Assembly: GCA_965215605.1 (NCBI GenBank)
Contig: OZ244070.1
Location: 3,648,001 to 3,712,000, forward strand
DNA length: 64,000 nucleotides
Source: an uncultured Candidatus Binatia bacterium
GTDB lineage: Bacteria > Desulfobacterota > Binatia > UBA9968 > JAJDTQ01
Direction: 5' to 3'
Shown here: positions 1-64,000 of the stretch, one piece after another
Numbering within the stretch: position 1 is the stretch's first letter
Layout of the letters: each line of letters starts with the position of its first letter
The notes under the pieces: model-generated
What the model was told of the DNA's origin: nothing
What the model saw: the letters and a program-made list of their open reading frames with translations, nothing else
The model's database searches: none
Position numbers and translations under genes: made by a program

Positions 1-8519: not shown

Positions 8520-9080
8520 ATGATCAACGCGACACAGCTTCGGACGGGAATGATCATCATCTATGACGAGGCCCTCTACCGGGTCACCGCGGTCAAACAT
8601 CTCACTCCCGGAAAGGGCCATGGCTTCATGCAGACGAAGCTCAGGAACCTGCGGACCGGGGTGGGCACCGAGCACAAGTTCCGTTCCGACGACAGGGTCG
8701 ACCGGGCAACCCTGGAGAGCCGCGAGATGCAGTACCTCTTCGGCGAGGACGACCGTCACACGTTCATGGATACCGAGAGCTACGAGCAGACGGAGCTTTC
8801 GTCCGACGACGTGGGGGACATCCTGCCGTACCTCCTGCCCAACCAGATGGTGGTGGTGGAACTGTTCGACGGCAGTCCGGTGGGGGTGAGCCTGGCCTCC
8901 GCGGTGGAGTTGGAAGTGGTGGAGACCGAACCTTCCATGAAAGGCGCTACCGCCTCGGCCTCCTACAAACCGGCACGGCTGGAAACCGGCGTGACGGTCC
9001 AGGTGCCGCCGTTCATTCAGATCGGCGACCGGATTCGGGTGGATCCGTCTGAAGGAAAATATATCGAGCGGGCGAAGTAG
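8520..9080 (+). CDS. efp: Elongation factor P
   Basis: TPGKG loop, KPARLETG..VQVPPFI..GD.I.VD motifs; 186 aa. Confidence 0.97.
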   Translation: MINATQLRTGMIIIYDEALYRVTAVKHLTPGKGHGFMQTKLRNLRTGVGTEHKFRSDDRVDRATLESREMQYLFGEDDRHTFMDTESYEQTELSSDDVGDILPYLLPNQMVVVELFDGSPVGVSLASAVELEVVETEPSMKGATASASYKPARLETGVTVQVPPFIQIGDRIRVDPSEGKYIERAK

Positions 9081-9666
9081 CCAGGACGGCTTCCCAGACG
9101 CGCGCCACGATGTTCTCGAGTTCCTCGAGGGAGCCGTCGTTGTCAATGACGAAGTCCGCGAGCCGGCGCTTCTCCGCCAGTGACATTTGCGCTTTCAGAT
9201 GCCGTTGGATATCGGAGCCGTCAAGCCCGTCCCGGCTGCGCAGCCGCTGCTCCTGGAGGTCGCGCCGGCACGCCACGAGCAGAACCGGACGAAGCCAGTG
9301 ATGGATCTTCGCTTCGAAGAGGAGCGGTGCGTCGTAGATGACGAAGTCGTGCTCGCGGGAGTGTTCGACGATGCGTTTCCGCGCCAGCGCGCGAATGCGG
9401 GGATGGGTGATGGCTTCCAGCCGTTTCCGCTTCGGCGGATCCTGGAAGATGACGCGGCGGAGGTAGGAACGGTCGAGGGTCCGGTCTTCCCTGACCGACT
9501 CCGGACCGAAGAGGTCGACGATCTCGCGCCAGGCGTCCCGGCCCGGCTCGACGATCTCCCGCGCCAGCCGGTCGGCGTCGACGATGGCGGCCCGGTCGCT
9601 CAGGATGGCCGATACCGTGCTCTTTCCCGTGGCGATGCCCCCGGTCAATCCAAGGACCCTGGCCAT
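9013..9666 (-). CDS. coaE: Dephospho-CoA kinase
   Basis: GLTGGIATGKSTV, DAD, LEAITHP, DAPLLFE, ADFVIDN motifs. Confidence 0.95.
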   Translation of the reverse strand: MARVLGLTGGIATGKSTVSAILSDRAAIVDADRLAREIVEPGRDAWREIVDLFGPESVREDRTLDRSYLRRVIFQDPPKRKRLEAITHPRIRALARKRIVEHSREHDFVIYDAPLLFEAKIHHWLRPVLLVACRRDLQEQRLRSRDGLDGSDIQRHLKAQMSLAEKRRLADFVIDNDGSLEELENIVARVWEAVLATSPARYIFLQTDPPESGRRSE

Positions 9667-9785
9667 GTCAAACCTCGAGGAAACAACCTGTCTGGGACGT
9701 CATGGCCTACTCTCGTAACAACTCCCGGGTGGCGCATCAACCGTGCCGCGGCCAGGACGGGGCGGAAACGGAGCGGACGGATATC

Positions 9786-10898
9786 ATGAAGGTGCCACTG
9801 CTGGACCTGAAGGCCCAGTACGAAAGCATCCGGGAAGAGGTCGAAGAGGCCGTGCTGAGGGTATGCGCCTCGCAGCGGTTCATCCTGGGGCCGGAGGTCG
9901 CCGAGTTGGAGCAGGAAATCGCCGCCTGCACCGGGACGCGTTTCGCCATCGGAGTATCGTCCGGCACCGACGCCTTGCTGGTGTCCTTGACGGCGCTGGA
10001 CATCGGCCCGGGCGATGAGGTGATCACCACCGCGTACTCGTTTTTCGCCACCGCCGGCGTCATCGCGCGGCTGGGTGCGCGGCCGGTTTTCGTGGACATC
10101 GAGCCGGATACATTCAACATGGATCCAGGGGCAGTGGCGGCGCGCATGACGCCGCACACCCGGGCCATCGTGCCCGTTCATCTCTTCGGCCGTTGCATGG
10201 AGCTCGACTCCATCCTGGATCTGGCCCGGGAGGCGGGGGTGGCGGTGGTGGAAGACGCGGCGCAGTCGTTCGGGGCCGCCGACAGCCGGGGCAGGGCGGC
10301 GGGCGGCATCGGGGCGGTGGGCTGCTTCTCCTTTTATCCCAGCAAGAATCTGGGAGCGTTCGGCGACGGCGGCATGGTGGTCACCGACGACGAGGAACTG
10401 GCCGGCCGCATCCGCATGCTCCGGGTCCATGGCGAAGCGCCCAAGTATCACCATCGGCTGGTGGGCGGAAACTTCCGGCTGGACAGCCTGCAGGCCGCGG
10501 TCCTGCGGGTCAAGCTCAGGTACGTCGCCGAGTGGACGGAAGCCCGGCGCGGAGCCGCGCAACGGTACCGGGAACTCCTTGCCGCGACGGCATCGGCGGA
10601 GCACCTCGTCCTTCCAACCGACTGTCCGGGTCACGCCTGCAACCAGTTCGTGATCCGCTCCCCGGAGCGGGACCGCCTCCGTGCCTACCTGGGAGACAGG
10701 GGCGTGGCTACGGAGGTCTACTACCCGTCGCCCCTGCACCTGCAGGAATGTTTCGGTTCCCTGAGCTACCGCGAAGGGGACTTCCCGCAGGCCGAGGCGG
10801 CGGCCCTTTCTTCGCTGGCCTTGCCCATCTACCCTGAGCTCACGTTGCTGCAACAGGAGTATGTTTGCGGGCAGATCCGCGGCTTCGGCGGAAGTTGA
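9786..10898 (+). CDS. DegT/DnrJ/EryC1/StrS PLP-dependent sugar aminotransferase (GnnB/WbpE-like)
   Basis: VPLLDLKAQY, SSGTDAL, PVHLFG, EDAAQ, FSFYPSKNLGAFGDGG, RLDSLQAA motifs. Confidence 0.92.
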   Translation: MKVPLLDLKAQYESIREEVEEAVLRVCASQRFILGPEVAELEQEIAACTGTRFAIGVSSGTDALLVSLTALDIGPGDEVITTAYSFFATAGVIARLGARPVFVDIEPDTFNMDPGAVAARMTPHTRAIVPVHLFGRCMELDSILDLAREAGVAVVEDAAQSFGAADSRGRAAGGIGAVGCFSFYPSKNLGAFGDGGMVVTDDEELAGRIRMLRVHGEAPKYHHRLVGGNFRLDSLQAAVLRVKLRYVAEWTEARRGAAQRYRELLAATASAEHLVLPTDCPGHACNQFVIRSPERDRLRAYLGDRGVATEVYYPSPLHLQECFGSLSYREGDFPQAEAAALSSLALPIYPELTLLQQEYVCGQIRGFGGS

Positions 10899-10964
10899 CC
10901 CGCGTGGGTTTCCGGCGTACCGCGGCCCGGGCATGAAATGAGTCCTTTGTGCTATAGTCCGGGC

Positions 10965-12770
10965 ATGGCGTACCGGAGCCTTGCCGAGCTTTTCCTGTCG
11001 CAGGCGGATGCGGAGCGCGACCGCGTCCTGTACCGTTTCTGGCGCGATGGCGGGTGGCGCGACCAGACCTGGACAGAGGCCGCGGAGGAGGTCGAGAGCC
11101 TCGCCTTGGGGCTGGTGGCCGCGGGAGTGAAGAAGGGCGACCGGGTTGCCCTTTGCGCGGCCAATCGCGTGGAGTGGTGCCTCCTGGACTGGGCGAACAT
11201 CTGCATCGGGGCGTTGACCGTTCCCCTCTACCCTTCGAGCACGCCGGCGCAGATCCAGTACGTCGTTCAGCACTCCGAGGCCGCGGTCCTGGTGGTGGAC
11301 TCCCAGGCCGCGCTGGAAAGGCTCGATCTCTCCACGCCGGCCTTGGCATCGGTGAAGACCACGGTGCTGCTCGATGCGGGGCTCGGCTCGGCGGAGCCCG
11401 GAACGGCGCCCGGCCCGGTTTCCCTGGAACGCTTGAAGGCCATGGGGCGGGAGCGCGGCCGGGAACATCCCGGGGCCTTCCGGGAGTCGGCCGAGTCGCT
11501 GGGACCCGAGGACGACCTCACCATCATCTACACCTCGGGCACCACGGGCGAGCCCAAGGGGGTCCTCACCACCCACGGCCATTACCTCTTCACCATTTCC
11601 GCCTCCCTCGCCGCCATGCCGGTCAGCCACAACGACGTGGCGCTGCAGTTCCTTCCCCTGGCCCACTCCTTCGGCCGGCTGGAGCACTTCGTGGCTGTGG
11701 CCCGAGGTTACCTGTGCGCGTTTGCACGTTCCATCGAAACCCTGTCGGCGGACTTGCAGGCGGTCCGGCCTACGCTGCTGTTCTCGGTGCCGCGCGTGTA
11801 TGAAAACGCCCACCGGCGCATCCTCAACCGGGTCGAGAGCAGCAGCCCCGTCAAGCAACGGCTCTTCCGATGGGCGGCGGCGGTGGGCAAGCGTTTCAAC
11901 GATGCCTCCAGGCGGGGCGAGCGCTGCGGTGCATGGCTGCGCGTTCGTCACGGGATGGCCGACCGTCTGGTGCTCTCCAAGGTCCGGCAGGGCATGGGCG
12001 GCCGGCTGCGGCTGGCCATCTCCGGCGGCGCGCCGCTGTCGGAACCCATCGCGGATTTCTTCCAGGCGCTGGGGGTCTGGATCGTGGAAGGGTACGGGCT
12101 CACGGAGACATCCACGGTGAGCCACGTGAACCGGCTGGATCGCTACCGGCTGGGCACGGTGGGACTCCCCCTGGACGGGGTGGAGTGCCGCATCGCCCAG
12201 GACGGCGAGATCCTGATCCGGGGCGCCAATGTCATGAAGGGGTACTTCAAGGATCCGGCCGCCACCCGGGAGGCCATCGTCGAGGATGGTTGGTTCCGCA
12301 CGGGCGACGTGGGGCGCATCGAGGACGGAGGCTTCCTGCGCATCACCGACCGCAAAAAGGATCTCATCGTGACCTCCGGCGGAAAGAACATCGCGCCGCA
12401 GATGATCGAGAATCACCTGCGGGAGGAGGCGTTGATCAGCCAGGCTATGGTATGGGGCGACCAGACCAGCCACCTGGTGGCGCTGATCACCCTCGACTCC
12501 GCCGAGGCGGCCCGCTGGGCGGAAAAGGAAGGCGTTGAGCTGGAGGGCGGCGAGGCGGCCGTGGATTCCCGGTTGTTCGCATACCTCAGACAACGAATCC
12601 GCGAGCGGAACAAGACACTGGCGCCGTTCGAAGCGGTCCGCGATTTTCGCGTGCTGCCGGCGGACTTCTCCACGGACACCGGCGAGTTGACACCCAGCAT
12701 GAAGCTGAAACGGCGGGTCGTGGTGGAGCGCTACGGGGACCTGCTTGACGAGATGCTGAAGCAGCGTTGA
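10965..12770 (+). CDS. fadD: Long-chain fatty acid--CoA ligase (AMP-dependent synthetase)
   Basis: IIYTSGTTGEPKG, EGYGLTET, GWFRTGD, ITDRKKDLIVTSGGKNIAP, LTPSMKLKR motifs. Confidence 0.93.
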   Translation: MAYRSLAELFLSQADAERDRVLYRFWRDGGWRDQTWTEAAEEVESLALGLVAAGVKKGDRVALCAANRVEWCLLDWANICIGALTVPLYPSSTPAQIQYVVQHSEAAVLVVDSQAALERLDLSTPALASVKTTVLLDAGLGSAEPGTAPGPVSLERLKAMGRERGREHPGAFRESAESLGPEDDLTIIYTSGTTGEPKGVLTTHGHYLFTISASLAAMPVSHNDVALQFLPLAHSFGRLEHFVAVARGYLCAFARSIETLSADLQAVRPTLLFSVPRVYENAHRRILNRVESSSPVKQRLFRWAAAVGKRFNDASRRGERCGAWLRVRHGMADRLVLSKVRQGMGGRLRLAISGGAPLSEPIADFFQALGVWIVEGYGLTETSTVSHVNRLDRYRLGTVGLPLDGVECRIAQDGEILIRGANVMKGYFKDPAATREAIVEDGWFRTGDVGRIEDGGFLRITDRKKDLIVTSGGKNIAPQMIENHLREEALISQAMVWGDQTSHLVALITLDSAEAARWAEKEGVELEGGEAAVDSRLFAYLRQRIRERNKTLAPFEAVRDFRVLPADFSTDTGELTPSMKLKRRVVVERYGDLLDEMLKQR

Positions 12771-12781
12771 TCGGAGGAGGG

Positions 12782-12857
12782 TGGAGGCGGCGGGCGGATT
12801 CGAACCGCCGCATGGAGGTTTTGCAGACCTCTCCCTTAACCACTTGGGTACGCCGCC
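12782..12857 (-). tRNA. tRNA-Cys(GCA)
   Basis: Reverse complement GGCGGCG...GAGGT CT GCA AA ACCTC...GGCGG TTCGAAT CCGCC CGCCGCC T CCA forms a full cloverleaf with U73 and encoded CCA. Confidence 0.97.
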
Positions 12858-12916
12858 CAACAGAATCCGAATTTTTAACACAGCCGGCGGGGCTTTTTCA
12901 AGGCGCGCCGAGCACG

Positions 12917-12945
12917 TTGAAATCACGCGAAAAATCAACTATTTT
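12917..12945 (+). promoter_or_regulatory. Putative sigma70 promoter of the ferredoxin-fusion gene
   Basis: TTGAAA-17 bp-TATTTT. Confidence 0.5.
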
Positions 12946-12947
12946 GA

Positions 12948-14420
<1,473 letters not shown>

Positions 14421-14436
14421 TCCCGCGCGGTTTCAC

Positions 14437-14925
14437 ATGTCCGTACAGCCCAGCGGCGAGTTGTACTTCCGCCGCATGACGGTCGCCGATCTGGATGACG
14501 TCATGGCCATCGAGACGGCGGCGTTCGCCAGTCCGTGGAGCCGGCAATTCTTCCTGGAGGAACTGCGGGCAGGCTGCGCCCGGTCGGTGTTGTGTCAACG
14601 GGACGGCGAGCCCGTCGGTTACGTCATCTACTGGGAGCTGACCGGGGAACTGGACATCCACAACGTCGCGGTCCATCCGAAGCATCGGCGACAGGGAGTC
14701 GCCCGGGCGATGCTCAACGACATCATCGAGAGTGCGGCCAACAGGGGCTTCCGGCGGCTGACCCTGGAGGTCAGAAGGTCCAACGATCCGGCCCAGACGC
14801 TCTACCGTTCGTTGGGATTCGTGGTCTGCGGGCTACGCAAGGGCTACTACTCCGACAACGGCGAGGACGCATGGGTCATGGAACGAAGGCTTCAGGCATC
14901 ACGCCCCGGCTTCGATAGAAATTAA
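14437..14925 (+). CDS. rimI: Ribosomal protein S18 alanine N-acetyltransferase
   Basis: PWS, IHNVAVHPKHRRQGVA, LEVRRSN, RKGYYSDNGEDA motifs. Confidence 0.93.
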   Translation: MSVQPSGELYFRRMTVADLDDVMAIETAAFASPWSRQFFLEELRAGCARSVLCQRDGEPVGYVIYWELTGELDIHNVAVHPKHRRQGVARAMLNDIIESAANRGFRRLTLEVRRSNDPAQTLYRSLGFVVCGLRKGYYSDNGEDAWVMERRLQASRPGFDRN

Positions 14926-14991
14926 TTTGCTTTCTAGTTATAGAGTTATAACTAACTATAAAGTAATAGATATCTTTTCCATCCGCTTCCC

Positions 14992-15021
14992 TTGACGCCC
15001 TCTTCGCCGCCATTGTATATA
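14992..15021 (+). promoter_or_regulatory. Putative sigma70 promoter of carD
   Basis: TTGACG-18 bp-TATATA, with an AT-rich tract upstream (14925-14975). Confidence 0.5.
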
Positions 15022-15174
15022 AAGAGGAGCCATCGGTTGTGAAAGAGAGCGTCATTGAAGCGTCCATCTCTACTCCAGGCCCCCCCTTCCAGAAACACCT
15101 TCCTCCGGCGCAGCCGGTCGATCTCCTCTTGTCCCTCTTTCCGCACACGGGTTCTGACTTTCAAGGAGGACTGA

Positions 15175-15660
15175 ATGTTCAAGGTCGGAGAGAAGGTTGT
15201 CTATCCTGCGCATGGAGTCGGTGAGATCGAAGCGGTAAGAATACAGGTGATATCCGGGACCCAGAAGAAGTTCTACATGCTGCGTATTCTCGACACGGAC
15301 ATGAAGATCATGGTCCCGGTGGACAATGCTTTGGCAGTGGGTTTGAGAAAGATCATCGACAAGACAACCGTCACTCGTGTGTACCGGATACTGCGGGAAA
15401 AGAAGAAGGCGCCGGTGGACCAGCAGACGTGGAACCGCCGGTATCGGGAGTATACCGAGAAGATCAAGACCGGGTCCGTCATCGAGATCGCGGCGGTGCT
15501 GAGAGATCTGTTCCTGTTGAAGAGCGACAAGGAGCTGTCCTTTGGCGAGCGGAAAGTGCTGGATACGGCGAGGAATCTGCTGGTCAAGGAGCTTTCCATC
15601 GCGCGGTCGCACACCGAGGAAAAGATCATGGAAGAACTGAGCCACATCTTCACGCAATAG
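15175..15660 (+). CDS. carD: CarD/CdnL RNA polymerase-binding regulator
   Basis: FKVGEKVVYPAHGVG, WNRRYRE, LSFGERK motifs; AAGGAGG RBS. Confidence 0.96.
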   Translation: MFKVGEKVVYPAHGVGEIEAVRIQVISGTQKKFYMLRILDTDMKIMVPVDNALAVGLRKIIDKTTVTRVYRILREKKKAPVDQQTWNRRYREYTEKIKTGSVIEIAAVLRDLFLLKSDKELSFGERKVLDTARNLLVKELSIARSHTEEKIMEELSHIFTQ

Positions 15661-15681
15661 CGTCGTCGTCCGTATTCATTG

Positions 15682-15716
15682 AAAGAGCTGGGGGGTAGCC
15701 TTCAGCTCTTTTTTTG
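15682..15716 (+). terminator. Intrinsic terminator after carD
   Basis: AAAGAGCTGGGGG-GTAG-CCTTCAGCTCTTT stem-loop (G-U pairs) running into a T tract. Confidence 0.75.
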
Positions 15717-15734
15717 TCGCAGGGAGGATACTTC

Positions 15735-16424
15735 GTGCATGTCAATGCCGTCATCTTGGCCGCGGGGCGGGGGAGCCGGGTAGGGGGCGAGGCCCCGAAG
15801 GTGCTTCTGCCGGTGGCGGGTCGGCCGCTGATCCTCCACACCCTGGAGCGCTTCGGCAGGGCGGGGGAGGTCGGCAAGGCCGTGCTGGTGGTGCCGGCGG
15901 AGGAGGTGGAGGCCTATCGGAAGCTGCTGGAGACGTCGCCGCGCGCGGGCTTGACGATCGCCGTGTACCCGGGCGGAGCCCGCCGGCAGGACTCCGTACG
16001 CGCGGGCCTCGACGCACTCGACCCCGACTGCGAGGTGGTGGTGGTCCACGACGGCGCCCGGCCGTTCCCGGCGCCCGAACTCATCGACCGCTGTGTGGGC
16101 GAAGCCCGTCGGAATCATTCGGTGACGGCGGCGGTGCCGGCGCGCAACACCATCAAGACCGTACGGCAGGGGCAGGTCGAGGAGACCTTGCCCCGGAACC
16201 GGCTCTGGGAGATACAGACCCCCCAGGCGTTCCCGGTCCGGACACTGCGGGCCGCCTATGAGAAGGCGCAACGGGACGGGGTGGATGCAACCGATGACGC
16301 CATGCTGGTGGAGCGGCTCGGGACGCCGGTGTGGGTCGTGGAAGGGACCACCACGAACCTCAAGGTTACCTACCCGGAGGACCTTTTTTTCGCGGAAGCG
16401 CTTGTCGCTGAAGGGCTCGTATGA
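15735..16424 (+). CDS. ispD: 2-C-methyl-D-erythritol 4-phosphate cytidylyltransferase
   Basis: ILAAGRGSR...PK, GGARRQDSV, VHDGARP, IQTPQAF, TDDA, NLKVTYPED motifs; GGGAGG before GTG. Confidence 0.95.
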   Translation: MHVNAVILAAGRGSRVGGEAPKVLLPVAGRPLILHTLERFGRAGEVGKAVLVVPAEEVEAYRKLLETSPRAGLTIAVYPGGARRQDSVRAGLDALDPDCEVVVVHDGARPFPAPELIDRCVGEARRNHSVTAAVPARNTIKTVRQGQVEETLPRNRLWEIQTPQAFPVRTLRAAYEKAQRDGVDATDDAMLVERLGTPVWVVEGTTTNLKVTYPEDLFFAEALVAEGLV

Positions 16425-16448
16425 GGGTCCGGCGGGGTGGAGCGGCGA

Positions 16449-16526
16449 TGGCGTCCCCGACGGGATTTGAACCCGTGTTGCCGGCGTGAAAGGCCGGTGT
16501 CCTGGGCCAGGCTAGACGACGGGGAC
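16449..16526 (-). tRNA. tRNA-Glu(TTC)
   Basis: Reverse complement GTCCCCG TCGTCTAGCCTGGCCCAGGAC A CCGGC CT TTC AC GCCGG CAAC ACGGG TTCAAAT CCCGT CGGGGAC G CCA. Confidence 0.97.
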
Positions 16527-16653
16527 GTTTTTCGAGCAACGGCAGGGGCCATCAAGGCCGGTGTCTAAAGTTAGCAGAAAACCGGTCTGTTGAAAACCGC
16601 CGGAACGGGCGATCCGGCGTCCGGACCCGCACGCGGCCTGTGCCGCAAGATTA

Positions 16654-16812
16654 GTGTCCTGTCCCACGTAATTCTTTACGAAGATGCGCAGGATTTCTTG
16701 TTGTCGGCAAGGCGCGATGACGAGCAGTGGCCGCTACCACGCGAGGAAGAGCAACGCAGCCGACGACAAGAAGGACAAGCAGATTGGTAAAGAATTACGT
16801 GGGACAGGACAC
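16654..16812. mobile_element. MITE, 159 bp, 26-bp perfect terminal inverted repeats, flanked by TA
   Basis: TA-GTGTCCTGTCCCACGTAATTCTTTAC (16652-16679) and GTAAAGAATTACGTGGGACAGGACAC-TA (16787-16814) are exact reverse complements; no transposase inside. Confidence 0.88.
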
Positions 16813-17732
16813 TAGATCCGGGTGCTGAGGTAGCGTTCGCCGCTGTCGCACAACATGGTGGCGACCCGGTGTCCCTTTCCCAGGGTTCTGGCCACCTGCA
16901 TGGCCGCGAAGCAGTTGGCGCCGGACGAGATGCCCACGAAGATTCCTTCTTCCACCGCAAGGCGCTTGGTGGTGGCCGCGGCGTCCTCGTCGCTGACGGT
17001 GATGATCTCGTCGTAAACCCGGGTATTCAGGACCGGCGGTACGAAGCCCGCGCCGATTCCCTGGATCTTGTGGTAGCCGGGTTCTCCGTTGGACAGCACC
17101 GGTGAAGCGGCCGGCTCGACGGCGTAGATTCGTACGGAAGGATTGCTCTCCCGGAGCGCCTCGCCCACGCCGGTGATGGTGCCGCCGGTGCCGACGCCGC
17201 TGACGAATGCGTCCACCTGCTCCAGTTGGCTCAACAACTCCACCGCCGTGGTCTTCCTGTGGGCCGCCGGGTTGGCCGGATTGATGAACTGCTGCGGCAT
17301 GAAGAAATCGGAATGCTCGGCCGCCAGTTCCTCGGCCCGGCGAATGGCGCCGCCCATTCCCTTGGTGTCGGGGGTCAGGATGAGGCGGGCGCCGTACGCC
17401 GCCAGCAGGTTGCGTCTCTCCTCGGACATTGTATCGGGCATGGTGAGGATCAACCGATACCCCTTCACCGCGGCCACCAGTGCGAGGCCGATGCCGGTGT
17501 TGCCGCTGGTGGGCTCCACGATGGTCCCTCCCGGCTTCAGCAGACCCCGGTGCTCCGCGTCCTCGACCATGCTGCGGCAGATGCGGTCCTTGACCGATCC
17601 GCCGGGATTGAGGGATTCGAGCTTGCCCCAGATCTCCGCGTCTTCTTTTCCGGGGAGCCGTGTCAGGCGAGCCACGGGCGTCGATCCGATCAGGTCGAGG
17701 ATGGACCCTGTGCAGGTGGAGGGTGTCGTCAT
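16812..17732 (-). CDS. cysK: Cysteine synthase A
   Basis: [58 protein letters not shown] motifs. Confidence 0.96.
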
Positions 17733-17906
17733 GGTTCCGGGAAGGCGAGCGTCGTCCGCGGCCGTTATGATAGAGTCGGGCTGAATCGAAGTCAACACGG
17801 AGTGATCCGGGAGCCGAGTTGGGCAATCCCTGAGGTTGGTGTTAAAATACGTCGATGAAGGGGCCGGCGCGCGGCAGGACGCGGGGTCCCAGCGGAGGAG
17901 AAGCGC

Positions 17907-18338
17907 ATGTCCGACGAAGAAACAGACGCCCCGAAAGGGTTCAAGGTAAGCGACAAGCGCCGGTTTACCGAGGAGGGCGAGGCCCGCGGGGATGAGGAGA
18001 CGCGGGAAGACAACGCGCCGGAAGAGGCGACTCGGCCGGAGGCGGATACGGAGCCGCTCCGGGAGGCGCGGGACCGCCAGGAGGAGTTGCCTTCCATCAA
18101 TTTCCCCACGTTCATCATCAGTCTCAGCACCCAGGCGCTGATGCATCTCGGAGAGATCGACAACCCGGTTACTGGCCAGCTTGAGAAGGACGTGGCGGTG
18201 GCCAAGCAGACCATCGACATCATCGCCATGCTGAGCGAGAAGAGCAAGGGGAACCTGGACGAGACGGAGGAACAGTTGTTGAAGGAAGTTCTATACAACC
18301 TCAGGATGAAGTACGTGGAGGCCGTCCGGACGACATGA
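17907..18338 (+). CDS. DUF1844 family protein
   Basis: [29 protein letters not shown]....L.EKSKGNL motifs; GGAGGAG RBS. Confidence 0.85.
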
Positions 18339-19747
18339 CGCCAGCATCGCCATCATCCGCGCGCGGACGCACCCTGGCGGCGGTCTTCATGGCCGTGGTG
18401 CTGCTCGCTACGGGGATTTCCCATGCGAGCACACGCATGGAGCTTCCCGATTTCGTCACCCTCTCCAAGCAACTGCGGCCGTTGGTCGTGCACATCTCTT
18501 CCAACTCTGCCGTGCCGGGTCCGGGCAACCCTCAGGAAGAAGGCCCTTTCGGCGAGTTCTGGCGGCGCTTCTTCGGCGAGCGCTTCCCGCGGGGTCCGGT
18601 GCCGGGTCCGCGGCGGAGCGTGGGTTCCGGTTTCATCGTCGATCCCGGCGGCTTCATCGTTACCAACGACCACGTGGTCGAGGATGAAGACGAGCTCACG
18701 GTGAAGCTCTCGGACGGTTCCGAGCACCGGGCCACGGTCGCCGGCCGGGATCCCAAGACCGATATCGCGTTGATCAGGATCGATGTCGAGCGGAAGCTGC
18801 CGGTGGTGCGTCTCGGAGACTCCGCGGCTCTCGAGGTGGGTGAGTGGGTCCTGGCCATCGGCAACCCGTTCGGCCTCGAGCACACGGTGACATCCGGAAT
18901 CGTCAGTGCCAAGGGGCGCCGTATCGGCGCCGGCCCCTACGACAACTTCATACAGACCGACGCCTCCATCAATCCGGGCAACTCCGGCGGGCCGTTGATC
19001 AACCTGCGCGGCGAGGTGGTCGGAGTCAACACCGCGATCTTCAGCCGTGGCGGAGGCAACATCGGAATCGGCTTCGCCATCCCGATCAACCTGGTGAAGG
19101 GACTTCTTCCCCAGCTCAAGGACAAGGGCAAGGTCACGCGGGGCTGGCTGGGCGTGGTGATCGAGGACGTCAACGCCGAGACGGCGGCGGCCCTGGGCAT
19201 GACCGAGGCCCACGGGGCGCTGGTGGCCAACGTGACGCAGGGCAGCCCGGCGGCGGCGGGCGGTTGTCGGGTGGGGGACGTCATCGTACGGTTCGACGGC
19301 GCCGCCATCAGGAAGTCCAGCGACCTCTCCTTGATCGTTGCCCGGACCTCCGTGGGCAAGGCCGTGGACGTCATGGTTCTGCGCGACGGCCGGCCGGTGT
19401 CCCTGACGGTCCGAATCGGCAAGCTGCGCGATGATGAAGCTGTGGCAGCGCTGGAGCGCGACAACGAGCTTGGCCTGACCGTCAGGGAAATGACCCGGCA
19501 GTTCTCCGGCGTGCCGGGAGCCCAGGTGCGGCAAGGCGTGGTGGTGACGGAGATGGAGACCGGCAGCCCGGCGGAGCAGGCGGGGATCCGGGTCGGAGAC
19601 GTGATCCTGGAGATCGACCGCAAACGGATCAACGGCCTCGATGACTTCCGGCAGGTCGTGGGCAACCTGACCAAGGGGAGCGGCATCCTGTTCCTGGTGA
19701 GGCGCGAGGATACGACCCTTTTCCTGGCGTTGCGACTTCGCCCTTAG
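18335..19747 (+). CDS. degP: DegP/DegQ (HtrA) periplasmic serine protease with two PDZ domains
   Basis: Signal peptide, GSGFIV, TNDHVV, DIAL, QTDASINPGNSGGPL, RGWLGV motifs. Confidence 0.93.
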   Translation: MTPASPSSARGRTLAAVFMAVVLLATGISHASTRMELPDFVTLSKQLRPLVVHISSNSAVPGPGNPQEEGPFGEFWRRFFGERFPRGPVPGPRRSVGSGFIVDPGGFIVTNDHVVEDEDELTVKLSDGSEHRATVAGRDPKTDIALIRIDVERKLPVVRLGDSAALEVGEWVLAIGNPFGLEHTVTSGIVSAKGRRIGAGPYDNFIQTDASINPGNSGGPLINLRGEVVGVNTAIFSRGGGNIGIGFAIPINLVKGLLPQLKDKGKVTRGWLGVVIEDVNAETAAALGMTEAHGALVANVTQGSPAAAGGCRVGDVIVRFDGAAIRKSSDLSLIVARTSVGKAVDVMVLRDGRPVSLTVRIGKLRDDEAVAALERDNELGLTVREMTRQFSGVPGAQVRQGVVVTEMETGSPAEQAGIRVGDVILEIDRKRINGLDDFRQVVGNLTKGSGILFLVRREDTTLFLALRLRP

Positions 19748-19767
19748 TCCACCGAAAGACCGGAGGC

Positions 19768-22005
19768 ATGAGAGGCGGCGGCGTCAAGAGATTCTTCAAG
19801 CGGCTGCTCAAGGTCGCCGCCACGCTGCTGGTGCTGGGGCTCCTTGGCGGGCTGAGCGTGGGGGGCTGGTACGTCTGGCACCTGAGCGTGGTCGTCCAGG
19901 CCAAGTTCGAGGGGCAGAAATGGGAGTTCCCCTCGAAGATCTATTCGAGCAGCAAGATCGTCTATCCGGGGGTCAGTCTCACCATGGACCAGCTCCGGGA
20001 GAAGCTGCGGCGCCTGGGGTATCGATCTTCCCGGCACGAGCCGCGGGCCAAGGGCGAATACCGTATGCGCGGCAAGAACGCGGCCATCGAGATCTTCCTG
20101 CATGACTTTCAGTACCCGTTGCGTGACTTCCGCGGGTTCCCCGTGCGCATTTCCTTGAAGTCCGGAGCCATTCACCGCATCCAGCGACTCGACGACGGCG
20201 AGGTCCTCCCGTCGCTGGAACTGGAACCCGAAGTCGTCACGGGCTTCTACGACCGTGTGCGGGAACAACGGCGGATCGTGCGGTTGGACGAGGTGCCCGT
20301 AGAGATCCGGAAAGCGGTGCTGGCGGTGGAAGATGAGCGTTTCTACTATCACCGTGGCGTGGACCCGGTGGCGGTGTTGCGGGCGTTCGTGGCCAACCTG
20401 CGGCGGGGAGGGGTGGTGCAGGGCGGCAGCACTCTGACCCAGCAGTTGATGAAGAATTTCTTCCTGGAGAGCGACCGTACCCTGGAGCGCAAGGTCAAGG
20501 AAGCGCTGATGGCGATGGTGGCGGAGTGGATGTACTCCAAGGACGAGATTCTGGAAAACTACCTGAACGAAATCTATCTCGGGCAGAACGGCGCCCAGGG
20601 TATCTTCGGCATATGGGAAGCCGCCCGGTTCTACTTCGTCAAGGAACCCGAGCAGCTCACCGTCGGTGAGACAGCCATGCTGGCAGGGCTGATCCGGGCG
20701 CCGAATCGTTACTCCCCCTACCGGAACATCGAGGACGCCACTCGACGCCGCAACGTGATCCTCGCCAAGCTGGCGAGCGACGGCATCATCACGCGGCGCG
20801 CGTACGAGAGGGCGTTGCAGGAGGTCTTCGAGAAGCGGGAGCCGGTGCGCCTCACCAACAGCGCCCCCTACTTCACGGACTACGTGAAGAAGGAACTGGC
20901 GACCCACTACAGCAACAAGGTGTTGACCGCCGAGGGGCTGCGCATCTTCACCAGTCTCGACCGGGAGTTGCAGCAGGCCGCCGAAACGGCCATGACTCGG
21001 GGTCTGGCCAGGCTGGAAAAGGACTTCAGCCACCTGCGGAAGATTGCCAGGAAGGACGATCTCGAGGGCGCGCTGGTGGTGATCAAGCCGCAGACAGGCG
21101 AGATCAAGGCCATGGTTGGCGGACGGGACTACCGCAAGTCCCAGTTCAACCGCGTGGCCCAGGCCAAACGGCAGCCCGGTTCCGTGTTCAAGCCGTTCGT
21201 CTATCTGGCCGCCTTGACCCACGGGTCGAGCCGGAATTATGAATCGTACAACAGCGCCACGCTGGTCGAGGATGCGCCCTTCACGTGGAGCTTCGGCCGC
21301 CAGGACTGGGCCCCAGAGAACTACAAGCAACGGTACTATGGCCGCGTGACCATGGGCGAGGCCATGGAAAAGTCCCTGAACGCCGCAACCGCCCGCATTG
21401 CCCAGGACGTCGGCATCGGGAAGGTACGGGAGATGGCCTATCGAATGGGCATCGAAAGCCGTTTGCCGCTGCTGCCGTCCCTGGCCCTTGGCGCGGTCGA
21501 AGTGACGCCTCTCGAGTTGGCCGGCGCGTTTTCCGCGCTGGCCAACAACGGCGTGCGTACCCACCTTCTGTCCATCAAGAACGTGGTGGACCGCGACGGA
21601 ACGGTTCTGGAGAAGGGGAACATACGGGTGAAGCGCGTCATATCGCCTCAGGTGGCCTACGACATGAACAACATGCTGCGAGGGGTGGTGGACCGGGGCA
21701 CGGCGCGCGGCGCGCGCGTGCTGGGGTTCACGCGTCCCGCCGCCGGCAAGACGGGCACCACCAATGACGCCCGGGATGCATGGTTCGCGGGCTACACTCC
21801 GGAGCTCCTGGCGTTGGTCTGGGTCGGCTTCGACCGCCAGTCCGAGCTCGGCCTCACCGGGTCCCGGGCGGCCCTTCCGATATGGACGGATTTCATGAAA
21901 CAGGCCACCAGCCGGCTGCCGGTCACGGATTTCATCACTCCGCCCGGCATCTCCTCCAGCACGGCGACGGACGTCCGGCCGACTTCGGACAGAGGTGAAT
22001 CGTGA
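19768..22005 (+). CDS. mrcB: Class A penicillin-binding protein (PBP1B-like)
   Basis: N-terminal TM helix, EDERFYYHRGVD, GGSTLTQQL, RKVKE, YLNEIYLG, SVFK, SLN, KTGT motifs. Confidence 0.9.
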   Translation: MRGGGVKRFFKRLLKVAATLLVLGLLGGLSVGGWYVWHLSVVVQAKFEGQKWEFPSKIYSSSKIVYPGVSLTMDQLREKLRRLGYRSSRHEPRAKGEYRMRGKNAAIEIFLHDFQYPLRDFRGFPVRISLKSGAIHRIQRLDDGEVLPSLELEPEVVTGFYDRVREQRRIVRLDEVPVEIRKAVLAVEDERFYYHRGVDPVAVLRAFVANLRRGGVVQGGSTLTQQLMKNFFLESDRTLERKVKEALMAMVAEWMYSKDEILENYLNEIYLGQNGAQGIFGIWEAARFYFVKEPEQLTVGETAMLAGLIRAPNRYSPYRNIEDATRRRNVILAKLASDGIITRRAYERALQEVFEKREPVRLTNSAPYFTDYVKKELATHYSNKVLTAEGLRIFTSLDRELQQAAETAMTRGLARLEKDFSHLRKIARKDDLEGALVVIKPQTGEIKAMVGGRDYRKSQFNRVAQAKRQPGSVFKPFVYLAALTHGSSRNYESYNSATLVEDAPFTWSFGRQDWAPENYKQRYYGRVTMGEAMEKSLNAATARIAQDVGIGKVREMAYRMGIESRLPLLPSLALGAVEVTPLELAGAFSALANNGVRTHLLSIKNVVDRDGTVLEKGNIRVKRVISPQVAYDMNNMLRGVVDRGTARGARVLGFTRPAAGKTGTTNDARDAWFAGYTPELLALVWVGFDRQSELGLTGSRAALPIWTDFMKQATSRLPVTDFITPPGISSSTATDVRPTSDRGES

Positions 22006-22997
22006 TCGTATTGGGCGTCGAGACGTCGTGTGACGATACCGCCGCGGCGGTTCTTGAAGACGGCAGATCCGTGCGGGCCAACCTGGTGTCGTCCCAGGAT
22101 GCGGTGCACGCGCCGTACGGTGGCATCGTGCCGGAGATGGCCTCGCGCCAGCACATCCGGACCATCCAGCCCATGGTGGACCGGGCGCTGGAGCAGGCGG
22201 GCGTCACCGCCGGGGATCTGGACGGGTTGGCGGTCACCTACGGCCCCGGCTTGACGGGCTCGCTCCTGGTGGGCCTCTCCTTCGTCAAGGGATGGTCCTT
22301 TCGGTCCGGCATTCCCTACGTGGGGGTCAACCACCTGGAAGCCCATGTGCTGTCCATTTTCCTGGAGAAGGAGGTGGCCTTCCCCTATCTGGCGCTGGTG
22401 GCTTCCGGGGGACACACGCTGCTCTACATGGTCCGGGCGGTAGGCGAGTACGACCATCTCGGAGGCACTCTCGATGACGCCGCCGGCGAAGCCTACGACA
22501 AGGTGGCCAAGATGATGGGGCTGGGTTTTCCCGGCGGGCGGGTCATCGACGACCTGGCCAGGCAGGGCGATCCGCGGGCCGTCGCCTTTCCCAGGGCGCG
22601 CTTGCGCACCCCTTACGATTTCAGCTTCAGCGGCCTCAAGACCTCCGTCTGGCACTACCTGACCTGCAAGCGGCCGGATCATTGGCGCGAGGAGCTGGCC
22701 GACATCGCGGCAAGCTTCCAGGAGGCCGTGGTGGACATGCTGATTGCGCCGACCCTCAGGGCGGTGGAGGAGTTCGGCATCAAGAATATCGTCCTGGGCG
22801 GAGGGGTCGCCGCCAACAGCCGTCTCCGGGCAAAGCTGGCGGAAAAGGCCGGCGAGGTGGAGGCGGAGCTTCACTGCCCGTCGCTCCGCTTCTGCACGGA
22901 CAACGGCGCCATGGTGGCCTTGGTTGGGAGCCGCCGGCTGGAGCAGGGCGATGGCAGCGGCCCCCGTCTGAATGCCGATCCCGCGCTGATCCTCTGA
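22002..22997 (+). CDS. tsaD: tRNA N6-threonylcarbamoyltransferase
   Basis: LGVETSCDDT, GGIVPEMASRQH, NHLEAH, SGGHT, DDAAGEAYDK, FSFSGLKT, CTDNGAM motifs. Confidence 0.97.
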   Translation: MIVLGVETSCDDTAAAVLEDGRSVRANLVSSQDAVHAPYGGIVPEMASRQHIRTIQPMVDRALEQAGVTAGDLDGLAVTYGPGLTGSLLVGLSFVKGWSFRSGIPYVGVNHLEAHVLSIFLEKEVAFPYLALVASGGHTLLYMVRAVGEYDHLGGTLDDAAGEAYDKVAKMMGLGFPGGRVIDDLARQGDPRAVAFPRARLRTPYDFSFSGLKTSVWHYLTCKRPDHWREELADIAASFQEAVVDMLIAPTLRAVEEFGIKNIVLGGGVAANSRLRAKLAEKAGEVEAELHCPSLRFCTDNGAMVALVGSRRLEQGDGSGPRLNADPALIL

Positions 22998-23029
22998 GGA
23001 GTCACCGATCATTCGCCGCCATCGAGGCC

Positions 23030-23058
23030 GGTCCCGAGCGTAGCGAAGTCGAGGGACC
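23030..23058 (+). repeat. Short REP-like imperfect palindrome before rsmA
   Basis: GGTCCC-GAGCGTAGCGAAGTCGA-GGGACC. Confidence 0.4.
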
Positions 23059-23060
23059 TC

Positions 23061-23921
23061 ATGACCACCCTTCATCAAGAGGCGAGGATCGCCTGGCGCG
23101 AACTGGGCTTTACGCCCAGCCGGGCCCGCGGTCAGAACTTTCTTGTCCATCGGCGCGTCATCGACACCCTCATCCGACTTCTCGACCTGGACGAGGATGA
23201 CGGGATACTGGAGGTGGGACCGGGACTGGGCTTCGTCACCCGCTGTCTGGTCGGCGAGAGCCGGAGCGTCTGGGCCGTCGAGGTGGATCCGTTGCTGGTG
23301 CGGTGGCTGCGCGACGGCCCGCTGGGGTCGCGCGCGGGGTTCCATCTCATCCACCAGGACGTCCTGACCATGGACTTCGACAGGTTCCTGCCCGAATACC
23401 GGCTCAAGGTGGTGGCGAACCTTCCCTACAGCGTGGCTGCGCCGGCGCTGCTGCGTCTTTTCGAGGCGGGGCATCATTTCTCGGCCCTGGTGGTCATGCT
23501 GCAGAAGGAAGTGGCGCAAAGGGTTGCGGCTGCTCCGGGCACTTCCGCCTACGGCGCCCTCTCGCTCTGGTGCCGGCTCTACGGGAAGGTGACCCGGAAG
23601 GTGGCGGTGTCGCCGGAAGCGTTCACGCCCCGGCCCAGGGTCGACTCGACGCTCTTGAGGATCGAGTTGCACCCGGAGCCGCTGGTGCCGGCCGGAGAGA
23701 TTCCGCTGTTCGGGTCGGTGATGCGCGCCGGGTTCGCCCGCAGGCGCAAGATGCTGGGCAACGCGTTGTCGGGTCTGTTCGATACCCGGACCGGGGAGAT
23801 CTTCGAACGGGCGGCCATCGACCCCCGGCGCCGGGCCGAAACGCTGGAACTGGAGGAGTTCGCCCGCCTGGCCCGCGCGTTGGGGGAGTCTGGGGGCGGC
23901 GGAAATGCCGGAGCTGCCTGA
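23061..23921 (+). CDS. rsmA: 16S rRNA adenine dimethyltransferase
   Basis: GQNFL, LEVGPGLG, VEVD, ANLPY, MLQKEVAQR, F.PRPRVDS, RRAETL motifs. Confidence 0.95.
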   Translation: MTTLHQEARIAWRELGFTPSRARGQNFLVHRRVIDTLIRLLDLDEDDGILEVGPGLGFVTRCLVGESRSVWAVEVDPLLVRWLRDGPLGSRAGFHLIHQDVLTMDFDRFLPEYRLKVVANLPYSVAAPALLRLFEAGHHFSALVVMLQKEVAQRVAAAPGTSAYGALSLWCRLYGKVTRKVAVSPEAFTPRPRVDSTLLRIELHPEPLVPAGEIPLFGSVMRAGFARRRKMLGNALSGLFDTRTGEIFERAAIDPRRRAETLELEEFARLARALGESGGGGNAGAA

Positions 23922-24726
23922 AGTCGAAACCGTGTGCCGCACGTTGCGGGAGCGGCTTCAGGGGGTGAGAATCCTCCAGGTCCGCGTCATTGAAGGCCGC
24001 CTGCGGCAGCCCGTGGCCGCGGATTTCGCCGCCCGTCTGGAGGGCAGGACGGTGGCCGCGGTGAGCCGTCGCGGCAAGTACATCGTGGCGGAACTGGACG
24101 GCGGCTGGACGTGGGTCTCGCACCTGGGCATGTCGGGCAAGCTGACCTTCCGGGAGCGGGACGCGTCCCTGGAGAAGCACGATCACCTCGTGTTCACCCT
24201 CGGCAAGGGGGGCGAGCTTCGCTATCATGACCCGCGCCGCTTCGGGCTTTGCGTGGTCCTGCCCAGCCGGGAGCTGGATGCGTGGCCGCCCTTCGCCCGA
24301 CTCGGGATGGATCCCCTGGACCCCCGTTTCACCGGCGACTACCTCTATCCGTTCCTGCACCGGTCGCGCAGGAGCCTGCGGGACCTGCTGCTGGATCAGC
24401 AGATCGTCTGCGGCCTTGGCAACATCTACGTCAACGAAGTGCTTGCCCGCATCGGGGTCCGTCCCACCCGCCGGAGCCATCGCGTCTCCAGGGCTTTGAG
24501 CGCGGAGCTGGCGCGCGAGATCCGCGTGTTGCTGCGGGAGGCCATCCGCTGGCGCGGCAGCTCGGTGTCGGACTACCGGGACGGCAACGATGATCGCGGC
24601 GCCTTTCAGTGGCGCCTTCGGGTGTATGACAGAAAAGGCGCGCCCTGCCACGACTGCGGCACGCCCATCAAGAGGATCGGTCTCGGGAACCGCGGCGTGT
24701 TCTACTGTCCGCGGTGTCAGCCCTGA
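23905..24726 (+). CDS. mutM: Formamidopyrimidine-DNA glycosylase
   Basis: MPELPEVE, RRGKY, HLGMSG, DPRRFG, GLGNIY, C-terminal CxxC...CxxCQ Zn finger. Confidence 0.97.
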   Translation: MPELPEVETVCRTLRERLQGVRILQVRVIEGRLRQPVAADFAARLEGRTVAAVSRRGKYIVAELDGGWTWVSHLGMSGKLTFRERDASLEKHDHLVFTLGKGGELRYHDPRRFGLCVVLPSRELDAWPPFARLGMDPLDPRFTGDYLYPFLHRSRRSLRDLLLDQQIVCGLGNIYVNEVLARIGVRPTRRSHRVSRALSAELAREIRVLLREAIRWRGSSVSDYRDGNDDRGAFQWRLRVYDRKGAPCHDCGTPIKRIGLGNRGVFYCPRCQP

Positions 24727-24742
24727 TCCGTCCGGCAGCCGA

Positions 24743-25270
24743 TCAGTCCAGCACCTTGTAGTCGCCGCCCAGGTAGCTCCTGCACAGCTCCGCGTAGGTG
24801 GACGAGCCCATCTTGATCCAGTTGAGGGCCTCGCCGCTGATTTCCTTCTTGACCTTCGCCGGAGTGCCCGCCGCCAGGCAGCGCGGGGGAATCCGGGTGT
24901 GCGGCACCACCACGCTGCCGGCGGCGACGAGAGACTCCTCGCCGATCTCGGTGTCCTCCAGCAGCGTCGAGTTCATGCCGATGATGGCGAATCGCCGGAT
25001 GGTGGCGCCTTCCATGACGGCGGCGTGCCCCACCGTCACGTCCGCTTCGATGATCACCGCGCCTTCCCCCGAGTGGAGCACGCAGTTGTCCTGGATGCTG
25101 GTCCTGGCGCCGATCACGATGGGGTTCTGGTTCTCGTCGGAGCGGAGCACGGCGCCGAACCAGATGCTGGCCCCGGCTTCCACGGTGACGTCGCCGATGA
25201 GCACGGCGGTAGGGGCAACGAAGGCCTCGGGCGAGACCTTGGGGCTCTGGCCCTTGTACTGGATGAGCAT
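24743..25270 (-). CDS. Gamma carbonic anhydrase family hexapeptide-repeat protein
   Basis: APTAVLIGDV, SIWFGAVLR.D, IQDNCVLH, VGH motifs; AAGGAGG RBS. Confidence 0.9.
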   Translation of the reverse strand: MLIQYKGQSPKVSPEAFVAPTAVLIGDVTVEAGASIWFGAVLRSDENQNPIVIGARTSIQDNCVLHSGEGAVIIEADVTVGHAAVMEGATIRRFAIIGMNSTLLEDTEIGEESLVAAGSVVVPHTRIPPRCLAAGTPAKVKKEISGEALNWIKMGSSTYAELCRSYLGGDYKVLD

Positions 25271-25323
25271 TCACATACCTCCTTGGGCGCTGACGAGAAA
25301 CGTGGTTTGGAAGTCCAGCCGGC

Positions 25324-26565
25324 TCAAGAGGCCGGGAGATCGAAATGTTGCGCCGCCGTGCGGCAAATGGTGTCCGCGATCCCCAGGGACGAGGTGGCGC
25401 CGGGCGACGGGGCGTTGAGCACGTGAATGGCGCCTTCGGATTCGGCGATGACGAAGTCGTCCACCAGCTTGCCGCTGGCGGACACGGCCTGGGCGCGCAC
25501 GCCGGCGCCGCTGTACTCCAGGTCCCGCGACTCGATGGCGGGAATGAGGCGCTGGAGCTCGCGGGTGAAGGCGCGCTTGTCGAAGGAGCGCCGGAGTTCG
25601 GGCAGGGAAGTCTTCCAGTGCTTTCGGGCCATGCCCCAGAAACCGCCGTAGGAGAAGATCTCGTACAAGTCCCGCAGGTTGACGTCGCTCTGACGGTACC
25701 CCTGCCGCGCGAATGCCAGCACGGCGTTAGGTCCCACCTCCACGCGGCCGTGCACCGTGGGCGTGAAGTGAACTCCCAGAAACGGGAACTGGGGATCGGG
25801 CACCGGATAGACGAGACCCTTTACGAACCCCTGCTTCTCCGGCTTGAGCCGATGGTACTCGCCCCGGAAGGGGACGATCCGAACCGGTTCGTCGATGCCG
25901 CCGCGAACGCTGGCCGCGAACCCCGGGGTCATGGCCGCCACCCGGTCGACGAACAGTCCGGCGCAGTTGATGAGCTTGCGGGTCTCCAGGGCGTCCCGCG
26001 AGGTCTCGATGACGAATCCGTTGGACGACCGGGCGATGCCGGTGACCTCGCACGACGTCCGGATGGCGCCGCCTCCCGCTTCGAACAGCCGCGCGTAGGC
26101 GCGGGCCACGTCGCCGAAGTCGATGATCCCCGTGAAGGGGGCGTGGAGCGCCTTCAAGCCAGTGCAGTGGGGCTCGATTTCCCGGAGCTCCTCGGGACCG
26201 ATCATGCGCACCCCGTCCACGCCGTTCGCCTCGGCGCGGCGGTTCAGCTCCTCCAGGCGCGGCAGCTCCTCGGGCCGTGTGGCGACGATGACCTTGCCGC
26301 ACAGGTCATAGTGGATGCCGTGCTCGTCACAGAATTCCAGCAGCGCCTTCTTTCCGGCAACGCAGGTCCGCGCCTTGACGGACCCGGGCCGGTAGTAGAT
26401 GCCGGAATGGAGCACGCCGCTGTTGTGGCCCGTCTGGTGCCGTCCGAGCTCCGCTTCCTTCTCCAGCAGCGCGCACCGCGACCCGGGATGGTCCCGTACC
26501 ATGCGCATGGCCGTCGCCAAACCCACGATGCCGCCGCCGATGACCGTCAGATCGAATTTTTCCAT
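25324..26565 (-). CDS. lhgO: L-2-hydroxyglutarate oxidase
   Basis: IGGGIVGLA, HQTGHNSGVLHSGIYY, PFRGEY, YPVPDP.FPFLGVH, GVRAQA, NAPSPGATSSL motifs; start MEKFD at 26565. Confidence 0.93.
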   Translation of the reverse strand: MEKFDLTVIGGGIVGLATAMRMVRDHPGSRCALLEKEAELGRHQTGHNSGVLHSGIYYRPGSVKARTCVAGKKALLEFCDEHGIHYDLCGKVIVATRPEELPRLEELNRRAEANGVDGVRMIGPEELREIEPHCTGLKALHAPFTGIIDFGDVARAYARLFEAGGGAIRTSCEVTGIARSSNGFVIETSRDALETRKLINCAGLFVDRVAAMTPGFAASVRGGIDEPVRIVPFRGEYHRLKPEKQGFVKGLVYPVPDPQFPFLGVHFTPTVHGRVEVGPNAVLAFARQGYRQSDVNLRDLYEIFSYGGFWGMARKHWKTSLPELRRSFDKRAFTRELQRLIPAIESRDLEYSGAGVRAQAVSASGKLVDDFVIAESEGAIHVLNAPSPGATSSLGIADTICRTAAQHFDLPAS

Positions 26566-26718
26566 GAGATAAGCAGGGGGCCAGCGGAACGCCGGTTGAG
26601 GTAGCCGTCCGCGACAGGAAACCTTAACAGCTTCGTTCCAAGCGTGTCCAGGGAGAGAACCGCGGACCGGTCGTCCGTTGTTTTGCACACCCCCGGCCCG
26701 CGGTGATATTCGTTGGGT

Positions 26719-28773
26719 ATGCTCAAGGAACGCAAGGAAGGCCGGTTCCGCCTGGTGGCCGACTTCCAGCCCCAGGGGGACCAGCCCCGGGCCATCGGGG
26801 AGTTGCTGGAAGGGCTCGAGGAAGGGCGGCGGTACCAGGTGCTGCTGGGGGTCACCGGCTCCGGCAAGACCTTTACGATGGCCAACGTCATCAGCCGCAT
26901 CAACCGGCCCACGCTGGTGATGGCGCCCAACAAGACGCTGGCGGCACAGCTCTACAACGAATTCCGGCTGCTGCTGCCGGACAACGCGGTGCGCTACTTC
27001 ATCAGCTACTACGACTACTACCAGCCCGAAGCCTACGTGCCCTCCACCGACACCTACATCGCCAAGGACGCCTCCATCAACGACGAAATCGACAAGCTGC
27101 GGCACGCCGCCACCATGGCGTTGCTGGAGCGGCGGGACGTGGTCATCGTCGCCAGCGTCTCCTGCATCTACGGACTCGGCTCGCCGGAGGCCTATTTCGA
27201 CCTGATGGTCTATCTCGAGGAAGGGATGCGCATCGACCGGGACCGGATGCTGCGCAAGCTGGTGGACATCCAGTATGAACGGGTGGACTACGACTTCCAT
27301 CGCGGCACGTTCCGGGTCCGGGGGGATACCGTGGAGGTGTTTCCGGCGTACGAGGACAGGTCGGCGCTGCGCATCGAGTTCTTCGACGACGTGGTGGAGT
27401 CGCTGCTGGAGGTGGACCCGCTGCGCGGCAAGGCGCGCCGGCGGGTGGACAAGGCCACGATCTATCCGGCCAGCCACTACGTCACCACCGCCGAACGCAT
27501 GAAGGCGGCGGTGGCCGCGATCCGTGAGGAACTCGGGGAACGGCTGGCAGAGCTCAAGCGGGAGAACAAGCTGCTGGAGGCGCAACGCCTGCGGCAACGG
27601 ACGCTCTACGACCTGGAGCTGCTGGAGGAGATGGGCTACTGCCCGGGCCTGGAGAACTACTCCCGCCACCTCACCGGACGGCTTCCCGGCGAACCGCCGC
27701 CCACGCTGCTGAACTACTTTCCCGAGGATTTCGTGCTGTTCGTGGACGAAAGCCACGTCACCGTGCCGCAGATCGGCGGCATGTACCGGGGCGACCGGTC
27801 GCGGAAGGAGACCCTGGTGGATTTCGGCTTCCGGCTGCCCTCGGCGCTGGACAACCGGCCGTTGAATTTCGAGGAATTCGAAGCCGCCGTGAACCAGACG
27901 GTTTATGTTTCGGCGACTCCTGCCGACTATGAAATCATGAGGAGCGGCAACGTCCGGGTGGAGCAGTTGATCCGGCCCACTGGCCTGACGGACCCGGAGA
28001 TCCTGGTGCGGCCGGCGGCCACGCAGGTGGACGATCTCCTGGAGGAGATCCGCAGGCGCACGGCGGTCGACGCCCGGGTGCTGGTGACCACTCTCACCAA
28101 GCGCATGGCCGAGGACCTTACGGACTACTACCAGGACCTCAACGTCAGGATCCGCTATCTGCACTCGGATATCGACGCCATCGAGCGGGTTGAGATCATC
28201 CGGGATCTCCGCAAGGGGGCGTTCGACGTCCTGGTGGGCATCAATCTCCTGCGGGAAGGTCTGGACCTCCCGGAGGTTTCGCTGGTGGCCATCCTCGACG
28301 CGGACAAGGAGGGGTTCCTCCGTTCGGAGCGGTCGCTGATCCAGACCATCGGCCGCGCCGCGCGCAACCTGGAGGGCACGGTGATCCTCTACGCCGACGT
28401 CATGACCGATTCCATGAAACTGGCCATCGGTGAGACCGAACGCCGCCGGCGGGTCCAGGAGGCCTTCAACCAGGAGCACGGCATCGTCCCCCGAAGCGTG
28501 GTGAAGCAGCTCGACGAACCGTTGATACAGGCCTACGACGCGGACTACGTGGATGTCCCGCTGGTGGCCGATGACGGGCCCTCTCCCGGCGAGATTCCAC
28601 GGATGGTGGAGAAGCTCAGGAAGGAAATGAAGCAGGCCTCCGACCGGTTGGAATTCGAGAAGGCCGCCGAGATCAGGGACCGTATCCATGGGCTGCAGGA
28701 AAGGGAGCTGTCGGGCCCCTACCTCTCGCGCGCCCCGGCGACGGCCGGGTCTGAAACCGGTCCCGGTTCATGA
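26719..28773 (+). CDS. uvrB: Excinuclease ABC subunit B
   Basis: [48 protein letters not shown] motifs and C-terminal UVR domain. Confidence 0.98.
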
Positions 28774-30623
28774 AGATCGAGGAGCTCAAGGAAAAGCTCG
28801 ACACCCTGCCCGCCGGTCCCGGCGTCTACCTGATGCGGGATCCGGCCGGAAAGGTGATCTACGTGGGCAAGGCGAAGGAGCTGCGGGCCCGGGTCCGCTC
28901 CTATCTGCGGGGCGGCGACGGACGGCCGCAGGTCGCTTTTCTCATGCGCCAGGCGGAGGACATCGAGACCCTGGTGACGAGCAACGAAAAGGAAGCGCTG
29001 ATCCTCGAGAACAACCTGATCAAGCAGTACAAGCCCCGCTACAACATCCGCCTCAAGGACGACAAGAGCTATCTGAGCATCAAGGTCACCGCGGGCGCGT
29101 GGCCGCGCATTCTGGCCACCCGCAGCATCGTCAAGGACGGCAGCCGCTATTTCGGACCCTACGCCTCGGCCGTAGCCGTGCGCGAGACCCTGGAGGTCAT
29201 CGAGAAGCACTTCCTGCTGCGGACCTGCACGGACTACAACTTCCGCAACCGCGACCGGCCGTGCCTTCAATTCCAGATCAAGCGCTGTCCCGCGCCCTGT
29301 GTCCATCCCGTGGATCCGGAGGAGTATGCCGGAAACCTCCGGCAAGCGGTGCTCTTCATCGAAGGCAAGAGCGCCGACCTGTTGCGGCACCTGCGCGTCC
29401 GCATGCAGGAGCGCGCCGCCGCGCTGGAGTTCGAGCAGGCGGCCAAGATCCGGGACCGCATCCGGGCGGTGGAGAAGACCCTGGAGAAGCAGCGCATGGT
29501 GTCCCACTGGGGTGCGGACCAGGACATCTTCGGGCTGTACCGGGAGGGGGGGTTCATCGAGGCCCAGGTGATCTTCGTGCGGCAGGGCAAGCTCACCGGC
29601 AACCAGGCCTATTCCCTCGAAGACCACCAGTTCGATGACGAGGAGATCGTCGCCGCGCTGCTGACTCAGTTCTACCAGGGAAGTCGCTTCGTTCCCGACG
29701 AAATTCTGCTGCCGGTGGACATCGAGGACCAGGCGGTGCACGAGGAGTATCTGGAGGAGCGCAAGGGCAGGAAGGTGACGTTGCACCGGCCGCGCCGGGG
29801 CGAGAAACACAAGCTGCTGGAAATGGCGCTGGAAAACGCTCGCCAGAGTTTCAGCGAACGGCACGACCAGGAGCGGGAACGGGAGAGAATGCTGCGGGAG
29901 CTGCAACTGAAGCTCCGCCTGAGACGGTATCCCCAGCGGATCGAGTGTTACGACATCTCCATGATCCAGGGCAGCCACGCGGTGGGGTCCCGGGTCTCGT
30001 TCTTCGACGGACAGCCGGACAAGCAGAACTACCGGCGCTACCGTGTCCGCACGGTCTCGCCCGAGACCCGCGGCGACGATTTCGCCATGATGTACGAGGT
30101 GGTCAAGCGGCGGTTCCAGCGGGGCCTGCGCGAAACCGACCTGCCGGACCTGATGGTGGTGGACGGCGGCAAGGGGCAGTTGCAGGTGGCTCTTGCCGCC
30201 TTGTCCGATCTTGGCGTGAGGGACGTGGAGGTGGTGGCCATGGCCAAGATGCGGGTCACGGCCTCGCCGCGGCTGGCCGAGATCGAACGGTCGGAGGAGC
30301 GGCTCTTCCTGCCCCATCGCAGCAACCCGGTGGTGCTGAGGCGCAATTCCAACGCCCTGTTTCTGCTGCAACGCATTCGGGATGAAGCCCACCGGTTCGC
30401 CATCACCTATCACCGGACCGTCCGCGGCCGTGAAACCCTTCGTTCCGGATTGGACGGCATCCCCGGCGTGGGGCCCGCCCGCAGGCGGGCGCTGTTGCGG
30501 CGTTTCGGCAGCCTGAAAAGGCTCCGCGACGCCTCGATGGAGGAACTGCTGGAGGTGCCGTCCATGACCCGACCCTTGGCCGAACGCATTCGCGATTCCC
30601 TGGAGACCGCGGACCGGCCGTGA
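28770..30623 (+). CDS. uvrC: Excinuclease ABC subunit C
   Basis: GVYLM..YVGKAK (GIY-YIG), Cys cluster, [24 protein letters not shown], HhH motifs. Confidence 0.98.
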
Positions 30624-32203
30624 AACCTCCGGGGCCCATGGCGCTCCTGGTCCTGCCGCTGCTGGCGCTCCTCGCCGGGCAGGCGGCGGCGGTTCCGGCC
30701 GCTCCCGGCGGACCGTCCTGGTGGAGCGGGGCGCTGTTGGCACCCGGTCTGGTCCTTTGCTTCATTCACCGCCGTTGGGGTTTGTTGGCGTTGGCGTGCG
30801 CGCTGGCGTTTCATTGGGGTCTGGCCGCCCATCACCGGCTGTTGCATCCCGGGTTTGCGCCGGGCCATGTCCGTCAACTCCCGGAGGGGCGGGAGCCGGT
30901 TCTCATCCGGGGACGGCTCTACCGTGAACCCGAGGGCAGGGGTGATTGGAGCCGCTGGTATCTCGCGGCGGAGCGGGCATGGACGCCGGAGGGGCCGCGG
31001 GCGGTCTCGGGGAACGTATTGGTCACGGTCCGGAACGCGTACCGCCACTGGCGCTACGGCGACGTCGTCCGGGTTCCTCTGCGCCTGCGGCCGCCCCGGA
31101 ACCGGGACGGCCGTTTCGATTACCGGGCGTTCCTGGCCCGGCGGGCGATCTATCGGGTGGCCTTCCTGCAAAACGACTGGGAGGCGGTGAGGGTGGAACG
31201 CGGCGGCGGGGTCCGCGGCTGGATCGAGACGGCGCGGCGGTGGATACGGCGGTTCGTGGAACGTCACTTCGAGCCGGACAGCGGCGGTCTGGTCAAGGCC
31301 TTGGTACTTGGGGACCGGGGCGGCCTTTCCCGGGAGACGCGGGAACGTTTCGCCGCCGTCGGCATGTCCCATGTGCTGTCCATCTCGGGCCTCCACGTGG
31401 GCATGCTCGGCTATGTGGCCTTCCTCGTGTTCCGCGGGCTCGCGTCGCGGAGCACCCGGCTGCTGTTGTCCGCTCCGGTCTACAAGCTGGCGGCCGCCGG
31501 CTCGTTGGTGCCGGTGATCCTGTACGCCGCCGTGGCGGGGGCGCGTATTCCCACGGTGCGAGCCGCCATCATGATCGGGCTGTACCATCTGGCCGTGTTG
31601 AGCGGGCGCCACGCCAACGTCTTTGGCGGCCTGGCGGTGGCCGCCCTCATTGCTGCCCTGTGGTGGCCAGGGGCGGTCATGGAGGTGTCGTTTCAGCTTT
31701 CCTTCCTGGCGGTGCTATCCATTGTCGGCGCCCTCCGGCTCTTCCGGCAGACGCGACTCCTGCGGCCTCCGGATGGTCCGGAGCGCGGTTGGTGGCAACG
31801 GCTGCGGCCGGTCGTCCTGCTGCCGACCCTGGTGCCCTTCTTCGCCGCCGTGGGTACCGGTCCGGTGGTGGCGCACCATTTCGGCTACCTGTCTCTCGCG
31901 GGCTTCATCGCCAATCCCCTGCTGGTGCCACTGGTGGGGTTCCTCATTGTGCCCGCGGGCCTGTTCATGGGCTTCCTGTGTCTGCTCTTCCCCGCGGCGG
32001 CGACCCTGCTGGTCGGAGTGGTGGAGATGTCCGTGTCGGCCCTCCTCTGGGCGGTGGGTCTCCTTGCGGCCCTCCCCATGGCAGCGCTTTCCGTGCCGAG
32101 ACCCGACCGGGTGACGGTGGGGGTCGCCTATCTGTTGATTCTCGCTGCGGTGGCATGCGCCCGCCGGTTCCTGCCGAGAGCGCCGCAAGGGCCCCTTGAT
32201 TGA
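30620..32203 (+). CDS. comEC: ComEC/Rec2 competence channel protein without a metallo-beta-lactamase domain
   Basis: FDYRAFL, ALVLGDR, GMSHVLSISGLHVG, RAAIM, SFQLSF motifs; many TM segments. Confidence 0.9.
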   Translation: MKPPGPMALLVLPLLALLAGQAAAVPAAPGGPSWWSGALLAPGLVLCFIHRRWGLLALACALAFHWGLAAHHRLLHPGFAPGHVRQLPEGREPVLIRGRLYREPEGRGDWSRWYLAAERAWTPEGPRAVSGNVLVTVRNAYRHWRYGDVVRVPLRLRPPRNRDGRFDYRAFLARRAIYRVAFLQNDWEAVRVERGGGVRGWIETARRWIRRFVERHFEPDSGGLVKALVLGDRGGLSRETRERFAAVGMSHVLSISGLHVGMLGYVAFLVFRGLASRSTRLLLSAPVYKLAAAGSLVPVILYAAVAGARIPTVRAAIMIGLYHLAVLSGRHANVFGGLAVAALIAALWWPGAVMEVSFQLSFLAVLSIVGALRLFRQTRLLRPPDGPERGWWQRLRPVVLLPTLVPFFAAVGTGPVVAHHFGYLSLAGFIANPLLVPLVGFLIVPAGLFMGFLCLLFPAAATLLVGVVEMSVSALLWAVGLLAALPMAALSVPRPDRVTVGVAYLLILAAVACARRFLPRAPQGPLD

Positions 32204-32339
32204 CTTTCCGGCACGCCTCTGTTAGCGATTATGCGTGTCGGCACGCGCCCCTCGGCGCGTGTAAATCCCCCAGTCGTCGGTCACCAACTCCCCTTATGAC
32301 AACCATCATTTCGTCGCGGGCGCCCGTTCGGGGGTGCAT

Positions 32340-33626
32340 ATGAAACTGACACGCATCAAGGGGTTCTCTGACGTGCTCCCTGGAGAAGTCGAAACTTGGC
32401 AGAGGATCGAGGACGCGGCGGTACGAGTATTTGCCACTTACAACTTCAAGGAGATTCGAGTTCCTGTCCTGGAGAAGTCGGAGCTTTTTTCGCGTTCGTT
32501 GGGGGAGTCCACCGATGTCATCGAGAAGGAGATGTACACGTTTGCCGACCGGGACGCCAAGGCGACGCTCCTGAGCCTCAGGCCCGAGGGCACGGCCGGC
32601 GTGGTACGGGCGTACGGCGAGGGCATGCTCCATCAGGTGGAGCCGGTGCGGAAGCTCTACTACCTGGGCCCCATGTTCCGGCGGGAACGGCCCCAGAAGG
32701 GGAGGCTGCGGCAGTTCCACCAGATCGGCGCCGAGGTTTTCGGCCGCACCGACCCCTTCATCGACGCGGAGCTGCTGCTGTTGCTGCGGGACCTCTGGGA
32801 GGAACTGGGAGTGGCGGGCACGGTCGTGGAGGTGAACTCCATCGGTTGCGTCCAATGCCGGCCCGGTTACCGCGCCGCGCTGGTGGCGTTTCTGGAACGG
32901 CATCGCGAGGAGCTGTGCGCCGACTGCGACCGGCGGCTGGAGCGCAACCCCCTCCGGGTGCTGGACTGCAAGCGCGAGTCGTGTGGAGGGATCGTGACCG
33001 CGGCGCCGTCGATCCGGTCGCATCTGTGCCCGGAGTGCCGGGACCACTTCGGCACCGTGCTCGACCTGTTGAAAGATTTGCGCCCGGAGCCCGTGGTCAA
33101 CGAACGGCTGGTGCGCGGGCTGGACTACTATTGCCGGACCACGTTCGAGTGGAAGGCCGGCGCGGGCCTGGGGAGCCAGAACACCGTGGCCGCGGGCGGA
33201 CGCTATGACGGCTTGGCGGAGTCCCTCGGGGGTCCGCCGGTGGCCGGCGTCGGCTTCGCGTTGGGCGTGGAGCGGCTGGCGCTGCTGCTTTCCGAGGGCG
33301 AAGCGGGCGAAAACGCCGCGCCGCTGCTGTACCTGGCCTGGATGGGCGAGGAAGCGCAGCGGTGGACGTTTTCCCTGGCCCATCGCCTGCGCCGGCGGGG
33401 TCTCCGGGTGGACCTGGAGGGCGAGTCCAGAAGCCTCAAGAGCCAGATGAAACGGGCCAACAAGTTGGGTGCACGGGCTGTCCTCATCGTGGGCGCCGAC
33501 GAGATGACAAGCTGTAAGGCGCTCGTACGCGACATGGCGACGAAGGAACAGACCGAGGTGGACTTCGCGGACGTCGATGACACTCTGGTCGCGCTTCGCG
33601 AAAGAGCAGACCAGGGTTCCGGGTGA
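32340..33626 (+). CDS. hisS: Histidyl-tRNA synthetase
   Basis: KEMYTF, LRPEGTAG, FRRERPQKGRLRQFHQ, LVRGLDYY, GGRYDGL motifs. Confidence 0.98.
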   Translation: MKLTRIKGFSDVLPGEVETWQRIEDAAVRVFATYNFKEIRVPVLEKSELFSRSLGESTDVIEKEMYTFADRDAKATLLSLRPEGTAGVVRAYGEGMLHQVEPVRKLYYLGPMFRRERPQKGRLRQFHQIGAEVFGRTDPFIDAELLLLLRDLWEELGVAGTVVEVNSIGCVQCRPGYRAALVAFLERHREELCADCDRRLERNPLRVLDCKRESCGGIVTAAPSIRSHLCPECRDHFGTVLDLLKDLRPEPVVNERLVRGLDYYCRTTFEWKAGAGLGSQNTVAAGGRYDGLAESLGGPPVAGVGFALGVERLALLLSEGEAGENAAPLLYLAWMGEEAQRWTFSLAHRLRRRGLRVDLEGESRSLKSQMKRANKLGARAVLIVGADEMTSCKALVRDMATKEQTEVDFADVDDTLVALRERADQGSG

Positions 33627-33630
33627 TCAC

Positions 33631-35427
33631 GTGAAAAACAGCAATGTGGATTTGATGGGCGACTGGCAGCGCAGCTGCCGCTGCGGCGAGCCCCGCGAGA
33701 GCGAGGTGGGCCGTGAACTCACCCTCATGGGCTGGACCCGGTCGCTGAGGGATCATGGCGGCCTGCTGTTCATCGACCTCCGGGACCGGACGGGTATCGT
33801 CCAGGTAGTGGTGAACCCGGAGGTGACGCCCGGGGCCCACGAGAAAGCCAAGCGGGTACGCTCCGAAGACGTGCTCGCGGTGCGTGGAAAGCTGGTGCGC
33901 CGTTCGGAGGAAACCGTCAACCCGAGCCTCCCCACCGGGACGGTGGAGCTCATGGCGCAGGAACTGCGCGTGCTGAACCCGTCGCAAGTGCCGCCGTTCC
34001 CGGTGGACGATGACGTCGAGCCCACCGAGACCAGCCGTTTCCGCTACCGCTATCTCGACCTGAGGCGGCCGCGCAGCCTGCGTCCGCTGGAGGTCCGGCA
34101 CCGCATGCTGACGGCCATTCGGAGCCATCTGAACGGGCTCTCGTTCATGGAGGTGGAAACACCGGTCCTCACCAAGAGCACGCCGGAGGGGGCCCGGGAC
34201 TACCTCGTTCCCAGCAGGATGCACCCGGGCAAGTTCTACGCGCTGCCGCAGTCGCCGCAGCTGTTCAAGCAGATTCTCATGGTGGGCGGGGTGGATCGGT
34301 ATTTCCAGGTGGTGCGCTGCTTCCGGGATGAGGACCTGCGCATGGACCGGCAGCCCGAGTTCACCCAGCTCGACATCGAGATGTCGTTCGTGCGCCCCGA
34401 GGACATCTTCGCCATGGTCGAGGGCATGATGGCGCGGGTCTTCCGGGAGGTGAAGGGAGTCGAGCTGGAGACGCCCTTTCGCCGCTTGAGCTGGGAAGAG
34501 GCCATGTCGCGGTACGGAACGGACAAGCCGGACCTGCGCTTCGGACTGGAGCTGGTGGAGCTGTCGGAGGCGTTCCAGGACTCCGGGGTAGCCATTTTCA
34601 AGCGGGCGCTGGCGGTCGGCGGCATCGTCAAGGGCCTGAAGGTGCCGGGAGCCGCCGACCTGTCGCGCAAGGAGCTGGACGACCTGACCGGACTGGTGGG
34701 CCGCTACGGCGCCAAGGGGCTGGCCTGGATCAAGGTACTGGAGGGCGAGTGGCAGTCGCCGCTGACGAAATTCCTGAGCGAGGGCGAGAAGGACGCGCTG
34801 CGGACCCTCACCCACGTACGGCCCGGCGACGTCATCTTCATGCTCGCCGATGACTTCGACGTCGTCAACGAGGGCCTCGCCAACCTGCGGCTGGAGATGG
34901 GACGAAGGCTGGGGCTGGTGCCGGAAGGCGCCCACGCCTTCGCCTGGGTCCTCGACTTCCCGCTGGTGGAGTGGAAGAAGGCGGAAGGCCGCTATAGCGC
35001 CGTGCACCATCCGTTCACCGCGCCACGGGAGGAAGACCTGCCGCTGCTCGAATCCGATCCCGCCCGGGTGAAGTCCCGCGCCTACGATCTGGTTCTGAAC
35101 GGCATGGAGATGGGCGGCGGCAGCATCCGGATCCATTCACCCGAGCTCCAGCGGCAAGTGCTGTCCCTGCTCGACGTGAAGCCCGAAACGATCGAGGAGC
35201 AGTTCGGGTTTCTTCTGGAGGCGCTGGACCTCGGCGCTCCGCCCCACGGGGGCATCGCCTTCGGCGTCGACCGCATGGCCATGCTCCTGAGCGATTCGCC
35301 CGCCATCCGGGACGTCATCGCGTTCCCCAAGAGCCAGCGCGCCGTATGCATGCTGACGGAGGCGCCGACCGCGGTGGATGCCCGCCAGCTTTCGGAGTTG
35401 CAGATCAGGACGCTGGCGGGGGACTAG
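33631..35427 (+). CDS. aspS: Aspartyl-tRNA synthetase
   Basis: RDHGG..FIDLRD, RYLDLRR, STPEGARDY, LPQSPQ, FRDED.R.DRQPEF, HHPFT, PPHGGIAFG motifs. Confidence 0.98.
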   Translation: MKNSNVDLMGDWQRSCRCGEPRESEVGRELTLMGWTRSLRDHGGLLFIDLRDRTGIVQVVVNPEVTPGAHEKAKRVRSEDVLAVRGKLVRRSEETVNPSLPTGTVELMAQELRVLNPSQVPPFPVDDDVEPTETSRFRYRYLDLRRPRSLRPLEVRHRMLTAIRSHLNGLSFMEVETPVLTKSTPEGARDYLVPSRMHPGKFYALPQSPQLFKQILMVGGVDRYFQVVRCFRDEDLRMDRQPEFTQLDIEMSFVRPEDIFAMVEGMMARVFREVKGVELETPFRRLSWEEAMSRYGTDKPDLRFGLELVELSEAFQDSGVAIFKRALAVGGIVKGLKVPGAADLSRKELDDLTGLVGRYGAKGLAWIKVLEGEWQSPLTKFLSEGEKDALRTLTHVRPGDVIFMLADDFDVVNEGLANLRLEMGRRLGLVPEGAHAFAWVLDFPLVEWKKAEGRYSAVHHPFTAPREEDLPLLESDPARVKSRAYDLVLNGMEMGGGSIRIHSPELQRQVLSLLDVKPETIEEQFGFLLEALDLGAPPHGGIAFGVDRMAMLLSDSPAIRDVIAFPKSQRAVCMLTEAPTAVDARQLSELQIRTLAGD

Positions 35428-35484
35428 CCAAGGCCAGCGACCCGGCCCGTCATGCCGAAGGTCGAGATGGCCCCGTTAAAGGCG

Positions 35485-35525
35485 AAGCACCCGTGCTTGC
35501 ACCAACCTCCCTGCTAATTTATAAA
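35485..35525 (+). promoter_or_regulatory. Sigma70-like promoter with a palindrome overlapping the -35 box
   Basis: TTGCAC (35497-35502)-17 bp-TATAAA (35520-35525); AAGCAC-CC-GTGCTT at 35485-35498. Confidence 0.6.
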
Positions 35526-35547
35526 GAAGGCCCTTCGGAGGTGAGCA

Positions 35548-35727
35548 ATGGCCAATCCGGTACCAAAGGATCGTGCAGAGTTGGACGCTGTGCCGGCTTC
35601 CAAAGAGGCTGGAGTGACCGAAGCGCTCGAACTCTATATGCGTGCTGAAGAGGTCTACGTGAAAGCCAACGCATCGTTCACAAACCCTCAGACTACCCGC
35701 ACTTCCAACTCTACCAACTCGGGATGA
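35548..35727 (+). CDS. Unannotated 59-aa protein MANPVPKDRAELDAVPASKEAGVTEALELYMRAEEVYVKANASFTNPQTTRTSNSTNSG
   Basis: GGAGGTG RBS upstream of ATG 35548; stop 4 nt before the protease TTG start; absent from the ORF track, whose shortest entries are 60 aa. Confidence 0.72.
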   Translation: MANPVPKDRAELDAVPASKEAGVTEALELYMRAEEVYVKANASFTNPQTTRTSNSTNSG

Positions 35728-35731
35728 CGCC

Positions 35732-36736
35732 TTGCCTACGTGGGGCGAGATCCTGAAAGAACTCCAGGCAAGCCGTGCGCCAAGCGGATCCGGGCCAGAC
35801 TTTGACGGTGTGCGGCGCGGCTATCTCCAGTCCGTGTACGAGCACACCGGCAGGCCGGTGATATTGTACTCCAGCGCGTGGTTGAGCGCCGCTGCCGCAC
35901 AGCCTGAGGCCCTTCAGATTACTTTGGCGGACATACAGGGGTTCATGGAGGTGCTCTCGAACATCGAGGGACCCGAACTTGACCTCATCGTTCACAGCCC
36001 CGGGGGCTCAGCCGAGGCAGCGGAATCCATAGTGGAGTACCTGCGGCAACGGTTCACGCACATCCGTGTGTTTGTGCCGCTTGCCGCGATGTCCGCCGCC
36101 ACCATGATAGCGCTTGCCGCGGACGAAATCGTTTTTGGGCAGCACTCTCAACTAGGACCGATCGATCCCCAGTTCATCATCCAAACCCCCGAGGGACCGC
36201 GCTCAGCACCCGCGAAGGCGATTTTGAACCAGTTCAATCAAGCCAAGGAAGAGTGCGAGGATCCGCGGAACTTGCCTGCTTGGCTGCCTATTCTTCGCAG
36301 CTACGCTCCGGGTCTGCTGAATCAGTGTCAAAACTCGCGGGACCTCGCAGCCAAGATGGTCGAGTCCTGGTTGGCCCGGTATATGTTCCAGGGGAGGCTC
36401 GATGCGGAGGATGAGGCAAGACGGATTGCGGACTGGTTCAGTGACTATGACGAGTTCCAGTCCCACGGGCGGCGCGTTGGCGTGGAACTCGCCTCAGACC
36501 AAGGGCTCCGTATCGAGCGGCTAGAAGATGACGACGAGACGCAGGATCGGATCCTGTCCGTCCATCACGCCACCATGCACACGTTTGCGCAAACACCGGC
36601 TCTCAAGATTATCGAGAACCATCTTGGCCGGTCATGGGTTTTGCTTGGAGGCGTGGCTGCAGTGCCAAGAGCACCTCAACACCCGCCCGCACCTCCGAAC
36701 CGAGTCGAACGGAGACGCCAGCCGAAGAGGCCGTGA
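35732..36736 (+). CDS. Soluble ClpP-class/S49-like serine protease (SDH_sah-type)
   Basis: LDLIVHSPGG, AMSAATMIAL (nucleophile Ser), LGPIDPQ, SHGR (candidate catalytic His); no signal peptide or TM segment. Confidence 0.88.
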   Translation: MPTWGEILKELQASRAPSGSGPDFDGVRRGYLQSVYEHTGRPVILYSSAWLSAAAAQPEALQITLADIQGFMEVLSNIEGPELDLIVHSPGGSAEAAESIVEYLRQRFTHIRVFVPLAAMSAATMIALAADEIVFGQHSQLGPIDPQFIIQTPEGPRSAPAKAILNQFNQAKEECEDPRNLPAWLPILRSYAPGLLNQCQNSRDLAAKMVESWLARYMFQGRLDAEDEARRIADWFSDYDEFQSHGRRVGVELASDQGLRIERLEDDDETQDRILSVHHATMHTFAQTPALKIIENHLGRSWVLLGGVAAVPRAPQHPPAPPNRVERRRQPKRP

Positions 36737-36987
36737 TCGATAGGTCAAAACCTGCAGCCTGCCAGACAGGTCTGGTCTGAGCAAAGCGTAGTGATTCCCT
36801 TTGGGCGCTTGAGTAGCGGTAGCTCGTGATCATCCCACGGGGAAACCTGGGAGACGCCTCTAAGCAACGGCTAGGATCGCGCACATGATACCCTTCAATC
36901 CTAGCCAACATCCCTTCCTCATTCTTCGGGTTACGCCGTGCAATGGGAATTTGTCAGTGGGTGAGAGAGGGACGGCCGGGATAGCTC

Positions 36988-37521
36988 CTAGCGGTCCGTC
37001 CAGTAGCGGGCCAACTCCTTCAGGTAGGTCAGCGTCGAGAGATCGGGCATGCGGTCGAGGTAGACGCGACCGCGCAGGTGATCCACCTCGTGCTGAATGA
37101 CCCGGGCGTGGAAACCGGACGCAACGAAGTCCAGTTCGTTGCCCTGACGGTCCAAGGCGGTCACCCGCAATCTGCCGTAGCGAGGTACTCTGCCGCGCAA
37201 CTCGGGGATGCTGAGACATCCCTCCCAGTCCTCCTCGGTCTCGTCCCCCAAGGGGATGATCTCCGGGTTGACGAGGACCGAAAGGGGCACCGGCGCTTTC
37301 CCGGGGTAACGGGCGTTGTCGGCAACCTCCAGCACGGCCACCTGAACGGGTTCGTGGACCTGCACGGCGGCGAGGCCGACGCCTTGGTACTCGCGCATGG
37401 TCGTCACCATGTCGTCGATGAAGCGTTGGAAGTCGGGTTGCGCCACCTGCTCTGCGGGAACGTCCCGGGCGGGATTGCGTAGCACGGGATTGCCGAGGCG
37501 CGCTACCTTGAGAATGGCCAT
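36988..37521 (-). CDS. def: Peptide deformylase
   Basis: GVGLAAVQ, EGCLS, QHEVDHL motifs; start MAILK at 37521. Confidence 0.96.
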   Translation of the reverse strand: MAILKVARLGNPVLRNPARDVPAEQVAQPDFQRFIDDMVTTMREYQGVGLAAVQVHEPVQVAVLEVADNARYPGKAPVPLSVLVNPEIIPLGDETEEDWEGCLSIPELRGRVPRYGRLRVTALDRQGNELDFVASGFHARVIQHEVDHLRGRVYLDRMPDLSTLTYLKELARYWTDR

Positions 37522-37590
37522 GGGGCTTCCTAACACGCCGTTTCCGGTTCGTTCAAGAAACCGCTGCTTCGGTCCGTCCGTGTCGACGGT

Positions 37591-37620
37591 TTGACAACAT
37601 GGATGTATTAGGTCTATATT
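37591..37620 (+). promoter_or_regulatory. Putative sigma70 promoter of the Rrf2-suf operon
   Basis: TTGACA-18 bp-TATATT. Confidence 0.55.
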
Positions 37621-37753
37621 TGGGTACGAGCGGATTGTTCGAAGATTCGTATTCATGAGTGTGCACCCATTTGCGGGGCGCAACACCAGGGGACTCGGCA
37701 TGCAAGAAGCCGCTGTGAATACCGCCAGGACCACCACCGACCGCAGCTCGCTC

Positions 37754-38194
37754 ATGAACATCGGGAGGAAGGTCGACTATGCCGTGCGGGCGCTCTCGTA
37801 TCTGGCGGCCCAGCCGCAACGCTGGGTGGTGGGCAGCAAGGAGATCGCCGAGCGGCAGGATATTCCCACCCACTTCATGTCGAAGATCATGAAAGATCTG
37901 GCGTCGGCGGGGCTCGTGGACTCCCACGTGGGCCGCAAGGGCGGCTTCAGCCTGGCGAGACTCCCCGAGTCCATCAACCTCAAGGAAGTCTACGAGGCGG
38001 TGGAGAAGCCGTTGACCCTCATGGCGTGCCTGGACCGGGATCATCGTTGCTGTGCGTACGACTCCGTCTGCACACAGATTTCGGTATGGGAGCGGGCGCA
38101 GATACTCTTGGCGGACTATCTGGCCGGGATCTCCATCGGCAGCATTGCCGACCGGGAGGGTCTCAAGGGTCGGTTGAACCGTCTGGACAGTTGA
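37754..38194 (+). CDS. Rrf2 family regulator (IscR-like, Cys-rich C-terminus)
   Basis: DYAVRAL, IAERQDIP, G.KGGFSLAR, C-LDRDHR-CC-AYDSV-C; heads the suf operon. Confidence 0.9.
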   Translation: MNIGRKVDYAVRALSYLAAQPQRWVVGSKEIAERQDIPTHFMSKIMKDLASAGLVDSHVGRKGGFSLARLPESINLKEVYEAVEKPLTLMACLDRDHRCCAYDSVCTQISVWERAQILLADYLAGISIGSIADREGLKGRLNRLDS

Positions 38195-38251
38195 ACAGGC
38201 GCGCCGAAACCGGACCCCTGTGGTCCGTCTTCGGCGGAGGATCGGAGAGAC

Positions 38252-39700
<1,449 letters not shown>

Positions 39701-39706
39701 GGAGCG

Positions 39707-40504
39707 GTGCCAAGGATGCTTGAAGTTCGAAACCTGCATGCGCGCGTGGAGGGCAAGGAGATTCTCCGCGGCATCGATCTCGCCGTGGGAGCGGGGGAAG
39801 TCCATGCCATCATGGGTCCCAACGGCTCGGGCAAGAGCACGCTGGCCCAGGTGCTGGCGGGCCGCGACACCTACGAGGTGACGGCCGGCGAAGTGCTGTA
39901 CAAGGGGCAGGACCTGCTGGGCATGGCGCCGGAGTTGCGGGCGGTGGAGGGGATCTTCCTCGGTTTCCAGTATCCGGTGGAGATCCCCGGCTTGAACAGC
40001 CTCTATTTCCTGCGGGCCGCGGTCAACGCCGTGCGCGCCCACCGCGGGGAGGAGGAGCTGGACGCGGTGGATTTCATGGCGCTGGCGCAGGAGAAGATGA
40101 AGGCCGTGGAGATGGGGGAGGACCTGCTGCGGCGCCCGGTCAACGCGGGGTTCTCGGGCGGAGAGAAGAAGCGCGCCGAGATCTTCCAGATGACCATGCT
40201 GGAGCCGGCCCTGGCGATCCTGGACGAAACCGATTCCGGCCTGGATATCGACGCCCTCAAGGTGGTGGCCCACGGCATCAACCTCTTCCGTAGCCCGGAA
40301 CGGGCGATCATCCTGGTCACCCATTACCAGCGGCTGCTCGACTACGTGGTGCCGGACTTCGTCCACGTGATCCAGAACGGACGGCTGGTGAAGTCCGGCG
40401 GCAAGGATCTCGCACGGCAACTGGAGGACAGCGGCTACTCCTGGGTGGAGGAGGCCGCGGCGGGAGAAGGCTCCGACCTGGCGGGCGGAGGTCCCGCGGC
40501 ATGA
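39707..40504 (+). CDS. sufC: Fe-S cluster assembly ATPase SufC
   Basis: GPNGSGKST, FQYPVEIPG, GFSGGEKKR, LDETDSGLDID, THYQRLL motifs. Confidence 0.98.
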   Translation: MPRMLEVRNLHARVEGKEILRGIDLAVGAGEVHAIMGPNGSGKSTLAQVLAGRDTYEVTAGEVLYKGQDLLGMAPELRAVEGIFLGFQYPVEIPGLNSLYFLRAAVNAVRAHRGEEELDAVDFMALAQEKMKAVEMGEDLLRRPVNAGFSGGEKKRAEIFQMTMLEPALAILDETDSGLDIDALKVVAHGINLFRSPERAIILVTHYQRLLDYVVPDFVHVIQNGRLVKSGGKDLARQLEDSGYSWVEEAAAGEGSDLAGGGPAA

Positions 40505-41808
40505 TGGAAAGGGGCGCGGAGCAGCAGGGCTACCTCGAGGATTTCGAGAAGCTCACGGCACGGGTGCCGTCGAACGGAGGCGCGTGGCTTGCCGATTTGC
40601 GCGGCCGTGCGATGAATCGCTTTCGTTCGCTGGGTTTCCCGACCACGCGGGACGAAGAGTGGAAGTACACGAGCGTCGACGCAGTCCGGAAAGCCGCCCT
40701 GCGCATCACGGACCCTCCGGTCCGGGGCGCGGGCCGGAGCGCCGACGCCTTCAGGGCGGACGGCTGGGACCGCTACGAGTTGGCCTTCCCGGACGCCGGC
40801 AACGGCGGCGGCGTTGCCCGGGGTGACGGCGTCTTCATCGGCCGCCTGGCCGAGGCCATGGAGGCGCGCCTGCCGTGGGTCGAGTCCCACCTGGGACGCC
40901 ACGCCGACTACCAGGAGCATGCGTTCCGGGCCTTGAACACCGCCTTCATGGAAGACGGCGCGGCCGTCAGGCTGGAACCGGGCCGGACCCTGGAGAAGGC
41001 CGTCCATGTGACTTTCACGGCCCCTTCGGGAGAGGCGCGGAACCGCATCGCGCACCCGCGGACGCTGGTGGTGGTGGGCGCCGGCGGCCGTCTCACGCTG
41101 GTGGAAACCTACGCCGGATCGGGCACGGACACCTGCTGCGCCAACGCCGTTACCGAGATCGTGCTGGAGGAAAACGCCGTCCTGGACCACTACCGGCTGC
41201 TGCGGCAGGGCGAGAAGGCGTTCCACGTCGGCACGGTGCAGGTACACCAGGCGCGGAACAGCCGTTACCGGTCCCATTCGGTCACTTCGGGCGGCGCCAT
41301 CACCCGCGTCGAGATCAACGCCCGGCTCGACGGCGAGGGTGCCGATTGCCAGCTCCAGGGGCTCTACGTGGCCGGAGGGCGGCAGCACGTGGACAGCCGC
41401 ACCGTCATCGAGCACGCGAAGCCCCACGGCACCAGTCGGGAACTCTACAAGGGCGTATTGAACGACCGGGCGCGGGCGGTTTTCAACGGCAAGATCGTGG
41501 TGCACGAGGAGGCCCAGAAGACCGACGCCCGCCAGTCCAACAAGAACCTGATCCTGTCACGGGACGCGGAAATCGACAGCAAGCCGCAACTGGAGATCCT
41601 TGCGGACGATGTCCGCTGCTCCCACGGCACCACCATCGGACAGCTCGAGGAGGACGAGTTGTTCTACCTGCGGTCGCGGGGGCTGGACCAGGCGGCGGCC
41701 AGGAAGCTGCTGGTTCACGGGTTCGCCAGCGAGATTCTCGACGGTATCGCCATCGAGCTGCTCAAGGACGGGTTGACCGCCCAGGTGTTCTCCGAGCTGG
41801 AGGCCTGA
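40501..41808 (+). CDS. sufD: Fe-S cluster assembly protein SufD
   Basis: FPTTRDEEWKYT, FNGKI.V...AQKTDA.Q, KPQLEI.ADDV.CSHG, FYLRSRG motifs. Confidence 0.96.
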   Translation: MMERGAEQQGYLEDFEKLTARVPSNGGAWLADLRGRAMNRFRSLGFPTTRDEEWKYTSVDAVRKAALRITDPPVRGAGRSADAFRADGWDRYELAFPDAGNGGGVARGDGVFIGRLAEAMEARLPWVESHLGRHADYQEHAFRALNTAFMEDGAAVRLEPGRTLEKAVHVTFTAPSGEARNRIAHPRTLVVVGAGGRLTLVETYAGSGTDTCCANAVTEIVLEENAVLDHYRLLRQGEKAFHVGTVQVHQARNSRYRSHSVTSGGAITRVEINARLDGEGADCQLQGLYVAGGRQHVDSRTVIEHAKPHGTSRELYKGVLNDRARAVFNGKIVVHEEAQKTDARQSNKNLILSRDAEIDSKPQLEILADDVRCSHGTTIGQLEEDELFYLRSRGLDQAAARKLLVHGFASEILDGIAIELLKDGLTAQVFSELEA

Positions 41809-41827
41809 GCGGCCCGCGTGATTGCCC

Positions 41828-43096
41828 ATGAAACAGCAGATCAAGACGGCGGAGTGGAAAAGCGCGGACGACTCGTTCGACGTGGCCCGCGTGCGGGAAG
41901 ATTTCCCGATCCTGGGCGAAACCGTTCACGGAAAACCCCTGGTCTATCTGGACAATGCCGCCACCGCCCAGAAGCCCCGGGCGGTGATCCAGCGGCTCGC
42001 GCGGTACTACGAAACGGAAAATTCCAACATCCATCGGGGCGTGCACCGCCTGAGCGAGATCGCCACGCGCGCCTATGAGGATACCAGGTCCACCGTCAGG
42101 GGATTTCTCAACGCCGCCGAGGAGCGGGAGATCGTGTTCGTGCGGGGCACCACCGAGGCCATCAATCTCGTGGCCCGCTGTTACGGCGGGAGCCGTCTAC
42201 GACCCGGGGACGAGGTCGTCATCTCGGCCATGGAACACCACTCCAACATCGTCCCCTGGCAGCTCATCTGCGAGGAGAAGGGCGCCACGCTGCGGGTCAT
42301 CCCGGTGGATGATGACGGCGACATCGTCATGGAAGAGTACCGCCGGATGTTGAGCGACAAGACCCGCATGGTGGCCTTGCCCCACGTCTCCAATGCGCTG
42401 GGCACCGTGAACCCCATCAAGGAGATGATCGCGGCGGCCCACGCGGCCGGCGCTCCGGTGCTTGTCGACGGAGCCCAGGGTGCCCCCCACGCCAACGTGG
42501 ACGTCCGGGACCTCGATTGCGATTTCTACGCTTTTTCCAGCCACAAGCTCTACGGCCCCACCGGCATCGGCGTGCTGTACGGCAAGGCCGCTCTGTTGGA
42601 GGACATGCCTCCCTACCAGGGCGGCGGCGACATGATCCTGTCAGTCAGCTTCGAGCATACCGAATACAACGCACTGCCTTACAAGTTCGAGGCCGGAACT
42701 CCTCACATCGCCGGGGTCATCGGTCTGGGGGCGGCGGTGGAATATCTTGCGCACCTGGGCGTGGAGGCGGTGGCCGCGCACGAGGACCGGGTGGCCGCCT
42801 ATGCCGTGGAGCGCTTGCAGAGCGTTCCCGGCGTGCGGCTGGTGGGAACGCCGGCACGCCGGGCGTCGCTGGTTTCGTTCGTTCTCGGCGAGGTGCACGC
42901 CCACGACGTCGGCACCATCCTGGATCAGGAGGGGGTCGCGGTGAGGACGGGGCATCACTGCGCCATGCCGGTAATGGATCGGTTCGGCGTCCCCGCCACC
43001 GTGCGCGCGTCCTTCGCCTGCTACAACACCGAGGCCGAGGTGGACGCCCTCGTGGAAGGGCTGGAGAAGGTACGGAGGATATTCGCCCGTGTCTGA
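41828..43096 (+). CDS. sufS: Cysteine desulfurase SufS
   Basis: YLDNAAT.QKP, EHHSN, DGAQ, SSHK, RTGHHCA motifs. Confidence 0.97.
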   Translation: MKQQIKTAEWKSADDSFDVARVREDFPILGETVHGKPLVYLDNAATAQKPRAVIQRLARYYETENSNIHRGVHRLSEIATRAYEDTRSTVRGFLNAAEEREIVFVRGTTEAINLVARCYGGSRLRPGDEVVISAMEHHSNIVPWQLICEEKGATLRVIPVDDDGDIVMEEYRRMLSDKTRMVALPHVSNALGTVNPIKEMIAAAHAAGAPVLVDGAQGAPHANVDVRDLDCDFYAFSSHKLYGPTGIGVLYGKAALLEDMPPYQGGGDMILSVSFEHTEYNALPYKFEAGTPHIAGVIGLGAAVEYLAHLGVEAVAAHEDRVAAYAVERLQSVPGVRLVGTPARRASLVSFVLGEVHAHDVGTILDQEGVAVRTGHHCAMPVMDRFGVPATVRASFACYNTEAEVDALVEGLEKVRRIFARV

Positions 43097-43541
43097 TCTC
43101 ACGGATCTTTACCAGGAGCTGATTCTGGACCATAACCGCCGGCCCCGCAATTTCGGGTCGCTGACGGAGGCCAATCGAAGCGCAAAGGGGGTCAACCCCC
43201 TTTGCGGCGACAAGGTTGCCGTTCATCTGCGCGTGGAAGACGAAGAAGTGAAGGAGATCCGCTTCGAAGGCACGGGTTGCGCCATTTCCATCGCCTCGGC
43301 GTCGGTCATGACCGAAAGCCTGAAGCGGCGGACCTGCAGCGACGCCAGGGATCTCTTCGAGCGTTTTCATCGGATGGTGGCGGTTGATGACGGCCCGGCG
43401 TCGCGTCCCCCGGAAATGGGCAAGCTGGCGGCGTTCGCGGGGGTGCGGGACTATCCGGCCCGCGTCAAGTGCGCTACGCTGGCGTGGCACACGTTGCGCG
43501 CGGCCTTGGATGGTGACGCAAAGGCCATAAGCACCGAATAG
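43089..43541 (+). CDS. sufU: SufU (NifU-like) sulfur-transfer protein
   Basis: LYQELILDH, NPLCGD, GCAIS.AS, RVKCATL motifs. Confidence 0.95.
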   Translation: MSDLTDLYQELILDHNRRPRNFGSLTEANRSAKGVNPLCGDKVAVHLRVEDEEVKEIRFEGTGCAISIASASVMTESLKRRTCSDARDLFERFHRMVAVDDGPASRPPEMGKLAAFAGVRDYPARVKCATLAWHTLRAALDGDAKAISTE

Positions 43542-43558
43542 CGGGAGCGAGGCTTCAA

Positions 43559-43882
43559 GTGGAAACGGTCGCGGACCAGAAAGACATGGAAGGGCGGGTG
43601 ATCGAGGCGTTGCAGACATGCTACGATCCCGAGGTTCCCGTCAACATCTATGAAATGGGGTTGATCTATGGCGTGGAGGTGGACCCCCTCGGCAACGTGA
43701 CCGTCTCCATGACCCTCACCGCACCCAACTGCCCCGCCGCCCAATCGCTTCCCATGGAGGTGGAGGAGAAGGCCCGGTCCGTGGACGGCGTCAAGGACGT
43801 CCACGTGGAGATCGTCTGGGAGCCCCCCTGGGACCCCAGCCGCATGTCGGACGCCGCCAAGCTGCAGCTCGGCATGCTGTGA
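43559..43882 (+). CDS. sufT: DUF59/SufT Fe-S assembly protein
   Basis: DPEVPVNIYEMGLIY, MTLTAPNCP, WEPPW motifs. Confidence 0.93.
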   Translation: METVADQKDMEGRVIEALQTCYDPEVPVNIYEMGLIYGVEVDPLGNVTVSMTLTAPNCPAAQSLPMEVEEKARSVDGVKDVHVEIVWEPPWDPSRMSDAAKLQLGML

Positions 43883-43908
43883 CACCGCAAAACCCGCCTC
43901 GCATCACG

Positions 43909-45390
43909 ATGGACGAAGTCAACGAGCACGAGCAGATAAAGGTGCGCCGGGACAAGCTGGCGCAGTTGGGGCCGGACCGCCGCCTGGCTTTCCGCAATGA
44001 CTTTCGTCCCAGTCATACCGTCCAGGCCATTCGTAACCGCTACGGCGGTCTCGATCCGCAGGAGTTGGAAGCCTTGTCGGACGAGTTCGCGCTGGCGGGC
44101 CGGATAAGAGCCCTCCGTCCGCACGGCAAAGCCGCGTTCTTCGAGATCGAGGACGCGACCGGGCGGCTGCAGGTCTACGCGCGCAAGGACGGGCTGGGGG
44201 ACGAAGCCTATGAACGGATACGTTCCCTGGACGTGGGCGACATCGCGGGAGTGCGCGGCCGTCTCTTCCGGACCCGCACCAACGAGCTTACGATCCAGGC
44301 CGGAGCAGCGACGCTGCTGACCAAGTGTATCCGGCCCCTGCCCGAGAAGTGGCACGGTCTCAAGGACGTGGAGACCCGCTACCGTCAGCGGTACGTGGAC
44401 CTGATGGTCAATCCCGAGGTCCGTGAGGTGTTCCGCAACCGCTCCCGGATCATCGGACTCGTGCGCGACTTCCTGCAGCAGCGGGGTTTTCTCGAAGTCG
44501 AGACTCCGATGATGCAGCCCATGGCGGGCGGCGCCGCGGCCAGGCCTTTCGTGACGCACCACAACGCCCTGGACCTGGACCTCTACCTGCGGGTAGCGCC
44601 GGAGCTGTTTCTCAAACGGCTGTTGGTGGGCGGCTTCGATCGCGTATTCGAGCTGAATCGCAACTTTCGCAACGAAGGCCTTTCCACCCGGCACAATCCC
44701 GAGTTCACCATGCTCGAGCTCTATCAGGCCTACGCTGACTACGAGGACATGATGCGGCTTACCGAGGAGCTCTTCGTGATGCTCGCGGAAGAGGTTTGCG
44801 GTGGTCTGCGCATCCCTTGCGGCGACCAGGAGGTGAGCCTGGAGCCGCCGTGGCAGCGGCTTTCCCTGACCGGGGGCGTGGCCCGGCACGCCGGCGTGGA
44901 GGAGTCGGAGCTGGAAACGCTGCAGGGTCTGCGAGCGGTCGCCGACAAGCTCGGGCTCAAGCTCGATCCCAAGCTGGACCGCGGCAAGCTCCTGGTGGAG
45001 CTTTTCGAGCATTTGGTGGAGCCCCGGCTGATCCAGCCCACTTTCGTCGTGGGTTATCCCCTGGAGGTCTCTCCGCTGGCCCGCCGGAACGACGACGACC
45101 CCCGGTTCGTCGATCGTTTCGAGCTATTCATCGGCGGAAGGGAGCTGGCCAACGCATTTTCCGAGCTGAACGACCCCGACGACCAGCGCCGGCGGTTCGA
45201 GGAGCAGGCCGCGGCCCGGCGCGCCGGAGACGATACCGCCAGCGAGGTGGACGAGGATTATGTCCGGGCGCTGGAATACGCCATGCCTCCGGCAGCGGGG
45301 GAAGGCATCGGGATCGATCGGCTGGTGATGCTGTTGACGGACTCGCCCTCGATCCGGGACGTCATCCTGTTTCCGCTCCTGCGTTCCTGA
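43909..45390 (+). CDS. lysS: Lysyl-tRNA synthetase class II
   Basis: OB-fold N-terminus, LPEKWHGL, RYRQRYVDL, GGAAARPF.THHN, FRNEG, GIGIDRL motifs. Confidence 0.98.
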   Translation: MDEVNEHEQIKVRRDKLAQLGPDRRLAFRNDFRPSHTVQAIRNRYGGLDPQELEALSDEFALAGRIRALRPHGKAAFFEIEDATGRLQVYARKDGLGDEAYERIRSLDVGDIAGVRGRLFRTRTNELTIQAGAATLLTKCIRPLPEKWHGLKDVETRYRQRYVDLMVNPEVREVFRNRSRIIGLVRDFLQQRGFLEVETPMMQPMAGGAAARPFVTHHNALDLDLYLRVAPELFLKRLLVGGFDRVFELNRNFRNEGLSTRHNPEFTMLELYQAYADYEDMMRLTEELFVMLAEEVCGGLRIPCGDQEVSLEPPWQRLSLTGGVARHAGVEESELETLQGLRAVADKLGLKLDPKLDRGKLLVELFEHLVEPRLIQPTFVVGYPLEVSPLARRNDDDPRFVDRFELFIGGRELANAFSELNDPDDQRRRFEEQAAARRAGDDTASEVDEDYVRALEYAMPPAAGEGIGIDRLVMLLTDSPSIRDVILFPLLRS

Positions 45391-45392
45391 CA

Positions 45393-46637
45393 ATGCGTTA
45401 CGAGTTGTTCGTAGGGTTGCGCTATCTCCGGGCCCGACGCAGCGAACGGTTCATCTCCCTGCTCACCCTGATCTCGATCCTCGGGGTCATGATCGCCGTG
45501 GTCACCCTGAACGTGGCCATCGCGGTGATGACCGGATTCGAGGAGGTCTTTCGGGATCGCCTTCTCAGCCTGAATGCCCACGTCGTGCTGGTCGAGCCGG
45601 CAAGCTACCTGACCGGGTACGACGAGCTTGCCAGGCGCCTGGAAGAACGGGACGACGTGACCGCGGCGGCGCCGGCGCTGACCGGCCAGATCATTCTGAC
45701 GTCCGGTCGCCGGGTGTCCGGCGCCGTGGTGCGTGGCATCGACCCGGACCGCGCGCCCGAGGACCTGGAACAATTCCTGCAGCAGGGGCGGCTGGGCGAT
45801 CTGAAGAAGCGCACGCCGGCGGTGGTGGACGGCCGGAACCTCCTCCTTCCGGGCATCATCATCGGCGACCGGCTCGCGACCCGTCTCGGAGTAGGTCAGG
45901 GCGACGCGCTCCAGGCGGTTTCACCCATCGGCAGCCCCACCGCGGTGGGGATCGTTCCGCGGATCAGGCGCTTTGGCGTCGTCGGCATCTTCGACTCGGG
46001 CATGCGCGAATATGACAGCGGTCTCGTCTTTCTGAACCTCCCCGATGCCCAAGGGTTCTTCGGAGTCGGAAAGGTCGCCACCAGCATCGAGATCGCGGTC
46101 GGCGAGGTCGCCGAGGCCCCTGGCATTGCCGCGGAGATTCAGGGCGCGGTGGGCCGGAAATACCTGGTGGAGGATTGGACGCGTCTGTGGCCCAATCTGT
46201 TCGCGGCATTGCGGCTGGAGAAGACCGTGTATTTCCTGGTGTTGTTGCTGATGGTGCTGATCGCGGCATTCAATATCGTCTCGACCCTGATCATGGTGGT
46301 CATGGAAAAGCGCAAGGACATCGCGGTGCTGCGCTCCATGGGCGCGTCCCGCGGCAGCATCCGGCTGATCTTCCTCCTGAAGGGCTGGGTGATCGGCGCC
46401 ATCGGGACGCTGTCCGGCGTGGTCCTGGGCTACGTCCTGGCCCTGTTGTTGCAACGTTACCAATTCATCGAGTTGCCCGAGGACGTCTTTCCCGTCTCCA
46501 CCGTCCCGGTCAGCATCTCGCCGCTTTATTTCGGTCTGGTGGCGCTGGCTTCCTTTGCCATCTGTGTCCTCGCCAGCGTCTATCCGGCGAGACAGGCGAC
46601 CAGGCTGGATCCGGTGGACGTCATCCGGTACGAGTAG
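45393..46637 (+). CDS. lolE: Lipoprotein-releasing ABC transporter permease (LolC/E family)
   Basis: RYLRA, VMTGF, IAAFNIVSTL.M.V.EK..DIA.LR.MGA, YPA..A motifs. Confidence 0.9.
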   Translation: MRYELFVGLRYLRARRSERFISLLTLISILGVMIAVVTLNVAIAVMTGFEEVFRDRLLSLNAHVVLVEPASYLTGYDELARRLEERDDVTAAAPALTGQIILTSGRRVSGAVVRGIDPDRAPEDLEQFLQQGRLGDLKKRTPAVVDGRNLLLPGIIIGDRLATRLGVGQGDALQAVSPIGSPTAVGIVPRIRRFGVVGIFDSGMREYDSGLVFLNLPDAQGFFGVGKVATSIEIAVGEVAEAPGIAAEIQGAVGRKYLVEDWTRLWPNLFAALRLEKTVYFLVLLLMVLIAAFNIVSTLIMVVMEKRKDIAVLRSMGASRGSIRLIFLLKGWVIGAIGTLSGVVLGYVLALLLQRYQFIELPEDVFPVSTVPVSISPLYFGLVALASFAICVLASVYPARQATRLDPVDVIRYE

Positions 46638-46643
46638 CGGCGC

Positions 46644-47327
46644 ATGTCGATGCTGGTGGAGATATCCGGACTGAGCAAGTGCTTCGCGGGCGGCGACCGG
46701 CGAGTGGACGTTCTGGCGGATCTGGAGCTGTCGTTGGGGCGTGGCGAGCGGCTGGCGATTACCGGTGAATCGGGAGTCGGCAAGAGCACCCTTCTGTACA
46801 TCATAGGGACCCTGGAGCGTCCCGACCGGGGAACGTTGCGCTACGAGGGACACGATGTCACCGGCTGGAACGATGACGAGCTTTCGCGTTTCCGCAACCG
46901 GACCATCGGCTTCATCTTCCAGTTCCATCACCTGTTGCCTGATTTCAACGCGCTCGAGAACGTCATGATGCCCGCGCTCATCGCACGATGGGACCAGGCC
47001 CGGGCGCGGAGGGCCGCCGGCGACCTGCTGGAGGCCGTAGGCCTCGTGGAGCGGTTCGGACACCGGCCGGGTGAGTTGTCGGGCGGGGAACAACAACGGG
47101 TGGCCATCGCGCGTTCCCTGATTCTCGAGCCGGTGCTCATGCTGGCCGACGAACCCACCGGGAATCTCGATCCGGTAACCGCGGGCGAGATAGAGGATCT
47201 CCTGTGCGAGCTGAACGAGACGCGCGGACTCGCCCTCGTCGTGACCACTCACAACCGCCACTTGGCCCGGCGAATGAACCGGCAAATGGAGTTGCGCGAT
47301 GGCTGCTTGTTCCCGTCGACGGGTTGA
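46644..47327 (+). CDS. lolD: Lipoprotein-releasing ABC transporter ATPase
   Basis: [41 protein letters not shown] motifs. Confidence 0.93.
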
Positions 47328-47399
47328 GCAAACCATCGGAGCGGAAGCGCGGAACAGGCCTCCCCATCCGCGGCTGATGCTTTACAACGGCGCGGGAAC

Positions 47400-49817
47400 T
47401 TGTTAGCACGAAACAAGAAACTCAAGTCTTTTCCGTATATTGAACCAGTGCTTGTAAACAACCGGAAAATTGCGGCGGTTCTGCTGGCCGCCGCGTGGTG
47501 GCTTGGGGGATGGCACGGTATCTTTGCCGCCGCTTCCGTCGTCAACGAAGTCCGCGTCCAGGGGCACCTCCGAATCGAGGAGGATGCCATCCGGCTCGGC
47601 ATTCAGGTTCAGGAGGGACAACCTTTCGACCCGGAGGCCGTGGACCGGGATGTCAAGGCGATCTACCGGATGGGTTTCTTCGATGACGTGACCGTCGAGT
47701 TCTCCTCGGACGGAGTCCTCACCTATACGGTTGCGGAACGGCCCTACGTCAAGGAGGTGGAGATCCTCGGCAACGACCAGGTGTCGACGGAGGACATCGA
47801 GGCGGCCCTGGGAATGAGGCCACGAACGGCTCTGGATACGGGGCGGCTCCAGGAAGGACTCCAGAGGGTTCTGAGGCTCTATAGCGAGGCCGGACATGTC
47901 AACACGCGGGTGGACTACACGCTGACGCCCGAGGAGAACAATCAGACCATCATTACACTGGCGATCATCGAGGGCGAGACGCTCCTGATCAAGAAGATCA
48001 CCTTCGAGGGGAACAGGGCGTTTACCGAGGACGAGCTCAAGGACGTCATGCAGACCAAGGAGGATTGGATCATCCCGTTCACCAGCCGAGGCCGGCTGGA
48101 TCCGGATGTCCTGACCAACGACATCGCCCTGTTGGCCGCCCTTTACTACGACAACGGCTACATCGACCACAGGATCGACGAGCCCATCGTCCTGACCCGC
48201 GGCAGCGGGCTGGAGGTCGTCATCCGCGTACAAGAAGGTGAGCGTTATCGGGTGGGCGTGGTACAGGTGGGCGGGGAACTCGTGGGCGATCCGGAACGCT
48301 TGCTCGAGCGCCTCAGCATGACGTCCGGGCAGATCTTTCGCGGCAGCCGGGTGCGCAACGACCTGACCGCGCTGCGGCAGCGGTACGCCGACCGGGGATA
48401 CGCCTTCGCGGACATCGCCCCGGTTACCGACGCGAAACCCGCCGACCGCCTGGTGGACGTGACCTTCATGATCAAACGGGGACCGTTGGTCTACTTCGAT
48501 CAGGTGAAGATCGCGGGAAACGTCAAGACCCGGGACAAGGTGATTCGCCGCGAGATGGAGTTCGCGGAGAAGGAGAGGTATTCCTCGAGGAAGATCGTCC
48601 AGAGCCGGAACGCTCTGCTGCGGACCGGCTTCTTCAAGGACGTGACCGTGGAGACCGAGAAGACCGACAGGGAGGATGCGGTCGATCTCTCGGTCAACGT
48701 GGAAGAGGCCCCCACGGGGTCCTTCAGCGTAGGCGCGGGATACAGCACCGCAACGGGGGTCTCCTTTCAGACGTCCCTCGAGGAACGAAACCTGTTCGGA
48801 ACCGGGAGAGGCGCATCCGTGGACCTGTCGTTGAGCGACGCGGATCAGGAGCTCGTTCTCGGCCTGGTGGAACCGAGGGTGTTCGACAGCCGCGTGGACC
48901 TGGAGCTGGACATCTTCCACAGCACCTCCGATTTCAGTACCTGGGACAGCCGGCAAAGCGGTTTCGCCACCCATGTCAGCGCTCCCCTTCGTTACCTGAA
49001 CCTGCCTTTCGTCGGGCGGCGCATAGACAGTCAACGCCAGGAAGAGATCGACGACAACCCCCGGTTTTCGATTCTCGACCATCTTCACGGAGGCATTGGA
49101 TACACCCTGTCCCGCAACAGGATTACCAATGTCCTGTCCACGGCTCCATTGAGCATCGAACCCGGGACTACCATCACCAGCGCCGTTACGCCGAGGCTCT
49201 CGTACGACACGCGCAATCATTTCTTCGTGCCCACCGAGGGAACGCGTTCGGTGATTTCGGCAAAACTCGCGGGACTTGGCGGAGACAACAAGTTCATGCG
49301 CAGCGATGTCGTCATGACGCGGTATTTCCCAGTGTTCAAGGATTACGAGTGGGGCAGGAAGATAGCCCTCGCTGTCGGGGCCCGGGTCGGTTACGCGGCG
49401 TCCTGGACGCGCAGGGAACTGCCGCTTTTCGAACGTTACTACGCGGGCGGAATCGGTTCGGTGCGAGGGTTCGAATATCGCTCGCTGGGGCCGCTGGAAT
49501 GCCCCAGAAACACGCCGAACTGCGTGAACCCATTCAACATCGGGGGCAACAAGCAGCTCCTTGCGAAGGCGGAACTCTATTTCCCCATCCTTGACGAATT
49601 GGGTCTCAGGGGCTCGCTGTTCTTCGATCAAGGGCAGGCGTTCGGAACGTCGCAGAACATCGACATCAAGGCGCTCAAGCGGTCGGTGGGCCTGGGCACC
49701 CAGTGGCTGTCGCCCATCGGTCCAATCAGACTGAGTTGGGCAGTCCCCCTCAACGCGAAGCCGGTGGATGAGAAAGAGGTTCTGGGTTTCACCATCGGTA
49801 GGACAGGGGACCTGTAG
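47400..49817 (+). CDS. bamA: Outer-membrane protein assembly factor BamA
   Basis: POTRA repeats, GNVKTRDKVIRRE, ERNLFGTG, YDTRN, VRGF, SPIGP motifs; the start may lie slightly downstream. Confidence 0.95.
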   Translation: MLARNKKLKSFPYIEPVLVNNRKIAAVLLAAAWWLGGWHGIFAAASVVNEVRVQGHLRIEEDAIRLGIQVQEGQPFDPEAVDRDVKAIYRMGFFDDVTVEFSSDGVLTYTVAERPYVKEVEILGNDQVSTEDIEAALGMRPRTALDTGRLQEGLQRVLRLYSEAGHVNTRVDYTLTPEENNQTIITLAIIEGETLLIKKITFEGNRAFTEDELKDVMQTKEDWIIPFTSRGRLDPDVLTNDIALLAALYYDNGYIDHRIDEPIVLTRGSGLEVVIRVQEGERYRVGVVQVGGELVGDPERLLERLSMTSGQIFRGSRVRNDLTALRQRYADRGYAFADIAPVTDAKPADRLVDVTFMIKRGPLVYFDQVKIAGNVKTRDKVIRREMEFAEKERYSSRKIVQSRNALLRTGFFKDVTVETEKTDREDAVDLSVNVEEAPTGSFSVGAGYSTATGVSFQTSLEERNLFGTGRGASVDLSLSDADQELVLGLVEPRVFDSRVDLELDIFHSTSDFSTWDSRQSGFATHVSAPLRYLNLPFVGRRIDSQRQEEIDDNPRFSILDHLHGGIGYTLSRNRITNVLSTAPLSIEPGTTITSAVTPRLSYDTRNHFFVPTEGTRSVISAKLAGLGGDNKFMRSDVVMTRYFPVFKDYEWGRKIALAVGARVGYAASWTRRELPLFERYYAGGIGSVRGFEYRSLGPLECPRNTPNCVNPFNIGGNKQLLAKAELYFPILDELGLRGSLFFDQGQAFGTSQNIDIKALKRSVGLGTQWLSPIGPIRLSWAVPLNAKPVDEKEVLGFTIGRTGDL

Positions 49818-49850
49818 GCAACGCGTGAGACGGGAATTCCTTTGGAGGTT

Positions 49851-50384
49851 ATGGTGATCCGAATATTGATGGTTGTTCTGCTGGCAATGACGGCGGGGTC
49901 CGCATGGGGGCAGGAGCTCAAGGTCGGCTTCGTCAACGTCCAAACGGCAATCAGCCAGTCGAAGCGCGGAGAAATGGCCCGGGAGAGCTTCCGGAGCGCT
50001 CTCAAGGACAGACAGGAGGCGCTGCTGCAGGAAAAGCAGGCCATCGAGAAAGAGCGCAGGCAACTGGACAAGCAGGCGGTTCTGATGAAGGAGAATGAAC
50101 GGACGAGAGTCCGTCGCCGCTTGCAGTTGCGCATGAGGGACTACGAGCGGAGGACCAGGGACGTTCAGGAAGAACTCGCTCTCAAAGAGCGGGAAATGAC
50201 CGACGAGATCCTCAAGGACCTTCAGAAGGTCATCGTCGAGGTAGGCAAGACGGGCAAGTTCACGATGATCCTCGAACGGAGCCAACTGCTTTACACGGAC
50301 AAGGGAACGGACATCACCGACGACGTGATCAAGCTTTACAACCAGCGCTTCCAGAACAGCACCACCGGCGACAAGAAAAAGTGA
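49851..50384 (+). CDS. skp: Periplasmic chaperone Skp/OmpH
   Basis: Signal peptide, KVGFVNVQ, coiled coil, DITDDVIK; lies between bamA and lpxD. Confidence 0.92.
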   Translation: MVIRILMVVLLAMTAGSAWGQELKVGFVNVQTAISQSKRGEMARESFRSALKDRQEALLQEKQAIEKERRQLDKQAVLMKENERTRVRRRLQLRMRDYERRTRDVQEELALKEREMTDEILKDLQKVIVEVGKTGKFTMILERSQLLYTDKGTDITDDVIKLYNQRFQNSTTGDKKK

Positions 50385-51436
50385 CGGGCTCGGGGAAATC
50401 GCTTGCCGACCTCGCCGGGCTGGTCGGCGGACGGGTCGTAGGCGACCCCGACGTGATGATCGAAGGGGTCGCTGCCATTGAGGAAGCGGGTCCCGGACAG
50501 ATTACCTTCCTGGCCCACCCACGGTACCGCAGACATCTCGACGCCTGCGCGGCCAGCGCGGTCGTCGTCAGCGACGAGTCGAACCTGCCGGAGACCTTGA
50601 ATCGACTCGAGGTCGAGGATCCCAATCGGGCTTTCGCCAGGATACACGGCCTTTTCAATCCGCCGCCGGCGCACGAACCGGCCATCAGCCCGCTGGCGGT
50701 GATCGATCCCACGGCCGTCATCGGCCCGGACGTGGCCCTCTACCCCCACTGCTACGTCGGCAGGAACGCCCACGTCGGAGAAAAGACCGTGCTCATGCCG
50801 GGCGTGAGCGTCGGGCCGGATGCGCGGATCGGAAGACGCTGCGTGCTCCATCCCCAGGTGACGGTGGCCCACCGCTGCCGCGTCGGCGATGGTGTGACCC
50901 TCCATGCGGGCGTGGTGATAGGCAGCGACGGCTTCGGCTACGCCGGCCACGGGCTGCAAAGGATCAAGGTCCCCCAGGCGGGCATCGTGGAGATCGCGGA
51001 CGACGTGGAGATCGGCGCCAACACGACCGTGGACCGGGCGACCATCGGCAGCACCCGGATCGGCGCCGCCACCAAGATCGACAACCTCGTGCAGATCGGC
51101 CACAACGTCGTCATCGGGGAACGGTGTCTGATCGTCGCCCAGACGGGCATCTCCGGCAGCAGCGTGGTGGGCGACGACGTGATCCTGGCCGGGCAGGTCG
51201 GGGTCGTGGACCACGTGGAGATCGGGGACCGCTCCGTTGTCGGACCGACCAGCACGGTGGTGCAGTCGATCCCTCCCGGGTCCGTGCTTTCCGGCATTAT
51301 CGGGGCCGCGCCGCACAAGCAGTGGCTCAGGGTGATGCGGCTGCTGCCCAAGCTGCCGCTGCTGTGGCGGCGCGTTTCGGAGCTCGAACGCAGTCTCCGT
51401 ACGCTGATGTCACGGGAAGACAAAGGGGTTTCGTAA
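50381..51436 (+). CDS. lpxD: UDP-3-O-acylglucosamine N-acyltransferase
   Basis: ITFL, GSDGFGY, IGANTTVDR, KIDNLVQIGHN motifs. Confidence 0.97.
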   Translation: MTGSGKSLADLAGLVGGRVVGDPDVMIEGVAAIEEAGPGQITFLAHPRYRRHLDACAASAVVVSDESNLPETLNRLEVEDPNRAFARIHGLFNPPPAHEPAISPLAVIDPTAVIGPDVALYPHCYVGRNAHVGEKTVLMPGVSVGPDARIGRRCVLHPQVTVAHRCRVGDGVTLHAGVVIGSDGFGYAGHGLQRIKVPQAGIVEIADDVEIGANTTVDRATIGSTRIGAATKIDNLVQIGHNVVIGERCLIVAQTGISGSSVVGDDVILAGQVGVVDHVEIGDRSVVGPTSTVVQSIPPGSVLSGIIGAAPHKQWLRVMRLLPKLPLLWRRVSELERSLRTLMSREDKGVS

Positions 51437-51440
51437 CGAG

Positions 51441-51869
51441 ATGATGGACGTAACCGAGATAGGCAAGTTGATTCGGCACCGCTACCCGTTTCTGCTGCTG
51501 GATCGAATCGTGGAGCTCGAGCCCGACCGGCGCGTGGTGGGCATCAAGAACGTCACCATCAACGAAGCTTTCTTCCAGGGCCACTTCCCTCAGAAGCCCA
51601 TGATGCCGGGAGTGTTGATCTGTGAAACCATGGCCCAGGCGGCCGCCATTCTCGCGGGATGCAGCCAACAGGACCTCGACAAGGTCTTCGTTCTCACGGG
51701 CCTCGATCGGGTGAAGTTCAAGCACCCCGTGGAACCGGGCGACCAGCTCCGGATCGAGGTGGAGATATCCCGGCGGCGCAAGAGCTACTGGCGTCTGACG
51801 GGGACGGTGGAGGTGGACGGCAAGCGGGTGGCGGAAGCGGAGTTGTCCGCCATGGAGATGTCGGTGTAG
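51441..51869 (+). CDS. fabZ: 3-hydroxyacyl-ACP dehydratase
   Basis: HRYPFLLLD, FFQGHFP, PGVLICE.MAQ, PGDQL motifs. Confidence 0.97.
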   Translation: MMDVTEIGKLIRHRYPFLLLDRIVELEPDRRVVGIKNVTINEAFFQGHFPQKPMMPGVLICETMAQAAAILAGCSQQDLDKVFVLTGLDRVKFKHPVEPGDQLRIEVEISRRRKSYWRLTGTVEVDGKRVAEAELSAMEMSV

Positions 51870-51886
51870 CGCGAGGGACGGGAAGG

Positions 51887-52663
51887 ATGGTCCGCAGGCA
51901 TCCCACGGCCGTGGTGGATCCAGCCGCCGAGCTGGACGACGACGTTGAAGTCGGCCCCTATTCCGTCATCGGCGGCGGGACAAGGATCGGAAAGGGGAGC
52001 CGGATAAAGTCCCATGTGGTCATCGAGGGAAACACCTGGATAGGCAAGGGCAACGTCATCCATCAGTTCGCCACCGTCGGCTCCGCCCCCCAGGATCTGA
52101 AATACCGGGGCGAGGACAGCCAATTGATCATCGGCGACGGGAACACGATCCGCGAGTTCGCCTCGCTCAATCCCGGCACCACGGGAGGGGGTCTGGTGAC
52201 CCGGATCGGACAGCGCAACCTGCTGATGATGCAATGCCACATCGGTCACGACTGCGTCATCGGCGACGACAACATCGTGGCCAACGGCGCCAGCCTCGCC
52301 GGCCATGTGGTGGTGGGAGACCATGTCATCATCGGAGGGCTCGTGGGAGTGCACCAGTTCGTCGCCATCGGCAGCGGCGCCATCATCGGGGCGGGTTCGA
52401 TGGTGTCCAAGGACGTGCCGCCCTACTGTAACGCCACCGGCGACCGGGTGCGGCTTCGCGGACTCAACTACGAAGGGCTCAAGCGGCGTGGCGTCGACAG
52501 ACAGCGCATCGACGCCCTCAGGCAGGTGTACCGTATCCTTTTCCAGTCGAAGCTGCGTTTGAAGCCGGCCCTGCTACGGGTCCGTCAGGAGATCCCCCGG
52601 ACCCATGAGGTGGAGGAGATGATCCGTTTCGTGGAAACCTCTCGACGGGGGGTCTGCCGCTAG
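51887..52663 (+). CDS. lpxA: UDP-GlcNAc acyltransferase
   Basis: HPTAVV, PQDLKY, HIGHDC, HQF, KDVPPY, GLN.EGLKRRG motifs. Confidence 0.97.
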   Translation: MVRRHPTAVVDPAAELDDDVEVGPYSVIGGGTRIGKGSRIKSHVVIEGNTWIGKGNVIHQFATVGSAPQDLKYRGEDSQLIIGDGNTIREFASLNPGTTGGGLVTRIGQRNLLMMQCHIGHDCVIGDDNIVANGASLAGHVVVGDHVIIGGLVGVHQFVAIGSGAIIGAGSMVSKDVPPYCNATGDRVRLRGLNYEGLKRRGVDRQRIDALRQVYRILFQSKLRLKPALLRVRQEIPRTHEVEEMIRFVETSRRGVCR

Positions 52664-52680
52664 TGCGCTTTTCCACCGAA

Positions 52681-53505
52681 ATGGCCGTCGACAGGGTCGG
52701 CCTGATCGCGGGCAGCGGCCGCTTCCCGTTGATATTCGCCCAGAACGCGCGGGATTCCGGGGTCCGCGTGATCGCCGTGGCCCATCGCGGCGAAACGGCC
52801 GATGAGATCGAACGGTTCGCGCATGAAGTGACGTGGGTCCGTGTGGGACAGCTCGGGAGAATCATCCGCACCTTCCGGAAGGCGGAAGTCCGTCATGCCG
52901 TGATGGCGGGCGGCATCCGCAAGGTGCGGATGTTTTCGAACTTCAGGCCGGACCCCAGGGGCCTGGCCCTGCTGGCGCGGATGAAGCGCCGCGACGACGA
53001 CCATCTCCTGAGGGGCGTGGCCGCGGAACTCGAGAGCGAAGGAATTCATGTCCTGGAGTCGACGCTCTTCCTGGAGCGGATCATTCCCGCGGAGCCCGGC
53101 GTATTGACCCGGACCGGACCCACTCCCGAGCAGTGGAGGGATGTGCGTCTGGGAGTTCCCATGGTCAAGGCGCTGGGCCGGATGGGAGTCGGCCAGACGC
53201 TGGTGCTGAAGCAGGGGGTCGTCGTGGCGGTGGAGGCCATCGAGGGAACGGACGCCGCCATTCGCCGCGGCGGAAGCATCGCGGGCGGATCCGTGGTCGT
53301 GGTCAAGATGAGCAAACCGCAACAGGACCTGCGGTTCGATGTGCCGGCGGTGGGCCCCGACACCATCGAGGTGCTGCGGGAAGCGGGCGGCGGCGTGTTG
53401 GCCGTCGAGCACCGGCGATCGATTCTGCTGGACAGGGAAGAGCTGCTAGCGGCCGCTGACGCCGCGGGAATCGCCGTGGTCGCCGTGGCGCCGGATAGCG
53501 AATGA
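52681..53505 (+). CDS. lpxI: UDP-2,3-diacylglucosamine diphosphatase LpxI
   Basis: GLIAGSGRFP, GQT, AVEAIEGTD, KPQQDLRFDVPAVG motifs. Confidence 0.93.
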   Translation: MAVDRVGLIAGSGRFPLIFAQNARDSGVRVIAVAHRGETADEIERFAHEVTWVRVGQLGRIIRTFRKAEVRHAVMAGGIRKVRMFSNFRPDPRGLALLARMKRRDDDHLLRGVAAELESEGIHVLESTLFLERIIPAEPGVLTRTGPTPEQWRDVRLGVPMVKALGRMGVGQTLVLKQGVVVAVEAIEGTDAAIRRGGSIAGGSVVVVKMSKPQQDLRFDVPAVGPDTIEVLREAGGGVLAVEHRRSILLDREELLAAADAAGIAVVAVAPDSE

Positions 53506-54428
53506 GCGAACGTATTGCCGCTGGAGTCGTCGGTCTGGGCTACGCGGGGAGCCTTCATGCAGCCAAGTATGCCGCTTTGGCTTCGGCCGAACTGGTCTCC
53601 GTCGCCGACATCGACGAGCGGCGCGCCCGGGAGACGGAGGAGCGCTATCAGGTGCCCGCGGTGACCGACTACCGGGAGCTTTTCGACAAGGTTCGCTGTG
53701 TCAGCATCGCGGTCCCGACTCAGCAGCACTACCAGGTCGCCCGGGATTTCCTGGCGGCCGGCATCGATGTCCTGGTGGAGAAGCCCATCACCTCCACCGT
53801 GGACGATGGTTGCCGGCTCGTGGAACTGGCGCGGCAGCAGGGCCGCATCCTGCAGGTGGGCCACCTCGAGCGTTTCAATCCGGTGGTGCGCGAGCTCGGC
53901 AAGGTCATCTCCGCGCCGAAGTTCGTCGAGTGTCACCGGCTGGCGCCCTTCATCACCCGGGGGACCGACGTCGATGTCGTCCTCGATCTGATGATCCACG
54001 ACATCGATGTCATCGCCAGCCTCGTGCGCGCCCCGGTGGCCAGCATCGATGCCAACGGCGTTGCCGTCCTCACGGACAAGCCGGACATCGCCAACGCGCG
54101 CATCCGTTTCGACGACGGCTGCGTCGCCAACGTGACGGCGAGCCGCGTCTCGATAAAGCGGGAACGCAAGATTCGTTTCTTTCAGCCGGACGCGTATATT
54201 TCCCTGGACTATGACGCCAAGACGGCACAGGTCTACCGCATGGAAGACCGGACCCGGGGCTGGGAGGGTATTCGGGGAGAGACCATCGCCACGGAGAACG
54301 GCGACGCCCTTCGAGACCAGATCGCGGCGTTTCTGGAGTCGGTGGCCACCCGAAGGACCCCGCTGGTAAGCGGAGAGGACGGGTTGCATGCGCTCCGGAT
54401 CGCATCGGCGATCAGCGAACGGCTCTGA
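53502..54428 (+). CDS. gnnA: Gfo/Idh/MocA oxidoreductase, probable UDP-GlcNAc 3-dehydrogenase
   Basis: GVVGLG, LVEKP, VGHLERFNP, DVVLDLMIHDID, TASR motifs; located between lpxA/lpxI and lpxB. Confidence 0.75.
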   Translation: MSERIAAGVVGLGYAGSLHAAKYAALASAELVSVADIDERRARETEERYQVPAVTDYRELFDKVRCVSIAVPTQQHYQVARDFLAAGIDVLVEKPITSTVDDGCRLVELARQQGRILQVGHLERFNPVVRELGKVISAPKFVECHRLAPFITRGTDVDVVLDLMIHDIDVIASLVRAPVASIDANGVAVLTDKPDIANARIRFDDGCVANVTASRVSIKRERKIRFFQPDAYISLDYDAKTAQVYRMEDRTRGWEGIRGETIATENGDALRDQIAAFLESVATRRTPLVSGEDGLHALRIASAISERL

Positions 54429-55609
54429 TGGCTTGTCACGCTTCCGTAGATTCGGGATCGCCGAGCGTCATGCTGGTGGCCGGCGAAGCCTCGGGGGATG
54501 CCCGGGGAGCGGAGTTGGTACGCACCCTCCGACAGCGTAACCCGGGCATGGATGTGTTCGGCATGGGCGGAGGCCGCCTCCGGCACGCCGGCATGCGTGT
54601 GGTCTACGATGTCGCGAAAGTGGCCTCCGTGGGCCTATCGGAGGTGGCGGGAAACCTCCGCAACCTCTGGTTGGCCTACCGCCTGTTGCGCCGATTGCTG
54701 CTGGAGCGCCGCCCGGCCTTGCTCATCCTCATCGACTTCCCGGAATTCAACATGGCGCTCGCCCGCATCGCGCGGCGGCACGGCATCACGGTCCTTTACT
54801 ACATCAGCCCGCAGATCTGGGCGTGGCGCTCCTACCGCATCCGGAAGATCGCATCGAGAGTCGATGCCATGGCTGTGGTGTTTCCGTTCGAGGCGGACCT
54901 TTACAAGTCCTTCGGCATGAAGGAGGTGACGTTCGTGGGACACCCGCTGGTGGACGTCGTCAGCCCCGACCGGGACCGGGACGCGACCCTTCGGGGGCTG
55001 GGGCTGGACCGCGCCCGGCTCACGGTGGCCTTGATGCCCGGCAGCCGGAAGTCGGAGGTGGCTTCGCTGATCGGACCCATGGTGGAGGCGGCCGGCCGCC
55101 TGGCCCGGGAACGGGATGTGCAGTTCATTCTAATCCGTGCGGACACCATCGAACGAAGCGATCTGGAGCGGGCCGTGGCGGGATCGTCCATCACCGCCCG
55201 TATCGTCGACGGAGACGTCTACAACATGCTGGCGGCGGCCGATCTCGTTTGGGTGGCTTCCGGAACCGCGACGTTGGAGGCCGGCTTGCTGACAAAGCCC
55301 ATGGTCATCACCTATCGGCTGTCGCCGCTGAGTTATTGGCTCGGCCGTCGCCTCATCCGGGTGAACGACATCGGCATGATAAACATCGTCGCCGGGGAGC
55401 GGGTGGTCCCCGAGCTCCTTCAGAACGAGGTCACCGCCGACCGCATCCTCGCCGAGACCCGACGCATGCTGCAGCCGGAGGTCCGTCAGGCCGTGGTTGG
55501 GAAGCTTGCCGGGGTGCGGGGTCTGCTGGGCCCCCCGGGAGCGCCGGGACGTGTGGCGGACATGGTCATGGAACTGCTGGCCCAGACCGGCGCACGGGCT
55601 CGAGGATGA
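54428..55609 (+). CDS. lpxB: Lipid A disaccharide synthase
   Basis: AGEASGD, IDFPEFN, YISPQIWAWR, FVGHP, PGSRKSE, SGTATLE motifs. Confidence 0.97.
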   Translation: MACHASVDSGSPSVMLVAGEASGDARGAELVRTLRQRNPGMDVFGMGGGRLRHAGMRVVYDVAKVASVGLSEVAGNLRNLWLAYRLLRRLLLERRPALLILIDFPEFNMALARIARRHGITVLYYISPQIWAWRSYRIRKIASRVDAMAVVFPFEADLYKSFGMKEVTFVGHPLVDVVSPDRDRDATLRGLGLDRARLTVALMPGSRKSEVASLIGPMVEAAGRLARERDVQFILIRADTIERSDLERAVAGSSITARIVDGDVYNMLAAADLVWVASGTATLEAGLLTKPMVITYRLSPLSYWLGRRLIRVNDIGMINIVAGERVVPELLQNEVTADRILAETRRMLQPEVRQAVVGKLAGVRGLLGPPGAPGRVADMVMELLAQTGARARG

Positions 55610-57348
55610 AGGTCTACATCCGCCTGCTCCACTACCTGAGGCCGTACCTATGGCCGTATTTCTGCGGCGGCATTCTCTGCATGCTCCTGTTCAGCGGCTC
55701 TACCGGGTTTTTCCCGTTCGTGGTCCGGGACGCGATGGACCAGATGTTCCTTCACAAAGACCGCGCGATGCTGGTGTACATTCCCTTGGCGATCGTGGCC
55801 GTCTTCACCCTTCGCGCCCTGCTCAACTTCGGCCAGAGCTACCTGATGGAGTGCGTCGGACAGCGGATCGTCCGGGATCTGCGCGCGGTCCTGTGCGAGA
55901 AGCTCCAGTGGCTCTCGCTGTCGTATATCCATCGGCATCCCACCGGGACGCTGTTGTCGCGGGTGACCAACGACGTCATGCTGGTGCGCAACGCCCTCAC
56001 CAGCACGGTGGTCTCGGTGGCCCGCAACAGTACTTCCGTGCTGGTGCTGACAGCGGTGGCCTTTTACATGGACTGGTTCCTGGCATCCATAGCGTTCGTG
56101 GTGTTTCCCGCCGCGGTGCTGCCGGTCCGACGGCTCGCCGGACGCGTCAAGAGTGCCACCACGAGAACCCAGGTGAGCATGGGCCTGTTGACCGCGATTC
56201 TCCAGGAGAGTCTTCAGGGCAGCTCCATCGTCAAGGCGTTCGGCATGGAGCGCCACGAGATGGCCCGGTTCAACCGCGAGAACCGCGAGATCCTGCGCCA
56301 CCAGTTGAGAGCCAGCCGCGCCAAGGCCATCATGCCCGCGGCCATGGAGATCCTTGCGGGACTGGGCATTGCGGGGGTGGTCTGGTACGGCGGCAACGCG
56401 GTCATGGAGGGCGGACGTACGGCGGGCGAGTTCTTCGCCTTTATCACCGCCATGTTCCTGACCTACGAGCCCTTCAAGCGCCTGACGCAAGCCGTTCCCG
56501 AGATCTACCAGGGTATCGTCGGCGGGGAGCGGGTCTTCGAGTTGCTGGACGCGCCGTTGGACATCGCCGACGCGGCGGACGCGGCGCCGGCGCGGGCCTT
56601 CGCCGACCGCATCGCCTTCCGGAACGTGGCTTTCGGCTACCACGCCGAGCCGGTGCTGACCGGGATCGACATCGAAATCCGGCGCGGCGAGATGGTGGCC
56701 CTGGTGGGTATGAGCGGAGCCGGCAAGACGACGCTCTCCGCCCTGGTGCCGCGTTTCTACGACGTGTCCTCGGGCTGTATCACCCTGGACGGCGTCGACA
56801 TCCGCAAGCTTACGCTCGAATCCCTTCGCCGCCAGATCGCCATCGTTACCCAGCACACCTTTCTCTTCAACGACACCGTCCGGAACAACATCTCCTATGG
56901 AGATCCGTCCAAGGACATGGAGGAGATCATCAAGGCCGCCAAGGCCGCCAATGCACACGACTTCATCGTGGGCTTGCCGTCGGCGTACGAAACCCTCATT
57001 GGAGAGATGGGTCTGAGACTTTCGGGAGGACAGCGGCAACGAATCGCCATCGCCCGGGCGGTGCTCAAGAACGCCCCCATCCTGATCCTCGATGAAGCCA
57101 CCTCGTCATTGGATTCCGAATCGGAGCGGCTGGTCCAGGATGCCCTCGACGGCCTCATGGAGAACCGCACAAGCCTCGTCGTCGCCCATCGCTTCTCGAC
57201 CATCTGCAACGCCACCCGCATCGTGGTGCTGGCCGAAGGAAGGGTCGTGGAAGAAGGGACGCACCAGGAATTGCTGGCAACGGGAAGAGAGTACAGTCTT
57301 CTCTACAATCTCCAGACCATGGAAGGGAGTGAGTCGGACGCGCTCTGA
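55606..57348 (+). CDS. msbA: Lipid A export ABC transporter
   Basis: TM domain plus GMSGAGKTT, LSGGQRQRIAIAR, ILDEATSSLD; lpxB-waaA context. Confidence 0.9.
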   Translation: MKVYIRLLHYLRPYLWPYFCGGILCMLLFSGSTGFFPFVVRDAMDQMFLHKDRAMLVYIPLAIVAVFTLRALLNFGQSYLMECVGQRIVRDLRAVLCEKLQWLSLSYIHRHPTGTLLSRVTNDVMLVRNALTSTVVSVARNSTSVLVLTAVAFYMDWFLASIAFVVFPAAVLPVRRLAGRVKSATTRTQVSMGLLTAILQESLQGSSIVKAFGMERHEMARFNRENREILRHQLRASRAKAIMPAAMEILAGLGIAGVVWYGGNAVMEGGRTAGEFFAFITAMFLTYEPFKRLTQAVPEIYQGIVGGERVFELLDAPLDIADAADAAPARAFADRIAFRNVAFGYHAEPVLTGIDIEIRRGEMVALVGMSGAGKTTLSALVPRFYDVSSGCITLDGVDIRKLTLESLRRQIAIVTQHTFLFNDTVRNNISYGDPSKDMEEIIKAAKAANAHDFIVGLPSAYETLIGEMGLRLSGGQRQRIAIARAVLKNAPILILDEATSSLDSESERLVQDALDGLMENRTSLVVAHRFSTICNATRIVVLAEGRVVEEGTHQELLATGREYSLLYNLQTMEGSESDAL

Positions 57349-57391
57349 GTCCTGCGCGCGGGACGGAGTCCGCCGACGGAGCGGCACGCTG

Positions 57392-58687
57392 GTGTTGGCC
57401 CTTTACAATACACTTCTACATGCGGGACTGATCCTGGGCCTTCTGCTTTGGCCCCTGGGGCTTTTGTCGCGGCGACGTCCGTATCGGGGGTTGGGAGAGC
57501 GCTTCACCTGTTATCCCCCGAAGCTCCTGGCGGCCCTCGCGGGTTCCCGGCCGATCTGGATTCATGCCGCCTCGGTGGGTGAGGTGCGGTCCGCCGCCGC
57601 GCTGGTACGGGGGATAAGGACGGCGCTGCCGGACCGCAGGCTGCTGGTGTCGACGATGACGGCCACCGGACGCCGGACCGCCCGCGACCTGTTGTCCGAG
57701 GTCGACGGCGTCACGTATTTGCCGCTGGATCTTCCTTGGCTGGTGTCGCGCAGCCTGCGGCGCTTCCGCCCCGAGGCCATCATCCTGCTGGAAACCGAGA
57801 TATGGCCGAATTTCATTCACACCGCCCGCGGACTGGGAATTCCGACGGTGGTGCTGAGCGGACGCTTGTCGCCGCATTCCGCCCGGCGATACCAGCGTTT
57901 CCGGGGACTGTTCGGGCCGGTCTTGAATGCGGTGTCGGAGTTCGGCATGCAAGACGACGAGAGTGCGGGCCGTGTCCGCCGTCTGGGGGTGGACCCCGCC
58001 AGGGTCGCCGTCACGGGCAATCTGAAAAACGCGGAGACGGGACCGGGGCCGATTCCGGACCCCTTCGGTCCGGGTGGCGGACATGGCCCGGTGGTGGTGG
58101 CCGGCAGCACCCACCGGGGCGAAGAAGAGATCCTCCTGGATGTCCTTCCCGACCTGCGCCGCCTGCATCCGGAGCTTGTCATGATTCTCGCCCCGCGCCA
58201 TCCGGAACGGTTCCGCGACGTGGAGCGGCTGCTCCAGGAGCGAAAGCTGGACTACCGCAAGCGGACCGGCATGAACGGTCTGCGGCCCGGCGACAGCCAT
58301 GTGCTGTTGCTGGACACGCTGGGTGAGTTGCCGCGCTTCTATGGCTGTGCGACGGTGGCCTTCGTGGGCGGCACCCTGGTGCCGGCGGGAGGACACAATC
58401 TCATGGAACCGGCTCGTTGGGGTAAACCGGTGATCTTCGGCCCGCACCAGACCAACATCGCGGAGACCGCCCGAAAGATGCTGGAGCGGGGCGGCGGCGT
58501 GGAGATCCACGACCGCCAGGATCTGTTCAGGGAGATAGCGGAACTGCTGTCGGATCCGGCCCGCGCGGCGGCTATGGGCAGCCGTGCCCGCCAAGTGGTG
58601 GAGGCGGACGGTGACGTGGTGTCGCGCAGCATGGGTCTGATCCGCCGGCAGCTTCAGGACGCTCCATCGCATGGCGGCGTCGAGTAG
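57392..58687 (+). CDS. waaA: Kdo transferase
   Basis: WIHAASVGE, ETEIWPN, GSTH, APRHPERF, DTLGEL, GGHN..EP motifs; start approximate. Confidence 0.95.
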   Translation: MLALYNTLLHAGLILGLLLWPLGLLSRRRPYRGLGERFTCYPPKLLAALAGSRPIWIHAASVGEVRSAAALVRGIRTALPDRRLLVSTMTATGRRTARDLLSEVDGVTYLPLDLPWLVSRSLRRFRPEAIILLETEIWPNFIHTARGLGIPTVVLSGRLSPHSARRYQRFRGLFGPVLNAVSEFGMQDDESAGRVRRLGVDPARVAVTGNLKNAETGPGPIPDPFGPGGGHGPVVVAGSTHRGEEEILLDVLPDLRRLHPELVMILAPRHPERFRDVERLLQERKLDYRKRTGMNGLRPGDSHVLLLDTLGELPRFYGCATVAFVGGTLVPAGGHNLMEPARWGKPVIFGPHQTNIAETARKMLERGGGVEIHDRQDLFREIAELLSDPARAAAMGSRARQVVEADGDVVSRSMGLIRRQLQDAPSHGGVE

Positions 58688-59786
58688 GCGATGGACCCGT
58701 GTGATCCGGCGCGCCTGGAGCCGGCGCGGCATCGGCGGCTGGTGCCTATGGGGGTTGTTGTGGCCCGGGAGCATGATCTTCCGCCTCCTGGTGGGTCTGC
58801 GAAACGTCCTGTACGACATCCGCTGCCTGAACGCCCGGAAACTGGCGCTTCCGGTGGTCAGCGTCGGGAACCTCACCGTGGGCGGCACGGGCAAGACGCC
58901 GACCACTTTGTGGCTGGCGCAGAACCTGCGCCGCCGGGGCCTCAATGCGGCGATCCTGACCCGTGGCTACGGCGGGCCTTCAAAGGGTCGGCCGCCGGGG
59001 CGGATCGATCCCGAAACCGCGCGCGGGTGGCTGAAGGAGCCCGGGGGCGAACCCCTCGATTACGGCGACGAGCCGGTCATGCTGAGCGCCCTGTACGGGC
59101 AAACCGTGGGGGTCGGCGGCGATCGTCATCGAGCCGCAATGGAGTTCAGCACGGAACCCGGAGACTTCCACCTCTTTCTGCTGGATGACGGTTTCCAGCA
59201 CCGTCGGGTGGCGAGGGATGTGGATCTGCTCCTCCTCGGTTCCGACCACGACGGCTCGGTGTTGCCCGCGGGGCCCTTCCGGGAGCCGCTCCGCAGCGCG
59301 CGGCGGGCCGATATCCTGGTGGTCACCGGGGCCCACGACCGATGGCGGGCCCTGCTCCGCGGCCGTTGCGACGGCGCCAGGGTCTTCTACGCCGCTCTCG
59401 AACCCCGGGCGGTCCTCACCCGCACGGACGAGGGGCTGACCGAACTGACCCTCGGCACCCTGGCGGGCGCGCGGGTGCTGGCGGTTTCGGCTGTTGCCAA
59501 CCCGGGGTCCTTCTATGCCATGCTCCGTGACTGCGAAGCCACCGTCGTCGATACGCTGGAATTTGCCGATCACCACCGGTACTCGGAGAAGGATTGGCGT
59601 GAAATCAACCGCCATCGGAACGGGGTCGACAGGATCGTGACCACCGAGAAGGATTTCGTGAAGCTGGCGCGGTTTCCCTTTTCGAGCGGGAGAATGCTGG
59701 CCTTGCGGGTGCAGATGTCCATCGACCGGCCGGAGACGCTGCTCAACCGTATCACGGAGGTCGTGGAGAGGGCTCGCGCGAAATGA
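58671..59786 (+). CDS. lpxK: Tetraacyldisaccharide 4'-kinase
   Basis: SVGNLTVGGTGKTP, RGYG, GDEP, LDDGFQH, PAGPFRE, DHH, TTEKD motifs. Confidence 0.96.
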   Translation: MAASSRRWTRVIRRAWSRRGIGGWCLWGLLWPGSMIFRLLVGLRNVLYDIRCLNARKLALPVVSVGNLTVGGTGKTPTTLWLAQNLRRRGLNAAILTRGYGGPSKGRPPGRIDPETARGWLKEPGGEPLDYGDEPVMLSALYGQTVGVGGDRHRAAMEFSTEPGDFHLFLLDDGFQHRRVARDVDLLLLGSDHDGSVLPAGPFREPLRSARRADILVVTGAHDRWRALLRGRCDGARVFYAALEPRAVLTRTDEGLTELTLGTLAGARVLAVSAVANPGSFYAMLRDCEATVVDTLEFADHHRYSEKDWREINRHRNGVDRIVTTEKDFVKLARFPFSSGRMLALRVQMSIDRPETLLNRITEVVERARAK

Positions 59787-60580
59787 CGCCGAGGCCCGTG
59801 GGAGATCGTCGCAGCCGTGCCACTCTCCCCGGCATGTCGTGCGGCGGAGTTCCGGAAGGATTCGTGCCGGCGGCCCCCGGACCCGGTTTGAACATGCTGG
59901 TGGCTCGGGGCCTGGATGCAAGCGCGCTGGCCTCACGGATCCTGGCGCCTCCGGACGGGTCCGCGCCGGCGCGCTATTTCGGCCGTGCCGGCCTGCATGT
60001 CGTGCCGCTCCCGGGCGGCGATGGGGTGATTCGTTCCTACCGTCATGGCGGCGTGCTGCGAGGGTTGACGCGGGAGTGGTTCGTGAGCCGACCCCCCCGG
60101 CCGTTCGCGGAGCTGGCCGTGACGGTGGCTGCCCGGGAACGAGGAGTGGCGGCCCCGGAGGCGCTGGCCGCCCTGGTGGCGCGGGGGTTCGGTCCCTGGT
60201 ATCGGGGCTGGCTGGTGACGCGGGAGTTGAAGAACGCGCGGAATCTCTGGGCCGAGCTGCAGCGGGAACTTGCGCCCGCAATGAAGCAGGCTCTCCTCCG
60301 CCGGACCGGCCGTTCGCTGCGCTTCATGCACGCCCGCGGCATCGACCATGCGGATCTCAATCTTCGCAACATCCTCGTCCGTCACGAACGCTCGCGCCCG
60401 GAGATCCATGTCATCGACTTCGACAGGGCGCGCCTCTTCTCCGGGCCGGTGCCGGCCGCAAGGGCACGGCGCAACCTGCGCCGGTTGCTGAGATCGGTGA
60501 ACAAGCTCGATCCCGATCGCGCGCACCTCGGGCCGGACGACTGGGACCGTCTCCTGGAAGCCTATGACTCGGCCGGTTGA
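59783..60580 (+). CDS. kdkA: Kdo kinase family protein
   Basis: GR, RSYRHGG, R...E, HADLN.RNIL, IDFDRA, NL.RL.RS motifs; directly after lpxK. Confidence 0.8.
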   Translation: MTPRPVGDRRSRATLPGMSCGGVPEGFVPAAPGPGLNMLVARGLDASALASRILAPPDGSAPARYFGRAGLHVVPLPGGDGVIRSYRHGGVLRGLTREWFVSRPPRPFAELAVTVAARERGVAAPEALAALVARGFGPWYRGWLVTRELKNARNLWAELQRELAPAMKQALLRRTGRSLRFMHARGIDHADLNLRNILVRHERSRPEIHVIDFDRARLFSGPVPAARARRNLRRLLRSVNKLDPDRAHLGPDDWDRLLEAYDSAG

Positions 60581-60603
60581 CGGTTCGGGCACGCGGTTCA
60601 GGT

Positions 60604-60632
60604 TTGCATTGCATCGTACGCGGAGATACTAT
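60604..60632 (+). promoter_or_regulatory. Putative sigma70 promoter of the RRM gene
   Basis: TTGCAT-17 bp-TACTAT. Confidence 0.55.
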
Positions 60633-60700
60633 GGCGGCGGATCGAGGATCTGCCATCGGTTCCGGATAGGGTATCCGCATCGTGAACACGGAGTATCGCC

Positions 60701-60964
60701 ATGGGTGACAGACTATACGTGAGTGGACTTCCATACGCCGTCACCGAGGCCCAGTTGCATGACCTCTTCGCAGGGCACGGCACCGTGGCATCGGCCAGAA
60801 TCATCACCGACCGCTTCAGCGGCCGGTCCCGCGGCTTCGGGTTCGTCGAGATGGGCTCCGAGGCGGAGGCCAGGGCTGCCATGGAGGCACTGGACGGCAC
60901 GGAGCTTCAGGGGCGGATGCTGAAGGTGAACGAGGCCCATGAAAGACGCGAGAGAGATACCTGA
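60701..60964 (+). CDS. RRM (RNP-1) RNA-binding protein
   Basis: LYVSGL (RNP-2) and RGFGFVEM (RNP-1), LKVNEA. Confidence 0.95.
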   Translation: MGDRLYVSGLPYAVTEAQLHDLFAGHGTVASARIITDRFSGRSRGFGFVEMGSEAEARAAMEALDGTELQGRMLKVNEAHERRERDT

Positions 60965-60998
60965 GGGGCCGATCCGGCAGCGAGGAAACCAACCGGGA

Positions 60999-61029
60999 GG
61001 GGCGGCGGAAGCGCCGCCCCCTTGTTTTT
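60999..61029 (+). terminator. Intrinsic terminator after the RRM gene
   Basis: GGGGCGGCG-GAAG-CGCCGCCCC followed by CTTGTTTTT. Confidence 0.75.
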
Positions 61030-61039
61030 GGAGCGTTCA

Positions 61040-62410
61040 ATGGACGAATCGCCGATCATCATCTCGAATGCCGCCATCCTGCCCATGACCGGCCGCGGGA
61101 AGGTCATCGAATCCGGCTACGTGACGGCGGTCGACGGCGTGATCACCGAGGTCGGGGCAGGGGAGCCGCCGGCCGCGGAACGAGCCTTGCGCATCGACGG
61201 CCGCGGCAAGGTGCTGATGCCCGGCCTGATCAACGCCCATACCCATCTGTATCAGGTGTTACTGAGAGCCGTGTGGGAAGACCTGCCGTTCCTGGCGTGG
61301 CTGAAGCGCATCTACGGCGTGGCGGAGGCCCTGAATCCGGAACACGCGCTGGCAGGCACCCTGTTGGGGTGCGTCGAGAATCTCAAGGGGGGCGTCACCA
61401 CCGTCTGTGAGCACAATTTCCTGAATCCCGGCCCGGAGTGCGCGGTGGCGGCGGTCGAGGCCATCTCCCGCTCGGGCCTGAGAGGCGTGTTCGCCCGCAC
61501 CATCATGGACACCGGCGACATTGTGCCGGAGTGCACCCGGGAGACGCCGGATACGGCCTTTGCGCGCATCGAGGGATTGATGTCGCACCAGCGGCTGAAG
61601 GGCTCGCCGGAGGAGTCCCGGCGGCTGACCTTTCGCACCGGACCCAACACGCCGCCCATCAATGCCTCCGCCGGCCTGCTGCGGGAGATCCGGCGTTTCG
61701 CGGACCACCATTCCATCGGCATCAGCGCGCATGTCGCCGAGTCGGCCTCGGTGGTGGAGGTCACCCGCAGCCAGTGCAACCGGCCCGGCGTGGTCGCTCA
61801 CCTGGCGGACTTCGATATACCGGGAGAAGACGCCATCTTCGCCCATAGCGTCCACCTCTCGCCCGAAGAGATCGCTCTGTTGGCGGATACGAACACGGCC
61901 GTGTCCCACAATCCCGTCAGCAACATGATGCTGGGCGACGGCATCGCACCGGTGGTGGAGATGCTGGGCGCCGGGGTCAGGGTCGGTCTCGGCTCGGACG
62001 GCGCCGCCAGCAATCACAGCCAGGATCTCTTCGAGACCATGAAGGCCGCGTCGCTGCTTCAGAAGGTCAAGCACCAGGACGCGGGCGTCATCGATCCCTA
62101 CCAGGTGCTCCGCATGGGCACCATCGACGGCGCCCATGCGCTGGGGCTCGGGTCCGTTTGCGGGTCGGTGGAGGCCGGTAAACGGGCGGACCTGATTCTG
62201 GTGGACGTTCAGAAACCCCACTTCCAGCCGGTCAACGACCTGGTGAGCCAGTTGGTGCACTGCGCCAAGGCCACGGACGTGGATACCGTGCTGGTCGACG
62301 GCAAGGTGCTGATGCAGGGTCGCGAGTGTGCGTCGCTGGACGAGGGTGAGACCCTTCGGCGCGCTCAGGCCGCGCGTCGCGACCTCATGGAACGCCTGCC
62401 CGCCGCGTGA
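61040..62410 (+). CDS. Amidohydrolase_1 family (MtaD/AtzA-like deaminase)
   Basis: PGLINAHTH, HVAES, AHSVHL, HNP.SN, GSDG, GKRADL motifs. Confidence 0.9.
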   Translation: MDESPIIISNAAILPMTGRGKVIESGYVTAVDGVITEVGAGEPPAAERALRIDGRGKVLMPGLINAHTHLYQVLLRAVWEDLPFLAWLKRIYGVAEALNPEHALAGTLLGCVENLKGGVTTVCEHNFLNPGPECAVAAVEAISRSGLRGVFARTIMDTGDIVPECTRETPDTAFARIEGLMSHQRLKGSPEESRRLTFRTGPNTPPINASAGLLREIRRFADHHSIGISAHVAESASVVEVTRSQCNRPGVVAHLADFDIPGEDAIFAHSVHLSPEEIALLADTNTAVSHNPVSNMMLGDGIAPVVEMLGAGVRVGLGSDGAASNHSQDLFETMKAASLLQKVKHQDAGVIDPYQVLRMGTIDGAHALGLGSVCGSVEAGKRADLILVDVQKPHFQPVNDLVSQLVHCAKATDVDTVLVDGKVLMQGRECASLDEGETLRRAQAARRDLMERLPAA

Positions 62411-62467
62411 GCGCGACGGATCCATGGATGTCGGCTTCTTCGCGGGCGCCGCGTCCGGCGCCCTGGG

Positions 62468-62689
62468 TCAGTTTCGATGCCGGTAGGTGATCCGGCCGCG
62501 GCTCAGGTCGTAGGGAGACAGCTCCAGAGTGACCCGGTCCCCGGGTAGAATCTTTATGTAGAATTTCCGCATTTTCCCCGCGGTGTAGGCGAGGACGTTG
62601 TGCTTGTTGTCCAACTCGACCTTGAACATGGCGTTGGGCAGGCTTTCCCTCACCGTGCCGGTAACCTCTATATTGTCCTGCTTGCTCAT
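62468..62689 (-). CDS. infA: Translation initiation factor IF-1
   Basis: [46 protein letters not shown]. Confidence 0.97.
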
Positions 62690-62873
62690 ACCGTGTGCTT
62701 TCGAGGCCTGTCCTCCTTTCCCGGAAGCGCGGGACGCTCCGGCTGTTAACGTCATAGCCTAGCCCAAGGGCCGCGAATTGTCCATCCCCGGTCCGGTCGT
62801 GCCGCGTCCGCGTTGCAATCGATCCTCCGCTGTGGAAGACTACGCCAAACCGAAAACGGTAATGGAAAGACCC

Positions 62874-63248
62874 ATGAGCACGGATCGTCTATTTCTCTTG
62901 CTGGGCGCCCTTTCCGGCTTCACCGGGGTCGTGCTGGGCGCGTTCGCGGCCCACGCCCTCAAGGGAAAGCTGACGGACGAGATGCTGAACATCTTCGAGG
63001 TGGGCGTCCGCTACCAGATCTACCACGCCCTGGCGCTGTTCATGGTGGCGTTGCTGCTGTCTCGCTGGCCCCGGGGCGAGTTCTCCGTGGCGGGATGGTT
63101 GTTCGTGCTGGGTACGGTGGTGTTTTCCGGAAGCCTCTACGCCTTGAGCCTTTCCGGCGTCCGGTGGTTGGGCGCCGTCACCCCCGTCGGGGGGCTCGCG
63201 TTTCTGCTGGGCTGGCTCGGCATCGCCTGGGGCGCCTGGAAGGGGTGA
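62874..63248 (+). CDS. DUF423 (YgdD/TMEM256) membrane protein
   Basis: GAFAAH, YQIYHAL, FSGSLY, TPVGG motifs. Confidence 0.92.
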   Translation: MSTDRLFLLLGALSGFTGVVLGAFAAHALKGKLTDEMLNIFEVGVRYQIYHALALFMVALLLSRWPRGEFSVAGWLFVLGTVVFSGSLYALSLSGVRWLGAVTPVGGLAFLLGWLGIAWGAWKG

Positions 63249-63266
63249 CCTTCTCGAGAGAGGACC

Positions 63267-64000
63267 ATGGCCAAGAACGGATACAGGATACTCGACAGCG
63301 ACATGCACATCATGGAGCCGCCGGATTTGTGGGAGAGGTACCTGGAGCCGGAGTTCAGGTCCCTGGCGCCGCGCGGCGTGACGAGCGAGAACGTCCGCGA
63401 CCTGCGCATGCAGCATCCCGACGGAAGCTTGTGGGGGTTGCCCCAAGTGCACGCCGGCAACGTCACGAAGGGGCACAACTTCGAGAAGAACCAGGGCATC
63501 TACGGCGTCCATGCCGCCCGCGGCTGGTTGCCGGAGGTCCAACTCGAAGCCATGGACATCGAAGGTATCGACGTGGCCGTGCTTTACCCCACGCGGGGGC
63601 TTCAGGCGCTCAGCGAGCCGGATATGGAGCCCCGCTTCGCCGCCGCCCTGGCGCGGGCGTACAATAACTGGCTGTACGATTTCTGCCGCGCCGACCCGGT
63701 CCGGTTGCTGGGGGCGGGAATGCTCTCCCCCTTCGACGTGGACGAGGCCGTGGCCGAGGCTCGCAGGTGTGCCCGGGAACTCTGTTTCCGGGGTATCTTC
63801 ATGCGTTCCAATCCGGTGAACGGCCGCAACTTCCACGACGACTACTACGAGCCGCTGTGGACCGAACTCGAGGATCTCGGCATGCCCCTGGGCCTTCACG
63901 AATCCTCTTCGTCCGGAGCGCGCCAGGTGGGCGACCAGTTCGAGCCCAACTTCATGCTCCGGCGCGTGTTCGCCCAACCGGTGGAGCAGATGCTGGCGCT
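63267..64000 (+). CDS. Amidohydrolase_2 family protein, runs off the window end
   Basis: MAKNGYRILDSDMHIMEP, MDIEGIDVAVLYPT, AYNNWL, YEPLW, GLHE motifs; GAGG RBS; no stop seen before 64000. Confidence 0.88.
   Translation, partial: MAKNGYRILDSDMHIMEPPDLWERYLEPEFRSLAPRGVTSENVRDLRMQHPDGSLWGLPQVHAGNVTKGHNFEKNQGIYGVHAARGWLPEVQLEAMDIEGIDVAVLYPTRGLQALSEPDMEPRFAAALARAYNNWLYDFCRADPVRLLGAGMLSPFDVDEAVAEARRCARELCFRGIFMRSNPVNGRNFHDDYYEPLWTELEDLGMPLGLHESSSSGARQVGDQFEPNFMLRRVFAQPVEQMLA

Follow-up and report, generated by a model that had tools for sequence, protein, structure and literature searches.

The 64,000-nucleotide stretch of DNA analysed here, referred to as the window, carries a two-gene cassette between aspS and def (Table 1). 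Its first gene is an open reading frame of 59 codons, whose stop codon TGA (35725-35727) is followed, after the 4 nt CGCC, by the TTG start codon (35732) of a gene encoding a 334-aa protease. An earlier note, made from the sequence of the window, had described an unannotated 59-aa ORF with the protease beginning 4 nt further on; the length of the ORF, the 4-nt spacing, the ribosome-binding site GGAGGTG and the TTG start were all borne out. The peptide strings GVTEALELYMRAEEVYVKANAS and TNPQTTRTSNSTNSG quoted there are present in the small protein, as are the motifs HSPGG, SAATM and LGPIDPQ in the protease. The cassette of lower GC that had been reported between aspS and def was also found, with a GC content of 0.598 compared to 0.652 in the flanks. 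On a wider scale, GC lies at 0.56-0.62 over about 35350-37150 and at 0.64-0.73 on either side.

The proposed promoter TTGCAC-17-TATAAA held up in part. Both hexamers are present; the related Binatia genome (L001) has the same -10 hexamer and a -35 hexamer that deviates by one base (TTGCAC/TTGCGC). The site is weak, however, and absent from the sites listed by a consensus promoter scan of the window. Related cassettes exhibit stronger promoter-like sites, e.g. L013 and L022 with 11/12 matches. Most of the homologous small ORFs have a Shine-Dalgarno (SD)-like motif ahead of the chosen start. In front of the protease start, such a motif was detected in 36 of 72 loci, so that translational coupling of the protease to the small gene is plausible, but not universal across the loci. 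No terminator-like hairpin was found 3' of the protease gene in the window, and no convincing direct or inverted repeats marking a transposable unit flank the cassette in the window or in L056. The 64-kb window contains no second copy of the cassette, its region from 30 to 42 kb gave no RNA family in an Rfam search, and no tRNA genes lie near the cassette. In related loci, a tRNA gene is located within the locus in 8 of 60 cases and is adjacent to the cassette only in L027 and L056.

Table 1. Features of the cassette and its neighbours in the window.
Feature	Position	Strand	Remarks
Upstream neighbour aspS	33577..35427		tRNA-synt_2/GAD
Lower-GC islet between aspS and def	35430..36990	.	GC dip compared to flanks
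Promoter-like TTGCAC-17-TATAAA, weak	35497..35525	+	8/12 matches to the sigma-70 consensus; mean of shuffled sequences 6.9
Shine-Dalgarno site GGAGGTG of the small gene	35538..35544	+	3 nt 5' of ATG 35548
Gene, 59-aa acidic small protein	35548..35727	+	ATG start; two predicted amphipathic helices, then Ser/Thr/Asn tail
Gene, 334-aa soluble SDH-type ClpP-fold serine protease	35732..36736	+	TTG start
HSPGG motif (H88-G92), likely oxyanion-hole region	35993..36007	+	aligns with TPGG of 1510-N
Codon Ser121, predicted nucleophile	36092..36094	+	invariant (55 sequences); aligns with catalytic Ser97 of 1510-N (PMC3795559)
Codon Asp145 in GPIDPQ, candidate triad Asp	36164..36166	+	at least 90% of 55 sequences; putative role
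Loop I150-S158 (IQTPEGPRS)	36179..36205	+	aligned equivalent of the substrate-covering L2 loop of 1510-N
Codon His245 (SHGR), candidate triad His	36464..36466	+	alternative His279; both invariant in 55 sequences
Cassette 3' end common to window and related Binatia genome	36737..36791	+	similarity to L001 runs to 36791 and resumes at 36966
Downstream neighbour def	36988..37761	-	Pep_deformylase

A homologue of the small ORF adjoins the protease gene in 72 of the 73 informative loci, which come from bacteria as well as archaea (74 loci were examined; L050 lacks sequence upstream of the protease gene and L074 is ambiguous). The earlier note had suggested looking for just such a conserved ORF upstream of protease homologues. 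Among the 64 small proteins in alignment A1, G22 is conserved in 59, V/I23 in 62, D/E25 in 60 and Y30 in 61, and the conserved helical core reads PGV-x-D/E-L-M-x-x-Y. The small ORF exhibits dN/dS values of 0.07-0.32 in 13 of 17 pairs (the remaining 4 pairs are saturated), compared to values around 1 (about 0.4-4.5) in the other two frames. These values indicate that the 59-codon ORF is a real gene under purifying selection. A profile of the small-protein family retrieved 640 clusters among 1.84 billion representatives, the best 150 of which all comprise 47-143 aa.

The small protein showed no family match in Pfam, NCBIfam or PHROGs and no match in a PDB sequence search. An HTH, RHH or AbrB domain was not matched by the small protein of the window, nor consistently by the 64 family members. 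The net charge is negative in 45 of the 64 sequences. A C-terminal Ser/Thr-Asn/Asp-Ser/Thr motif lies at a fixed distance from Y30 (~24-28 residues); the extension beyond it is variable and amounts to only 2-3 residues in many archaeal small proteins. The region around the motif is conserved, not hypervariable. An N-glycosylation sequon was considered at this position and dropped, the Asn being often replaced by Asp. A Pup-like or ubiquitin-like tag was dropped for want of ligase genes nearby, and so was an MccA-like C-terminal Asn, there being no conserved MccB-type gene and a ThiF-family ORF in L077 only.

The assignment of the protease to the SDH_sah type, made in the earlier note, agrees with its score of 66.1 bits against Pfam PF01972 (SDH_protease; gathering threshold 31.3). 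PF01972, formerly SDH_sah/DUF114, comprises ClpP-like SDH-type serine proteinases, and we take SDH in the family name to stand for the order Ser-Asp-His. The match is partial, with protease residues 82-153 covering profile positions 93-163 of 286; scores of 41-80 bits were obtained for seven relatives from phages and plasmids. NCBIfam NF047768 (SDH family Clp fold serine proteinase, equivalog) gave 78.7 bits, missing its cut-off of 250. The ClpP family PF00574 remained under its gathering threshold (18.6 vs 20.2 bits), and the S49 SppA/NfeD models were missed, too (TIGR00706, 19.3 vs 155.45; PF25145, 33.6 vs 40). The precomputed Pfam column of the database assigns PF25145.2 to homologues of the protease. 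A full-length match was obtained with phrog_11747, a family of unknown function (8e-79), and the stored homologue P0086 returned only SDH_protease clusters from the ESM Atlas. In total, the protease had at least 3391 database matches (8000 candidates sharing most words were scored).

The catalytic core (HSPGG, the Ser121 segment and GPIDPQ) is common to the cassette proteases and PF01972/NF047768, but the cassette subfamily has two further features: MP(T/S)WGEIL as its invariant N-terminus, and a C-terminal half of ~150 residues that is conserved. This N-terminus opens the protein in 72 of 72 scored loci (start codon ATG in 68, TTG in 3, GTG in 1), and the TTG start is thus backed by homology. 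M1, P2, W4, G5, H88, G91, G92, S121, H245 and H279 are invariant in alignment A2 (55 sequences) and D145 is conserved in at least 90% of it. From about residue 305 onwards the sequence is first Pro-rich and then basic, and this tail shows no conservation beyond the clade. No membrane anchor was detected, as the earlier note had stated: the top 19-residue Kyte-Doolittle mean of 1.83 belongs to the buried segment of the catalytic Ser, and the family median is 1.47. From these features we infer that the protease is soluble and cytosolic.

The best solved relative is PH1510-N of Pyrococcus horikoshii (PDB 3bpp/2deo), which was the sole match in the PDB and covers the core only (E=2e-4 over residues 82-167). 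According to PMC3795559, PH1510-N (NfeD/STOPP) is likewise a ClpP-fold Ser protease, and its gene shares an operon with that of its substrate. The bound peptide is hydrophobic and extended and lies beneath a flexible loop, the L2 loop (126-133) covering the substrate and being needed for activity (PMC3795559). In contrast to the soluble cassette protease, 1510-N is described there as membrane-bound with a Ser97-Lys138 dyad. Lys138 aligns with the near-invariant Ala163, the adjacent residue 162 varying between K, R, Q, H and E. Furthermore, the partner of 1510-N is an SPFH protein in a housekeeping operon, whereas here it is a 59-aa soluble protein in a mobile cassette. Loop 150-158 of the cassette proteases differs in length and sequence between two classes of peptide tails. 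This association represents only 2 changes on the protease tree and may therefore reflect plain shared ancestry.

Both genes are strictly linked. All 56 complete proteases are accompanied by a small gene, which comes first and is separated from the protease gene by -29 to +24 nt in most loci. Fused forms of the two proteins were not found among the homologues. There is no third conserved gene, since no other ORF of at least 80 aa is common to more than 7 of the 73 loci. An antisense shadow ORF inside the protease gene is the one exception among the shared ORFs. Distances between the small proteins correlate with those between the proteases (r=0.60; 0.67 and 0.74 within clades), and 0 of 999 permutations reached a value as high. 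The small protein evolves faster, with a mean distance of 0.76 compared to 0.48 for the protease; antitoxins, too, usually evolve faster than their partners. In 8 of 64 loci the protease is truncated, as expected of a dispensable gene, and 7 of these 8 keep an intact small gene. A small gene outlasting a broken protease fits an antitoxin, but the 5.6-fold difference in target size predicts the same. More distant SDH relatives have their small gene downstream of the protease gene, and it is not detectably homologous.

The cassette moves as a unit. A single block of DNA similarity at the cassette, with unrelated flanks, was found in 12 of the 17 locus pairs compared (68-92% identity). Relative to the protease start, the block usually begins at about -160 to -330 and ends at about +890 to +1030, and one of these pairs consists of a Geoglobus archaeon and an Aquificota bacterium (90.5% identity). 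Since DNA similarity ends at the edges of cassettes that are 80-92% identical, the pair appears as the transferred unit. This, together with the lack of a conserved third gene, supports the stand-alone mobile module postulated in the earlier note, and indicates that the two genes form a self-contained mobile cassette of ~1.3 kb among bacteria, archaea and temperate phages. The protease tree does not follow the boundaries of phyla and domains, and in 47 of 54 loci the cassette has a lower GC content than its flanks. Archaeal copies have in common an AT-rich upstream stretch with a ribosome-binding site and a downstream hairpin. Two Binatia genomes carry the cassette at the same site between flanking genes that are ~93% identical, so that a very recent acquisition in these genomes does not apply.

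The ORFs closest to the cassette (up to four per locus) include at least one gene of restriction-modification, toxin-antitoxin, defence, integrase, transposase or phage type in 21 of 72 loci. Enrichment is judged here from the general rarity of such genes. Restriction-modification genes occur in 11 of these 21 loci; TIR, DarT-Macro, HepT and SocA are also present. In the other 51 loci, none of the scanned ORFs was recognisable as a defence or mobile gene. Phages and plasmids carry the pair in accessory slots. In Gordonia phage BeeGee it follows the tail genes, in Porphyromonas prophages it adjoins HicAB, and in a lambdoid region on a Klebsiella plasmid it has replication genes on one side and RusA/antiterminator genes on the other; in Acidiphilium it lies beside MbcA/RES and IS1. 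A DNA search of E. coli with the Klebsiella copy gave no match.

We tentatively favour the view that the pair is an autonomous mobile operon behaving like a toxin-antitoxin or abortive-infection module. The features pointing in this direction are the obligate pair, its co-inheritance, its mobility as a unit, the defence and mobile genes in its company, the decay of the protease gene, the small-gene-first layout, the mostly negative charge of the small protein and the conservation of the catalytic residues. The effector would be the cytosolic ClpP-fold serine protease, with Ser121 as nucleophile, Asp145, and either His245 or His279. The small acidic protein would be produced first from the shared transcript and bind the protease via its conserved helical core. 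Its extended tail, hydrophobic and then rich in Ser/Thr/Asn, may enter the substrate cleft under the loop after GPIDPQ and act there as a pseudo-substrate or slowly cleaved inhibitor; this idea derives from the alignment of the loop that differs between the tail classes with the substrate-covering L2 loop of 1510-N. If the supply of the small protein failed, be it through loss of the cassette or through phage shut-off of host expression, the protease would be freed and might cut cellular or phage proteins.

The layout corresponds to that of type II toxin-antitoxin systems, i.e. two tightly linked genes with a small partner and a mobile, patchy distribution. Like these systems, the cassette encodes a small, labile-looking acidic protein first, its genes overlap or are closely spaced, the smaller partner is the faster-evolving one, and copies lie beside other toxin-antitoxin and restriction-modification genes. 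It differs in that the small protein has no recognisable DNA-binding domain, a feature that is common, but not universal, in type II antitoxins, and in that the putative toxin is a ClpP-fold protease. No toxin-antitoxin family with a ClpP-fold protease toxin was found in the searched literature. A serine protease is also part of the IetAS system; the IetS protease is subtilisin-like, so its fold differs from the ClpP fold. IetAS consists of a serine-protease toxin and an AAA-ATPase antitoxin and is also listed as anti-phage (PMC13069673, citing Yamamoto 2009). As a two-gene mobile module with a harmful serine protease restrained by its partner, IetAS as presented there counts as a precedent for the toxin-antitoxin-like reading. 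Its partner is, however, a large ATPase and not a small protein, and a sequence relationship was not seen (no PADLOC match).

Several observations speak against the toxin-antitoxin-like reading. These are the missing PADLOC match, the lack of a recognisable DNA-binding domain, the 51 of 72 loci without recognisable defence or mobile neighbours, the small number of tree changes behind the link of tail class and loop, the persistence of the cassette at one site in two Binatia genomes, and the distant SDH relatives with their downstream small gene without detectable homology. PADLOC-DB v2.0.0 (2023) contains no match for the window pair, nor for any of 12 proteins taken from seven relatives in phages and plasmids. 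The main texts of PMC12366544, bioRxiv 10.1101/2025.01.08.631966, PMC13069673 and PMC3632139 are free of ClpP-like or SDH entries, and the supplements of PMC13069673 and PMC12366544 of PF01972, SDH, NfeD or S49 entries. The searched literature contains neither a published function for the SDH_protease family nor a description of the pair. The earlier note knew of no characterised system with such a layout, which is in line with these results and with the peptide searches of NCBIfam, Pfam and PHROGs.

In E. coli lambdoid prophages an SDH_protease (41 bits), named 'SDH family Clp fold serine proteinase' in RefSeq, and a tightly coupled 56-aa ORF are located downstream of a cI-like repressor. This pair is present in 20 of 5426 complete E. 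coli genomes, in a slot that we take to be the rexAB slot of phage lambda. It resembles the cassette in combining a protease with a tightly coupled small ORF, and its slot is expressed in lysogens. On the other hand, the protease is 28% identical to the window protease over 60% of its length, and the small ORF follows the protease gene and is not detectably homologous. It is possible, albeit rather doubtful, that all these cassettes represent a widespread, undescribed class of protease-based toxin-antitoxin or abortive-infection systems, in which a ClpP-fold protease would be silenced by a pseudo-substrate mini-protein encoded with it in a 1.3-kb promoter-to-terminator cassette, and that related pairs of SDH protease and small ORF, including those of the E. 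coli prophages, might act as lysogen-expressed exclusion genes.

The protease is carried by thousands of genomes, and its partner gene is small enough for annotation to miss. As an addiction or defence module, the pair would give prokaryotic conflict systems a new type of effector, namely a self-contained protease of the ClpP fold. It would also add a new regulatory logic in the form of the pseudo-substrate mini-protein, provide a function for an orphan Pfam family, and represent a compact protease-and-inhibitor pair working in bacteria and archaea. If the pair is something else, its strict pairing and its mobility at cassette level still call for an explanation.

Alternatively, the small protein may be a positive partner, e.g. 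an assembly factor, adaptor or activator, that the protease needs in order to attack other targets, with a possible use in regulation or counter-defence where the pair is carried by mobile elements. The strict co-occurrence, with 56 of 56 complete proteases having the small gene, and the co-inheritance fit such a role equally well as inhibition. The location of the pair in early or regulatory regions of temperate phages and the variable gene order in distant relatives are also consistent with it. We nevertheless consider it unlikely. The tail, hydrophobic and then rich in Ser/Thr/Asn, is more like a substrate strand than an adaptor (cf. the site VIVL|MLPM cut by 1510-N, PMC3795559). A target-binding domain was detected in neither protein, and where a copy stands alone among chromosomal housekeeping genes there is no element for it to regulate.

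A role as dedicated substrate appears quite improbable. The small protein would in this case be cut near the Ser/Thr-Asn/Asp-Ser/Thr motif, and the fragment set free would be active, e.g. as a toxin peptide, as a signal inside the cell or as a RiPP-like product. A precursor-first gene order and the fixed spacing of the motif from Y30, with a variable extension beyond it, would suit this role, and an operon precedent exists in the STOPP protease, which cuts its stomatin partner (PMC3795559). However, the conserved motif region does not correspond to a RiPP leader/core layout, and archaeal copies often have little to release past the motif. No conserved modifying enzyme, exporter or receptor gene was found nearby, and a signal peptide or membrane segment was detected in neither protein. 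For the last reason and the lack of a conserved exporter, peptide-signal processing, one of the functions suggested in the earlier note, is unlikely.

It is very improbable that the pair is left over from phage head assembly, as a prohead protease and its scaffold-like partner, and has no present cellular function. Phage head-maturation proteases (NF045542, phrog_94/53/1684) have the ClpP-fold catalytic core in common with the cassette protease, as reflected in weak matches to NF045542 (39.5 bits) and phrog_94 (6.5e-11). However, the scores are under the cut-offs (120 for NF045542, whose match covers residues 69-141 only), and the full-length match is phrog_11747. Neither capsid nor portal genes are conserved next to the pair, which lies outside the head-protease position in 3 of 3 phage contexts inspected, the phage copies occupying accessory slots. 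Purifying selection on both genes across domains is a further argument against a relic.

That the 59-codon ORF is a chance open frame beside a lone protease gene has a practically negligible probability: the ORF is short and is unannotated in at least one public record, that of Gordonia phage BeeGee, but its conservation across domains, the frame-specific low dN/dS and the 640 clusters of its family refute this explanation.

The small gene and the protease gene between aspS and def form a unit that moves, and the small ORF, judged on its sequence, is a real, conserved gene. The layout read in the earlier note holds in its coordinates, with GGAGGTG in front of the small gene and 4 nt between its TGA and the TTG of the protease gene (Table). 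The lower GC content claimed for the islet was recovered as well: the pair and its intergenic flanks lie at 0.56-0.62 against 0.64-0.73 outside, with means of 0.598 for the cassette, 0.652 for the flanks and 0.651 for the entire window. The proposed promoter TTGCAC-17-TATAAA stood only in part. The hexamers with their 17-nt spacing are present, but they match the sigma-70 consensus at only 8 of 12 positions (shuffled mean 6.9) and are not among the sites reported by a consensus promoter scan. Neither a terminator-like hairpin 3' of the window protease gene nor an RNA family or tRNA near the pair was found. The def ORF comprises 257 aa, yet its Pep_deformylase domain starts only at residue 83; a later codon is probably the true start, in which case the non-coding gap 3' of the cassette would exceed 250 nt.

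Features of the cassette and of related loci (handles L001 to L087 denote loci holding protease relatives, those from L078 on being phage, plasmid or prophage loci; coordinates without a handle are those of the window)
Feature	Location	Strand	Remark
aspS	33577-35427		neighbour of the pair; Pfam-confirmed
GGAGGTG (SD of small gene)	35538-35544	+	5' of ATG
Small gene, 59 codons, ATG start	35548-35727	+	ORF reading
Protease gene, 334 codons, TTG start	35732-36736	+	ORF reading
Protease tail, residues ~305-334	36640-36736		Pro-rich, then strongly basic, NR(A/V)ERRRQ...
def	36988-37761	-	convergent with the pair; Pfam-confirmed
rve-integrase ORF	L001 7525-8781	-	within 2.0-kb segment
Archaeal and bacterial cassette	L034 3543-4839; L042 2389-3676		Geoglobus; Aquificota
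Single-block pairs (examples)	L028/L033, L028/L064, L032/L036, L010/L020, L026/L062, L034/L042
Restriction-modification neighbours	L003, L004, L006, L021, L031, L047, L057, L061, L065, L068, L075		11 loci; Pfam
Other defence-type neighbours	L003; L007; L021; L042		TIR_2 with AAA_15/DUF3226; SocA_Panacea; DarT with Macro; HepT
Integrase/transposase neighbours	L001, L012, L033, L034, L052, L056
Phage-gene neighbours	L011, L013
DarT-Macro (DarTG-like) pair	L021 7290-9100		Dehalococcoidia genome; directly 3' of cassette
TIR-domain, DUF3226, AAA_15/AAA_21 ORFs and Type ISP restriction enzyme	L003 4827-5711, 7504-9273		Nitrospirales contig; flank cassette
58-aa small-family ORF	L078 3825-4001		Gordonia phage BeeGee; unannotated
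Small upstream ORFs	L082 4808-5008; L079 3652-3924; L080 3655-3993		each with Thr/Ser-rich end
SDH pair of E. coli lambdoid prophages	L084 2044-3885; L087 2733-4574

The check for a conserved small ORF upstream of protease homologues was run on 77 related loci from one-genome-per-species contigs. Of these 74 were scanned, L070-L072 being left out as they match the protease in a C-terminal portion only. In 67 loci the first scan detected an ORF of common design whose end lies close to the start of the protease gene, and re-reading of the misses added five (L018, L019, L024, L055 and, at a contig edge, L060). The small ORF is recognisable in 72 of 73 informative loci (L050 holds no upstream sequence, L074 is ambiguous), and it is damaged in three of the 72, by a frameshift (L035) or by in-frame stops upstream (L068, L073). 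Start codons were chosen by motif distance and SD-like sites. Alignment of 64 sequences revealed the conserved core (P/A)21-G22-(V/I)23-x-(D/E)25-L-M-x-x-Y30, with G22 in 59 and Y30 in 61 of them. Two amphipathic helical stretches are followed by a hydrophobic segment and then a tail of the Ser/Thr-Asn/Asp-Ser/Thr type, replaced by TG(G/A)N in an actinobacterial-type clade. The dN/dS values were 0.07-0.32 in the small-ORF frame for 13 of 17 pairs (the other four were saturated), compared with roughly 0.4-4.5 in the two alternative frames. With the family profile we retrieved 86 small "hypothetical" proteins from a 5.8-billion set and 640 clusters from a 1.84-billion representative set. The best 150 of the 640 clusters measure 47-143 aa, the match nearly always extends to the C-terminus, and fusions to a larger protein are absent among them. 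Pfam, NCBIfam and PHROGs gave no match for the window peptide and no consistent one across 64 members.

The protease belongs to the ClpP-fold S49-like (SDH) group, as previously read, scoring 66.1 bits against PF01972 SDH_protease (threshold 31.3) with a match confined to residues 82-153. It remained below the cut-offs of the NfeD1b_N, ClpP and SppA models and of a ClpP-related head-maturation model, and missed the NCBIfam SDH equivalog cut-off (78.7 vs 250). The sole full-length match was phrog_11747 (8e-79, function not assigned). No membrane segment was detected in the protease, which agrees with the reported lack of an anchor. A homologue search scoring only the 8000 candidates with most words in common yielded at least 3391 hits; the best 120 are 263-356 aa long and mostly without name or labelled "serine protease". 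Residues invariant in an alignment of 55 bacterial and archaeal members include H88, G91, G92, S121, H245 and H279, and D145 is kept in at least 90%. [quoted passage not shown] Ser97 aligns with S121, whereas the position of Lys138 is taken by the near-invariant Ala163, so the window protease is predicted not to be of the Ser-Lys type. The N-terminal eight residues MP(T/S)WGEIL are nearly invariant (W4 in 72 of 72 loci), and since all synonymous forms of their codons occur, the constraint lies at the protein level. The basic tail is restricted to the Chloroflexota/Nitrospirota/Binatia clade; other clades have Pro/Gln-rich ends.

Most telling for the pair as a unit is the single block of DNA similarity at the cassette in 12 of 17 compared locus pairs (68-92% identity) with unrelated flanks. 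The block usually begins about 160-330 nt 5' of the protease start and ends at about +890 to +1030. Barring an antisense shadow ORF within the protease gene, no other ORF of at least 80 aa is common to more than 7 of the 73 loci, and longer, fused protease relatives were not found. Together with the block limits, this bears out the stand-alone mobile module suggested in the earlier note. An archaeal and a bacterial locus (L034 and L042) have the cassette alone in common at 90.5% nucleotide identity, reflecting either a recent transfer between domains or misbinning. Exceptions are L048/L051, where similarity continues about 750 nt beyond the cassette, and the Nitrospirales loci, where L006 with L007, L003 and L076 have further common blocks in the flanks. 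Peptide and protease distances are correlated (Mantel r=0.60; 0.67 and 0.74 inside two clades; none of 999 permutations reached such values), the peptide diverging faster (0.76 vs 0.48). Archaeal copies have in common an AT-rich stretch with an RBS on the upstream side and, on the downstream side, some 50 nt that include a hairpin, indicating that the cassette brings its own signals for expression. The cassette is poorer in GC than its flanks in 47 of 54 loci (mean difference -0.056), and the three clades of the protease tree cut across phyla and domains. A truncated protease gene is seen in 8 of 64 loci, though tblastn similarity continues past the break; part of these truncations could be MAG assembly errors. 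Most of the loci come from metagenome-assembled genomes, so that errors in taxonomic assignment and some spurious frameshifts are possible.

The related Binatia chromosome L001 exhibits the identical gene order hisS-aspS-cassette-def, with about 93% identity over window 30000-36791 and about 96-97% in the cassette region alone. The cassette is therefore older than the split of the two genomes. Between cassette and def, 174 unrelated bases (window 36792-36965) correspond to about 2.0 kb in L001 (7061-9081), probably an IS insertion or IS remnant, which indicates that the site beside the cassette tolerates insertions.

Up to two ORFs per side of 72 loci (242 ORFs in total) were compared with Pfam. 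A clear restriction-modification, toxin-antitoxin, defence, integrase, transposase or phage neighbour was present in 21 loci, a raw count on which "enrichment" is a judgement; the other 51, like the window, have housekeeping or unknown neighbours. The protease gene is rare in isolated-phage genomes (7 of 50,697 records), where it occupies accessory positions; among plasmids it occurs in 16 of 72,556 records. In BeeGee (MW601219.1) it is gene 31, annotated only as hypothetical and located after the minor tail protein gene; the small-family ORF overlaps its ATG (ATGA; local HMM E=0.002). It adjoins HicAB in Porphyromonas prophages and lies 3' of the late-transcription regulator gene in a Mu-like Shewanella phage. 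In a phage-like region of a Klebsiella plasmid, the protease gene and the gene of a 67-aa homologue, here annotated, are placed between replication and RusA/antiterminator genes, and in an Acidiphilium plasmid the pair adjoins MbcA/RES and IS1. Small upstream ORFs of 66-112 aa also accompany the protease relatives (34-39% identity) of a P. aeruginosa phage-plasmid, the Shewanella phage and the Porphyromonas prophages (L082, L079, L080), but show no detectable homology to the peptide family.

Layout, mobility, genomic company and a fast-evolving acidic small partner match toxin-antitoxin-like or abortive-infection modules, which we tentatively propose as the likeliest reading of the pair. The small protein would bind the protease and keep it inactive, its extended tail occupying the substrate cleft; toxicity, trigger and targets are presumed likewise. 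A precedent for a serine-protease toxin is IetAS (excerpt of PMC13069673). One structural hint for the cleft comes from the loop that follows GPIDPQ (residues about 150-158 of the window protease): its counterpart in the 1510-N alignment is loop L2, which covers bound substrate and is required for activity (PMC3795559, in excerpt). Within the core, it is this loop that differs between the two tail classes. Its length is 12 residues in 42 of the 43 proteases of the Ser/Thr-Asn/Asp-Ser/Thr class that could be measured (L058: 8), and 8-10 residues in 6 of 10 measurable ones of the TG(G/A)N class (12 in L018, L019, L026 and L062). With only two class changes on the protease tree, the association is a lead, not a test. 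The linkage data would fit equally well a small protein acting as positive co-factor or as processed substrate. Both readings are considered less likely, the processed substrate somewhat more so: many copies stand isolated in chromosomes, and the tail is substrate-like in look, yet no conserved downstream machinery accompanies it.

New in such a mobile two-gene conflict-type module would be the undescribed small partner and the unusual effector; already known is the protease family, present in Pfam, NCBIfam and PHROGs without assigned function. The protease had no match in PADLOC-DB v2.0.0 (2023). Neither the family nor the pair is described in the literature searched, in the texts of four defence-catalogue papers or in the supplements of two. 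This accords with the earlier statement that no characterised system of this layout is known; a listing as candidate may exist in preprint supplements or newer defence-model libraries.

A closely linked small ORF is also present in distant SDH_protease members (27-29% identity), but there it lies downstream and has no detectable homology to the peptide family. In E. coli lambdoid prophages, an SDH protease and a 56-aa ORF, 1 nt apart, are located directly 3' of, and co-oriented with, a cI-like LexA-family repressor gene and precede ral, cIII, kil and gam; of 5426 complete E. coli genomes, 20 carry this pair. The slot after the repressor is expressed in lysogens, and we take it to be the place of rexAB on the lambda map.
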